From NCBI GenBank assembly GCA_965240325.2, contig OZ251226.1, forward strand, positions 186,001-250,000: DNA of 64,000 bases, in the 5' to 3' direction. This document shows, in pieces, positions 1 to 64,000 of this stretch. The number at the start of each line of letters is the position of its first letter. Within the stretch, counting starts at the first letter, position 1. Both the position numbers and the translations under genes were made by a program. The notes under the pieces are model-generated. The model was not told where the DNA came from and searched no databases. It saw only the letters and a list, made by a program, of their open reading frames with translations. This stretch comes from Rebecca billardiae RCC1528. Lineage: Eukaryota; Protista; Haptophyta.

Positions 1-2
1 TC

Positions 3-773
3 GGGCAGGGCTCGACGGGCACGCGCACGCTCGCAGAGATGATGCGCGCGCGCGGCTACAAAGCAGTGCACAACTTTTGCCCAGGTGGTGGGAAGACGCC
101 GTGGGACCACGCGGTGAAGCACCACAACAAGCACAACCCATGTCTCAAGGACAACAACGCCTTCCTCGACCACGGCGATCTGGTCGATCTTCCTTGGCTT
201 GCTGCCACATACCCAAGCGCGCGCTTTGTGCTCAACGTGCGCCCTCTGCTGAATTGGGTGGTCAGCCGCGTCGACCACGTGGCGAACTTGCGGGAGAAAC
301 TGGGCTGTCCGCCGTATGGCCTGAGACAGACGTGCCCGCAGCTCGACCACATGCCCGACAACTCGAACATCACTGTCGCGCACTGGATCAAGCGCGTCGC
401 TGCGATGCAGCGCAGAGCTCTGCATATGTTCAGCAATTCGCGGTCGCTGCGGCAGCGCTTCGTCATCATCGGCCTCGAGACGACGTCGCCCTGCGACGTG
501 GACAAGCTCTTGGACTGGGTTCTGCGCGATCAGCCCTTGAACAGACGCCAAACGGCACGGCTCGTCAGGCAAGCTGCCGATCTGCCTGCTGGAGGTGAGG
601 CACGATGCACGAACGCGTCCGCTGAGACGCATGCAGGGGTGGTCTCGCACCCGCAGCGCACAACGACCCGAATACATTCTCTCTTGCGGTCGTTTGGCTG
701 CGGCCCGTCGATGTGGGACGACGTGCTGTACATTAAATGTGGAGACAAGATCCCGCGTTCGATGCTGCGCTGA
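3..773 (+). CDS. Sulfotransferase-family (P-loop) protein, 5'-truncated by the window edge
   Basis: The frame is open upstream of the ATG at 39 and reads GQGSTGTRTLAEMMRARGYKAVH, resembling the 5'-PSB motif GxxRTGTxSL...GY...H. YPSARFVLNVRPLLNWVVS resembles the 3'-PB motif (PxAKFILxVRxxxxWxxS). Confidence 0.65.
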   Translation, partial: GQGSTGTRTLAEMMRARGYKAVHNFCPGGGKTPWDHAVKHHNKHNPCLKDNNAFLDHGDLVDLPWLAATYPSARFVLNVRPLLNWVVSRVDHVANLREKLGCPPYGLRQTCPQLDHMPDNSNITVAHWIKRVAAMQRRALHMFSNSRSLRQRFVIIGLETTSPCDVDKLLDWVLRDQPLNRRQTARLVRQAADLPAGGEARCTNASAETHAGVVSHPQRTTTRIHSLLRSFGCGPSMWDDVLYIKCGDKIPRSMLR

Positions 774-2188
774 CTCGGTAACTAACTCATCGCAACTATA
801 CTCGACATTATCAACAACTACATCAGTATACACATCCGCGAGAATGATCCGAGAAGTAGAACGCTCTGACCAATTCTATGATGTTTAAAGACTACACAGG
901 CACGAGGGCGCAGCTCTCCTGATTCGTCTGTAGTGGTACTGGTCCGGAACTCATCGGGAGTCCGGAAGCTTGCAGCAGTGGCAGTGGTGTGACCCGAGGC
1001 CCGGCCGGCGAGGCCGACGAACTACATTTTGGGCCGCCATCATTTTGGAGCAAATCTCCGGGCATATGAATTATGCGATGATGATGGTGCATGGATGCTG
1101 CGACGGTGCATCACTGGCCAGGAGTCAGTCATCAGGAAAAGTCGGGGCTTGCGGCCTGTACTCGTAAGTAGTCGGGCCGCGCGCCGCGTCACCCACGGGC
1201 ACTGCGCCTCGGCGGACCACTGATGATCGGCCGCGGGCGACGTAGTGCCGGTAACTTCTTAGTGTGACCATGCTGCGTATAGCGAGTCAGCACCAGCGCC
1301 AATCGCTAGTCTCAGTTTCTAGCTAGGCCAAATCCGCAGATAGCAAGCCCCAGTTTCTTAACGTGACAGCTCTCCTTATTGCCCGCGATTGCCTGTATTA
1401 GTGTATAGATGATGAGCCTGCTTTCTGATGCGCCGCCCTGCGCCGGGCGACTCGCGTCTGCGCATGCATCTTCTCCGCAAGCCTTGATTGAGCCCGCACG
1501 GACGTGTGGCGCCGCCTCTGGCTTCAGCCGTGCTGTCATCCCCGCAGCAAAGTATGCCGCGGCAGCGCGCGCGCGCTGAGAGCAACCGGCGAGGCGCGCA
1601 TCCCATGTGACCCATGTCCATGACCTGATGAACGGCAGAACGCGCGTGAGCGCCATGTTACAGTACGGTCGTAGACGCGCGCCATGGTGCCTATGTAGCG
1701 GCTTCCCGCGCGTGCGTGCCTGCTCCGCCCTGCTTCCTCGGCAGGCCCGGCAAGTGCCAAGTCGCCCATATATGTCTCTGACTCTGGCTTGACGGAATCA
1801 CGGGAATGCCAGTGGCGCCGGCGGCGCCGTGAAGCTCGCGCTCGCGCGGGCCTCAAGCTGACCTTCGAGGTGCGAGGGCGCAAAGCGCTGCGCCACGCGC
1901 ATGCTACAGTAACAGTAGTTCCCCGCCTCGCTACCGCCCCGCTGCGTCCCATCGGAAGCTCTACTGGACATCGCGCAGCCTCGCCCTGGCCGCTGGCGGC
2001 GGTAGGCGCGAGCGAGGTGGCGGCGGCGGCGGCGTTCAGCTGAGTCCGGTGAGCGCGGCGCCCCGATCGCCACCCGGAAACCCCTGTGGCAGGGGTTTTG
2101 GGTTTGGGCTGGCAAATCCCGAGGTCTGGACCGGTCCTTGGTAGCGTGCGCAGTAGTCGTATGATGCTGATGATTGATGATGGGAGCC

Positions 2189-5100
2189 TCAGCAGTGCCC
2201 GAGCGGGCGCCGCTGCGGCACCATCCGCTCGGCCGACCGCGCGCGCAGGTACTGGTGCCCGCCGCGCGCGCTGCCGCTGCTGCCCGCGGCGGTCGCCGGC
2301 GCGCGCAGCCTGCTGCTGCCTGCCGCCGCCGCGCGGCGCGTGCCGCCGCCGCCGCCGGCCGCGGCGCGCGGCGGCGCCCGCGCGCGCGCCGACGCCGGTC
2401 GGCGCGGCGCGCGCTCGGTCGGCAGCGGCTCGCCCGCCTCCGGCTCGGCCGGCCCGAGGACGGCGTGCAGCGCGAGCTGCTCGTTGGCCGCGAGGGTGGC
2501 GGGGCCGACCGGTCTCCACGCGGGCGGGTGCGCGCCCGGCTGCCACTGCTCGGCGCTGCGGCTGATCAGGCTCGAGTGCATCGCCCACTGCTCGGCATCG
2601 TCCGCGGCCGCGCCCGCCCCGCCGGCGCGGCGCGCGCTGCGCCGCCTCGGCCGCTGCGCCGGGTGTGTGGCCACCCACTCGAGGTGCGTGATCTCGCCGT
2701 CGACGCGGCGCAGGATCGCGTCGACCGCGCCGTGCACCGCCTCCTCGCGCGCCGCGCGCCGCCGCGCGCCGATGGCGGCGCCCTTGCTCGCCGCCCAGCG
2801 GGCGTACGCCGCCTCCGCGTTGGCGCGCCGCTCGTCCTCCGCCGCCTTCCTGCGCACGGCGCGGCACGTTGCGCGCGCGCGAGCCCGCCGCGCGCGTGTG
2901 TGTGCGTGCACGCCCGCCGCGCGCCCGCCGCGCGCGCGCGCACGTGCAGCAGACACGCGCGCGCGCAGCGCCGCCCAGCCCGCCCAGCCCAGCGCACCCA
3001 AGCGCATCTCCCGGCCACGCGCCGCCGCGGGTGTGTGGGCGCGCGCGGCGGTGCGCGCCGCGCCGCCCGCACCTCGCGTCCCGCTCCCGCCGCAGCTCGG
3101 CCTTGCGCTGCGCGATCATGCGCGCGAGGCGCTCCTCGTCCATGGCGCGCCATCGCTCGAAGCCCTCGCTGTCGCCGCCCACCACGCGCGCCGCCGCGTC
3201 CGCCTGCCGCCCGCCCAGCGCGCGCCGCTGCCGGCCGAGCTCCGCGCGCCGCTCGAACGCACTCGCGCGCTCGAGCCGGCGCCGCACGCGCTCGGCGAGC
3301 GCATCCACCTGCTTGCGCTCGTCGGCGGACCAGGGGCGGACGGCGCGCAGCCGGTTCCACGCGAGCGCCATCGCGGGGCGGTAGAAGTACTCGCCCGGCC
3401 CCGCCACCTCGGCCGACGCGCCGCCGCCCCCGCGCGGCGGAGGCGCGGGCGCGCGCACCCACCGAGACTCGGCCGCGCCGCCCGCTGCCGGCCGGTCCGA
3501 GCGCGCGGCGCCGCGCGCGGCGCGCGTCGCCGAGCGCGCGCGCCGCCGCACTGAGCGCGGGCGGGCGGCGGCGGCGTCGGCGGCGGCGCCGCCGAGGCCA
3601 GCGCCGACGCCGGCGGCGCGGCGGCGCACGCGGCGCGCCGACTGCGCGCGCCGACGCACCGGCCGGTGCGCCGCGCCACCGCCCTCCGCCGCCGCCGCCC
3701 GCTCTGCGACGCCGAGCGACGGGCTGAGAGGGCGGCGTGGCGCGCGCTCGGCGCGCTCGGCACTCAAGTCGTACGACGCGGCCCACGCCGCGTCGGCGTC
3801 GTCGGCGGCGGCGTAGGTGCCGGCGGAGTACGCCCAGCGCTCGTCCACCGAGCCGTGCGCCGCGCCGCGCGCGCGCGCGCCGCCGCCCGCGGAGCGCGCG
3901 CGCCGCTCGCGCGGCGCGGCCGACGCGCCGCGGCGCCGCGCCGACTCCCAGTCCGCCTCGCCCGCGTCGTCGTCGTCGCCGCCGTCGCCGTCGTCGTAGT
4001 ACGAGTGATCGGCGTGCACCAGCCCGTCCGCGCGCGCGATCGCCTCCGAGCCCTCGTGCCACGTACGCACCGCCTCCGCCACCTGCGCCCGCTCCGCTGC
4101 GCTGAAGTGCGCGCCCGCGCCCGCGCGCGCGCGCGCGCCGCGCGACGACGGCGCAGCGGCGCGGCCACGCGGCTCAGGCGGCTCGGGCCGCGAGGCGGCG
4201 AGCTCGGCGCGGCCGCTGGGCGCGGTGTTGGCGCTCGTGCCCTGCCACATGCGCACGGCGGCGGTGGCGGCCGCGCGGTCCTCTTCCGCCGTGAGCCAGC
4301 CGCGAGCGCCACTGCCGGCGCGCTCGGCGCCGCGGCTGGCCGCCTCCCGCGCAGCGCGGGGGCTGGCGCGCGCCGCCGCCTCCGCCTCCGCCTCCGCCTC
4401 CGCCTCCGCCTCCGCCGCCTCGCCGCGCGCGCGCCCGGCGCCGTCGAGCTGCGGCCCTGCGCCCGTGCCCTGCCACTTGAGCACGGCCGCAGTCGCGGCC
4501 TCGCGCTCGCCCTCCGCCGCGAGCCAGCGGCGCGCGCCGCCACCGCCGTGCTCCGCGCCGCCGCCGCGCAGCGCCGGCTGCGTGTCCCGGCGGCTGCGCC
4601 ACGTGGCTTCCGCCTCCGCCTCCTCCGCCTCCGCCTCCGCCGCCTCCGCCTCATCCGACTCCTCCGCGGCGGCGTGCGCGCGCGTGCGCCCGGCGCCGTC
4701 GAGCTGCGGCCCTGCGCCCGTGCCCTGCCACTTGAGCACGGCCGAGGTCGCGGCCTCGCGCTCGCCCTCCGCCGCGAGCCAGCCGGCCGCGCCGACCCGG
4801 CCGCGCGCAGCCTCGAGTCCGCCCGCGGACCGCGGCCGCTCGGCCGGCGAGCGCGAGCGCGAGCGCTCTTGGCTGTGAGGGCTGCTGGCTGCCGCGTCGA
4901 GCAGCTCGTCCTCGACGAGCTCCTCCTCGATCAGCTCCACCTCCTCCTCCTCGAGCACCTCCTCCGCCAGCTCGTCCTCCCCGCCCGCCCCCGCTCCCCC
5001 GCCGCTCACAGCGCGCCACCCACGCGCCGCCTCCGCAGCCGCGCCCGTCTGCTCCTCTGCGCCCGCCTCGGCCTTGGGCCCGGCCTCGAGCCGCGCGCGG

Positions 5101-6239
5101 CCCGAGCGCACGCCGCCGAGCGCGCGCATCTGCGCCATGTCGGCGTCGAGGGCGGCGCGGTGCTGCCCGGCCGACGCGCCGCCGGCCTCGGCGCCCGCGT
5201 CAGCCCGCGCGCCCAGCACCGCCCGCTCGCGCGCCCCGTCCCGGCTCTGCTCCGCGGCGCCGCCGCCGTCCGCTGCCGCAGCCGCCGCGCCGCCCTCGCC
5301 GCCGCCCTCGGCCGCGTCCGCGCCCGCGCCCGCGCGCGGGGGCGAGGGCGGCGGCTGCAGCTCGGCGAGCAGCTCGAGCGCGCGGATCACGAGCGCGTGC
5401 TCCACGTGCGCCCGCCGCGCCTCCTCCACCAGCTCGCCCAGCCGCACGCCGTCGCGCGCCTCGAGAGCGGAGAGCAGCTGCTCGGCCGCGCGCTCGCGCC
5501 GCTCGAGCGCCCGGCGCACCATCGAGACGTACACGAGGAGCGCCTTCTCGTCGGCGCGGCCGTCGAGGAGCTCGCGCGCGCCGACGGCCTGGCGCACGCC
5601 GAGCTCGGCGCTCGCCGCCGCCATCGCGTCCGCCAGCTGCGACGCGCTCGGCGCCGCGCCGTCGCTCAGCCGACCGATCACGCCGCCGTCCGCGCCGCCG
5701 ACCGCAGCGCGCAGCAGCGCGTGCAGCGCGCTGCCGTCCTTGAAGTCGGTGGTGAAGTTGGCCAGCCGGCCGACCTGCGCGCCGGATGCGGCGATCTGCC
5801 CGCGCGCCCACGCGAGCAGCTCCTCGCGCGCCTCGCCCAGCTTGTCCGCGCCGCCGGGCGCGCGCGTGCCGCCCATCCGCGGCGTGCGGGCAAACTCGAA
5901 CCGCAGGATGATCGCCCACACGAGCGCGAGGACGAGGTCGACGCTGCCGCCGTGGATGTCCTCTGCGCTGATATTCACCAGCTTCACGCCGCGCTCGCGC
6001 AAGAAGTCGAGCGCCAGGTTCACGTTGCCGATCGCCTCGAGCTTGTGCCGCGGCCTGCGCACGCGGCCGGCAAACCGATGGCCGGGCTCGAGGATCTCGA
6101 GGAGCTCGAGGATGAGGAGCCCGTCGCGGAGGTCGGTGGGAAGGTCGACCACCTCGAGGTCGCGCTCGCCGAGCCGGCCGTTCATCCATGACGTGAACGC
6201 GCGCTGCTGCGCCGCGTACGGCACCGAGCCCGACACCAT
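2189..6239 (-). CDS. Tandem calponin-homology (filamin/alpha-actinin/spectrin-type actin-binding domain) protein with a long low-complexity/coiled-coil tail; 2 exons
   Basis: QQRAFTSWMNGRL...DLPTDLRDGLLILELLEIL...NVNLALDFL...VKLVNISAEDI...LVLALVWAIILRF is CH1; LLAWAR...NFTTDFKDGSALHALL is CH2. ATG at 6239. A GT-AG intron at 3072-2850 joins in frame (DAR|KAAEDERR) to the ORF ending at 2189. Confidence 0.85.
4431..4783. repeat. Intragenic direct duplication (about 98 bp, offset 255 bp) encoding WLAAEGEREAATxAVLKWQGTGAGPQLDGAGR
   Basis: 4431-4528 and 4686-4783 are nearly identical. A degenerate third copy (WLTAEEDRAAATAAVRMWQGT) lies at about 4230-4300. Confidence 0.9.
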
Positions 6240-6392
6240 CGGCGAAGGCTTGCTCGGCTTGAGCAGCTCACGACCCGGCCGGGGCGGTCCCGGCCCGGCA
6301 GTGCCGCAGTGGCAGCCGCTTTGAACGTGAGACGAGCCGGCGAACGAGTGGAGCGGCTGCGGCGGGCGGCGGCCGGCGGGGATCGACGAAAA

Positions 6393-6470
6393 TAAGAAAG
6401 TATCACGCCTTAACCAAGTGTGCACGTTAAATCATAGTAAACTGTACTTAAGAAAGAAACTAAGAAAGTA
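6393..6470 (+). mobile_element. Very short 5'-truncated copy of dispersed repeat family B (non-LTR-retroelement-like 3' end) with a 10-bp target-site duplication
   Basis: tcacgccttaaccaagtgtgcacgttaaatcatagtaaactgta (6403-6446) matches 35131-35177 and, more loosely, the reverse complement of 57103-57218. It is flanked by taagaaagta at 6393-6402 and 6461-6470. Confidence 0.7.
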
Positions 6471-6581
6471 GCTTGCGCGCGCTTGGCTTGGCGCCGGACT
6501 CGTCACTCGACCGAGCGAGCGAGCGGCGGCCATCCTCATCGTTTACTGTAGGACCGTGCGCCGGCTCGCGCACCGCGCGCG

Positions 6582-7816
6582 ATGTCGAGCCTAGCGGGCT
6601 TCACCGACGGCAGGCTCTTCGCCAAGCTGGACGAGCGCGTCAACCTGAAGCGCGTGTACAAGCAGGCCGAGTTCGTCGCGCGCATGCTCACCGTCTCCAC
6701 CTTCATGGACGACGCGCTGCGGATGGTGCTCGAGTTCTACTCGCAGAAGGTGACCATGGAGATCCTCGGCTTCTCCGAGGCGATGAGCGCGCCGCTGCTG
6801 CTCATCAGCATCTTGGTGCAGACGGCCGGCGCCTTCTCCGTCATCGCGTACGTGCGCCCCGGCGCAGGATGGTGCGCGCACACAACCCGTGCGCGCGCTG
6901 CGGCGCGCGACCGCCGCCGCGCAGCGCTGACCTCGGCGCGGCCGCCGCGGCGCGCGCGCGCGCGCGAGTAGCATCCTGCTGCTCTGCTGGTGCTTGTGGC
7001 ACCCGGTGATGTACCAGCAGCTCAAGAACGCCGAGTTCGTTGTGGAGACGTTGTCGATCATGGGCGGGCTGCTCATCCTGCTCGCGCATCTCTCGCTCGC
7101 CAAAGCGACGCGCGGCCGTCTGCTGGGCGAGGCGGACGGCGAGGAGGTGAAGCGCGCCGAGGAGCGCGTGAAGCGGTTGGGGCTGCTCGGGCGCACGCTG
7201 CTCGTCGCGCTCTTCCTCTACTCTGGCTGGACGCGCGGCCACCGCTTCATGACGAACCGCGTGTATGCGCACGTCGAGATTGCGAGCTGGGTGGCGCGGT
7301 GCGCGGAGGGAGTGCTCGGCCTGGGCCTGCTCGGGCTGTGCGCGCTCGTGGTGCTGGGCATGCGCTCGCGCTTCTGCGCGCTGATGATGGCGTGCCTCAA
7401 CTTCATCTCCAACATGTTCCTCCACCCGTTCTGGATCTACATGTTCTCCGACTCGTACTACAAGTTCCCGGAGGTGATGGAGTCGCTCGACGACACGCGC
7501 ATGCAGAACTACCCGATGACCTCCGAGCTGTACGCGAGCCACCAGCGCTACTTCTTCTTCCAGAGCATGTCGTACACGGGCGCGCTGCTGCTGCTCGTCG
7601 TGCACGGGCCCGGGCAGTACTCCATCGACGAGCCAGGCGCGTCGCGCATCGCGCCGTGCGCCTCGTCCCCACCGTCGCCGCGCGCGCGGCTGACCCCAGT
7701 GCGTGCCCCCCGTCGCCGCGTGCCCAACCTCCCATGCCCCCGCACGCCCCCACGCGTGCTCGTGGCACACAGATCGCATCGAGCTCGCCTCGCTCACATC
7801 GAAGGGACGAGATTAG
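6582..7816 (+). CDS. SURF4: SURF4/Erv29 ER cargo receptor; 3 exons
   Basis: ARMLTVSTFMDDALRM...SQ, LSIMGGLLILLA and YFFFQSMSYTGALLLLVVHGPGQYSIDE are SURF4 hallmarks. Intron 1 runs from 6872 to 6968 or 6971 (tandem GAG/TAG acceptor). The proposed intron 2 is 7637-7772 (GC-AG), giving the C-terminus DEPDRIELASLTSKGRD*. Confidence 0.88.
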
Positions 7817-8272
7817 ACACCCTCGCAGGCTGGCTGCTCCGGGCGACCCGATCTTTGGCTGCGTGGCACATGGCAGCGTACCCGCTGCAGACCTGCAGTG
7901 CAGTACTGGGCCTTTGAGTTTGGTTGTGCTTGCTCGCGGGCCGCAGCTGGTGGACTGTGTCAGCAGGCAGCTTCCGCTCGGCGCTGGCTGCACGCGCAGC
8001 GCGTGCTGGCGCGTGGTGGGCTGCGTCTCTGAGTGGCATGCGTGGACTCGATCGCCGGGCGCATTGTTTATTTGTTGCGTCAGTTGTGAGTGTCCTGATG
8101 GTAGTCGTGGCAGTCCCACGGAGCCCGGGCTACTAAGGGGCTACAGACAGTACAGTCTCACTACACTCTACACTCAGTAGTCTGCTACAGTATGGCGCGC
8201 GTACATCAGTATAGTAGTCTGATCTGATGATGGCGGCGCAGCATTCTCATATCATCCGCCTCATTCCGGTCA

Positions 8273-8318
8273 CTCGCCTGCCTGAGCTGTGTGCGTCTCT
8301 TATTCTTAGCAGTAAACT
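8273..8318 (+). repeat. Dispersed repeat family A (short, ends in agtaaact)
   Basis: 37 bp (ctcgcctgcctgagctgtgtgcgtctcttattcttag) identical to 33833-33869. Confidence 0.85.
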
Positions 8319-8558
8319 CAACACTGGTCATATCAGTAATCAGTACTCGACATCATCAAGTCCTGCCGCCCGTATACTACTGGCACTGTCAGCATGCCGG
8401 AGTGTCGCCACGGGGGCGCCGGCCCCGCGACTCCCGACGCGAGGGCCGGCGAGGGCGAGGTCGGGAGTGGCGGCGAGCTTGGCAGTGTCGTCAGCCCGGT
8501 CAGGCGTCAGTCAGCGGTGAGTGCAGAGAGTGGGGTCAGAGCTCCTGACCTTTACACT

Positions 8559-10673
8559 CCCGGGTGCCACAATCCCCCGAAATCTCTTAAGTCTTATCAC
8601 AGTGAACAAAAACGGGATTATCGTTACCGTAACCCGTCCGACACGAGCCGATTTTCGGGGAAATTCTCGCGCGGGCCGCACGAGCGCACAGACGACGCTA
8701 CGGTGGTCGCTCAGGCGCCTGGCGAGTGCCCCAGGCATGGGATTGCAACATCCCACCCAGCCTCCCAATCCCTCCGCCCCTCTCTGCCTCGCCGGGTTGC
8801 ACGCGGCTGGCCGGTCACGTAGCTCGTGGTGAGCCATTCGTGAGCGTGGAGCCCTGCTGCTCAGTGCGGCGATGCAGCGAGGCGAAGCGGCGCGTAAGAT
8901 GGCGCATCTTACTCCGAATACAGTCTGCTGCCAGCACAGCCGCCCTCGCCGGAGTGCCTGGTCGTCACCTTCGTTGTGTGCACCTGTCGCGCGCTGCTGT
9001 GAACAAGCGAAGTCTCAGGCCTCCCCGGAGCCATTCAAACACGCTCGTCCTCGACGAGGCGTGCGCGAGGCACCGCGCGAGCGCGGGAGCGGCCCTTCCT
9101 AGCATACTCCTGCACGGCCATCCACCTCGCCACAGCCTGCCATGTCACACTCCTCCCCGCACGCAGTGCTCCCATGCCGCGTGCAAGTCGGTCGACTGAC
9201 CTTGTAGGAGGGTGCACAGAAATATTCGACTGCGAGGAGACGGCAGCGAGCCCACGCGCGCGGCGCCGTCCCACGCTTCATTGTACTGTTCTAGACCAGT
9301 CGCGCGCCCGCGGCACCGCGCCCGCCATCTCCGCGTCGCGTGCCAGTCCACGCCGCGCGCGTGGCTCTCGACGTGTGCGTCGAGGGCGTCGTGCGTCCGA
9401 TTCGTACCCGCATGTATTCAACAAATACGACAAATCGCCGAGCTGAACGCACCTCGTCGCGCGATGGCATGGTCGCGCTGTGTGGCGTCGCTCGCCGCAG
9501 GAAATTCGGTACGCGACGAGAGCACGGCGCACGCGCACGGCGCGGCGTGGGAGGCGGGGCGGTGGTGTCCTCGAGCCATCCCGCCCGCGCCGCGGTGCGC
9601 CAGCCGCCACCTCGCCGCGCCGTGGCCCATGCCGCGCGGCAGGTGTCGACCAGACCGACCTTGCCGCCCAAAAGAGGGCCGCACCAGAAATTCTGTATTT
9701 GTTGAATACAGACTTACCCACGTGCCCGCGGTGCGGCGGCGCCCGTGGCGGCGGCGTAGCGCGGCGGCGGCGGCGCGGGCAGCCTGACGGGCCAGATAGG
9801 GCGCGCCAGGTCGGGGCGATCGTGATGGGATGGTTTCATACGCATCAGTGCGTGCTCCTGTGCATCTCAAGAGCGCGCTGGGCGCCCTCTCTCGCGCCTA
9901 TGCCCATCCCACGCGGTCTGAGAAGCCTCCCGGTTTGGCCATTGTCGTGCCGTGCTCGGTCGTGGCTGCCCGGCGGGTCGGAGAGGTCGAGGCGAGCCGG
10001 GTCGTTCGCGACGGACGATGCCTATGGGTCATGGCGAGTGCCAGCACGCAGCTCGGGCGCGCGCCCGGCGCCTCCTCGCCGCGCTACATCCACACCAAGA
10101 TCTGGCCCAAAAACAGGCTTCAAGAGCGAAACTCAGTCTGGGAGCTGCTCAGGCCGCTGTGTGCGGTTTGAAGGCGCGCAAACTTGTGGAGCGGGTGCCC
10201 ACATGGGTTGAGCACAATGCGACGTTGCGTTTTTCCGCGAAACACCACTTCCTCGCCTCTCCGCGCGCGTGCCGCGCGGCTCCCGTGAACTCATCTTAAC
10301 AGGTCACGTGTGGCCGCCCGTGGGGCGAGGGTGGGCGAGGAGGGGCGGGCGAGGGTGACGCCGCCCCGGGGAACCGCCTTGGCAAGCCGGCTGACGCCTC
10401 GCAGCCCCCCTCGCGGCACACATGCGCGCATGCCCGCCGCTCGGAGCGCGCCATCGATTCGAATGGGCGTGCGCACGAACGACCATGCTCAAACGGCTTC
10501 GGCCCGATCTTTCTCCACTGTGGCGGCGCGAAGTGCCGCGATTCCCCGCGAACGCGGCATGAAAAAAATTCCCCCGCATCCCCACTGGGCGGAAGTGCGG
10601 ACGGGTTACGGTAACGCCGAAAATCGATTTCTTTACTGTGATTAGCTAGCATTCTGAACTAGTATCACACGGG
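8559..10673. mobile_element. Putative non-autonomous DNA transposon with degenerate terminal inverted repeats (CCCG...CGGG ends)
   Basis: Exact 19-bp inverted repeat cgttaccgtaacccgtccg (8622-8640 vs 10598-10616); atcacagt/actgtgat (8596-8603 vs 10635-10642); termini cccgggtg / cacacggg at comparable spacing. No credible ORF inside and no clean TSD. Confidence 0.55.
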
Positions 10674-11465
10674 TAATAAGTTATTAATGGGTCGTATATA
10701 TAGCTAGCTACTTGGACTGAATGAAGAACGGTAAGTAGGCGTTAGGGCTCAATTCCAGCCAGCCAGCGGATGTAGAATCCGTCGGCGCCTGTGCTAGTTT
10801 CAGACTGAAAATATGTCTGATCTCTGAGCCGGTCCGATTCTAGCGCAAATAGCGAGATCACCTGCACCTTGGAGATCGTATGACTGATGTTGCTGAGATC
10901 GCGTCGAGATTGGGGTCTTATCACTCTCGTATGTGCCACATCATTTCGCAAAACTTGTCAGCGTGACCCCAGGTCATCATTTCAGGCGAATACTGACATC
11001 CCGAAGTTTGAGAGCCTCACCCCAAGACGACAGAAAGTCGTTGGAATTTGGACCACACACCCCACAGTGGGGCTCTACCCCTCCAAGACAGTCTGTCTGT
11101 CTGCGGTGACGGGTGAGTACCGAGTCAGAGTGTCTTGAGTCTCGTCGTGACGATCAGATCGAGTGACGCAATTCTGATGCGCCTGTCGTCATCTATCTCT
11201 AACTCTAAACTCAGTATCTGCCTCAGCAGTGACAGCACACTTGTTCAGCAGCAGCATGATCTGATGATGATCCGATTATACACCGCTAACTATAAGCAGC
11301 TGCTAAAATCGAGACTCGAGTCCGCGCGCCGCCGGCCCCCGCCGCGCCCGCGGCCGCGATGATCCGCGCTGGCACCGCGGATCGGTCATCGGACGGGCGC
11401 CGCCCGGGCCACGCCCACTGTCCTGTCGCGGTCTGTGGCGGGCGAGTGTGGCACTGAGACACCGC

Positions 11466-11469
<4 letters not shown>

Positions 11470-11540
<71 letters not shown>

Positions 11541-11554
11541 TACATATATATGTA

Positions 11555-11585
<31 letters not shown>

Positions 11586-11773
11586 GCATGTAGTTCATAT
11601 TCGAAAATCAAAACCGAATTAATAACGGTCAGCGCATCGCTGCGCAGCACTTTGACTTGTGTCGCCATCATGATCAACGACAACTCATAGCGTCTATGAT
11701 GATACATCTCTCTCACTCTACTCTCTCGCTCTCTCTCTAGTCTTCGATCTCTCTCTCTCTCTGTCTCTCTCTG

Positions 11774-11815
<42 letters not shown>
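11470..11815. repeat. Compound microsatellites (CT)n-(CA)n-(TA)n and (CT)n
   Basis: Directly visible tracts at about 11470-11585 and 11706-11815. Confidence 0.95.
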
Positions 11816-11817
<2 letters not shown>

Positions 11818-11842
11818 GTTGTCCGTTGCTGTCGTGTTTCAT

Positions 11843-12835
11843 TCATGCGTGCCCGCGGCTCAGCAGCTCGTGCGCAAGCGTGTCCAGCGCCAGGCCGCAC
11901 GGCACCTGCGCGTCGACCGCCAGCGGCGTGCCCGCCTTGTGCATGCGCGTGGGGCCCAGGTTGAGCAGCGCCACCGGCGCGCCTGTCTTCGCCGCGCGGT
12001 CCACCAGCCGGAACGCCGAGTAGGTGCTGCACGTGCTGCCGACCACCAGCAGCGCGTCGCACCGGTCCACCGCCTCGTACGCGCGCTGCACGACGCTCGG
12101 GCACACGCTGCCGCCGAAGAAGACGACGTTGGGCTTGAGCATGCCGCCGCACTCGTCGCACTCGGGCACGACGAACGTGCTGTAGTCCACGCCCGCCAGC
12201 GCCGCGTCCGCATCCGCGCGCAGCTCGACCACGCCCACGTCCCTCCAGTGCTCGTTGCGCGCCTCGAGCGCCTGCTGGAAGTGCGTGCGTGAGCTGGCCG
12301 CCCCGCAGTCCAGGCACTCGACGAGGTCGACGCGGCCGTGGAGGTCGAGGACGCGCTGGCTGCCCGCGCGCTGGTGCAGCCCGTCCACGTTCTGCGTGAC
12401 CAGCTCGCTCAGCAGGCCGTGCGCCTCGAGCCGTGCCAGCGCGCGGTGGCCGCGGTTCGGACGCGCGCGCGTGAACGGGTGCCAGCCGAGCATCGAGCGC
12501 GCCCAGTAGCGCTGGCGGCTGCGCTCCTCGCCGACGAACTCGCCGTGCTGCACGGGCTTGTGACCCTGCTTGTACGACCCATTCTCCCCTCGATAGTCAG
12601 GGATGCCCGACTCAGTCGAGATGCCCGCTCCGGTCAGCACGACGAGCGATGAGCGCCCGCGGCAGAAGTCGACGAGCGCCTCGACTGCCTCGGCGGGGCG
12701 GGTGATAGCGGAGTCGGGAGCGATCGTGCCGATGTGCACGTCCGTGGCGGCGAGCGAGCTCAGCCGCCGAGTGGCGCGCGGCGCCGACAAGCTGCCGGCG
12801 ATGGTGGTCAGTCGCGCGAAGATGCCGCCCTGCAT
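11843..12835 (-). CDS. SIRT4: NAD-dependent protein deacylase, class II sirtuin (SIRT4/SRT2-like), probably mitochondrial; intronless
   Basis: GAGISTESGIPDYRG, RQRYWARSMLGW, TQNVDGLH, LHG, CxxC...CxxC zinc site, LKPNVVFFG, LVVGS. The N-terminus is R/S/L-rich. ATG at 12835 (the ORF-track start at 12853 is a TTG). Confidence 0.93.
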   Translation of the reverse strand: MQGGIFARLTTIAGSLSAPRATRRLSSLAATDVHIGTIAPDSAITRPAEAVEALVDFCRGRSSLVVLTGAGISTESGIPDYRGENGSYKQGHKPVQHGEFVGEERSRQRYWARSMLGWHPFTRARPNRGHRALARLEAHGLLSELVTQNVDGLHQRAGSQRVLDLHGRVDLVECLDCGAASSRTHFQQALEARNEHWRDVGVVELRADADAALAGVDYSTFVVPECDECGGMLKPNVVFFGGSVCPSVVQRAYEAVDRCDALLVVGSTCSTYSAFRLVDRAAKTGAPVALLNLGPTRMHKAGTPLAVDAQVPCGLALDTLAHELLSRGHA

Positions 12836-13796
12836 GGCCCACGCAAGCGGCAAAGCCAGCCGAACCCGGACGGGAACGGAGGGCTGACGACGACGGCGGC
12901 GGTTTGGCCTGGTCCGAGTCGCTCGCGGAGTGGCGGGATGCGCTGATCAACAGGACGGATTGACCGCCATGCCCATGTGGTTGTGTGTAACTACAGCGGC
13001 CGACCAGAGCGCGTCGCGGCTTCCGTTCACTTGGTCATTACACGCCCCCATGCGCCCTCCCCACCCGAATGGCGCAGCATGCGGCGGCGCAGCGCTCACG
13101 GTCCATCTTTGCACCGCCCGGAGCCGCGGAGGCGGCGGAGGCGCGCACAGTGAGAGACTGTGTTATGTTGCGCCGACATTGTTGCTGGGCCAGTTCACGG
13201 CCCTTCACTGCCGTGCCCATGGGACCATTGATATAAGGCGCGTCAAGCCTTCAAGGAACCGCCGTGCTTTTCTCCCAGGCCACGCGCCTACCTCGCTTTC
13301 CCTCAACCCGCACGCCGATACGCACCCTGCACACCAACGCGCCTGCCGGTTGTCTCCAGACTCCCTGTGTCCACGCGGGGCGCACGCTCAGAGCAGCGCA
13401 TGTGATAATCTGTGCTTGGGGTAGGCAAGCAAGGCTGCACGTCGGCTTTGGGCATTTTTCAGCGCGCGTGGGGACAGATGCTCTGCATGCTCGATGAAGA
13501 AGTGGCCGATGCGCGCCGTCCTCGCCGCTCACGTCCAATTTTGCCAGCAGGCAAGTCTGAAATCCGGGGAAATAAAATGACGACGACGTGCGTCCGCCGC
13601 CGCCGCCGCTGCGCGAGCGGTGGGACTGGTGAAGTGGTGAGCAGCCGCAGTCCGGATGACAACGTGATGACGCTCGCCTCGTCCCCCGCGAAATTTCTCA
13701 TAGAGCGTGCGATACGACCAACTGCTCCATCATCGTCTGCGCAAAGGCACCCCCTCACGACCACCTCGGTGTGCGAGCGGTCGAGCCGCGAGCGAA

Positions 13797-15011
13797 ATGG
13801 GCACGACGCACAGCTCAGAGGTGCAGGCGGCGCACAAGAACGGCGTGGTGATTGCGGTGGAGGAGGATCTACCCGAGAACGAGGAGGAGATCGTGTCGCC
13901 GGCCGATCCGCAGCGCGCGCAGGCGACGCAGCCGATCGGCGGCAACGTGAAGGACGATTACCTGGCGAGCGTGAAGCCAGCGGCCGCGGACCCGGTGGAC
14001 CTGCCGTTCCGGCTGGGCAAGACGATCGGCACGGGCGCATTCGGCAAGGTGAAGCTCGGCGTGCACAACAAGACGGGCGAGCGCATCGCCGTCAAGGTTG
14101 TGCCACGTGACAAGCTGGGCGACGTGAAGGTGCAGACAAACATGGCGCGCGAGATCAAGATGATGAAGCTGCTGCGGAACGAGCACATCATCCGGTTGTA
14201 CGACGTGGTGGTCGGGCGGACGAAGATCTACCTCGCCCTCGAGTACGCCGACGGCGGCGACATGCTCTCGTACGTCAACTCCAACCCGCCGATGTCGGAG
14301 GCGCAGGCGGGCGCGCTCTTCGTGCAGGTGCTCGAGGGCGTCTCCTTCTGCCACAAGCTGGGCGTGTGCCACCGCGACCTGAAGCTGGAGAACCTGCTGC
14401 TGCGCAACGGCGTGATCAAGATCGCCGACTTCGGCCTGGCCAACTACGCGCCGCCGCCCACCGCCGACAACAACTCTTACATGCAGACGCACTGCGGCTC
14501 GCCGCTGTACGCCGCGCCCGAGCTGCTGCGCAACACCGACTCGTACGACGCGACCAAGGTGGACGTGTGGTCGCTGGGCGTGGTGCTGTACGCGCTCGTC
14601 ACGAAGAAGCTGCCGTTCGAGGGCGAGTCGCTCCCCGCGATCCTCAAGAAGATCGTCGCCGGCGACTACGTCATCCCGCCCTCGCTCTCGGCGCCGTGCG
14701 CGGACCTGCTCAGGAAGATGCTCGCCATCGACCCGGCGCAGCGGCCGTCGTGCGAGGACGTGGAGGCGCACGAGTGGACGCGGCAGTGGGCGCCGCCGCC
14801 CGAGGCGAAGGGCGACCCGGCGGCGATCGAGCGCACGCACAGCATGGACAGGATCGAAGCCGAACCCGCCGAACCTGCGGCCGAGAAGAAGCGGCCGCAG
14901 ACCTTCACTGCTGCTGACCTGCAAGCCGAGCTTGCCGGCGTGCGCGCGGCCGTCAAGGCCTCCAAGCCCGAGACCGTGGCGGAGGACGCCAAGTCGATGG
15001 ACGCAAGCTGA
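13797..15011 (+). CDS. Ser/Thr protein kinase, CAMK/SNF1-related, with N-myristoylation motif; intronless
   Basis: GTGAFGKV, AVK, HRDLKLEN, DFG, THCGSPLYAAPE, DVWSLG. Starts MGTTHS (MGxxxS) at ATG 13797. Confidence 0.93.
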   Translation: MGTTHSSEVQAAHKNGVVIAVEEDLPENEEEIVSPADPQRAQATQPIGGNVKDDYLASVKPAAADPVDLPFRLGKTIGTGAFGKVKLGVHNKTGERIAVKVVPRDKLGDVKVQTNMAREIKMMKLLRNEHIIRLYDVVVGRTKIYLALEYADGGDMLSYVNSNPPMSEAQAGALFVQVLEGVSFCHKLGVCHRDLKLENLLLRNGVIKIADFGLANYAPPPTADNNSYMQTHCGSPLYAAPELLRNTDSYDATKVDVWSLGVVLYALVTKKLPFEGESLPAILKKIVAGDYVIPPSLSAPCADLLRKMLAIDPAQRPSCEDVEAHEWTRQWAPPPEAKGDPAAIERTHSMDRIEAEPAEPAAEKKRPQTFTAADLQAELAGVRAAVKASKPETVAEDAKSMDAS

Positions 15012-15361
15012 GCGGCGGGGGCGCCGCGCACGCCGCGGCGCGACCCTGAGCGCGGCGCTCGTGGCTGCCCTCGTGCGCAGCTGTGAGCTGCCGGCGATCA
15101 GTTCCTGACCGGGGTGAAGTTTGATATTGTGCACTCTCTTGCGCAGTCGCCGTGCGGCAGTCGGTCACTCAGTCGCTCCGCGCAATAATCGAAGTAAATT
15201 AGTGCGCGTTGTACTCTGAGTCCGCCCGTGACGACGCCGCCCTCACTGACACTCGCACTGAGAAGTCAAAGTGCTAGACGGGGCCGTACTCTGTAGACGA
15301 GGCACGAGCCTTGTTTGAAGTCTGAGGCTACCAGGCTGAGGCTACGGCTTACTGCTGACGA

Positions 15362-16040
15362 TGTTGAGCTGACGCAGCCTGGGGCGCGCATCTCAGCAGA
15401 TGGCGTCGCCGCTGGGACGTCAGGGCCGGCGCCGCACCAGGCGGGCCGGCGGCATCAGCTACGCAGTGGCTGGCTCTGGCGGCGCGCGCGCGCGGCGCGC
15501 GCGGCGGCAGGAGCGCGAGCGCAGCAGCGCTGGCGCGGAGCGACACGGACGCGGCGCGTGCGCGGGCGGTACGGCCCGGCGCAGCGCGGCACGGATGGCA
15601 CGCCGGCGGCACAGGCGGGCGCCATCGTGGAAGAGTCCAAGGAACAACGGACTCGATCACTTCATTCATGGACGCCCGGATTCTCAGTTTTGAGAATCGA
15701 GAATCCGGGATCATGGGTCCGTGCGCAGCTTACCCAGGTCCGATGACATTACCGAGTACCTGGGGGAAAGATGAGCTTACGGCGGTGCGTCGGTAACGCC
15801 TGCGATTGGCGGACGCACGGAAGCGGGGCTCAGGAAGGTTACAAGATTCCCGAGCCGGGCCGCAAAACGCCGTGTCACCCTGCGCAACCGAAAGTTGGTT
15901 GCGGCAGGAGGATTAGCTTCGCTCGTCAGAGGAGCGAGGGTCGAGATTGCCTTCGTGGGCGTCACCGACGACGCGCCCGAGGACGTGCCGGTGAGCTCTT
16001 AGCAGGGCTCGAGACGCTCGGAGCTCGCGTTTACCCAATA
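15362..16040 (+). repeat. 5' LTR (TGTTG...CAATA)
   Basis: Direct repeat of 21976-22654; the left boundary is fixed by the TSD. Confidence 0.95.
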
Positions 16041-16096
16041 TGCATGCAGCGATCGGGAGGGATCGTACGCGCGGCGCTTTCTCATCGATCGCGCCG

Positions 16097-18667
16097 ATGG
16101 GCACGAGCGGCCGGATGCACGGCTCGGTCGACGTGGGGATGCTCAACGACAAGGGCAATCAGCAGCGCTGGCTCGCGCAATCGGCGAGCAGGCTGGCGGC
16201 GCTACCGGCGGGGCAAGGTGCTACGATGTCCGCACTGAACGGCATCATCGTGACGCACGGCCCGAACGCGGAGCACCGCATCAACACGCTCGAGGAGTAC
16301 AACTCGACGTGGGAGACATTCAACCCATCCGCGGCGAAGATGATCAAGGTCAGTGCCGAGCGGATGGACCTGGCGCGTGAGAACTACGCGCTGCAGCAGC
16401 GGCTGCTCGACCATCGCCACGAGCACGAGCGCCGCGAGCACGCCGAGCGCCGGGCCGCGGCGGAACGCGCGGCGGCGGCGGCGGCGGGGGCGAGGCAGGC
16501 GCCAAGCTACGCGCAGGCTGCCTCGGCGGGCGCGGGGAGTGGTTTAGCCACTCCGGGTGGCCCGACGGCGACCGGACCGGGTTCAGGTCCGGCGGCGGGC
16601 GGCGGATCCGGAATTTCTCCGGGTCCGGCGGCCGGTACACCCGGTCCGGGTGTGGGCACAGGCGGCGCGGCAGGTGCGCCGGCTGGGATTGACGGCGCGA
16701 CGCCTGTGGGCGGCGCCGGCGTCGGCGCGGTGCCTACGGGCGGCGCCGGCGGGATCGGTGGCGCGGCGCCCGCGGGCGGCGCTGCCGTGACGCTCGATCC
16801 GCGCGCGCGCGAGCTCTACCGCCGCGAGCGCGAGACCGAGGAACAGATGTATGAGCGGCAGGCGAGCGAGCACGCCATGCTGGACATCAAGCTCCGACAG
16901 AGCGTGTTGGAGGCAGCGCCGGACGGCGACGAGGCGGACCCCGCCAAGTACGCCGGGGCGCAGTACGAGAAAGGGACGGCTTTCTTACGCACCGAGCTGC
17001 GGTCGTGGGTGACGGAGGCTGCGTGGCAGCACATCAACCGCCTCATGGAGACGCAGCCGGAGGTGCAGGAGGAGCGCGCGCGCCGGGGCGCACTTACGCC
17101 GGGGCGCGAGTTTCTGTGCCTGTGGAAGACGATCCTGCGCATGCGCAAGCCCGACGACATGCGGAAGTACATGTCGGTGCGGGCACGCTGGCATCGGACG
17201 GTCCTGCCGGACTGCGGCAAGGACGGCGTCGGCGCACTCGAGCTCTTCCAGGTGCTACAGCACAACCACGTGCTGCTGCAGGAGCTGAGTGACGCAGCGC
17301 CAGCGGCGGAGATGCTTGCGCGGCTCATCGAGTTCATTCCGTCGGTGGGCGCGGGCATCGAGATGCGGACGCGGTACGAGTCGAAGGACTACAGGACCGT
17401 GACGAACTTCGACGTGCAGGAGCTCGTGCACGAGCTCAACGGCAAGTTCGAGGACTGGGACTTCTCCAAGGGTAAGCGGGTTGACCGCGGCGGCCCTGGG
17501 CGCCCAGGGGCGGGTGGCCGCACGCCAGGAGGCGGCGACGCTACCCGCGCGCACCCAATCGACGGGCTCCGCCTGGCGCAGGCGGCGGCGGCGTCGGCGG
17601 GTGGTGGCGGCGGCGGCGACGCGACGTCGCCGGCTGGCCGTGGTGGCGGCGGCGGAGGTCGCGGCGGCGGCGGTGGCGGCGGTGCTGGCCGCGGCACCGG
17701 CCGCGGAGGCCACGGCGACTCCGACGACGCGCACGGGCCGCGCTGCTACAAGTGCGGCGCCGTGGGGCACATCAAGCGTTACTGCCCGCAGGTGACGCAG
17801 GCTGATCGCGACTCGAGCGCTGGCGATGACGCGGCGTCGACGCGGTCGGATCGCAGCCGTGGCTCACTGCGGAGCGGCGGCAGCGGTGGCGGCGGCGGCA
17901 GCGGGGGGAGCACCCGCGCCGTGGTCGGTAATGGCAACGGCGGCGGCACGGTCCGCACGCAGGTCGCGTTCGCTCCCGAGCAGGGGGACGGGCCCGACGG
18001 CGCCGTTGGTGGCGACGGTGACGCTGACGCCGGAGACGGCGGCGGCGGCGGCGCCGGACTCGGCTTGGCGCCTATTGGCGCGGCTATCGGTGGCAGGGCG
18101 CAGCGCGACGAGGACATCGAGATCGTCGCGGCGCGGGCGGCCGAGGCACGCGTGGCGCAGCCGGAGGACAACACGCGGGCGTTGGTGTTTGACACTGGCG
18201 CACGGAAGAACATCGCCATGACCGAGGATTTGACGAACCTTACCCCGGTGCACGGCGCATGCCAGATCGAGTGGGGGAACGGTGCGCGGGAGCAGGTCAC
18301 TCACCGCGGGACCCTGGTGGTCAAGCTTGCGGCGGACGACGACAGCGACAAGGTCCTCACGCTCGAGATCGAGGCGTGGGCGTCGCAGCGCGTCACGGCG
18401 CCGCTGCTGTCGGTCGAGCACTGCGCGGACGCAGGCATCGAGTTCCACTACTCGCAGCGCGGCAACACTGCGGACTTTACGGCGCTGGGAGGCGGCGTCG
18501 TGCAGCTGCCGCGCGATTCCACGCTGCGCGCCGAGATCGTACGGCGCCAGGTGGGGCCAGACGTCGGCGATGCGCCGGCGGAGGCGCGCGCACGGCGCAG
18601 GGCGCCAGTGCGGCGCGTGGGCGCGGGGCGGGGGCGCATTGGCGCTGCGCCGCCCCCAAACGCCTAA
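16097..18667 (+). CDS. gag: Copia Gag + aspartic protease polyprotein
   Basis: CYKCGAVGHIKRYC CCHC knuckle. LVFDTGARKNI...IEWGNG...PLLSV protease is in the same frame. Stop TAA at 18665-18667. The start ATG is uncertain (16040, 16097 or 16115). Confidence 0.85.
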   Translation: MGTSGRMHGSVDVGMLNDKGNQQRWLAQSASRLAALPAGQGATMSALNGIIVTHGPNAEHRINTLEEYNSTWETFNPSAAKMIKVSAERMDLARENYALQQRLLDHRHEHERREHAERRAAAERAAAAAAGARQAPSYAQAASAGAGSGLATPGGPTATGPGSGPAAGGGSGISPGPAAGTPGPGVGTGGAAGAPAGIDGATPVGGAGVGAVPTGGAGGIGGAAPAGGAAVTLDPRARELYRRERETEEQMYERQASEHAMLDIKLRQSVLEAAPDGDEADPAKYAGAQYEKGTAFLRTELRSWVTEAAWQHINRLMETQPEVQEERARRGALTPGREFLCLWKTILRMRKPDDMRKYMSVRARWHRTVLPDCGKDGVGALELFQVLQHNHVLLQELSDAAPAAEMLARLIEFIPSVGAGIEMRTRYESKDYRTVTNFDVQELVHELNGKFEDWDFSKGKRVDRGGPGRPGAGGRTPGGGDATRAHPIDGLRLAQAAAASAGGGGGGDATSPAGRGGGGGGRGGGGGGGAGRGTGRGGHGDSDDAHGPRCYKCGAVGHIKRYCPQVTQADRDSSAGDDAASTRSDRSRGSLRSGGSGGGGGSGGSTRAVVGNGNGGGTVRTQVAFAPEQGDGPDGAVGGDGDADAGDGGGGGAGLGLAPIGAAIGGRAQRDEDIEIVAARAAEARVAQPEDNTRALVFDTGARKNIAMTEDLTNLTPVHGACQIEWGNGAREQVTHRGTLVVKLAADDDSDKVLTLEIEAWASQRVTAPLLSVEHCADAGIEFHYSQRGNTADFTALGGGVVQLPRDSTLRAEIVRRQVGPDVGDAPAEARARRRAPVRRVGAGRGRIGAAPPPNA

Positions 18668-18762
18668 GCCCGGAACCCGCGCAGGTGCGAACCACAAACA
18701 CTACGGAGGCGGCGCGAGGCGCTGATCCGGCGTGGTTGCGCACTTGGTCGGTTCGAACGGGC
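18655..18762 (+). promoter_or_regulatory. -1 programmed ribosomal frameshift signal (slippery heptamer + stem-loop)
   Basis: C CCA AAC (18655-18661) in the gag frame, a 6-nt spacer, then a stem: 18668-18672/18758-18762, 18673-18677/18750-18754, 18682-18689/18739-18746 and 18690-18695/18732-18737. Confidence 0.8.
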
Positions 18763-21700
18763 ACCAATGACCAACGTCTACTCGAGCGCACGCGACGCGT
18801 GGCCGAGGGGATGGAGGGGGCGAACGCGCGGCGTGAGTCGCTCGACGAGCAGTCGGCGGCGGGCATGACGCGGCGGCCGTTCGCGGACGCAATGCCGACG
18901 GCGCACTACCCTGGGCAGGTGACGCACGTCGACATTTTCTCCATGGCACGCATCGACTTACCAGTTGGGGCCGATGGCGCGCGTGGAGGGTATCCTCATG
19001 GGATCATATTCATCGATGGGCATTCACGTCGATGGCAAGTGTACGCGCTACGCAGCTTGGATGACGCCGAGGTTGGTCGGGCATTCCGCTGGTACGCGCA
19101 GTTGCTTGGTACAGGGGCCATGCACATGTCGCATTGGGTCCTGGCGTCGGGGTGTACTATGGCGCGACGCCATATTCACACCGACGGTGGCTCGACGCTG
19201 CTGAGTACGTACGTCGAGGGTGAGCTGGCGAAGCTTGGGTTCTCGTCGACGGTCACGTCGGCGCCCGACTCGCCGAGCTCGAATGGCGTGGCGGAACGCG
19301 CTATCCGCACGCTGAAGTCGAGACTGCGCGCCACGGTCGTTGCGCGTGGAGTCTCGAGGGTCGATTGGCACTACGCGGCGTGGCACGCATGCGCGTCGCG
19401 CAATCGACTGGCGTCACGTGGTATCATTCGTGACGATGGCGACATTGAGTGGCTCACGCCGGATGAGCTGTTCTTTGGCAAACGTCCGACGTGGAAGCAT
19501 CACGTGGCGTTTGGCGCGCGCTGCCGCGTGCTGATGCTGGGCGCACGGCGCAATGCATTGGGGCAGCTGAAGCAGCGCGCACTACCCGGACGTGTCTATC
19601 TCTGGGGTGGGCACGGCGTGCAGTGGCGCGGTACATGGCGCTACGTGCTTGGGTACGTATGTCGTTTAGACGACGGACGTCTCGTTCACTCACGTGACGT
19701 ACGCATCGACGAGACCGACCTGGTCGAGGGGGGGCACTCGTCGCTTGGCGCACCTGACGGTGGCGCGTACGTGGGTGATGGTGACGGCGCCGCGGTAAGC
19801 GGCGGACATCGTCCAGTCGGCGGTGACGCCGACGGTGAGGACGAGGACGGCGATGGCGGCGAGACGCCAGCCGACGCCGGGAATGACGACGCGACAGAGT
19901 TCGACGTCGGGTACGACGACGACGCAGATGCGTCAACGTCGGGGCGCGGGCGCAGCAGCGTGGACGCGGGACAACGCGGGTGCAGCAGCGCGGGCGCACA
20001 GCCGTCGACGCCGACGCCGCAGGGCGGGCGTGGCGGGGCAGGCGCGTCGATGACGCAGCCGGGTCGGCAGGATCAGATACCGCCGACGGAATCACGGCGC
20101 GGGGCCGCAGCAGATGCTGGCGGGCCGCCGCGCGGCGCAGACGGTGACGACGGCGTGATCGAGGACGCGCCGCCGCCCGGCCTGGATATGGGACACGATC
20201 CGCTTCGCAGGGATCGGACGTCGCGCCGACGGCCGCAGCTGCTTACTGCCGTCGTCAGCGCCGCGTCGGTGTTCCAGAAGATCAACGTGAAGGTGCCGAC
20301 GAACTATCGCGAGGCGATGCGGTCGGCGGAGGCGCCCCAGTGGCAGGGCGCCATGCTCGAGCACTTGGAAGGTCACAAGTTGCTCGGCACCTCGGAGGAG
20401 GTGGTGGTTCCGGAGGGCACGCGGCTGTTGCCGAGCCAGTGGGTCTTTGACGTGAAGTCGAACCCGGAGGGCGAGGTGACGCGCTTCAAGGCGCGGTCGG
20501 TGCTACTGGGGAACCTACAGCGGCCGGGGATCGACTTTCAGGAGGTCTTTGCTCCGACGATCCGGCCGGAACAAGTGCGACTACTCGTGGCGATCGCCGC
20601 TCAGCAGGCGGGCGCGAGAGTCGACTTGGGTGCAGCGTCGGTTGCGGCGCTGGGCATACTGTCGAAGGGCGACGTCAAGGACGCGTACCTCAACTCGGAG
20701 TTGAAGCCGGATGAGCGGCCTCTCTTCTCATTCCCGCCGGGCTACGTGCCGAGCACGCAGGCGCCGCCGGGGTACAAAGTCGTGGGCCGGAGCTTGAAGG
20801 CGTATCCGGGCCTACGCCAGTCTGGGCGCGCGTGGCATCGCACGCACCGCACCCAGCTGCTCGCGCGCGGCTTCTCGGAGTGTCCGAGTGCGCCGTGCAT
20901 CTACGTCAAGGAGTCGGCGCCGGGCGAGTTCATCATCGCGGGCGGCTTTGTCGACGACTTGCTGTTCCTCAACCTGACGCGCGACGCGCGCGCGGTGGAG
21001 AAGCTGGCGGCTGACCTGAAGGAGCACTACGAGATCAAGCTGAGTGAGCGGCTCGATAAGTTCCTGGGCGCCGTGTTTGAAGTTCATGACGACGGCATCC
21101 TGATGCACCTGGGGCCGTACGTCGAGAGCGTGCTTCAGCGGTTCGGTTTGAACGCGAGCACGCCGGCGCGCACGCCGGAGCCGGCGGCGCGGACGCAGCT
21201 GAGCGACGACGATGAGGCGTTGCTGCAGCGCGCGGAGATTGAGAACTACCAGGCGATGGTGGGATGTCTCATGTTTGCGATGGTCACGGCGCGGCCGGAC
21301 ATCGCGCACGCGGTGAACATGCTGACGCGACGCATGTCATGTCCGCGGGCGGTGGATCTGGTAAGTGCGAAGCGCGTGCTGCGCTACTTACGTGGATGCC
21401 CGCGATTGGGAATCTTGTTCAAGTTTGCGACAGATTCCGAGCACCCCGACCTACTTGCTTTCGCTGACTCCGATTGGGCAAGCAATCCGGTGGAGACCAA
21501 GGGCAGGTCGACGGGTGGATACATTGTGTTCTACAATGGGGCGCCGGTGTCGTGGCACAGCGGGCTGCAAGGTACAGTCTCGCTGAGCTCGACGGAGGCG
21601 GAGTACGTCGCGCTGAGCGATTGCTGCCGCGAGGTGAGCTACTTGCGGAGCATACTCGAGTCCATGCGGCAGCCGCCGCGGGCCGCGACGGAGGTGCGAG

Positions 21701-21939
21701 AGGACAACAAGGGGGCTATCGACCTCGTGGAGAATCCTGTGCACCACAAGCGCTCGAAGCACATCGAGATCAAGCATCACTATGTGCGTGACGCGCAGGA
21801 GGGTGGCAAGGTGAAGGTGGTCAAGGTACACACCTCACTCAACCACTCTGACATCATGACGAAGGCGACGGACGGTGCGACGTTCAAGCGGCACGTCGAC
21901 GCCATCATGGTGGACCGACACCCGACGCGCGCGCGGTAA
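18655..21939 (+). CDS. pol: Copia Pol: integrase, reverse transcriptase and RNase H (-1 frame relative to gag-PR)
   Basis: IN: HVDIF, IFIDGHSR, HTDGG, NGVAERAIRTL. RT: WVFDVK...RFKAR...QRPGIDFQEVFAP, DVKDAYLN, GLRQSGRAW, FVDD. RH: ADSDWA, RSTGGY, SSTEAEY, EDN, KHIEIKHH, SDIMTK. No internal stops. Confidence 0.95.
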   Translation, partial: PKRLSPEPAQVRTTNTTEAARGADPAWLRTWSVRTGTNDQRLLERTRRVAEGMEGANARRESLDEQSAAGMTRRPFADAMPTAHYPGQVTHVDIFSMARIDLPVGADGARGGYPHGIIFIDGHSRRWQVYALRSLDDAEVGRAFRWYAQLLGTGAMHMSHWVLASGCTMARRHIHTDGGSTLLSTYVEGELAKLGFSSTVTSAPDSPSSNGVAERAIRTLKSRLRATVVARGVSRVDWHYAAWHACASRNRLASRGIIRDDGDIEWLTPDELFFGKRPTWKHHVAFGARCRVLMLGARRNALGQLKQRALPGRVYLWGGHGVQWRGTWRYVLGYVCRLDDGRLVHSRDVRIDETDLVEGGHSSLGAPDGGAYVGDGDGAAVSGGHRPVGGDADGEDEDGDGGETPADAGNDDATEFDVGYDDDADASTSGRGRSSVDAGQRGCSSAGAQPSTPTPQGGRGGAGASMTQPGRQDQIPPTESRRGAAADAGGPPRGADGDDGVIEDAPPPGLDMGHDPLRRDRTSRRRPQLLTAVVSAASVFQKINVKVPTNYREAMRSAEAPQWQGAMLEHLEGHKLLGTSEEVVVPEGTRLLPSQWVFDVKSNPEGEVTRFKARSVLLGNLQRPGIDFQEVFAPTIRPEQVRLLVAIAAQQAGARVDLGAASVAALGILSKGDVKDAYLNSELKPDERPLFSFPPGYVPSTQAPPGYKVVGRSLKAYPGLRQSGRAWHRTHRTQLLARGFSECPSAPCIYVKESAPGEFIIAGGFVDDLLFLNLTRDARAVEKLAADLKEHYEIKLSERLDKFLGAVFEVHDDGILMHLGPYVESVLQRFGLNASTPARTPEPAARTQLSDDDEALLQRAEIENYQAMVGCLMFAMVTARPDIAHAVNMLTRRMSCPRAVDLVSAKRVLRYLRGCPRLGILFKFATDSEHPDLLAFADSDWASNPVETKGRSTGGYIVFYNGAPVSWHSGLQGTVSLSSTEAEYVALSDCCREVSYLRSILESMRQPPRAATEVREDNKGAIDLVENPVHHKRSKHIEIKHHYVRDAQEGGKVKVVKVHTSLNHSDIMTKATDGATFKRHVDAIMVDRHPTRAR

Positions 21940-21966
21940 GCGGCGCAGCTCGCGGCTATGGCTGTC

Positions 21967-21975
21967 GAGGGGGGG
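21967..21975 (+). promoter_or_regulatory. Polypurine tract
   Basis: GAGGGGGGG immediately 5' of the 3' LTR. Confidence 0.85.
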
Positions 21976-22654
21976 TGTTGAGCTGACGCAGCCTGGGGCG
22001 CGCATCTCAGCAGATGGCGTCGCCGCTGGGACGTCAGGGCCGGCGCCGCACCAGGCGGGCCGGCGGCATCAGCTACGCAGTGGCTGGCTCTGGCGGCGCG
22101 CGCGCGCGGCGCGCGCGGCGGCAGGAGCGCGAGCGCAGCAGCGCTGGCGCGGAGCGACACGGACGCGGCGCGTGCGCGGGCGGTACGGCCCGGCGCAGCG
22201 CGGCACGGATGGCACGCCGGCGGCACAGGCGGGCGCCATCGTGGAAGAGTCCAAGGAACAACGGACTCGATCACTTCATTCATGGACGCCCGGATTCTCA
22301 GTTTTGAGAATCGAGAATCCGGGATCATGGGTCCGTGCGCAGCTTACCCAGGTCCGATGACATTACCGAGTACCTGGGGGAAAGATGAGCTTACGGCGGT
22401 GCGTCGGTAACGCCTGCGATTGGCGGACGCACGGAAGCGGGGCTCAGGAAGGTTACAAGATTCCCGAGCCGGGCCGCAAAACGCCGTGTCACCCTGCGCA
22501 ACCGAAAGTTGGTTGCGGCAGGAGGATTAGCTTCGCTCGTCAGAGGAGCGAGGGTCGAGATTGCCTTCGTGGGCGTCACCGACGACGCGCCCGAGGACGT
22601 GCCGGTGAGCTCTTAGCAGGGCTCGAGACGCTCGGAGCTCGCGTTTACCCAATA
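21976..22654 (+). repeat. 3' LTR
   Basis: Direct repeat of 15362-16040, followed by the TSD GACGA. Confidence 0.95.
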
Positions 22655-22822
22655 GACGATGATATATATATTGATTCGGACTGCGCTAAGTGCTAGTAGT
22701 CCGACTAGTGGACCACCCCTTTCATTCCTGCTATGAGTGGACCGTCTGACCGACTCCGTATGTCTCTCTAGCTCTCTCTCGAGATCTCACTCTCTCTCTT
22801 ATTATATTAATAACGACGTGAT

Positions 22823-22824
<2 letters not shown>

Positions 22825-22868
<44 letters not shown>

Positions 22869-23063
22869 CATATATATATATGTATGTATATATATACGCC
22901 CGCTGCGGCGACGCGGCGTTCGATGTCGTCGCACTCGCACAGTGCTTTTTAGTTAAGCTACACGAGTCATCGAAGCTCATATATGCATGATGCACTGCTA
23001 CTTAGCTACACGGCACACCGATCTGATTTGGCCGTGGCCCGTGCGGCGCGTAGACTGCGTAGC

Positions 23064-23098
<35 letters not shown>
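22825..23098. repeat. (TA)n and (GA)n microsatellites
   Basis: Visible tracts at about 22825-22896 and 23066-23098. Confidence 0.95.
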
Positions 23099-23101
<3 letters not shown>

Positions 23102-23546
23102 ATTTTCATCTGCTATCTATATTCTATCTATAGTTCAGCATCAGTGTCGTCCCGGATCAGCATCTCACATCTGCATGCTGACTCGGAGTGACGATCGACT
23201 GCTGTATAATTAATGTTGATGCGCGCGCCGTGAGTGACTAGCAGCACGCGCAGTAGTGGCCAGTCGCGCACTGCGCGTCGACTGGGCCTGGCCCTGGGCC
23301 TGGCCGGACGTTCACAACGACAATCCGGTGTAGCCCGCGCGAGTCATCGTGGCGGCGGTACTTCCGACTCAGCCAGGTACCTACTACATCAGTCGTACTG
23401 ACGATGCTCGTTATATATAATAATATATAGTCGTATCATAATATATATAATAATGCTTTTAATACTCAGGAGATCGACGAGTCTGAGTCAGTCCTGATGA
23501 GTGAGTGATGAGGCGGCCCGAGGCGCGGAGCCGGGGCGCACGAGGG

Positions 23547-24689
23547 CTAGAGCCCCCGCGCGCGCAGCGGCGCAGCCGCGCTGCCGAGTGCGACGAGCTG
23601 CCGCTCGAAGAGCCGCTTGGCCGCGTCGTACAGCTTGAGGTCCGTCTCGAGGTGCGCGAGCACCTCCGGGTCTGCCCGCGCCGCCTCGACATCCGCGGCC
23701 TCGCGCGCACGCTTGGCGAGGGTGGTCGCGCTCGCGGGCTGCATCACCTGGCGCCACGAGCTGACGGCGGGCCTGCGCGCGAGCGCGCGCGCGGTGCGCA
23801 CGCTCGGCGGCGCGACGAGCGGCACGTGCGCGTCGAACAGCCGCGCCGACTCCTCCCACCGCTCGAGAAGGCCGACAGTGACGAAGCGCGTGCCGTTCTC
23901 GATGGAGTGCACGAGCTCCTTCACGAGGATGCGCGCCTCGGGCGTCGACTTGCCGTCGGCGGCGTCGCCGAGCGCGTCGCGCAGCTCGGTCCACGACTTG
24001 GGGTAGCGGCACTCCCTCGCGCCGCCGCCGCGCGCGCGCCTCGTCGGCGCGATCGACGGCAGCAGCGGCGCGGTCGCGTTCGGCCGGCAGCGCAGCCCGA
24101 CGCGCTCGAACAGTCGCATGTCGTACAGCAGCTGCCGGTAGAAGTACGAGCCGTAGTGCGCCGCCCACTGGCGCAGCGTCGCGCTGGTCTCGTCGACCGG
24201 CCGCGCGGAGAAGGCGCCCTCGCCCGCGTTCAGCCCGCACAGCGGGATCCACGCCTTGGGCTTGCGGTTGCGGCAGTGGTGCAGCGCGGACACCATCCGC
24301 TCGACCGGCTCTCGGAACATGGTAAACCAGCGGCAGCCGCGGCGGAGCGTGGGGCTGCGCTCGCCCGAGTTGAGCGCGGTCGCCATGTCGCCCCAGTAGA
24401 AGTCGGCGTCCTCGTAGTGCTTCCAGCCCGTGCACTGCTTCCGGTTCATGTACGTGAGCTGCCAGCAGTGGTGATGGTGCCGCCGCTCGCCCTGCATCAG
24501 CCCACGGCCCCATACCACGAGGCCGGCGCTGCGCGGCTGGTGGATGAACGCGAGACAGGGGAGCGCCGACGGCGGCGGCCGGGCGAGCACGTGCTCAGGC
24601 AGCGCCAGGAGCGCGACGAACACCGTCAGAAGGCGTCGGGGAGTGCCGCGAGAGCGCTCAAGACGCAGGTCCGCCATCGTCATCGTCAT
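23547..24689 (-). CDS. Membrane-anchored/secreted sulfotransferase-family protein (Sulfotransfer_2/Gal-3-O-ST-like); intronless
   Basis: AFIHQPRSAG (5'-PSB), WFTMFREPVERMVSALHH (3'-PB), VGLLERWEESARLF, DLKLYDAAKRLF, and an N-terminal hydrophobic segment LLTVFVALLAL. Confidence 0.8.
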   Translation of the reverse strand: MTMTMADLRLERSRGTPRRLLTVFVALLALPEHVLARPPPSALPCLAFIHQPRSAGLVVWGRGLMQGERRHHHHCWQLTYMNRKQCTGWKHYEDADFYWGDMATALNSGERSPTLRRGCRWFTMFREPVERMVSALHHCRNRKPKAWIPLCGLNAGEGAFSARPVDETSATLRQWAAHYGSYFYRQLLYDMRLFERVGLRCRPNATAPLLPSIAPTRRARGGGARECRYPKSWTELRDALGDAADGKSTPEARILVKELVHSIENGTRFVTVGLLERWEESARLFDAHVPLVAPPSVRTARALARRPAVSSWRQVMQPASATTLAKRAREAADVEAARADPEVLAHLETDLKLYDAAKRLFERQLVALGSAAAPLRARGL

Positions 24690-24727
24690 CCCTGCACACA
24701 AAAAGCTTGCAGGGCGCCGCGAGGATC

Positions 24728-25972
24728 ATGGCGGCCCGCGATGGAAACGGCCGTCGAGGACGGCCGCCTCAACAGCCTCAACACGACGACTGGTCGGGAC
24801 CGAGCGACGCGGCGATCCGCTTAGCCGTCGGCTTCGCCATCGAGCGTGCCCTGCGCGGTCAGGTGATCAGCGTCCTCGCGCCTGGCCTCGACGTGCTGGC
24901 TGGTGACCGCCGCTGGCGCGCATGCGTGGCCGGCACGGCGCAGCGCGCGGGCGTGCGCGTCGACTACTGCCTGGCGCCATCCGCCGAGGGCAAGATTGCC
25001 ACGCTCTACTTGCCTTCTCACGCGCATGCAAGCGCCGCCGCGGGCGTCGACAACGTCGCACGACTCGTCGTGAGCGCCCGGCACGGGATTGTCGAAGCAG
25101 TTGCAGCGTGTCTCGACAGCGGCATCGCGCCGGGCGCGCCCAGCGCCGAGGGCGTGACCGCGCTGCACGCGGCGGCACGCGGCGGGCACGTGCGCGTGCT
25201 GCGGCTGCTTCTCGAGCGCGGCGCCGACCCGTGCACCGAGCTCGACCGGAACGGCGCGACCGCGCTCTGCCGCGCGGCCAGACACGGGCACGCGCGCGCG
25301 GCAGCCATGCTGCTGGACAGCGGCGCTCAGCTGGATGCGCAGACGGCGCACGGCATGAGCGCGCTGATGCTCGCCGCGCGTGCCGGGCACGAGGGCACGG
25401 TCGCGCTCCTCTGCGCGCGCGGCGCGGACCTCAGCGCCGTGTCGCACGACGGCTGCAGCGCGCTCGACCACGCGCAGCGCGAGGGGCACGCGCGCGCCGC
25501 GGCTGCGCTGGTGCGCGTGGGCGCGAGGCGAGCCGACCCTCGGCGCGCGCGCGCCGACATGGCGGGGGCGTGGTGGTTCGAGCGGCTGGCTGGCTTCCAG
25601 CACGCGGCGCTAGACGCGCCTAGACGCCGCATCGAGCCCAGGGCGGCGGAGCCGCGCCGCGCAGCGCGCGCCGCCGCGGCGCTCATCGCGGGCGCGCCGA
25701 ACGGCACCGTCGTCGCGCAGCGCGCGCTCGTGGACCCAGCGATGCGCGAGAACGCGATGCCGCACGATGGCGGCCCATGGCGGACCCGCGCGGTGGTAGA
25801 TGCGGTGCGCAGCGAGGAGGCCGGCGCACGGGTCGCGCTCGCACGCGAGCACGCCACGCTCCGCCAGTGGGCGCGCTTTGAGCGCGAGCGCGATGCTGAC
25901 GAGGCTGCGATGGCCGTGGGCGGCCCACTGCCGTACCGCAGGCGCGCGCTCCCGCTGCCGGGGGCCACCTGA
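24728..25972 (+). CDS. Ankyrin-repeat protein
   Basis: GVTALHAAARGGHVRVLRLLLERGAD, GATALCRAARHGH, GMSALMLAARAGH, GCSALDHAQREGH. Confidence 0.85.
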   Translation: MAARDGNGRRGRPPQQPQHDDWSGPSDAAIRLAVGFAIERALRGQVISVLAPGLDVLAGDRRWRACVAGTAQRAGVRVDYCLAPSAEGKIATLYLPSHAHASAAAGVDNVARLVVSARHGIVEAVAACLDSGIAPGAPSAEGVTALHAAARGGHVRVLRLLLERGADPCTELDRNGATALCRAARHGHARAAAMLLDSGAQLDAQTAHGMSALMLAARAGHEGTVALLCARGADLSAVSHDGCSALDHAQREGHARAAAALVRVGARRADPRRARADMAGAWWFERLAGFQHAALDAPRRRIEPRAAEPRRAARAAAALIAGAPNGTVVAQRALVDPAMRENAMPHDGGPWRTRAVVDAVRSEEAGARVALAREHATLRQWARFERERDADEAAMAVGGPLPYRRRALPLPGAT

Positions 25973-26247
25973 CTGCTGAGTAGAATCCGCCATAGCATTG
26001 CTTCGATGATGATGCCCTCGTGCAGCCTGGGGTGCACCGCTACATCACCGCCGCGCAGCACCGGAGGCACCACCCCGCGAGCACAGGCCAGCTCCGAGAT
26101 GCCTGCCCTTCCCGCGCGCCCCCGGGTGGCGGTGGCGGTCCGCCACCTTTCCTGAAGACGGTCGTTTCACGTTTCTGCGCTGACGAACTGTTTCCATTTC
26201 GCGTGCTGCTTGGGAGCCTCAGGGCGCGCTGTTACTTCGGGGGCAGC

Positions 26248-26840
26248 ATGGAAGCGGGGGTGCACGACGCATCCACGCCGGCGCCCGCGACGATCCCGTC
26301 GCTGATCCGCTCGGACTGCGGCGCGGACGCGGCGGCGCTGCACCTGATCCATGTGCAGGCCATCTCGCGCCACTTCCGCGGCTTCACCGACGAGGAGGTC
26401 GAGGCGATGCTCGACTGCTTTGCGCTGGTCGCGTGCTCGGCGGACGAGGTCATCTTCGAGGAGGGCGAGCCGTTCACGTGGGCGGGCGTGGTCGTCTCGG
26501 GCCGGCTGGCCGAGGACGGCTCGTCGCTCACGTACGCGCCGGGCGACATCGTGGGCGAGGCCTCGCTCTTCACCACGCGCGTGTGCGAGGCGAACGTGCT
26601 CGCGGCCGAGGCCGGCGTGATCGCGTGCACGACGCTCGCGCAGATCAACGCGCTGGCGTGGGCGCGGCCCGAGCTCGCGCTGCGCGTGGTGAAGTGCTTC
26701 GCCTCCGCCGCCACGTTCCGCGCCCTCCGCCCGCCGCAGCCCGCACCGCAGCCCGCCGCGGCCGCGTCGGCCGCCGCGGGCGGCGCGTCGGCCGAAGCGG
26801 CCGCCGCCATCTCCTCCTCCTCCGAGGAGGAGCAGAAGGA

Positions 26841-26884
<44 letters not shown>

Positions 26885-29800
26885 GCGAGCGGCACGCGCT
26901 CCTCCTCCGCGAGTGGTCCAAGGCGATGGTCGACGAGATGGGCTGGGAGGACGCCGACGCGCGCGAGCTCGCCTCTCTCCTCTCGCTCAGCCGGCACGAA
27001 TATTCCGAGAGGCTGGAGCGCGCGGGCAAGCCGCGCGACGAGCTGGGGCTGGTGCTGCGCGGCGCGCTGATGATCGAGTCGCACCTGGGCGAGCTGATCG
27101 TCGCGCCCGGCGGCTACTTTGGCCACCTCGGCTGGGGCCTCGCGCCCGAGGGCGCGCACGTGCGCGTCGCGTCTGACGAGGCGGTCGTGGCGCGCGCGCC
27201 GCGCGCCGTGCTGGACGACCTGCTGTGCCGCCGGCCGGGGCTGCTCACGCTGCTCGCGGCGGACGTGGTGCGGCACACGCTGGTGGGCGCGCAGGCGGTG
27301 CGCGACGGCGTCGGCCCGGACAAGGCGATCGCCATGGCGCAGTCCAACCCGCCGCCCGTCGTGCTCGCCGCCGAGCGCGCGCACGGGCTGGCGGTTGGCG
27401 CGCCCACCAAGCCCGACCCAATGCCCTACTATCAGGCGCCCATCCCGGGGCGGCACATGGGCGTCGGCGCGTCGGGCGAGCCGAGCGGCGTGGGCGCCGA
27501 GCCGGACATCGCCGCCGAGCTCGTGCACGCGCCCGCCCTCTCGCACGCGTCCAACCCTGAGCAGTGGGGCATCTTTCTCTCGAGGCGGATGCAGCGGCGA
27601 GGCTCGGTGCACGGCGGCGGCGGCGGCGGCGGCGCGGGCGCGGGCGGCGGCGGCTCGCGGCGGCAGAGCGCGCAGCTGCTGCCCGGCTTCGAGCGCGACA
27701 CGCCGATGCTCACGCCCACGCCGCGCCACTCCGCCACCACGCCGCCGCCCGGCTCGCGCCGCGCCCTCGACGCGGGCCCGCGCTCGCCCTCCGCCGCCTC
27801 GCTCCGCTCGCCGATGGGCTCGGCGCGCGGCGCCGGCCTGCGCTCGTCCGGCAACTGGCGAGCGCGGCAGCCGACGGAGGGCCGGCTGGGCGTGCCGAAG
27901 GGCGGCGCGACGGACGAGTCGTCGGAGGACGCGCACGACGAGCCCGAGCAGCACGATGACACCTCCTCCGCCGGCGCGCACTCCCCGCGCACCTCGGAGC
28001 CCGGCTCGGGCGAGGCGGAGCGCCGGTACCGGCCGCGCACGCTTTCCAAGGGGCCGGGCACCTTTGGCGCGGGCAGCACCCGGCGCAGCCTCGGGCGCGA
28101 GCCGCCGGTGTCGGAGGAGGAGGGCGCGGCGGCGAACGACGTGCGCGTGCGCCAGTGGAAGCAGATGCATGCCGCGATGGAACGCCGCGCCGCCGCGGCC
28201 GCGACCAAGCGGCGCGAGCTGGACGACGAGCTGGGCGGCGCGCAGGCCAAGATTGGCGCTCTCGAGAGCCAGCTCGCGCGGCTGCGCGCGCAGCACGGCG
28301 CGCTCGCGGCGGAGCGCGACGCGTACAAGGCGGGGCTCGCGCGCGCGCGCGCCGGCGCCGGCGCGGACGACGGCGCCGCGCCGCCCGACGCGCCTCCGCC
28401 GCTCGCGCACGCCGGCAGCGGCGGCGGCGGCGGCTCGGATGGCGCCGTGAGCGGCACGCAGGGCGCGCGCGCGGCCGCGCGCGCGGCCGAAGCGGCGGAG
28501 GCGGCGGAGGCGGGCGACGTGCAGCCGGAAAAGGCGAGCCCCGAGGTCGAGGCGGTGCGCACCGCGTTCAGCGCCCTCCTCGCCGACGCGTACGCCGCCG
28601 CCGACGCCGCGCTCGCCGAGCTCGAGCGCTCGCGCGCCTCCGAGGCCAAGGCGCGCCTGGGCGCGGCCGAGCAGCAGCGGCAGACTGTCGAGTATGCGCG
28701 CGCGACGGCGTACCTGCACGTGCACGCGCGGCGGCAGCTGGTGGCGGAGGCGGCGGCGCGCGTCGAGACGTACAACGAGCTGCACGAGGCGCGCACGGAG
28801 ATCGTCCGGCGCGGCGTCGAGTCCGAGACGCTCTCGGAGCACCTGCGGCGCGCGCGCGAGGAGCGCGGCATCCTCGAGAAGCGACACCTCACGCTCACGC
28901 GCCGCTACCTCGAGCTCGAGACGGACTTCGACATGGCGGTGGAGACGCACACGAAGAAGGCACGGCTCAAGTCGGAGGCCGCAGTGGCGGCGGTCGAGTG
29001 GGATGTCTTCGACAAGAAGCGCCGCCGCCGCCGCAACCGGCGCGGCTCGGCCAGCGCCCAGCCGGAGCACGAGGGCGGGGCGGACGAGGCGGACGAGGAC
29101 GAGGACGTGGAGGGGGGCGGGCAGGGGACGATCGAGGCGGCGCTGGCGGACGCGTCTGCGAGCCTGGTGCGCGAGGGGCACGACGGGAGCCACCTGCAGC
29201 CGCCGATCAGAGTGACGGGCCCCGACGAGGACCGGCATGGCGACCACGAGCCCGAGCCGCTGCGGCCGCCCGGCCACGAGCCTCCCGTCACGGCGGCGGC
29301 GCTGCTGCCGGCAGCTCAGCACGGGGCGCAGCCGGCGGCGGAGGCGGGCGGCGCGGCGGCGACGGCGGCGGTGGGAGGCGCGCACGCGCCGACGGATGCG
29401 CCGGGGCAGCAGCCGGCGCAGGAGGCGCAGGATGGCGCCGCCGCCGCCGCCGCCGCGCTCCCAGCGGCGGTGGCCGTCGACGGAGCCGCCGCGCCCGCGG
29501 CCGGGCAGCAGCCGCCGCCGCAGCCGCAGCCGCCGGCGGTGCCGCCGGCGGTGCCGCCGGCGCTCGAGGCGGCGAGCGCCGCTGAGCTCTTTGCCAACGC
29601 GCGCGGCGCGCTGGGCGCCGAGGCCGCAGGGTACGTGGCCGCGGCGGCCGCGGCGGCGACGCAGAGCGCGGGAGCGGCGGCGGCGGCGGCTGCCGCGGCG
29701 AGCGCCCCCCAGCCGCCGGCCGTGACGCCCCCTGGTGCGGCGGCTGCGCCGGGCGCGCAGGCGCCGCTCTCCCCACCGAGCGCGCTGCTCGGTGGCCCGT

Positions 29801-30227
29801 CCATGCCGCTGCCGACGGCGGCTGACGCGGGCGGCCCGGCGGCGCGCGCCGCAGGGCCAGTCTCCCTCTCCGCTCTGGACGGCGTGGTCGCGCCACCGCC
29901 TCCCGCGCTGCCGGCGCCGGCGCAGCCCGCGCCGGCGGGGCAGCAGCCTGCGCGGCCGTCCGCGGTGGCGCTTGGCGATGGAGGAGCGGTGGCGGCTGCG
30001 GGCGCGCAGCCGGGGTCGGCGGCGCAGGGCGGCGCGGGGGCTGCGCCGCCCGCGGTGCCTGTTGTGCCGAGCCCCGGCGCAGCCGCGGCGCCACAGCCGC
30101 AGCTGCCAGGCCCGGGGCCGGCAGAAGGGCCGGCGGCCGCACCGAGCGCGCAGCAGCGGCAGCTGCAGCAGCAGCAGCTGCTGCTGCAGCAGCAGCTGGA
30201 GCAGCTGCAGCAGCAGCAGCAGGTGCT

Positions 30228-30263
<36 letters not shown>

Positions 30264-31774
30264 GCGGCCGAGCTCGCCGGTGAGCTTCGCGTCGGTGCCA
30301 GGCGCAGCGCAGCCCGCTTCGGAGTCGGCGCTGGCCGCGCCGCCACCGCCGCACCCAGGGCTCAGCACGCCCGCCGCGCCGCTCGGCCTGGGCGAGGCCG
30401 CGCCGCTGGCCGCCGCCACTACGCCGCGCCGCCCCGGCACCTCACCCGCGCAGCCGCGGCGCCCGCTGCAGATTGACGCGCGCGCGTCGACGCCGCCCGC
30501 GCCCGGCGCGCCGCCCGGCGCGGACAAGCCCGCCGCCGGGCCGCAGCTCGCCGGCGACATCACAGGCCAGCTGCTCGAGAAGGCGGCGCGCGGCGAAGGC
30601 CTCTCGAGCCGCGTGCTCGTCGGCGCGGCCGCCGAGCTCGGCTCGGGCGGCGACGTGCTCGTCAAGGGGTCCAAGGCGTGGGAGGCGGCGACCGCCGAGC
30701 TGCGCACGCTGGTCACCTACTCGGACCGCTCGCTGTGGGTGCGTGCGCGCGAGAGGCCCCGCAGCCCTGACTCCGTGCGCACGCGCCGCGCGGCCGCCGC
30801 CCCGCCTCACGCAGCGCACCCGCCATGCGCCCGCCCCGGTGCTTCACCCGCCCGCGCGCGCGCGCGCACGGCAGGCGCTCTCTGGGCAGTACGACGAGGC
30901 GATGGTGATGGTGGAGAAGCTGCAGGGCCAGCTGAGCGCCAAGGAGGCGGAGCTGCGCGCCGCGAGGCGCGACGCCGAGCTCTCCGGCCGCACCATCCTC
31001 GCGATGACCTCGAGACTCGAGAGGGCCGAGGCGACCACCACGCGCGCGGCCATGCACCTGGACGCGCTCGCGGACGAGACCGACTCGTATGCGGAGCGGA
31101 TCGAGGCCGAGTACAGGCGCGGCGCGGGGCTCGCCGGCGCGTCCGAGCGCGAGGTGCACACGCACCTCGAGGCGCAGCGCGAGCTGCACAACACGCTCTC
31201 CAGGGTGGCGGACGTGCTGCGCGGCGCGCCGCGCCTCGTCGACCCGCGCGCGGCCAAGGAGAAGGCGGCCGCGCGAGCGGCGGCCTCGGGCGGCGCGGGC
31301 GCGGCGGCGTTCGCGTTCACGCGGCGCGACTCTTGGCTCGACGCGCGCACCGCGGTCGCGAGCGCCGACCAGGGCACCGAGTGGGAGGACGAGCTCGAGC
31401 GCGCGCGCGCCGAGATGCTCGGGCTCATCCCCGCGCCTCGCTCGCGGCCCGCCTCGCGCGACGGCGTGCTCACGACGCAAGGCTCGGGCTCGCGGCCGAT
31501 GACGACGGAAGAGGCGCAGCGCCCCGGCTCCAAGCCGCAGCTGCCGCCACAAGTCGGCCGCGAGCCGAGCGCGGCGACAGGCACGCCCGAGGGCGCGCCC
31601 CGCGTCATCGACGCCGCGCGCGTGCGCGCGACGACGGGCGGGTCGCCACAACACAGCACGCGCCCGCGAGGCGCTCCTCTGCAGCGTGCGCCCAAGAAGC
31701 TCGGCGGCGTCTCGAGCGTCGGGCGGCGCGGGCCCGTACACCTGCCCGCGATGGCCGCCGCTGGGCGGCGATGA
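26248..31774 (+). CDS. Large protein with N-terminal cyclic-nucleotide-binding-like domain(s), coiled coils, Pro/Ala-rich and poly-Q tracts; 2 exons
   Basis: HFRGFTDEEVEAML...DEVIFEEGEP...VVVSGRL...PGDIVGEASLF...RVCEANVLA, plus a second degenerate unit (LVLRGAL...APGGYFGHLG). A GT-AG intron at 30739-30874 joins in frame (SLW|ALSGQY). Confidence 0.7.
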
Positions 31775-32430
31775 AGTCGCATCTGCTCATCAGCATCTCG
31801 TCGCGATCATATCTAAGGCAGTGTCGTAGTCGTAAGGTAGTCATGGATCCACTGTCACTGACCGGACTGCTGTCCACGGTGGCTGAGTCTCAGTCGGACT
31901 CACTGCCGAGTCTGCCTCGGGCGGACTGTCGACTCACTGCATCGGACTCATTGACGGTCCCCTCGGCGGCGGCCCTCGGACGACTCGCGATTCGCATCGC
32001 GCGCCGCTACTCATCGCCGAAGTCATCGCGGGGCCGTTCGCGGCCAGCCGACGACAACGTCACAACGTAGTCGATTGGCCGCGAGTCGCGACGACGGACG
32101 ACGTCACGACGTGAGTGATGACGACTCGTCATCATATATCAAATTCAATAATGATGGCGCGCCCTGATCGCTCTCCGGGGGCTCGGCGGATGGCCATTCC
32201 GCGGGATGAGTCGTATCACGTACGACATGCTGCCAATCTGCCATGCTGCTGATGACGACGGCGACAGCAATAATGCGCGCGCCGCCAGCTGCTGTCGCAG
32301 ACAATGATGATGTGAATGTCGTCGATCGGATGACGGATTGACGACTGCTCTAGCCTAGAGTCTACTGAGTCTAGCTATAAGCTAGAGCGCTATGATACTG
32401 CTGCTCGTCGTAACGCGAGAGAGACGCGGC

Positions 32431-33768
32431 TCACACGGGCGCTCGGGTCGCCAGCTCGTCGCCGGTGCTGCACAACTCGTCCTCCCTGATGCCCATGCGG
32501 CGCATGGTGGCAACGATCGACCCTGCGCTCTCGGCGGATGGCCCGCCGGCGCGCGGCGGTGGCAGCGCCCTGATCGCACTGAGGCAATCGTCGCGCCCCT
32601 GCCGCGTCACAACGCTGTGGCCGAGACGGTCGACGTGCGTCACGCCCGCACCCAGGTCGCACACGGTCACGTTGTGGATCATCAGCCAGTGCAGGAAGTG
32701 GTGCTCCGTCCAGAAGTGCCCGTCCCGCCACTGCCTCGCGCCCGCCCTGCCCTTGTAGGCTTCGTGCACGCGCACTGCCGGCTGGTGCGCCCGCGGCGCG
32801 AGCGGGTCGAGCCACTCCCACCCGGCAGCGAGCGCGCGCAGCAGGTTCTGGCACATGCCGCGGCGCGCGTCGAGGAGCCCCGCCGGGTGCACGCCCGGCG
32901 TGCTCACGTACGCGTCGTCGCCGCCCATCTCCGGCACCCACAGGTGCGCGAACTTGGAGTAGTACTTAATCCGCTCTGTGAACAATCCCAGTGGCTGCGC
33001 AAGGAGCGAGCTGAGGTGCGCTCGCACGGCGATCGGCTTCTCGGCGTCACGCGGGCGGCGGAGGGCGGCCGTGGCGCCAGCCTTGGCCTCGTAGTACACG
33101 TGCCGGCCGTAGAGGCCGCACGCGATCTCCATCACGTCGCGCCGGCCCCAGAAGACCATGTCGGTCATCACGTGCAGCATGCGCGGCGCGGCTGCGTGCA
33201 GTCCGTCCCGCTCCGAGCACAGCTGCCAGCGGGGCGCGGCGAGGATGTCGAAGCGCAGCTTGAGCACGGCGTCGAACTGGGCGCCGGCGCGCGACTCCTC
33301 AGCCACCATCAGCCGCCAGCCCTCCTGCACCTTGTACCACTGGTGCAGCGCCTTGGAATTGCCGTAATTCCGCCCATGCTGCAGCAGCTGCTTTGCAACC
33401 GGCGGCCGCCCGCTGCCCGCGTCGAGCGTGGACGCGGGCGAGGCGCCCGGAGGCAGCTTGCGCGTCACGACGCCTATGCCACGCACACGCGGGCCGACGA
33501 TCCGAAGCAGCGCATCGTCCATTGCGCGATGACAACTCGCATCGGAGCACGACGACGCTCCAGTTCCGCCGCCAGCCATGTCGCAGCACCGTCCCACCTC
33601 GTACACGGCGAAGACGTCCGCGTTGGTCGGCTCCAGCGTCGTGTTGGCAAGCTTTGACAGGTGCCCGGCGAAGTCGTCGGCCACGCGCGGCATTCCGCGA
33701 TCGCCGTCCAGGTGCACCAGCCCCACAACAATGGCCGCCACACGCGTGGGCCGGGTGCAAGGCGCCAT
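32431..33768 (-). CDS. Uncharacterized protein with a 'FDxVLKxRxD' motif (possibly glycosyltransferase-like); intronless
   Basis: Long ORF with host-like codon use: HQWYKVQEGWRLMVAEE...QFDAVLKLRFD...TDMVFWGRRDVM...TEHHFLHWL. The function is an inference. Confidence 0.6.
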   Translation of the reverse strand: MAPCTRPTRVAAIVVGLVHLDGDRGMPRVADDFAGHLSKLANTTLEPTNADVFAVYEVGRCCDMAGGGTGASSCSDASCHRAMDDALLRIVGPRVRGIGVVTRKLPPGASPASTLDAGSGRPPVAKQLLQHGRNYGNSKALHQWYKVQEGWRLMVAEESRAGAQFDAVLKLRFDILAAPRWQLCSERDGLHAAAPRMLHVMTDMVFWGRRDVMEIACGLYGRHVYYEAKAGATAALRRPRDAEKPIAVRAHLSSLLAQPLGLFTERIKYYSKFAHLWVPEMGGDDAYVSTPGVHPAGLLDARRGMCQNLLRALAAGWEWLDPLAPRAHQPAVRVHEAYKGRAGARQWRDGHFWTEHHFLHWLMIHNVTVCDLGAGVTHVDRLGHSVVTRQGRDDCLSAIRALPPPRAGGPSAESAGSIVATMRRMGIREDELCSTGDELATRAPV

Positions 33769-33832
33769 CGCAGCCCGATTCGTCACCGTGAAAGGAGGAG
33801 GTGACCAAGATTCGGCATCAATTACTCGCTAT

Positions 33833-33880
33833 CTCGCCTGCCTGAGCTGTGTGCGTCTCTTATTCTTAGTAAACTGTATG
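33833..33880 (+). repeat. Dispersed repeat family A copy ending tagtaaactgtatg
   Basis: Identical to 8273-8309 over 37 bp. Shares its terminal 14-mer with family B (35166-35179). Confidence 0.85.
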
Positions 33881-35179
33881 ATCGGAAGACTACGTAGTTC
33901 CGCAATCCGCGTACCACCTCCGCAATGGAGTGTGGCCGCCCCGCCGCTGACCAGGCGATGCGCGGGCCGGCGGGGGAGGGGTCGACGCGGGTGCGCGCGG
34001 TGGTGGACGAGACGGCGCGACTCGTCCGCGACGTGTGCGCCTGCATCGACCCGGCCCGCAGCTTCACCGTGGATGTGTGGGTCACTGGCAACGGTGACCT
34101 GCGCTTCAAGGTGTTCGTGTCGGGCAACTCCCCTGGGGACGTGGACGGTGCGGCGACCCCACAGGGCGGGGCTGGGCGTCCGAACAGGAGCCGCGGCCCC
34201 GCCCCCAGCGCACCGGCCCGCGGGCCGGTCCCGCCTCGCAAGGGGGGGGCAGCCACGCCAGTCTCTGGTGTGCCTGGTGCTGCGAAGAGGTCCAAGAGTT
34301 GGAAGAAGAAGCACCGCGCGGACGGCTCGCTGAGGCCGGCTGCGGGTACGCGACGGGTCAATCGTGCTGACAAGGCGCGTGCGGGCCCGACGCCGCAGCT
34401 TCCCAACTCTGGCCCCTTCCGCGAGCTTGCGCCTTCGGCATCGTCGGAGCCGTCGTCGCGGCCGTCCCGCATGTCTTCGGACCGCCAAGAGGCCGGGGGC
34501 TGCCATCACCCTCTGGGTGATGGCGCCCCGGCTGCGGCGTCTGGGCATGAGGGCGCGGCGTCGGCGACGACCGACGAGGTCGTGGGCGCGCTCTTCGCGG
34601 GCCCACTCGTCCCGATGGGGCGTGGGGCCGCGCCTGGCCCTGTTCACAAGGTGTTTGTGTTCGGGGCAGGCGAAGGCTCTGCGCCACAACCGGGGTAGGT
34701 GGGCAGACAGGGGCTGGCGGCAGCCGAGAGGGGCCGCTTTCCCCCGCCCCCGCTGCTTGCGAAGGCGGCGGGGGTGCGCTGCTTGCCTTCGCGGGCGAGC
34801 AGCGCGCAGTTTACGCCGGGCATGTGGACCTGCCCACCCTTCATCTTCCAGTTCTTCCCTTCGGCTGGGGCTCGATCAGTCGACGCGGCGTCGCTCACAG
34901 CGCAGGCAGGTGTTTGGCGTGGCTGCACTCTCGAGGTGGCTGGGATACAACATCCAGGTGCAGCACCCTCCCCGTGTGGTGTCAGAGCGCGCTCTCGAGC
35001 GCGTGCCTCCGAGCGCGGGGCGGCCGCTTGCTGCAATGGCCGCCTCGATGAGGTGCGGCAACGCGCCACTCACCTGCCTGCGCCGGTCTGTTTTGTGGCG
35101 GTGTCTTTGTGCAGTGTTGGATGGCGTTAATCACGCCTTAACCAAGTGATGTGCACGTTAAATCATAGTAAACTGTATG
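33881..35179 (+). mobile_element. Longest copy of dispersed repeat family B (non-autonomous, non-LTR-like); 5' boundary inferred
   Basis: 34979-35177 is homologous to the reverse complement of 57103-57374 and its 3' part to 6403-6446. It is bracketed by the direct repeat tagtaaactgtatg (33867-33880, 35166-35179). Confidence 0.55.
33925..34698 (+). CDS. Hypothetical 257-aa ORF inside the putative family B element
   Basis: ATG-initiated ORF whose N-terminal part looks globular (VVDETARLVRDVCACID...FTVDVWVTGNGDLRFKVFV). No recognised domain. Confidence 0.3.
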   Translation: MECGRPAADQAMRGPAGEGSTRVRAVVDETARLVRDVCACIDPARSFTVDVWVTGNGDLRFKVFVSGNSPGDVDGAATPQGGAGRPNRSRGPAPSAPARGPVPPRKGGAATPVSGVPGAAKRSKSWKKKHRADGSLRPAAGTRRVNRADKARAGPTPQLPNSGPFRELAPSASSEPSSRPSRMSSDRQEAGGCHHPLGDGAPAAASGHEGAASATTDEVVGALFAGPLVPMGRGAAPGPVHKVFVFGAGEGSAPQPG

Positions 35180-35304
35180 TATACAGGTACGACCGCCGTC
35201 CTTTTCCGCTCAGGTCCACCGGCACTACTTCACCCCTCTCGAGCGAAAACTCGTCGTGCGTCGTCGTGTCCCGGCCGAGACCTGAGCGCCGGTGCGTAGC
35301 AGCC

Positions 35305-35694
35305 ATGGTGTCCGTCCCTTTCTTCCTGCGTACGATGCAGCGCATCCCGAGCACCGGCCTCACGCTCTTCGACGCGTGCTGCTGCTCGAACACGTACATC
35401 TTCACGGACACGCCTGGCTGCCTTGGCTGCCAGTGCAACGGCAAGGTGTGCTGCCTTGAAGGAGCGTGCTGCCTCAAGCAGAACGTGCCCAAAATGGCGT
35501 GCCTGTGCTGCGAGGCGCAGTTCGGCCCGCTCTCCACGTGCATCCAGGGCCAGGTGCAGACCTTCTGCTGCGTGCAGGAGTGCTCGATGCCGCCGGGCCG
35601 GGACACGCCCATCCAGTTTGCGAAGCTCTTCGTCGTCTGCTATCCGACTGTGGGCATCTGCAAGCCGCAGATTCAGATTCAGCTCCGCGTTTGA
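35305..35694 (+). CDS. Small cysteine-rich protein (129 aa), unknown function
   Basis: GC3-rich ORF with many CC/CxC motifs (DACCC, GCLGCQC, VCCLEGACC, CLCC, FCC). Confidence 0.8.
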   Translation: MVSVPFFLRTMQRIPSTGLTLFDACCCSNTYIFTDTPGCLGCQCNGKVCCLEGACCLKQNVPKMACLCCEAQFGPLSTCIQGQVQTFCCVQECSMPPGRDTPIQFAKLFVVCYPTVGICKPQIQIQLRV

Positions 35695-36222
35695 GGGGCG
35701 GTTCGGGCGCGCGCTGGCGCGATGCGTGGGGCTCCTGCCGGCGGCGCGGCGAGTATGAGCACATGCGGGCGTGGAAGCTTTCGTGTCTCTGTGCGGCCGA
35801 CGCAGGCCGCCGGCCCGTGCCAGCTCATGGCTGCGGCCGGCTGGCCTGCCACGGCCGGGCACTTGGCAGACCCGCTGAGATGGGCACAGCCTACCACCAT
35901 CGATCAGGATGGATCGCGACGCTGCTGACCCAACACATGCCAGCGTGTCAGATGCTCCTCACCGGGCCGAACTTGGCCTGCGGTGGGTGAGTGGGTCGCC
36001 CGGAGCCCCGGCCCGGCCGGCGGATGACGATCGCCTCGGATCAATGTGACGGGCTGACACTGCTGCTGCCTGCTGCGCTATCCGGAATCATGCGCCGCTG
36101 ATGATGATGATGAGTGATGGCTGACAGTGGCTGGGGCGGCTAATGCCATGAGAATATATATATATATATATAATACAATGTCTATAGTGACATTAATTAA
36201 TTAAAAATAAATGATCGGCCCG

Positions 36223-36226
<4 letters not shown>

Positions 36227-36313
<87 letters not shown>
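36227..36313. repeat. (TA)n microsatellite
   Basis: Visible tract. Confidence 0.97.
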
Positions 36314-36319
<6 letters not shown>

Positions 36320-36537
36320 CCTTTTGCTGAGTCGTCATAGTGACGACTAGAATACTACCGCCGCCTGCGCGGCAGGCGCCAGGCGGCGGCCCGACTGAGT
36401 CGACGGGGATGGGCTTCGTCTTCGACGACTTCGTGATGTGAGTTGATGTCACGTGGCGTCATCAGAAGACGAAGTCGTATTAAGCCACGCGACGACTGCC
36501 ACGATGCCATGGGCGGCATGGGCCGCTGCCACGCCTT

Positions 36538-39500
36538 TCAGTGCTGCGCAGACTTGAAGCCAAAGCGAGTCTTCATGTTGCTGCTCGGCCGCGAGGACGA
36601 GGGCTGGTGCCCGTCGGCGGGCGTCGCTGGGCCTGGTGGCCCTTCCCCGCCGCCGCCCGCGGACGCCGTCGCGGCCGCGCCGCCCGTGCTGCCGCGCGCG
36701 CCTCGCGTGCTCGACGACGAGCGCGTGTCGCGCGCCGCCGAGCCGCGGGCTGAGCCCGCGCGCGGCGAGGGCTCGGCCGGCCGCGCCGGCTCCGCGAGCG
36801 GCGGCGGCGTCCAGTCCTCGCGCAGCTCGTCGGCGAGCACGGAGCGCAGCCTGCGGTACGACGCGCCCGCCGCCTCGCCGCGCGGCATCTGCGCGAACGT
36901 CTCCTCAGGGATGGCGACGGGCACCGCGTCGGTGGCGAGCCGGCCCCAGTCGGCCGCGTGCTGCGAGGCGGACGAGCCCGCCGAGCCGAGGTGCGAGGGC
37001 GAGCGCCCCGCGCCGCCACCGAACCGCTCGGCAGTCCCAGCAGACACGGACGCGGCCGAGCGCGCGGGCGACGCGAGCGGACCGCCGCCGCGCGCGGGCG
37101 TGCGCAGCGCCGCGCCGTACGTGTGCCCGTTGGTGTGCGTGGGCGGCAGGTCCTTGAGCTCCGTGTACGTGCGGCCGCGGAGCTGCGAGTGCAGCAGCGC
37201 CGGCAGCGCCCACACGCAGCTGAGCACGCCGAGCAGCCACGCGCACGCGCGCGCGCACGCGAGCAGCGCCGCGGCGCACAGCGCGAGGCACGCCGCGGCC
37301 GGCCACACAGTGCACAGGTAAAGGGCTGTGCCCGCGCGCAGCTGCGAGCGGCGCGCGGCGGGCAGCAGCAGCCGCCCCGGCAGCGGCGCGCCGTCCGCCG
37401 TGCCCAGCATGATCGCCTCGTCCGCCTCCTCGCCGGTGAGCGCGTCGAGGTACCCGCCGCCGTACGCCTCGCCCTCGTGCTGCGCGTACTCGCCCTGGAA
37501 GTGCGCGCTCCCGCCGTGGGCGCCGCCGTACGAGACTGGAGAGTCTGCGCCCGCGTGCTCCGCGCCGCCGCGCGAGCGCTGCGCGGCGAGCCGCGCCAGC
37601 CGGCGGAGGCCCTCGAGGAGCGCGTACAGCTGCGCGCGCGCGCGCGCGCCGGGCGGGGCGGCGGGGGCGCGCGGCACGTGGCGGCGGCGCGGCGGGGTGC
37701 GCTCAGGCGGGCGGCGCGCGCGCACGGCGCGCGCGCGCGCTGGCGCGGCGCGCGCACGCGGCGCGCGCGGCGCGCGCCGCGCGCACCAGCGCGTGCGGCG
37801 TCGCGAGCGGCGGCGGCAGCTGGCAGCTCTGGCGGCGTGCGCGGCGCCACACCGCCGCGGCGCGGCCGTACAGGAACGCGCGGTGCCCCGCCTCGCGCGC
37901 GCGCGCGTACTCGCCCGCCAGCGCCGCCACGAGCAGGTGCGCGAGCGCGAGCGTCGAGCAGCACACCCACGCGCCGAGCAGCGCGCGCCCACGCACCGCC
38001 AGCCTCGGCGCGGCGAGCGCGACGGCGGAGAAGGTGTCGTCCGAGGCGCGCGCGGCGTCGAGCGGGTACTCCTCGGCGAAGGCGGTGGCGTCGAACGCCG
38101 CCGCGCGCAGCAGCACGCCCGCCGACTCGGCCAGCACGTCGAGCACCGCCGAGCCCGCCTCGAGATCGTCCAGCCACAGCGTGAGCGGCGCGCGCGCGGC
38201 GTGCGTCGGCGCGCCCAGCGTGCGCACCTCGAGCACGGAGGCGGGCGGGGCGAAGGCGGCGAGCAGGGCGACGAAGAGCGCGAGCAGGCCGAGCCACGCG
38301 AGCAGCACCGGCCGCGCGCGCGCGCCCAGCTCGCCCACCGTGTGCACGAACGGCCCGACCGCCGGCGCGAACCTCAGCCAGCCTGCAACGCGTCCGAGGG
38401 TGAGCGCGAGCGCGCACGCGCCCAGCGTCTCGTAGGCCGAGTCACACGCGCCCGCCCACGCGCCGTCGGGGGCGGGGGGCAGCCCGGCCGTGCCGAGGTG
38501 GAAGCGCGCGGCGAGCTCGGAGAAGTGCGTGCCCGCGAGCGCGGCCGGCGCCTCGCCCCCCGCCCCGCCGCCGCCGCCGCCCGCCGGCGCGCCGCCCCGC
38601 GCGAGCCGCAGCCGCAGCAGCGCGGTCGCGCTCAGCGCCGCGAGCAGCAGCAGCTCGGCCGCGCGCCCTGCGGCATACGCGGACGCGCGCGGGCCTCGCT
38701 CGCGGAGCGCGAGCTCGAAGAGCGCGAGGTCGGCGACGAAGTAGAGCAGCAGCCCCTCCAGCGGCGTGAGCGGCGCGTGCACCCCCTCGCCCGTCGCGGC
38801 GAGCGCGAGGCAGCCCAGCGCGAACGCCAAGAAGCCCGCCGCCTCCAGTCCGAGCGCGCCGGCGGTCGAGGCGACGACAGCGGGCGGGAAGCGCGCGAGG
38901 AGGAGGAGGAGCCGGGGGTAGCGGAGCTCGAGGGGCGCGGGCTCGGGCTCGGCGTGCGCGCCGCGGAAAGCGGCGTGGCTCGGGACGTGCAGCGCCAGCG
39001 TGCGCCCGCCCACCGCCCACGCGCGCAGCCAGAGCACACGCGTCGCCGCGCGCCAGTGCCGCGCCGCGTGCGCGCGCGAGCGCGCGCCGCCGCGCGCGCC
39101 GCGCGGCGCGGGCGAGGGCGGCGGTCCGAGCGCGAGCGCATACGAGATGCGGCCGCGGCGCACCGCCTCGTCCCACCCGCGCGCGAGCGCGTCGACGCGC
39201 GCGAGCGCGTCCCCGTGGAACAGCCGCGCCACGTGCTCGACCACGCGCGCGTGCGAGCAGAAAGGCGTGTCTCCAAACTCGATGGCCGCGCCCATCGCGC
39301 ACAGGCCGCCCCACTCGGCGGCGCCGGCCGGCGGCGCGTGCTCCAGGCTCGCGCCGAGCATGTCGTCGAAGAGCGTGAGGCTCGCGCGCGTCTCGGCCGC
39401 CGCGGCGCCGCCGCCGGCGAAGAGCGAGCCGCCCGCCGCGCCGCGCGCGCCGCCGTACGCCAGCCCCAGGTCGGCGCCGCCCAGCCCGAGCCCGGCCAGC

Positions 39501-39701
39501 CCGCTGAGGTCGTCCGAGGTGACAGAGTGCGGGCCGATCGACTGCCTGTCCGCTTCGGGCGGCAGCAGCTGCGCGGCGTGCGCGGGCGGGCGCGGCGTGC
39601 ACGCGGCGCGGCCCGCGGAGCCCGGCGGCGCGCCGCCGTACGCGCCGTACCCGCCGCCGCCGCCCGGCAGCTCGAAGGCGTCGAGGTGGATCCGCGCGGA
39701 C

Positions 39702-39761
<60 letters not shown>

Positions 39762-41290
39762 GCGGCACTCGGCGGCCGCAGGCCTGGTGGCAGCTGCGCA
39801 GGCATCGAGGTGCGGCCGGCGGCGCGCGCGGCGGCGGAGCCCGCGCGCACGTCCACGCCGAGCGTGCGCGCCACGTCCGCCTCCGCCGTGCGCCGCAGCA
39901 AGTCGACGGCGAGCGCCGAGAAGGCCGCCGCGGCCGCGCGCAGCCGCGCCGCCTCGTCTGGCAGCGGCGCGAGCCGCGCGGCGCGCCGCAGCGCGTGCGC
40001 CGAGTGCAGGGCGAGCAGCTCGGCGCGCGGCGAGACGGCGACGGCGCGCAGCATGATCGCGTTCGCCGCGCGCAGGCCCAGCCGCAGCGGCAGCCCCTCG
40101 AACGCGCCGCGCGCCGCCTCCGACAGCGGCGCCGCGCCGCACGCCAGCAGCAGCTCGCACACGCCCGTGCCCATGTGCGCGGTGAGCTCGAGCGCGAGCC
40201 TCAGCGCGCGCTCGCGCGCGCGCGCGCCCGCGTGCGGGTTGAGCACGGCGATGCGCGCGGCGACGGTGTGCCACGGCGTGGTGAGCGCGTGGTACACGTT
40301 CGCCACCAGCGCCGCGTCCACCGCGCGCGCGCGCACGCGCGGCAGCAGCGCGGACACCGACGGCGCGTCGTGGTTGGCGTTTGCGCCGAGGAACGCCGCC
40401 TCCACCGTCGGCCGGTGCGACACGTGCTGCGCGAGGAAGGCGAGGACGGCGGGCATGCCGCCGTCGCGGGAGGGCGCGCTCGCGACGTCGAGCAGCGTCT
40501 CGGTGCACACCCGCGCGCGCTCCGCCGCCGTCACGCGCGCCAGCGCCTTCGAGACCACGCCGGCGCCGGCCGGGCGGTCGGCCGCCAGCCTCAGGCCGAT
40601 CCGCCAGCCGTTGCGGTCGACAGCGAGCGCCGACTCTGCGGGCAGCTCGCGCGCCTCGGCGACGGCGAGGCACAGGCCGACGTTCGCCTCGGTCGTGCGC
40701 GACAGCTTCCCCGCGAACAGCCCCTTCAGCTGCTCGCGGTACAGCGCGAGCAGCAGCTCCGACTTGAGCGGCGCGCCGCGCGGCCGCTCGGCCATCGCGA
40801 TCGCCTCAATCATGCCCTCGAGGGCCGCCGAGCACGCGTCGGGCTGGTTGGAGCGGACGAGGGTGGAGAGCACGGCGAGCCGCGCGGGCAGCTCGGACTC
40901 GCGCGACGAGCCGTGCGCCGCGACGTACGCGCCCACCAGCTGCGCCGCGCACGCGAGCAGCGCCTCCTCGGTGAGCGAGGGCGAGAGCGTCTCCACGATC
41001 AGCCCGACCGCGTCGGCCGCGTTGGCCTTGATGGCGTCGGAGGCGGCGAACGCGCGGCCCTGCTCGTCGACGTTCGTGCCGAGCAGCATGCGCACCATGT
41101 CCACCGCGTTCCGCCTCGCCGCGCTCCGCAGCAGCCGCCGCTTGCCCGCGGCCGTCGGCTCGGGCTTGGCGCGCAGCGCCCGGCCGAGCGCCTGCAGGTC
41201 GTTCGCCTCGACGGCCTGGAGGGCGAGGGCGTCCGTGCGGTTGCCGTGGGGCAGGGCGGTGGCCCCACTGTCAAGCGTCGCCGCGCTCAT
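36538..41290 (-). CDS. TRP-like cation channel (degenerate N-terminal ankyrin-like repeats, TM region, TRP-domain-like segment); 2 exons
   Basis: S4-S5-like GRVAGWLRFAPAVGPFVHTVGEL...VLLAWLGLLALFVALL; S6/TRP-domain-like HLLVAALAGEY...AFLYGRA...LPPPL; N-terminal ALQAVEANDLQAL and LLRSAARRNAVDMVRMLL. A GT-AG intron at 37786-37630 is in frame. Confidence 0.68.
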
Positions 41291-41691
41291 CGCGCCGCCG
41301 CGGGCCGCAAGGGGCGTCGAGCCGGGCAGCGCCAAGCCGGGGCTGCCCACCGCCGCCAAGCAGCCGATGATCTGCTTTGCCGGCTTTGCTCGCCGCCCAC
41401 CGAGCTTTCCAAAAAGCTGCTGCTTTGAGAGCCTTTTGAAAGCAAGCAGCCGAGTGCCCGCTCGCCGGCCGGCAAGGAGGCCAACAGGAGAACTCGCGCG
41501 ACGGGGATCGCGCGTCCCCCGGGCGGCGTCGACTTCGCTCACCTTCCGGTTTGGATCTACGATCCCGGCCGGACGGGGAGGCACCCTCCTCCGCTCGCCG
41601 CGCCGCCATCGCGAGATCCCGACAAGGCGCAAACCGCTGCTCTTGCTCTCCCCATCCCCGCGAGCCGCTCGCGGGCGCGCCCTTTGTGAAG

Positions 41692-42810
41692 ATGGCGGCG
41701 GCGGCGCGAGCCGCGTGCTCCGCCGCGCTCGCGCTGCTCCTGGCGACGGGCGCGGTGGGCAGCTCGCATGGCTGCGCGTACGACTTTGAGATCCTCAAGG
41801 TCGGCTCCCGGCTCAACCTGAAGGGCGACCTCAACGGCCACCCCCTGCACATGAAGCACAGCGGCGACCGGCCAACGCCGTCAGGCATCCTCGCGCTCAC
41901 GCTGAGCAAGTGCCCGCACGGCGGGATCGATCTGGTGACGCTGCAGCACTTTGAGTACACGTTCCACTCGAAGGGCACGCTCTCCGTGCACCCGCTCTCG
42001 AACGTCGAGGTGTGCGCGGCGGCATGTGCGCTCGCGGCCCGTGCGCGCGCGCGCGCGCGTGCGCACGGCTCACGCGGCGCGCGCCTCGCTCGGTCGCAGG
42101 TGAAGGCTGGGCCGGTGACCGTGCACGTGTCGGGGCTGCAGCTCGGCCTGAACGGCACGCAGGTGGTGCAGGTGCAGGGCTCGTACTTCAACACCGTGCT
42201 CAACATGGAGGTGCGCTCCGGGATCGGCTCCGCGCTCGGCCACTCGTATGACCTGAGCGGCTCGACGGCCAAGGTGCCGATGAAGGGGTACTTCGCGTAC
42301 GACGGGCTGTCGGGCGACATCACGTTCCACGTGTACGACTTCTCCGCGCCGTTCATCATCGACCTCCCCGAGGTGCACGGCCAGTTCACGGTGTACGGCT
42401 CGCTCACCGCGCTGCACCTCGGCGACGGCGTCCAGCTGGGCGCCGAGCCGGCAGCGGCGGCGCAGCCGGGGGCGCTCGGTGGCGGGAGGGGGCGTGCGCG
42501 CGGCTCGGGATTGGGCACGATGGCGGCTCTCGGCGCGTTGTGCGCCGCGGCGGTGGTCGGCGTCAGCGCGCTGGTCGCGCGCGCTGCGCGCCACGTGAGG
42601 CTCGCGCGCCACCAGCCCGCGCTCGAGCCCGCCGCGCCGGTCGGCGCAGCCCGCAGCCGTGCGCTGCTGCCAGGCGCGGTGCCGCGATCGGACGCCGCTG
42701 CGGACGAGGCCGGCGCGGCAGGTGGTGCTGGGCCGGCGTCCACGCCGGCAGGTGCAGCGGGCGGCGGCGCCGACGTGGCGGCGGGCGGCGAGGGAGGCGG
42801 GCAGCGCTGA
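41692..42810 (+). CDS. Type I membrane protein of unknown function (signal peptide, beta-rich ectodomain, one TM); 2 exons
   Basis: MAAAARAACSAALALLLATGAVG signal; in-frame 90-bp GT-AG intron 42010-42099; TM-like LGTMAALGALCAAAVVGVSALVA. Confidence 0.7.
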   Translation: MAAAARAACSAALALLLATGAVGSSHGCAYDFEILKVGSRLNLKGDLNGHPLHMKHSGDRPTPSGILALTLSKCPHGGIDLVTLQHFEYTFHSKGTLSVHPLSNVEVCAAACALAARARARARAHGSRGARLARSQVKAGPVTVHVSGLQLGLNGTQVVQVQGSYFNTVLNMEVRSGIGSALGHSYDLSGSTAKVPMKGYFAYDGLSGDITFHVYDFSAPFIIDLPEVHGQFTVYGSLTALHLGDGVQLGAEPAAAAQPGALGGGRGRARGSGLGTMAALGALCAAAVVGVSALVARAARHVRLARHQPALEPAAPVGAARSRALLPGAVPRSDAAADEAGAAGGAGPASTPAGAAGGGADVAAGGEGGGQR

Positions 42811-43838
42811 CGTTCTCGAGCTAGCGGCGCCTTGGCGTCGCGCTCGTGCTGCTGCTGCAGCATTGTCAGTCGTGCGTGATCGCGAGCAGCAAGCTGAAGC
42901 GCGTCCCCGACTCCCGCCTCGTCGCGCTCTCGTGCGTCGTGAGCCTCCTCGCGCTCGGCTTCAACCTGCTGCAGTGGACGTACGACATGCGGATGTGACG
43001 CTTCGTCGTGGGGCAGGCGTGGTGCTTCATCGCGCTTCTCGAAGCTCACGCAAGCGTCGAGGCTGCAGGGGCGGCTGCCGCCGCTCATGTCCTCCACCGC
43101 CTCCGTCGGCGCCGTCATCGGCCCGCTCTACCTCTCGGCGACGCTCAGCACGCCGACGGCCGCTGGGCCGGTCGCACGGCGCAAGTTGCGCTGCTCCTGG
43201 GCGCGCTGCTGCTGTGTGGGCGCGCTCACGGATGGGTGCCGCGTGGGCATCGGCGTCGCCCGCCTGCGAGGGGCCCGCGACAGCGGCGGGCATCGCCTGC
43301 CATGAGCAGACTGTAGAATGCGCGGCGGTAGACGAGTCGCCGCGCCGGGCGTAATCGCGATGACGCGACGGTGAGGACCATGCGACAGTCCAGAAGGCAG
43401 AACTACTCTGTACTCATGAAGACCTCACGTCTCACGACGTGAATGCCAGGTCTGCCAGCGGTTACGAGTATGCAAGATACGGTCGTAAACGGCTATCTCC
43501 CTTGGTTAATGCGGGTGTTTTGCCACATCGAATCGTCATGATCTAATATGAATCCATTGCAATTCAGGCTCCCATATTCATTATGATATCCACTTGCCCC
43601 TGGTTCACCCGGGCGTGCTACGTCAATAAACAAACGGTTCCAGGCCTGGTCAGGAGTGGACGGCTCATGATCCAAGCTCATCCCCGACGGCGGCTAATTC
43701 AATCTAGCTACGACCAGAATGAGAGGCCCTCTGCTTGATGGCTTTTCAGCTTGACCCTTCGGCTGGTCACCCGTGTCCTTCCCAAAGGACACATCCGCCA
43801 AGGCCTCTTGGGCGTGAGGCTCCAGGCTTGGGCGGCGC

Positions 43839-45295
43839 ATGTCCCTCACAGAGTCGCCTGCGGTCGTCCACGGGCTGGGAGCGGGCCCCTCGCATGCGGC
43901 CAATCACGCCGACGCGCAGCGCCCGCTCCGGCTGCACCCGCTGGATCACATTGTCGCCGGGCACACGGTGCAGGGCAAGGACGCCATGCTGGGCGCCGAC
44001 GGCCGGCTGTACAAGCCGGTGCAGGTGCGCGCGCATGCGCGGCCATGCGCGGCAAGCGCTCGCGTTTGTTTCACGCGCGCTGTCCGGCTGCGCCTGACGC
44101 GGCCAGGCCGCGACTTGACGCGGCGCGCGCGCGTGCACAAGACCCGGCTCACCATGCACGGCCCTTCGTGCCCCGCGCGCGCGCAGAAAGGGGAGAAGGG
44201 ACAGCGCGAGGTGAAATTCTACGAGCGCACGGGCCTGCTCTGCCCCGCGCTTCACCCGTTCCTCCCCGCGTACTACGGCACGCTGGAGTACGACACGCGC
44301 CAGTACCTCGCGCTCGAGGACATTGCCGTGCAATTCCGCGAGCCGTGCGTGCTCGACCTCAAGATGGGCGTGCGCACGTACGAGCCGACGGCGTCGGCGG
44401 AGAAGGTGGCGTCCGAGCTGACGAAGGGGCCGCACCAGGAGCAGATCGGCTTCCGCCCGTGCGGCATGCGCGTGTACGGCACCGTCAGCGGCAAGTACAC
44501 CTTCAGAAGTAAGCGCTGGGGCCAGTCGATTGAGCCCGGCACCGCGCACTCGATGCTCGCAGAGTTCATGCGCGACGACACGGCCGAGCGCACGGTGCGC
44601 CGGATCGAGCGCGTGGTGCCCGCGCTGGTGCTGCGGCTGCGCGCGCTGGAGCGGACGCTCGAGCAGCTCGTCGGGCTGCGCTTCTACGCCTCCTCGATCA
44701 TTCTGGTCTTCGAGGGCACCCCCGAGCACGGCGGCGCGGCCGTGCGGCCGAGCTCGCCGCCGAGGCGCGCTGGCGCGCCGCACGCCGGCGACGCGGCGCT
44801 GGGTCCGCGCGCCCTCGTGGACGTGCGGATGGTCGACTTTGCGCACTGGGTACGCGCCGCGCAGCCTCAGCCTGCCCGCCGCCACCTCCACGCCCGGGCG
44901 CTCCAGCCAGCTGACTTGCGTGCCGCCCCGTGCATGCCCGCGCCGCCACTCCGCCCGCCTCTTTCTGTGCGCAGGTGCGCGTCGACGAGCCCGGGCCAGA
45001 CGAGGGCTACCTCGCCGGGCTGCGCAATGTGATTGGGTATCTTGAGCACATACTTAGCGCGCGAGGGACGATAGCCACGCACCTCGAGATGAGCGTGCCG
45101 GAGGGTCCGAGATTCGTGCCTGGGGCCGTGCCTCCATTCGAGCGCGATTCGCAGTCGCAGTCGTCGCGCTGCGGCTCCGAGCCTGACGAGGGCGACCAGC
45201 CGGAGTCAGCTGAGCATCGCGCACCGTCACACCCAGCGGCAGCGGCCCACGCCTCGGGAAGTGTCGGCGGCGCGGGCCGTGGAGCAGGCGCATGA
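43839..45295 (+). CDS. Inositol polyphosphate kinase (IPK/IPMK/IP6K family); 3 exons
   Basis: VAGH, YKP, EVKFYE, PAYYG, YLALED, PCVLDLKMG (PxxxDxKxG), FYASSIIL, MVDFAH, DEGYLAGL. Introns 44025-44186 and 44850-44974. Confidence 0.92.
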
Positions 45296-57905: not shown

Positions 57906-60368
57906 ATGCTCGGGCTGTTAGGGCGGTTGGCGAGCACCAGTGTGGCTACATGCCCGCGTAGCGCGTTTAGGCTGCGGGTGCGCATGCCGCCTTCGCCGGC
58001 TCTCGCCTGTGCTGCGCAACGGGCGAAGTTGCATGCTGGCGGCCAATCACGCCGGCCGGACAACAAGATGATCAACCAGCAGCTCACGGGTGCACGTGAC
58101 GCGGAACGCATCCTCGAAGTGTGCGCTGCGTATGGCCACGCGTTTGACAGGGTTAACGAAGCCACCGCCATCTCTCGACTGGGTCGCAACGCGCGCACGT
58201 TGCGCGGCCACGCGCTGCGCACCGACAAGCGCTTTGGCGCCCTGCTCGCGCGCGTGGAGCGGCGGCTGGAGGGCACGGCGGTCGACGGCTCGCCGTATGG
58301 CGCCCGCCACATGGCCAATCTAGCGCACGGCATGGCCAAGCTGCGGCCGACCAAGTGTGGTGCCGAGCGCGCATTTGGCGCGATCGCGCGGGAGGCCGAG
58401 GCGCGCGTGGGCGAGTTCAATGCGCAGGACCTGGCCAACACGGCGTGGGCGTACGCCACAGCTGGCGTGGACGCACCCACGCTGTATGGCGCGATCGCGC
58501 GGGAGGCCGAGGCGCGCGTGGGCGAGTTCAATGCGCAGGACCTGGCCAACACGGCGTGGGCGTACGCCACAGCTGGCGTGGACGCACCCGCACTGTATGG
58601 CGCGATCGTGCGGGCGGCCGAGGCGCGCGTGGGCGAGTTCAAGGAGCAGGACCTGGCCAACACGGCGTGGGCGTACGCCACAGCTGGCGTGGACGCACCC
58701 ACGCTGTATGGCGCGATCGCGCGGGCGGCCGAGGTGCGCGTGGGCGAGTTCAAGGCGCAGGGGCTGGCCAACACGGCGTGGGCGTACGCCACAGCTGGCG
58801 TGGACGCACCCACGCTGTATGGCGCGATCGCGCGGGAGGCCGAGGCGCGCGTGGGCGAGTTCAATGCGCAGAACATGGCCAACACGGCGTGGGCGTACGC
58901 CACAGCTGGCGTGGACGCACCCACGCTGTATGGCGCGATCGCGCGGGCGGCCGAGGCGCGCGTGGGCGAGTTCAAGGCGCAGAACATGGCCAACACGGCG
59001 TGGGCGTACGCCACAGCTGGCGTGGACGCACCCACGCTGTATGGCGCGATCGCGCGGGCGGCCGAGGCGCGCGTGGGCGAGTTCAAGGCGCAGGAGCTGG
59101 CCAACACGGCGTGGGCGTACGCCACAGCGGGCGTGGACGCACCCACGCTGTATGGCGCGATCGCGCGGGAGGCCGAGGCGCGCGTGGGCGAGTTCAAGGC
59201 GCAGGGGCTGGCCAACACGGCGTGGGCGTACGCCACAGCTGGCGTGGACGCACCCACGCTGTATGGCGCGATCGCGCGGGAGGCCGAGGCGCGCGTGGGC
59301 GAGTTCAATGCGCAGGAGCTGGCCAACACGGCGTGGGCGTACGCCACAGCTGGCGTGGACGCACCCACGCTGTATGGCGCGATCGCGCGGGAGGCCGAGG
59401 CGCGCGTGGGCGAGTTCAATGCGCAGAACATGGCCAACACGGCGTGGGCGTACGCCACAGCTGGCGTGGACGCACCCACGCTGTATGGCACGATCGCGTG
59501 GGCGGCCGAGGCGCGCGTGGGCGAGTTCAATGCGCAGGGGCTGGCCAACACGGCGTGGGCGTACGCCACAGCTGGCGTGGACGCGCCCACGCTGTATGGC
59601 GCGATCGCGCGGGCGGCCGAGGCGCGCGTGGGCGAGTTCAAGGCGCAGGGGCTGGCCAACACGGCGTGGGCGTACGCCACAGTGGGCGTGGACGCACCCG
59701 CGCTGTATGGCGCGATCGCGCGGGAGGCCGAGGCGCGCGTGGGCGAGCTCAATGCGCAGTCGCTGGCCAACACGGCGTGGGCGTATGCGACGGCTGCCCA
59801 GCACATGGAGCATCTGCAGCTCGTGCTGTCCCTGTGCGAGCGGCTCCTTGCTGAGCCTGGGCTGCAGGCGCAACTCGGAGTGGAGGGCCATGTCAATGTG
59901 GCGCAGGCACTGCTCACGCTGCACGTCGATCCACGCCTGCCCGTTGGCACAGCACGCACACGTGTGGAGACGATGCTGGCGCAGTGCCTGGGTCACCAGC
60001 TGCTTCGTGACGCAGCTTCACAGGCGGTGCGCCCGTCGTCATCGCAGCGGGCGCTCTCTCGCGCGCTCGCAAAGTGCGGCTGGGCGCACGAGGAGGAGGT
60101 GCGCATCGGCGAGGGCGGGCTGCTCGTCGTGGACATGGCGTGCGCCGCCTCCAAGGTGGCTGTGGAGTACGATGGGCCGTCGCACTTTGTGACGGACCCG
60201 TGGACGGGCGCGCAGCGGCTCAACGGGCCCAGCCAGTGGAAGACGCGCGTGCTCAAATCGCTGGGCTGGCAGGTCGTGCGCGTGAGCTACAAAGACTACA
60301 GCAGCGTATCTGGCTCAGCCTCGAACAATGCACGCTTTGCCGAAGGGTTGGCACGCAACTTGGCCTAG
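57906..60368 (+). CDS. OPR/HPR-type helical-repeat protein with 13 near-identical 37-aa repeats and a C-terminal RAP (PD-(D/E)xK-like) domain; intronless; organelle-presequence-like N-terminus
   Basis: Repeat unit EF[N/K]AQ[D/G/N/E/S]LANTAWAYATAGVDAPTLYGAIAR[E/A]AEARVG. RAP: SSSQRALSRAL...EEEV...VVDMA...VAVEYDGPSHF...NGPSQWKTRVLKSLGWQVVRVSY. N-terminus MLGLLGRLASTSVATCPRSAFRLRVR. Confidence 0.92.
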   Translation: MLGLLGRLASTSVATCPRSAFRLRVRMPPSPALACAAQRAKLHAGGQSRRPDNKMINQQLTGARDAERILEVCAAYGHAFDRVNEATAISRLGRNARTLRGHALRTDKRFGALLARVERRLEGTAVDGSPYGARHMANLAHGMAKLRPTKCGAERAFGAIAREAEARVGEFNAQDLANTAWAYATAGVDAPTLYGAIAREAEARVGEFNAQDLANTAWAYATAGVDAPALYGAIVRAAEARVGEFKEQDLANTAWAYATAGVDAPTLYGAIARAAEVRVGEFKAQGLANTAWAYATAGVDAPTLYGAIAREAEARVGEFNAQNMANTAWAYATAGVDAPTLYGAIARAAEARVGEFKAQNMANTAWAYATAGVDAPTLYGAIARAAEARVGEFKAQELANTAWAYATAGVDAPTLYGAIAREAEARVGEFKAQGLANTAWAYATAGVDAPTLYGAIAREAEARVGEFNAQELANTAWAYATAGVDAPTLYGAIAREAEARVGEFNAQNMANTAWAYATAGVDAPTLYGTIAWAAEARVGEFNAQGLANTAWAYATAGVDAPTLYGAIARAAEARVGEFKAQGLANTAWAYATVGVDAPALYGAIAREAEARVGELNAQSLANTAWAYATAAQHMEHLQLVLSLCERLLAEPGLQAQLGVEGHVNVAQALLTLHVDPRLPVGTARTRVETMLAQCLGHQLLRDAASQAVRPSSSQRALSRALAKCGWAHEEEVRIGEGGLLVVDMACAASKVAVEYDGPSHFVTDPWTGAQRLNGPSQWKTRVLKSLGWQVVRVSYKDYSSVSGSASNNARFAEGLARNLA
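58377..59793 (+). repeat. Coding tandem array, exact 111-bp period, 13 units, no indels
   Basis: The Leu/Met codon before GCCAAC recurs from 58431 to 59763 (= 58431 + 12 x 111). Confidence 0.97.
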
Positions 60369-60784
60369 TGTCGTCGTCGTCGTCGTCCTACTGATTCTAT
60401 ATGATGGCCCGCGGTGCAGGGCGGAGCGCGCAGCGTGGAGCCCGCACCAGCGGGCCCGAACAACGTTTCAAAAAGATCTTTGATCAAGAAAAAAGGGACG
60501 GGGGACGATTTTCATGGCTGGAGGAGACCGAGTTTCGAATTTTGAGACCCTCTCTAACATGCATCACGGCCGAAAAAGGTCGCGCCCACGGCAAGTTCAT
60601 AGTAAAGCGTGGAGTGACGCCCGTCCAAAAAACTTCACGCCCTTTAGGATCCCTAACGTAACGAACCGTTACAAGCGATTTTTTCGGCCAATGAGATTGC
60701 AGCAAGGTCCAAGGAGCGATGACGTATCTAGATAGAGATTGCCGCGAACCGATGTGACCATGTACGTCCCTTGAATCAGTTGAA

Positions 60785-62077
60785 TCAACTATTCAATCGC
60801 GCCGTGTCTGTATCTGAGGAGCCGACGAGGCAAGGGTCAGTAGCCGATGGGCCAACCTCGGCGAATCTCAATACTATCTGACACCGGAGCGGGAGCCGGG
60901 GCGCGCGGGCCCGCGTTTTCCACTGTACGCCACGGCTGCGGCGAGACCGCGAGAGGATGAGGCGAGCTGACGAGCGACCGACGGGTGAGGACGGCGATGG
61001 GCAGGTGCGCGCGGCGAATGGCGCCTGGAGCGCGCGGCTGCGGCGGGTCCCGACTGCCGTCGACATCGCGTTCGTCGTGCCCCCGCTCACTCCGCGCGCC
61101 CCCGCCGCCCCTGCCGCCCTGTCGATGCCTCGGCGCGGCCTTGCGCGGCCCCGGCGCAGTCCGCGAGCCGGCGCCGCAGCCGCCGCCCTGTGTTCGGGCT
61201 CTCGCAAGCTCGGGGGCAGCGGCGCCTGATGCCGGACTGATCGATCTCTGAGCCTTCGACTTCACCACGCGCCGCCCTTGCCATGCCTTTCCGGGGTCTC
61301 CCAGAACTCTTCTTGATTGAGAGAGAGCAGGCGCGCCGACGATCCGAGTCCATCGTCGGTCGACTCTGAGCGAGGGCTACGCCTCGGAACTGAACGGTAC
61401 TCTACGAGGAGGACGAGCTGCGCGGGCGACGGTGGTGCGTGACGTCCCCAGAGCTGGCCGTGCCTCTGCAACGCGTGCCGAGCCTGATCGAGGTGTGTCA
61501 GCTGCCCGTGCACGCGCGGCGAGTGCGCGAACCGGATCACCGGTGCCCTCGCACCTCGTCACCGTGCTCCCTCGGGCTGTCAGCTCCGCGTGGCCTGGCG
61601 TGCACGTAGAGTTGCGCTCATGCGTCGATCACGCCTCGCGCCCGCCTGTCGGCCGTCGCGCAGGCGCTGGTCGAACCCTACTCGGACCAGTGCATCATCC
61701 CGGGCGCTGCCGGCGCGGGGGGTGACCCCGGGGACAGCGGTCAGCAGCAGCGGCCCGAACGAATCCGCGGCCCCGCACCGTGCTCCCTGGCTGTCAGCTC
61801 CGCGTGGCCTGGTGTGCACGTGGAGTCGCGCTCATGCGTCGATCACGCCTCGTCGCATCCGCCTGTACACAATCGGCGCCGCGCCGGCGGCTGCAATGGG
61901 CCCGCCCGGCGCGGCGGGCGGCGGCGCGCCGCTGGAGTCTAGTTGTACGGGCATATGCAACTGGTCTGTCAATAGACGACTGCGACGGAGGGTGCACCGC
62001 CACCGCGGGCCCTGAACTACGTTCGTTCTACGGAAAAGGACCGCGGAACGCGGTCATTTATTGAATAAGACGACTAG
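60785..62077 (+). mobile_element. Putative non-autonomous Helitron
   Basis: 3' end: perfect hairpin gaccgcg-gaa-cgcggtc (62039-62055), then CTAG (62074-62077) followed by T. Candidate 5' end A|TC at 60785 (tcaactattcaatc...gtgtctgtatctg). The 5' boundary is uncertain. Confidence 0.55.
61560..61852. repeat. Pair of about 78-bp direct repeats inside the Helitron-like element
   Basis: 61560-61638 vs 61776-61852 (caccgtgctccct...gctgtcagctccgcgtggcctgg...atgcgtcgatcacgcctcg). Confidence 0.9.
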
Positions 62078-62137
62078 TTACACAGCAGGGTAAGGTTTTA
62101 TTACAGTATATATAATGGCTGCGTCCACGCGTCCGTG

Positions 62138-62612
62138 AGATATAGATATAGATATAGATATAGATATAGATATAGATATAGATATAGATATAGATATAGA
62201 TATAGATATAGATATATAGCTAGATATATATCTATATAGATCGATAGATAGTGGTTTGAGGTTGGGTGAGCCCGTGAGCCGGGTGGTGGTTGCAGGTTGG
62301 TTGGGGGCTGGCCAGGGTAGGGCTGGAAGCTTCGGCCGCCACTCGCCAGTCTGATCACCCGGAGCCCGTTATACAGGGGAATTTATTTAGATCGATAGAT
62401 AGACGTGACGATTAAGCAGGCTTGAGCTGCGCCGACATGAGTCGTACCCGGCGGGACCGACGAGCTGTCGCCTAGAAGTAGAGTCTGTCGCTCACAATGT
62501 CGGCCCTCGCCCGGGCCTCTGCCTCAGCAGCGGCACCGCGGGCAGTACGCGTCTACTACCCTGACGAGAGTCCGCCGCGCGTATAGCTAACGAGAGCGGA
62601 GAGAGAGAGAGA

Positions 62613-62672
<60 letters not shown>

Positions 62673-62689
62673 CGAGAGAGAGAGATCTG

Positions 62690-62788
<99 letters not shown>

Positions 62789-62790
62789 TA
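62138..62790. repeat. (GATATA)n, (GA)n and (GATA)n microsatellites
   Basis: Visible tracts at about 62138-62216, 62599-62668 and 62690-62790. Confidence 0.95.
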
Positions 62791-63020
62791 GTCTTATAGA
62801 ACCTTTGAGCGAAACCGATAGTATAGTCGCGTTGTAATCGCCACGTGCAGCATCGCTCGCGGCCGCATCATCGCTATCGTGGCCAAACCTGCCATGCGGC
62901 GCAGCGGCGATCCGCGTCCGGCAGAGCAGCGAGCGGAGCGGCGGCCGCATGACACATTCACGCCGGGTGCTGCTGAGTAGCCGGCACCGCCGTGCCCGCC
63001 GCCCTCGCTGTGCCCACGCT

Positions 63021-63912
63021 CTAGCCCTCCCGCGCCGGCCCGTTGTCGCCCTCCTCGTCTGCTAGCATTTCCATCAGCTTCTCGAGCTCGCCCAGGTCGT
63101 CTGTGACGGCCGCCGAGCCGTCGGCCGCCAAGACTGTCCGGCCTGCGCCGCGGCCGGCCGACGGCTGCCCCCCCTGCTGCTCCGCAGCGAGCTTGGCCGC
63201 CGTGGCGACGTCGCCCTCGCCGCCGCCGCCCTCCGCCGCCGCCTCCTTGGACTTCGCCAGCGCGCTCCTGACCAGCTCCCCGAGGTCGATCTCCCGGACC
63301 GCGCCGTCCCCGCCGGCCGCGCCCGCCTGCTGCTGCAGGAACTGCTGCGCGCGCTGCACGTACTGCCCGAGGTCGAGCCCGCCCATGCCGGGCATGTCCG
63401 CCCCCGCGCCGCCCTCCGCGCCCTCGCGCTCTGCGCCGCGCGGCGCGCGGCGCACGCGCGCTGCGCGTGAGCCGCGCCGCGCCGCGCGCGGCCAAGCAGC
63501 CGGCCGACCGCCCGCGTGTGCCGTAGCGCGCGCACGGCACGCACGCACAGCGCGCGCGCGCGCAAGACGGCGCGCGGCGCGCACCCCGCTGGCAGAAGGA
63601 CGAGTCGAGCTCGCACAGCTTCAGCCGGTAGCGCTTGCGCAGGCCGATCTCGAGGATCCCGAGCTCCGCCTTCAGGTCCTCCTCCGCGATGTCCGGCAGC
63701 GTGAGCCCGTCCACCTCGTGCCTGGCGAACGCCTTCTTGTACTTGCCCAGCCCGATGCGGTCGAGCCAGCCGGCGACGTCGTCCGTCGACCACGCGGCGG
63801 CCTCGTCCTCGCGCTTCGGGTTGCGGCAGCCGGGCATGACGGCGCACAGCTTGCGCGCGAAGCGACGCCGCGGCCCGAGCCGCGAGACCCCGAGCCCCGC
63901 CTTCAGCTCGTC
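63021..63912 (-). CDS. SAM-domain protein (tandem SAM), last two exons; the gene continues beyond the window
   Basis: WSTDDVAGWLDRIGLGKYKKAFARHEVDGLTLPDIAEEDLKAELGILEIGLRKRY, preceded by the end of another SAM (DELKAGLGVSRLGPRRRF). Intron 63584-63431 is in frame; upstream acceptor at 63913-63914. Confidence 0.85.
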
Positions 63913-64000
63913 CTGCGGCGCGCAGCGCGGCGGTGCGGCGCGAGCGCGAGCGCAATCACTCGAGGGGCGCGGCCATGCGGCAGCGCGTCATGCGATGCAC

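Follow-up and report, generated by a model that had tools for sequence, protein, structure and literature searches.

The question raised by this locus is whether a protein built from nearly identical helical repeats reads RNA through the few residues in which its repeats differ from one another. How proteins of the HPR, OPR and FASTK kinds choose their RNAs is an acknowledged open question, and to our knowledge the members described so far are too degenerate for the statistical approach by which the code of the PPR proteins was cracked. A review of December 2025 describes both the HPR-RNA code and its relation to the RAP domain as uncharacterised (PMC12691811). The gene considered here lies in the window, which is the whole stretch of 64,000 nucleotides of DNA from the haptophyte Rebecca billardiae RCC1528 that was analysed, and an earlier note on this DNA had described its product as a TALE/TALEN-like protein in which OPR/HPR repeats are fused to a RAP domain.

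Layout of the gene and regularity of its array

The features of the gene are the following, in positions of the window.

57906..60368, + strand: gene of the HPR-RAP protein, a complete intronless open reading frame of 820 amino acids plus stop (ORF listing)
57906..58046, + strand: N-terminal residues 1-47, disordered, Arg-rich, with zero acidic residues (pLDDT <50)
58062..58373, + strand: degenerate N-terminal helical hairpins, residues 53-156, the solenoid cap (DSSP helices 53-166)
58374..59816, + strand: array of 13 units of 111 bp (37 amino acids) each (Tandem Repeats Finder, unit table, Pfam DUF1601)
58392..59726 (58392+111k), + strand: codon 7 of each unit, E or A, within helix B
58419..59753 (58419+111k, k=0-12), + strand: codon 16 of each unit, N or K, the N-cap residue directly before helix A
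58428..59762 (58428+111k), + strand: codon 19 of each unit, D/G/N/E/S, the third residue of helix A
58431+111k, + strand: codon 20 of each unit, L, or M with N19, adjoining codon 19
59817..60074, + strand: C-terminal helical linker from the array to the RAP domain, residues 638-723 (DSSP helices 634-723)
60090..60362, + strand: RAP domain, residues 729-819, with an alpha/beta PD-(D/E)xK-like fold (Pfam, DSSP strands 729-794)

The AlphaFold2 model of the 820-residue protein is confident (mean pLDDT 90.8, pTM 0.84) and consists of a continuous solenoid of hairpins plus an alpha/beta domain. On this model DSSP resolves each array unit into a hairpin of helix B, a 3-10 turn and helix A, and in the hairpins of residues 53-156 the alignment of homologues shows the consensus motifs of the family to be kept. 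The first 55 residues contain 10 R+K against 1 D+E, and residues 1-47 look like a putative organelle presequence, judging by their composition; the N-termini of homologues are either of the mitochondrial type or of the signal-peptide type. An exact-sequence look-up of the protein returned no record, and tblastn found no second copy within the 64-kb window, where a TrpB exon neighbours the gene. A run of short DNA fragments contained about 8% of the words, and its coverage of the window was limited to flanks, a downstream high-copy element and two short fragments of the array.

Tandem Repeats Finder reports one tandem array at 58376-59796 with a period of 111, 12.8 copies, 95% matches and 0% indels, which bears out the earlier description of an indel-free 111-bp period; cut from 58374, the array gives 13 in-frame units of 37 amino acids. 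Units 0-11 differ from the consensus by 0-6 of 111 bases, and unit 12 departs from it in its last 7 codons. Across the 13 units codon 16 is N7/K6 and codon 19 is D3 G4 N3 E2 S1, and the ordered 16/19 pairs (ND, ND, KD, KG, NN, KN, KE, KG, NE, NN, NG, KG, NS) match exactly the list drawn up previously. The E/A toggle reported alongside them is equally real, split 7:6 at codon 7 and for the most part coupled to codon 16, E occurring with N and A with K in 11/13 units, but a fourth variable codon had been overlooked: codon 20 is L or M, with M seen only beside N19.

Units 0-11 have 17 segregating sites, of which 14 are non-synonymous and 3 synonymous, and the variants present in at least three units are all non-synonymous and all in codons 7, 16, 19 and 20. 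With 5.4% of the sites, codons 16 and 19 account for 39% of the nucleotide diversity, a share reached by 4 of 100,000 permutations, and the four variable codons together hold 58% of the diversity among units (0 of 100,000 permutations); omega is 7.9 for codons 16 and 19 against 1.1 for the remaining codons. A diversity-generating retroelement was considered as the source of the variation and rejected, as the variant bases are not adenine-specific and the one source of reverse transcriptase noted in the window, a Copia element near 18.7 kb, lies about 40 kb away.

An HPR solenoid followed by a RAP domain

The array matches the Pfam model DUF1601 with 79.4 bits against a cut-off of 25, and the protein matches RESC6 in sequence (PDB 8fn4_6, E 1e-24) and in fold (Foldseek E 2.7e-13, TM by target 0.74-0.77). 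Foldseek also matches the RAP/HPR chains of the T. gondii mitoribosome, chains of the Chlamydomonas mitoribosome such as 7pkt_O and, among models, FASTKD1/4/2/5, Tbc2, Raa3 and Arabidopsis RAP. The repeats are thus of the HPR kind, being tandem 37-residue helix-turn-helix units with two DSSP helices per unit across the array, which match both a curated repeat model and solved HPR proteins. Of the double assignment to OPR/HPR made earlier, the HPR half holds and the OPR half falls, for OPR units have 38-40 residues with a PPPEW motif, whereas the unit here has 37 and the corresponding stretch reads A-N-T-A-W. In the Pfam scan of the 820-residue protein no PPR family and no TALE family appeared, with PPR10 a weak fold match only; FAST_1, which is reported for homologues, is absent from the Pfam results of this protein at E<=1, and an NCBIfam search of the protein returned noise only. 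The protein is therefore an HPR (DUF1601/RESC6-type) solenoid followed by a RAP domain, encoded by a nuclear gene, and its membership of the FASTK/RESC6/OPR-RAP superfamily, which is of the organellar RNA-binding kind, is supported.

That a RAP domain follows the repeats is confirmed by a match to PF08373 at the C-terminus (31.2 bits against a gathering cut-off of 24.2, residues 753-800), in a region that also gives weak Pfam matches to DUF559 and MTES_1575. DSSP places strands at 729-794 with flanking helices, which is the PD-(D/E)xK-like alpha/beta arrangement, and in Foldseek residues 309-818 align with FASTKD4, and residues up to 818 with the models of FASTKD4/5 and Arabidopsis RAP. Searched by itself against PDB sequences, the C-terminal part had the T. 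gondii RAP protein as its sole match, a weak one. E754 is conserved in 53/53 sequences, and D756, H760, K779 and R781 are also present. The column in which 48/53 sequences have the family Asp holds V741, with D743 two residues later on the same strand, and in the phmmer alignment D743 falls opposite the Asp of 9g6k_LJ, a RAP protein of T. gondii.

HPR proteins of apicomplexans and other eukaryotes (Hillebrand et al. 2018, PMC6212722) have in common with it the 37-residue helix-turn-helix repeat and often a C-terminal RAP domain, and they act in organellar RNA metabolism; in vitro, an HPR protein binds to RNA and does not bind to DNA (PMC6212722). The mitoribosomal HPR/RAP proteins of T. gondii (PDB 9g6k, 9i05) match the window protein in both sequence and fold. 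Alveolate HPR tracts are short, with a mean of about 6 repeats, and degenerate (bioRxiv 10.64898/2026.01.22.701003), whereas here there are 13 repeats with about 95% DNA identity and variation restricted to four codons. The earlier statement that degeneracy is the norm for such repeats is true of alveolates and green algae, but dozens of homologues of the haptophyte or pelagophyte type are equally regular, so that the gene is one of a class. The best match in both sequence and fold is trypanosome RESC6 (GAP1; PDB 8fn4, 8fni; PF26188), a subunit of the guide-RNA-binding complex, which has an F-x-A/P-Q-x-L-x-N motif in the same register and whose label PF26188 is also carried by homologues of the window protein. 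RESC6 differs in its divergent repeats and in acting within a multi-subunit complex. We know of no repeat-variable pattern in RESC6.

The Chlamydomonas NCL family (NCC1, NCC2; Boulouis et al. 2015, via PMC8635915) resembles the protein in joining a repeat array, of 7-12 units in NCL, to a RAP domain. Its OPR-RAP paralogues are clustered and fast-diversifying with a highly conserved central region, and NCC1 and NCC2 acquired new RNA targets through single substitutions (PMC8635915); they are, however, green-algal OPRs of 38-40 residues with PPPEW, while the window protein is a 37-residue HPR of the haptophyte or pelagophyte type that lacks this motif. The human FASTK family (FASTKD1-5) has a similar helical N-terminal region plus RAP, with FASTKD1 a full-length fold match (E 2e-17), but its repeats are too degenerate for a consensus and its identity to the window protein is just 10-14%. 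Within it, FASTKD5 is an endoribonuclease in vitro (PMC12687428).

Likenesses extend beyond the superfamily to the PPR proteins (those with the two-residue code, the Rf-like proteins and the designer consensus PPRs), which are alpha-solenoids with one hairpin per unit and have candidate specificity residues at or just before the start of helix A. The two-residue PPR code lies at positions 5 and 35. In PPRs, as here, such residues vary within an array, are conserved between orthologues and have an elevated omega, and the natural HPR array resembles the engineered consensus scaffold; the repeat length and the sequence family are different. TAL effectors are bacterial type III effectors, fused to a nuclease in the engineered TALEN form, and their repeats of 33-35 residues bind double-stranded DNA with variable residues 12 and 13 in the inter-helix loop. 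They too consist of near-identical tandem repeats with few repeat-variable residues, but here the period is 37 residues, the variable ones lie at the helix N-cap and first turn, and there is no relationship in sequence or family. The label TALE/TALEN-like is thus apt as an analogy, for a constant scaffold with few variable residues, and not as a statement of kinship.

Positions 16 and 19 across the family and how they may be read

A homologue search gave 656 homologues, and a second one 8264 cluster representatives at E<=0.001. Near-identical arrays recur in about 66 homologues, whose sources are haptophytes, pelagophytes and marine metagenomes, and in these 66 the within-protein entropy peaks at position 19 (1.64 bits) and then at position 16 (1.35 bits). 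Related arrays occur in fusion with an RRM, an RluA-type pseudouridine synthase or a peptidase U32 domain, and the array of a pelagophyte homologue contains an assembly gap. In three homologues with old repeats (pS 0.23-0.27) omega is 0.23-0.47 for the scaffold and 1.2-1.8 for codons 16 and 19; on this codon comparison the scaffold of the three is under purifying selection and the two codons are not. The 16/19 pairs are non-random, with a mutual information of 0.42 against 0.14 in within-protein shuffles (0 of 300 reach 0.42), and the association recurs in a second, more divergent set (0.49 against 0.32).

Four orthologue groups retain the ordered string of 16/19 pairs at repeat identities of 57-91%, and conservation at position 19 is 0.84 between orthologous repeats against 0.33 within a protein. 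Of the seven groups picked automatically, three are judged not to be orthologues because their pair strings differ, and including them dilutes the contrast statistics. Under equal weighting of the groups position 29 reaches the score of 19 and 16, and in the more divergent replicate set positions 6, 13, 33 and 36 come close to these two in variability. Taken over the family, the sequences make both position 19 and position 16 good candidates for recognition specific to each repeat, and DSSP together with helical periodicity would place both residues facing the groove. The idea of a constant scaffold with repeat-variable residues thus stands for the concentration of variation at a few codons and for the family-wide peaks at 19 and 16, its likeness to TALE being one of analogy only.

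We consider it fairly probable that the protein is an organellar RNA binder of the HPR-RAP kind, and infer that RNA is its ligand, bound with one repeat per nucleotide. The gene would be expressed, and its nucleus-encoded product would most likely enter an organelle through the N-terminal presequence, where the alpha-solenoid of about 17 hairpins would bind one specific segment of single-stranded organellar RNA and the C-terminal PD-(D/E)xK-like RAP domain would then cleave or hold the bound RNA. The 13 central repeats would serve as a constant scaffold, with the repeat-specific information mainly at the N-cap (16) and first turn (19, with 20) of helix A, in places that are topologically equivalent to the PPR code positions. 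At the DNA level, unequal crossing-over or gene conversion would recently have amplified the array or made it homogeneous, with differences at the variable codons being kept or renewed.

The variation may instead carry no code, if the array arose recently through tandem amplification and gene conversion in a paralogue family of fast turnover, in which a few founder units with tolerant, solvent-exposed helix-cap residues were shuffled by recombination. This is unlikely in our judgement. In its favour, synonymous divergence among the units is just 0.03-0.05, omega outside the hot codons is about 1.1, and the four-gamete test fails for site 48 paired with sites 55-58, at a distance of just 7-10 bases. 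In divergent relatives several other positions come close to 16 and 19 in variability, and the family-rare pairs used by this array (KG, KD, KN) fit neutral shuffling equally well as a new specificity. Positions 16 and 19 are moreover the N-cap and N3, where capping preferences alone give some covariation; yet in the homologue set a T or S in position 16 goes together with G or A and not with E, which is the opposite of a capping box. Nor does neutrality sit well with the purifying selection that exempts codons 16 and 19 in the old-repeat homologues, with the ordered string conserved by orthologues or with common variants that in this array are all non-synonymous.

The remaining readings are less likely still. 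The nearest relatives with solved structures are parts of large complexes and not proven readers of sequence, the best structural matches being subunits of RESC, of mitoribosomes and of the Polytomella ATP synthase (ASA2), so a structural or assembly subunit of an organellar complex (mitoribosome, RNA-editing-like or ATP-synthase-like) that binds protein or RNA backbone without reading sequence, with an inactive RAP domain, is conceivable but improbable. FASTKD4 is reported to be without nuclease activity (PMC12687428) and the first family-conserved RAP Asp is displaced here by two residues, but E754, D756, H760 and K779 are retained, the same arrays are fused to RNA-modifying and RRM domains, and a fixed partner would leave near-identical repeats with repeat-specific residues unexplained. 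It is more doubtful that the array, diversifying fast, directs a RAP/Vsr-like nuclease at viral or selfish-element nucleic acid outside the organelles, in defence or genome conflict: omega above 1 at the variable codons and the weak matches to the restriction-endonuclease-like DUF559 and MTES_1575 would agree with this, while the presequence-like N-terminus and the action of all characterised relatives in organelles would not, and the strings kept by orthologue groups speak against a general arms race. Barely credible, finally, is an assembly artefact, or an untranscribed pseudogene open only because GC-rich repeats lack stops. All six frames are indeed open across the array (ORF listing), and the pelagophyte homologue has its gap, but significant matches in Pfam, in the PDB and among homologues over the whole length, the unique N- and C-terminal parts included, come from the + frame alone, as does a confident model, and the units hold distinct combinations of variants with zero indels.

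Implications for the HPR family and for marine algae

The search of the literature on DUF1601, on RAP and HPR proteins in haptophytes and pelagophytes and on TALE-like or identical repeats found no published description of a near-identical HPR array of this type. The array fixes the scaffold and varies a few residues, and orthologues keep the order of those residues. A constant scaffold and order-conserving orthologues make the question of a code directly testable by binding experiments and paralogue comparisons. As a tentative extension of the organellar RNA-binder reading, we speculate that HPR proteins of the haptophyte or pelagophyte type may be natural and widespread consensus-scaffold RNA readers, in which the residue pair 16 and 19, perhaps under the influence of 20, 23 and 29, would read one nucleotide per repeat, with interchangeable effectors such as the RAP nuclease, RRM, pseudouridine synthase and U32 or FAD enzymes.

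If this is true, such genes would let the unsolved HPR/OPR code be read directly and would supply a new programmable scaffold for RNA targeting. Should a code exist, these proteins would be RNA binders of a new, programmable class with a nuclease built in, and they would help to account for the control of organellar gene expression in ecologically dominant marine algae.

An HPR-RAP gene and its organellar relatives

A single open reading frame on the + strand encodes a protein of 820 aa and contains one tandem array (58376-59796), for which Tandem Repeats Finder gives a period of 111, 12.8 copies, 95% matches and 0 indels; the exact 111-bp period without indels described in the earlier note therefore holds. 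Owing to its GC-rich, repetitive composition six of six frames are open through the array, so that an open frame is by itself no evidence of a gene. In Pfam, the protein matches the 37-residue repeat model DUF1601 at 79.4 bits (cut-off 25) and RAP at residues 753-800 at 31.2 bits (cut-off 24.2), a profile match that bears out the RAP domain noticed after the array; the Vsr-like or restriction-endonuclease-like models DUF559 and MTES_1575 match weakly. The repeats had been called OPR/HPR. Since the unit is 37 aa long and lacks the PPPEW motif, only heptatricopeptide repeat (HPR) stands; the related octotricopeptide repeat (OPR) is rejected, and this is an HPR-RAP protein, of a family and architecture already known. 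The gene has no introns, and no second HPR-RAP copy was found in the 64-kb window.

The gene and its surroundings
55271-56312, + strand: upstream neighbour, an intron-split tryptophan synthase beta-chain gene
57112-57170: intergenic (CT)n microsatellite, 29.5 copies, some 740 bp before the start codon
57906-60368, + strand: HPR-RAP gene
60350-60617: segment directly past the stop codon, where X1, a DNA run of short fragments, shows contig depth raised about 7-fold (122-142 vs about 19 in the flank) and several variant contigs and loose ends map, suggesting a dispersed repeat or transposon fragment

By sequence, the closest solved relative is trypanosome RESC6 (8fn4_6, E 1e-24), followed by RAP proteins of the Toxoplasma mitoribosome. 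A confident AlphaFold2 model from 53 sequences (mean pLDDT 90.8, pTM 0.84) has a disordered stretch (residues 1-47), unbroken helical hairpins (53-723) and an alpha/beta domain (729-819). Foldseek matches it to RESC6 (E 2.7e-13, TM by target 0.74-0.77), mitoribosomal RAP/HPR chains of T. gondii, helical-repeat chains from the mitoribosomes of Chlamydomonas and Polytomella, ASA2 of Polytomella and PPR10, the last a weaker match; among reviewed proteins, it matches FASTKD1 over its full length (E 2e-17), then Tbc2, FASTKD4/2/3/5, Arabidopsis and rice chloroplast RAP, and Raa3. Every Foldseek match is a protein of organellar RNA metabolism or of an organellar complex. Gene anatomy, fold and family membership are thus established.

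Within RAP, E754 (53/53 sequences), D756, H760, K779 and R781 are conserved. At the first family Asp column (Asp in 48/53) the window protein has V741; D743 lies two residues further along the same predicted strand, and phmmer pairs it with an Asp of a T. gondii RAP protein. The N-terminus is basic and carries no acidic residue; the N-termini of homologues are either mitochondrial-type or signal-peptide-type, which fits more than one destination organelle.

Variation within the array and across the family

Cut from 58374 onward, the array forms 13 units of 37 aa (units 0-12). Units 0-11 differ from their consensus at 0-6 of 111 bases, and the last 7 codons of unit 12 are divergent.

Variable codons of the unit (k = 0-12)
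Codon 7, 58392+111k, + strand: E in 7 units, A in 6
Codon 16, 58419+111k, + strand: N in 7 units, K in 6
Codon 19, 58428+111k, + strand: D in 3, G in 4, N in 3, E in 2, S in 1
Codon 20, 58431+111k, + strand: L, or M solely where codon 19 is N

The earlier note had picked out codons 16 and 19 and the E/A toggle, all of which are present, but missed codon 20; the few synonymous differences it reported are likewise found, at 3 of the 17 segregating sites in units 0-11 against 14 non-synonymous ones. Every variant shared by at least three of these units is non-synonymous and falls within codons 7, 16, 19 and 20. Codons 16 and 19 hold 39% of nucleotide diversity in 5.4% of sites (matched by 4/100,000 permutations) and the four codons together 58% (0/100,000 as high); these hot codons were chosen post hoc from the data, and the family analysis independently points to positions 16 and 19.

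A word-indexed search returned 656 homologues at 35-56% identity, the named ones from haptophytes (Chrysotila, Pavlovales sp. CCMP2436, Phaeocystis), pelagophytes (Aureococcus, CCMP2097), a diatom and Plasmodiophora; cluster representatives number 8264 at E<=0.001 and 990 at E<=1e-30. The window gene is one among many. HPR tracts have recently been described as short and degenerate (bioRxiv 10.64898/2026.01.22.701003), and the earlier note called such repeats normally highly degenerate, but many homologues carry near-identical 37-aa arrays too, so that the regularity belongs to the clade and not to this gene alone. Among 66 homologues with at least 5 similar units, within-protein entropy is highest at position 19 (1.64 bits, top in 19 proteins) and next at position 16 (1.35 bits, leading in 11); a second set, of 36 more divergent proteins, again ranks position 19 highest, with 6, 13, 36, 16 and 33 close behind. 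The same clean pattern occurs in P0112, a homologue from Pelagophyceae sp. CCMP2097 (GCA_026770575.1, locus L004). There, at L004:10400-12100, the public gene model takes a 1084-N assembly gap inside the array for an intron, so that the protein annotated with 484 aa is truncated and its actual array must be longer. Our literature searches found no account of repeat regularity across the clade, nor of how positions 16 and 19 behave.

Pairing, conservation and selection at positions 16 and 19

With simple, W-anchored unit calling (also used for orthologues), 915 units from 117 proteins have mainly N, K, T or S at position 16 and E, G, D, N or A at position 19, the most frequent pairs being KE, ND, NE, NN, NG, NA, TG, SG and TA. 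The pairing is strongly non-random: mutual information is 0.42 bits vs 0.14 +/- 0.014 in within-protein shuffles (reached by 0/300), and 0.49 vs 0.32 in a replicate set, the second-highest excess of all position pairs.

Part of this covariation could come from helix capping. In the model, the unit comprises helix B (35-37 and 1-10, including position 7), a 3-10 turn (12-14) and helix A (17-30), with position 16 as the N-cap and position 19 as the third residue of helix A; in the classic capping box, an N-cap N or D is combined with E or D at N3. T and S at position 16, however, go with G and A and not with E, the reverse of a capping box. Helical periodicity predicts a buried face of L20, A24, W25 and A28 and an exposed stripe of Q18, residue 19, N22, T23 and A26, which would place the variable residue at the surface amid invariant polar residues.

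Between orthologues the ordered pairs are kept: 8/9 in P0001/P0048/P0050 (repeat identity 57-64%), 6/8 in P0032/P0038 and 6/6 in P0076/P0098; the FAD-domain fusion group P0082/P0085/P0100/P0103 (about 65% identity) keeps its string as well. In pooled pairs, identity at position 19 is 84% between orthologous repeats vs 33% among repeats of one protein, the largest contrast of the 37 positions; when every group is given the same weight, positions 29, 19 and 16 lead, in a statistic diluted because 3/7 of the groups, which were picked automatically, do not consist of true orthologues. PPR code positions were found by this same signature, varying along the array and conserved between orthologues. 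The window protein has KG, KD and KN, pairs rare in the family and compatible alike with new specificities or recent neutral shuffling.

Divergence among repeats of one array (omega, non-synonymous vs synonymous rate ratio)
Three intronless metagenomic homologues (L001-L003): synonymous divergence 0.23-0.27; omega 0.23-0.47 for the scaffold, 1.2-1.8 for codons 16+19
Window array: synonymous divergence 0.03-0.05; omega 1.1 for the scaffold, where changes outside the hot codons are too few to reveal constraint, 7.9 for codons 16+19

In these three homologues, purifying selection keeps the repeats uniform at the protein level, whereas change at positions 16 and 19 is either unconstrained or driven. 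The array in the window is either young or was homogenised recently. In it, sites 55-58 (codons 19-20) fail the four-gamete test against site 48 (codon 16), only 7-10 bases away, while codons 7 and 16, 28 bases apart, are mostly still linked; this implies either very fine-scale conversion or recurrent change of codon 19.

RNA links and domain fusions

Related arrays are joined to other domains, though some of these fusions may be merged gene models.

Array fusions
P0024: RRM and RAP
P0007: RRM, no RAP
P0110: RluA-type pseudouridine synthase and SAP
P0082, P0100: FAD-binding monooxygenase domain
P0121: peptidase-U32 domain, perhaps from a merged gene model

RNA-hydroxylation factors occur in the U32 family. 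These fusions look like a modular repertoire of targeting array plus effector, and such an array with exchangeable RNA-acting domains would fit an RNA-directed role. PbHPR1 binds RNA and not DNA (PMC6212722), FASTKD5 but not FASTKD4 cleaves RNA in vitro (PMC12687428), and single substitutions give the Chlamydomonas OPR-RAP proteins NCC1 and NCC2 new RNA targets (PMC8635915).

We infer that the window protein is probably imported into an organelle, where the helix-A face would bind single-stranded RNA; residues 16 and 19 (and 20) would make the repeat-specific contacts, and RAP would cleave or anchor the RNA. The array has probably grown recently by unequal crossing-over or gene conversion. P0001, P0048 and P0050 carry runs of one pair (KE KE KE NE KE KE RE NE ..), which, if a code exists, would imply an RNA target that is of low complexity or resembles a homopolymer, for instance a tail. 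The HPR code has been called uncharacterised (PMC12691811). The value of these observations lies in the class of regular arrays and not in a single gene, since with such a class the question of an HPR/OPR code becomes tractable.
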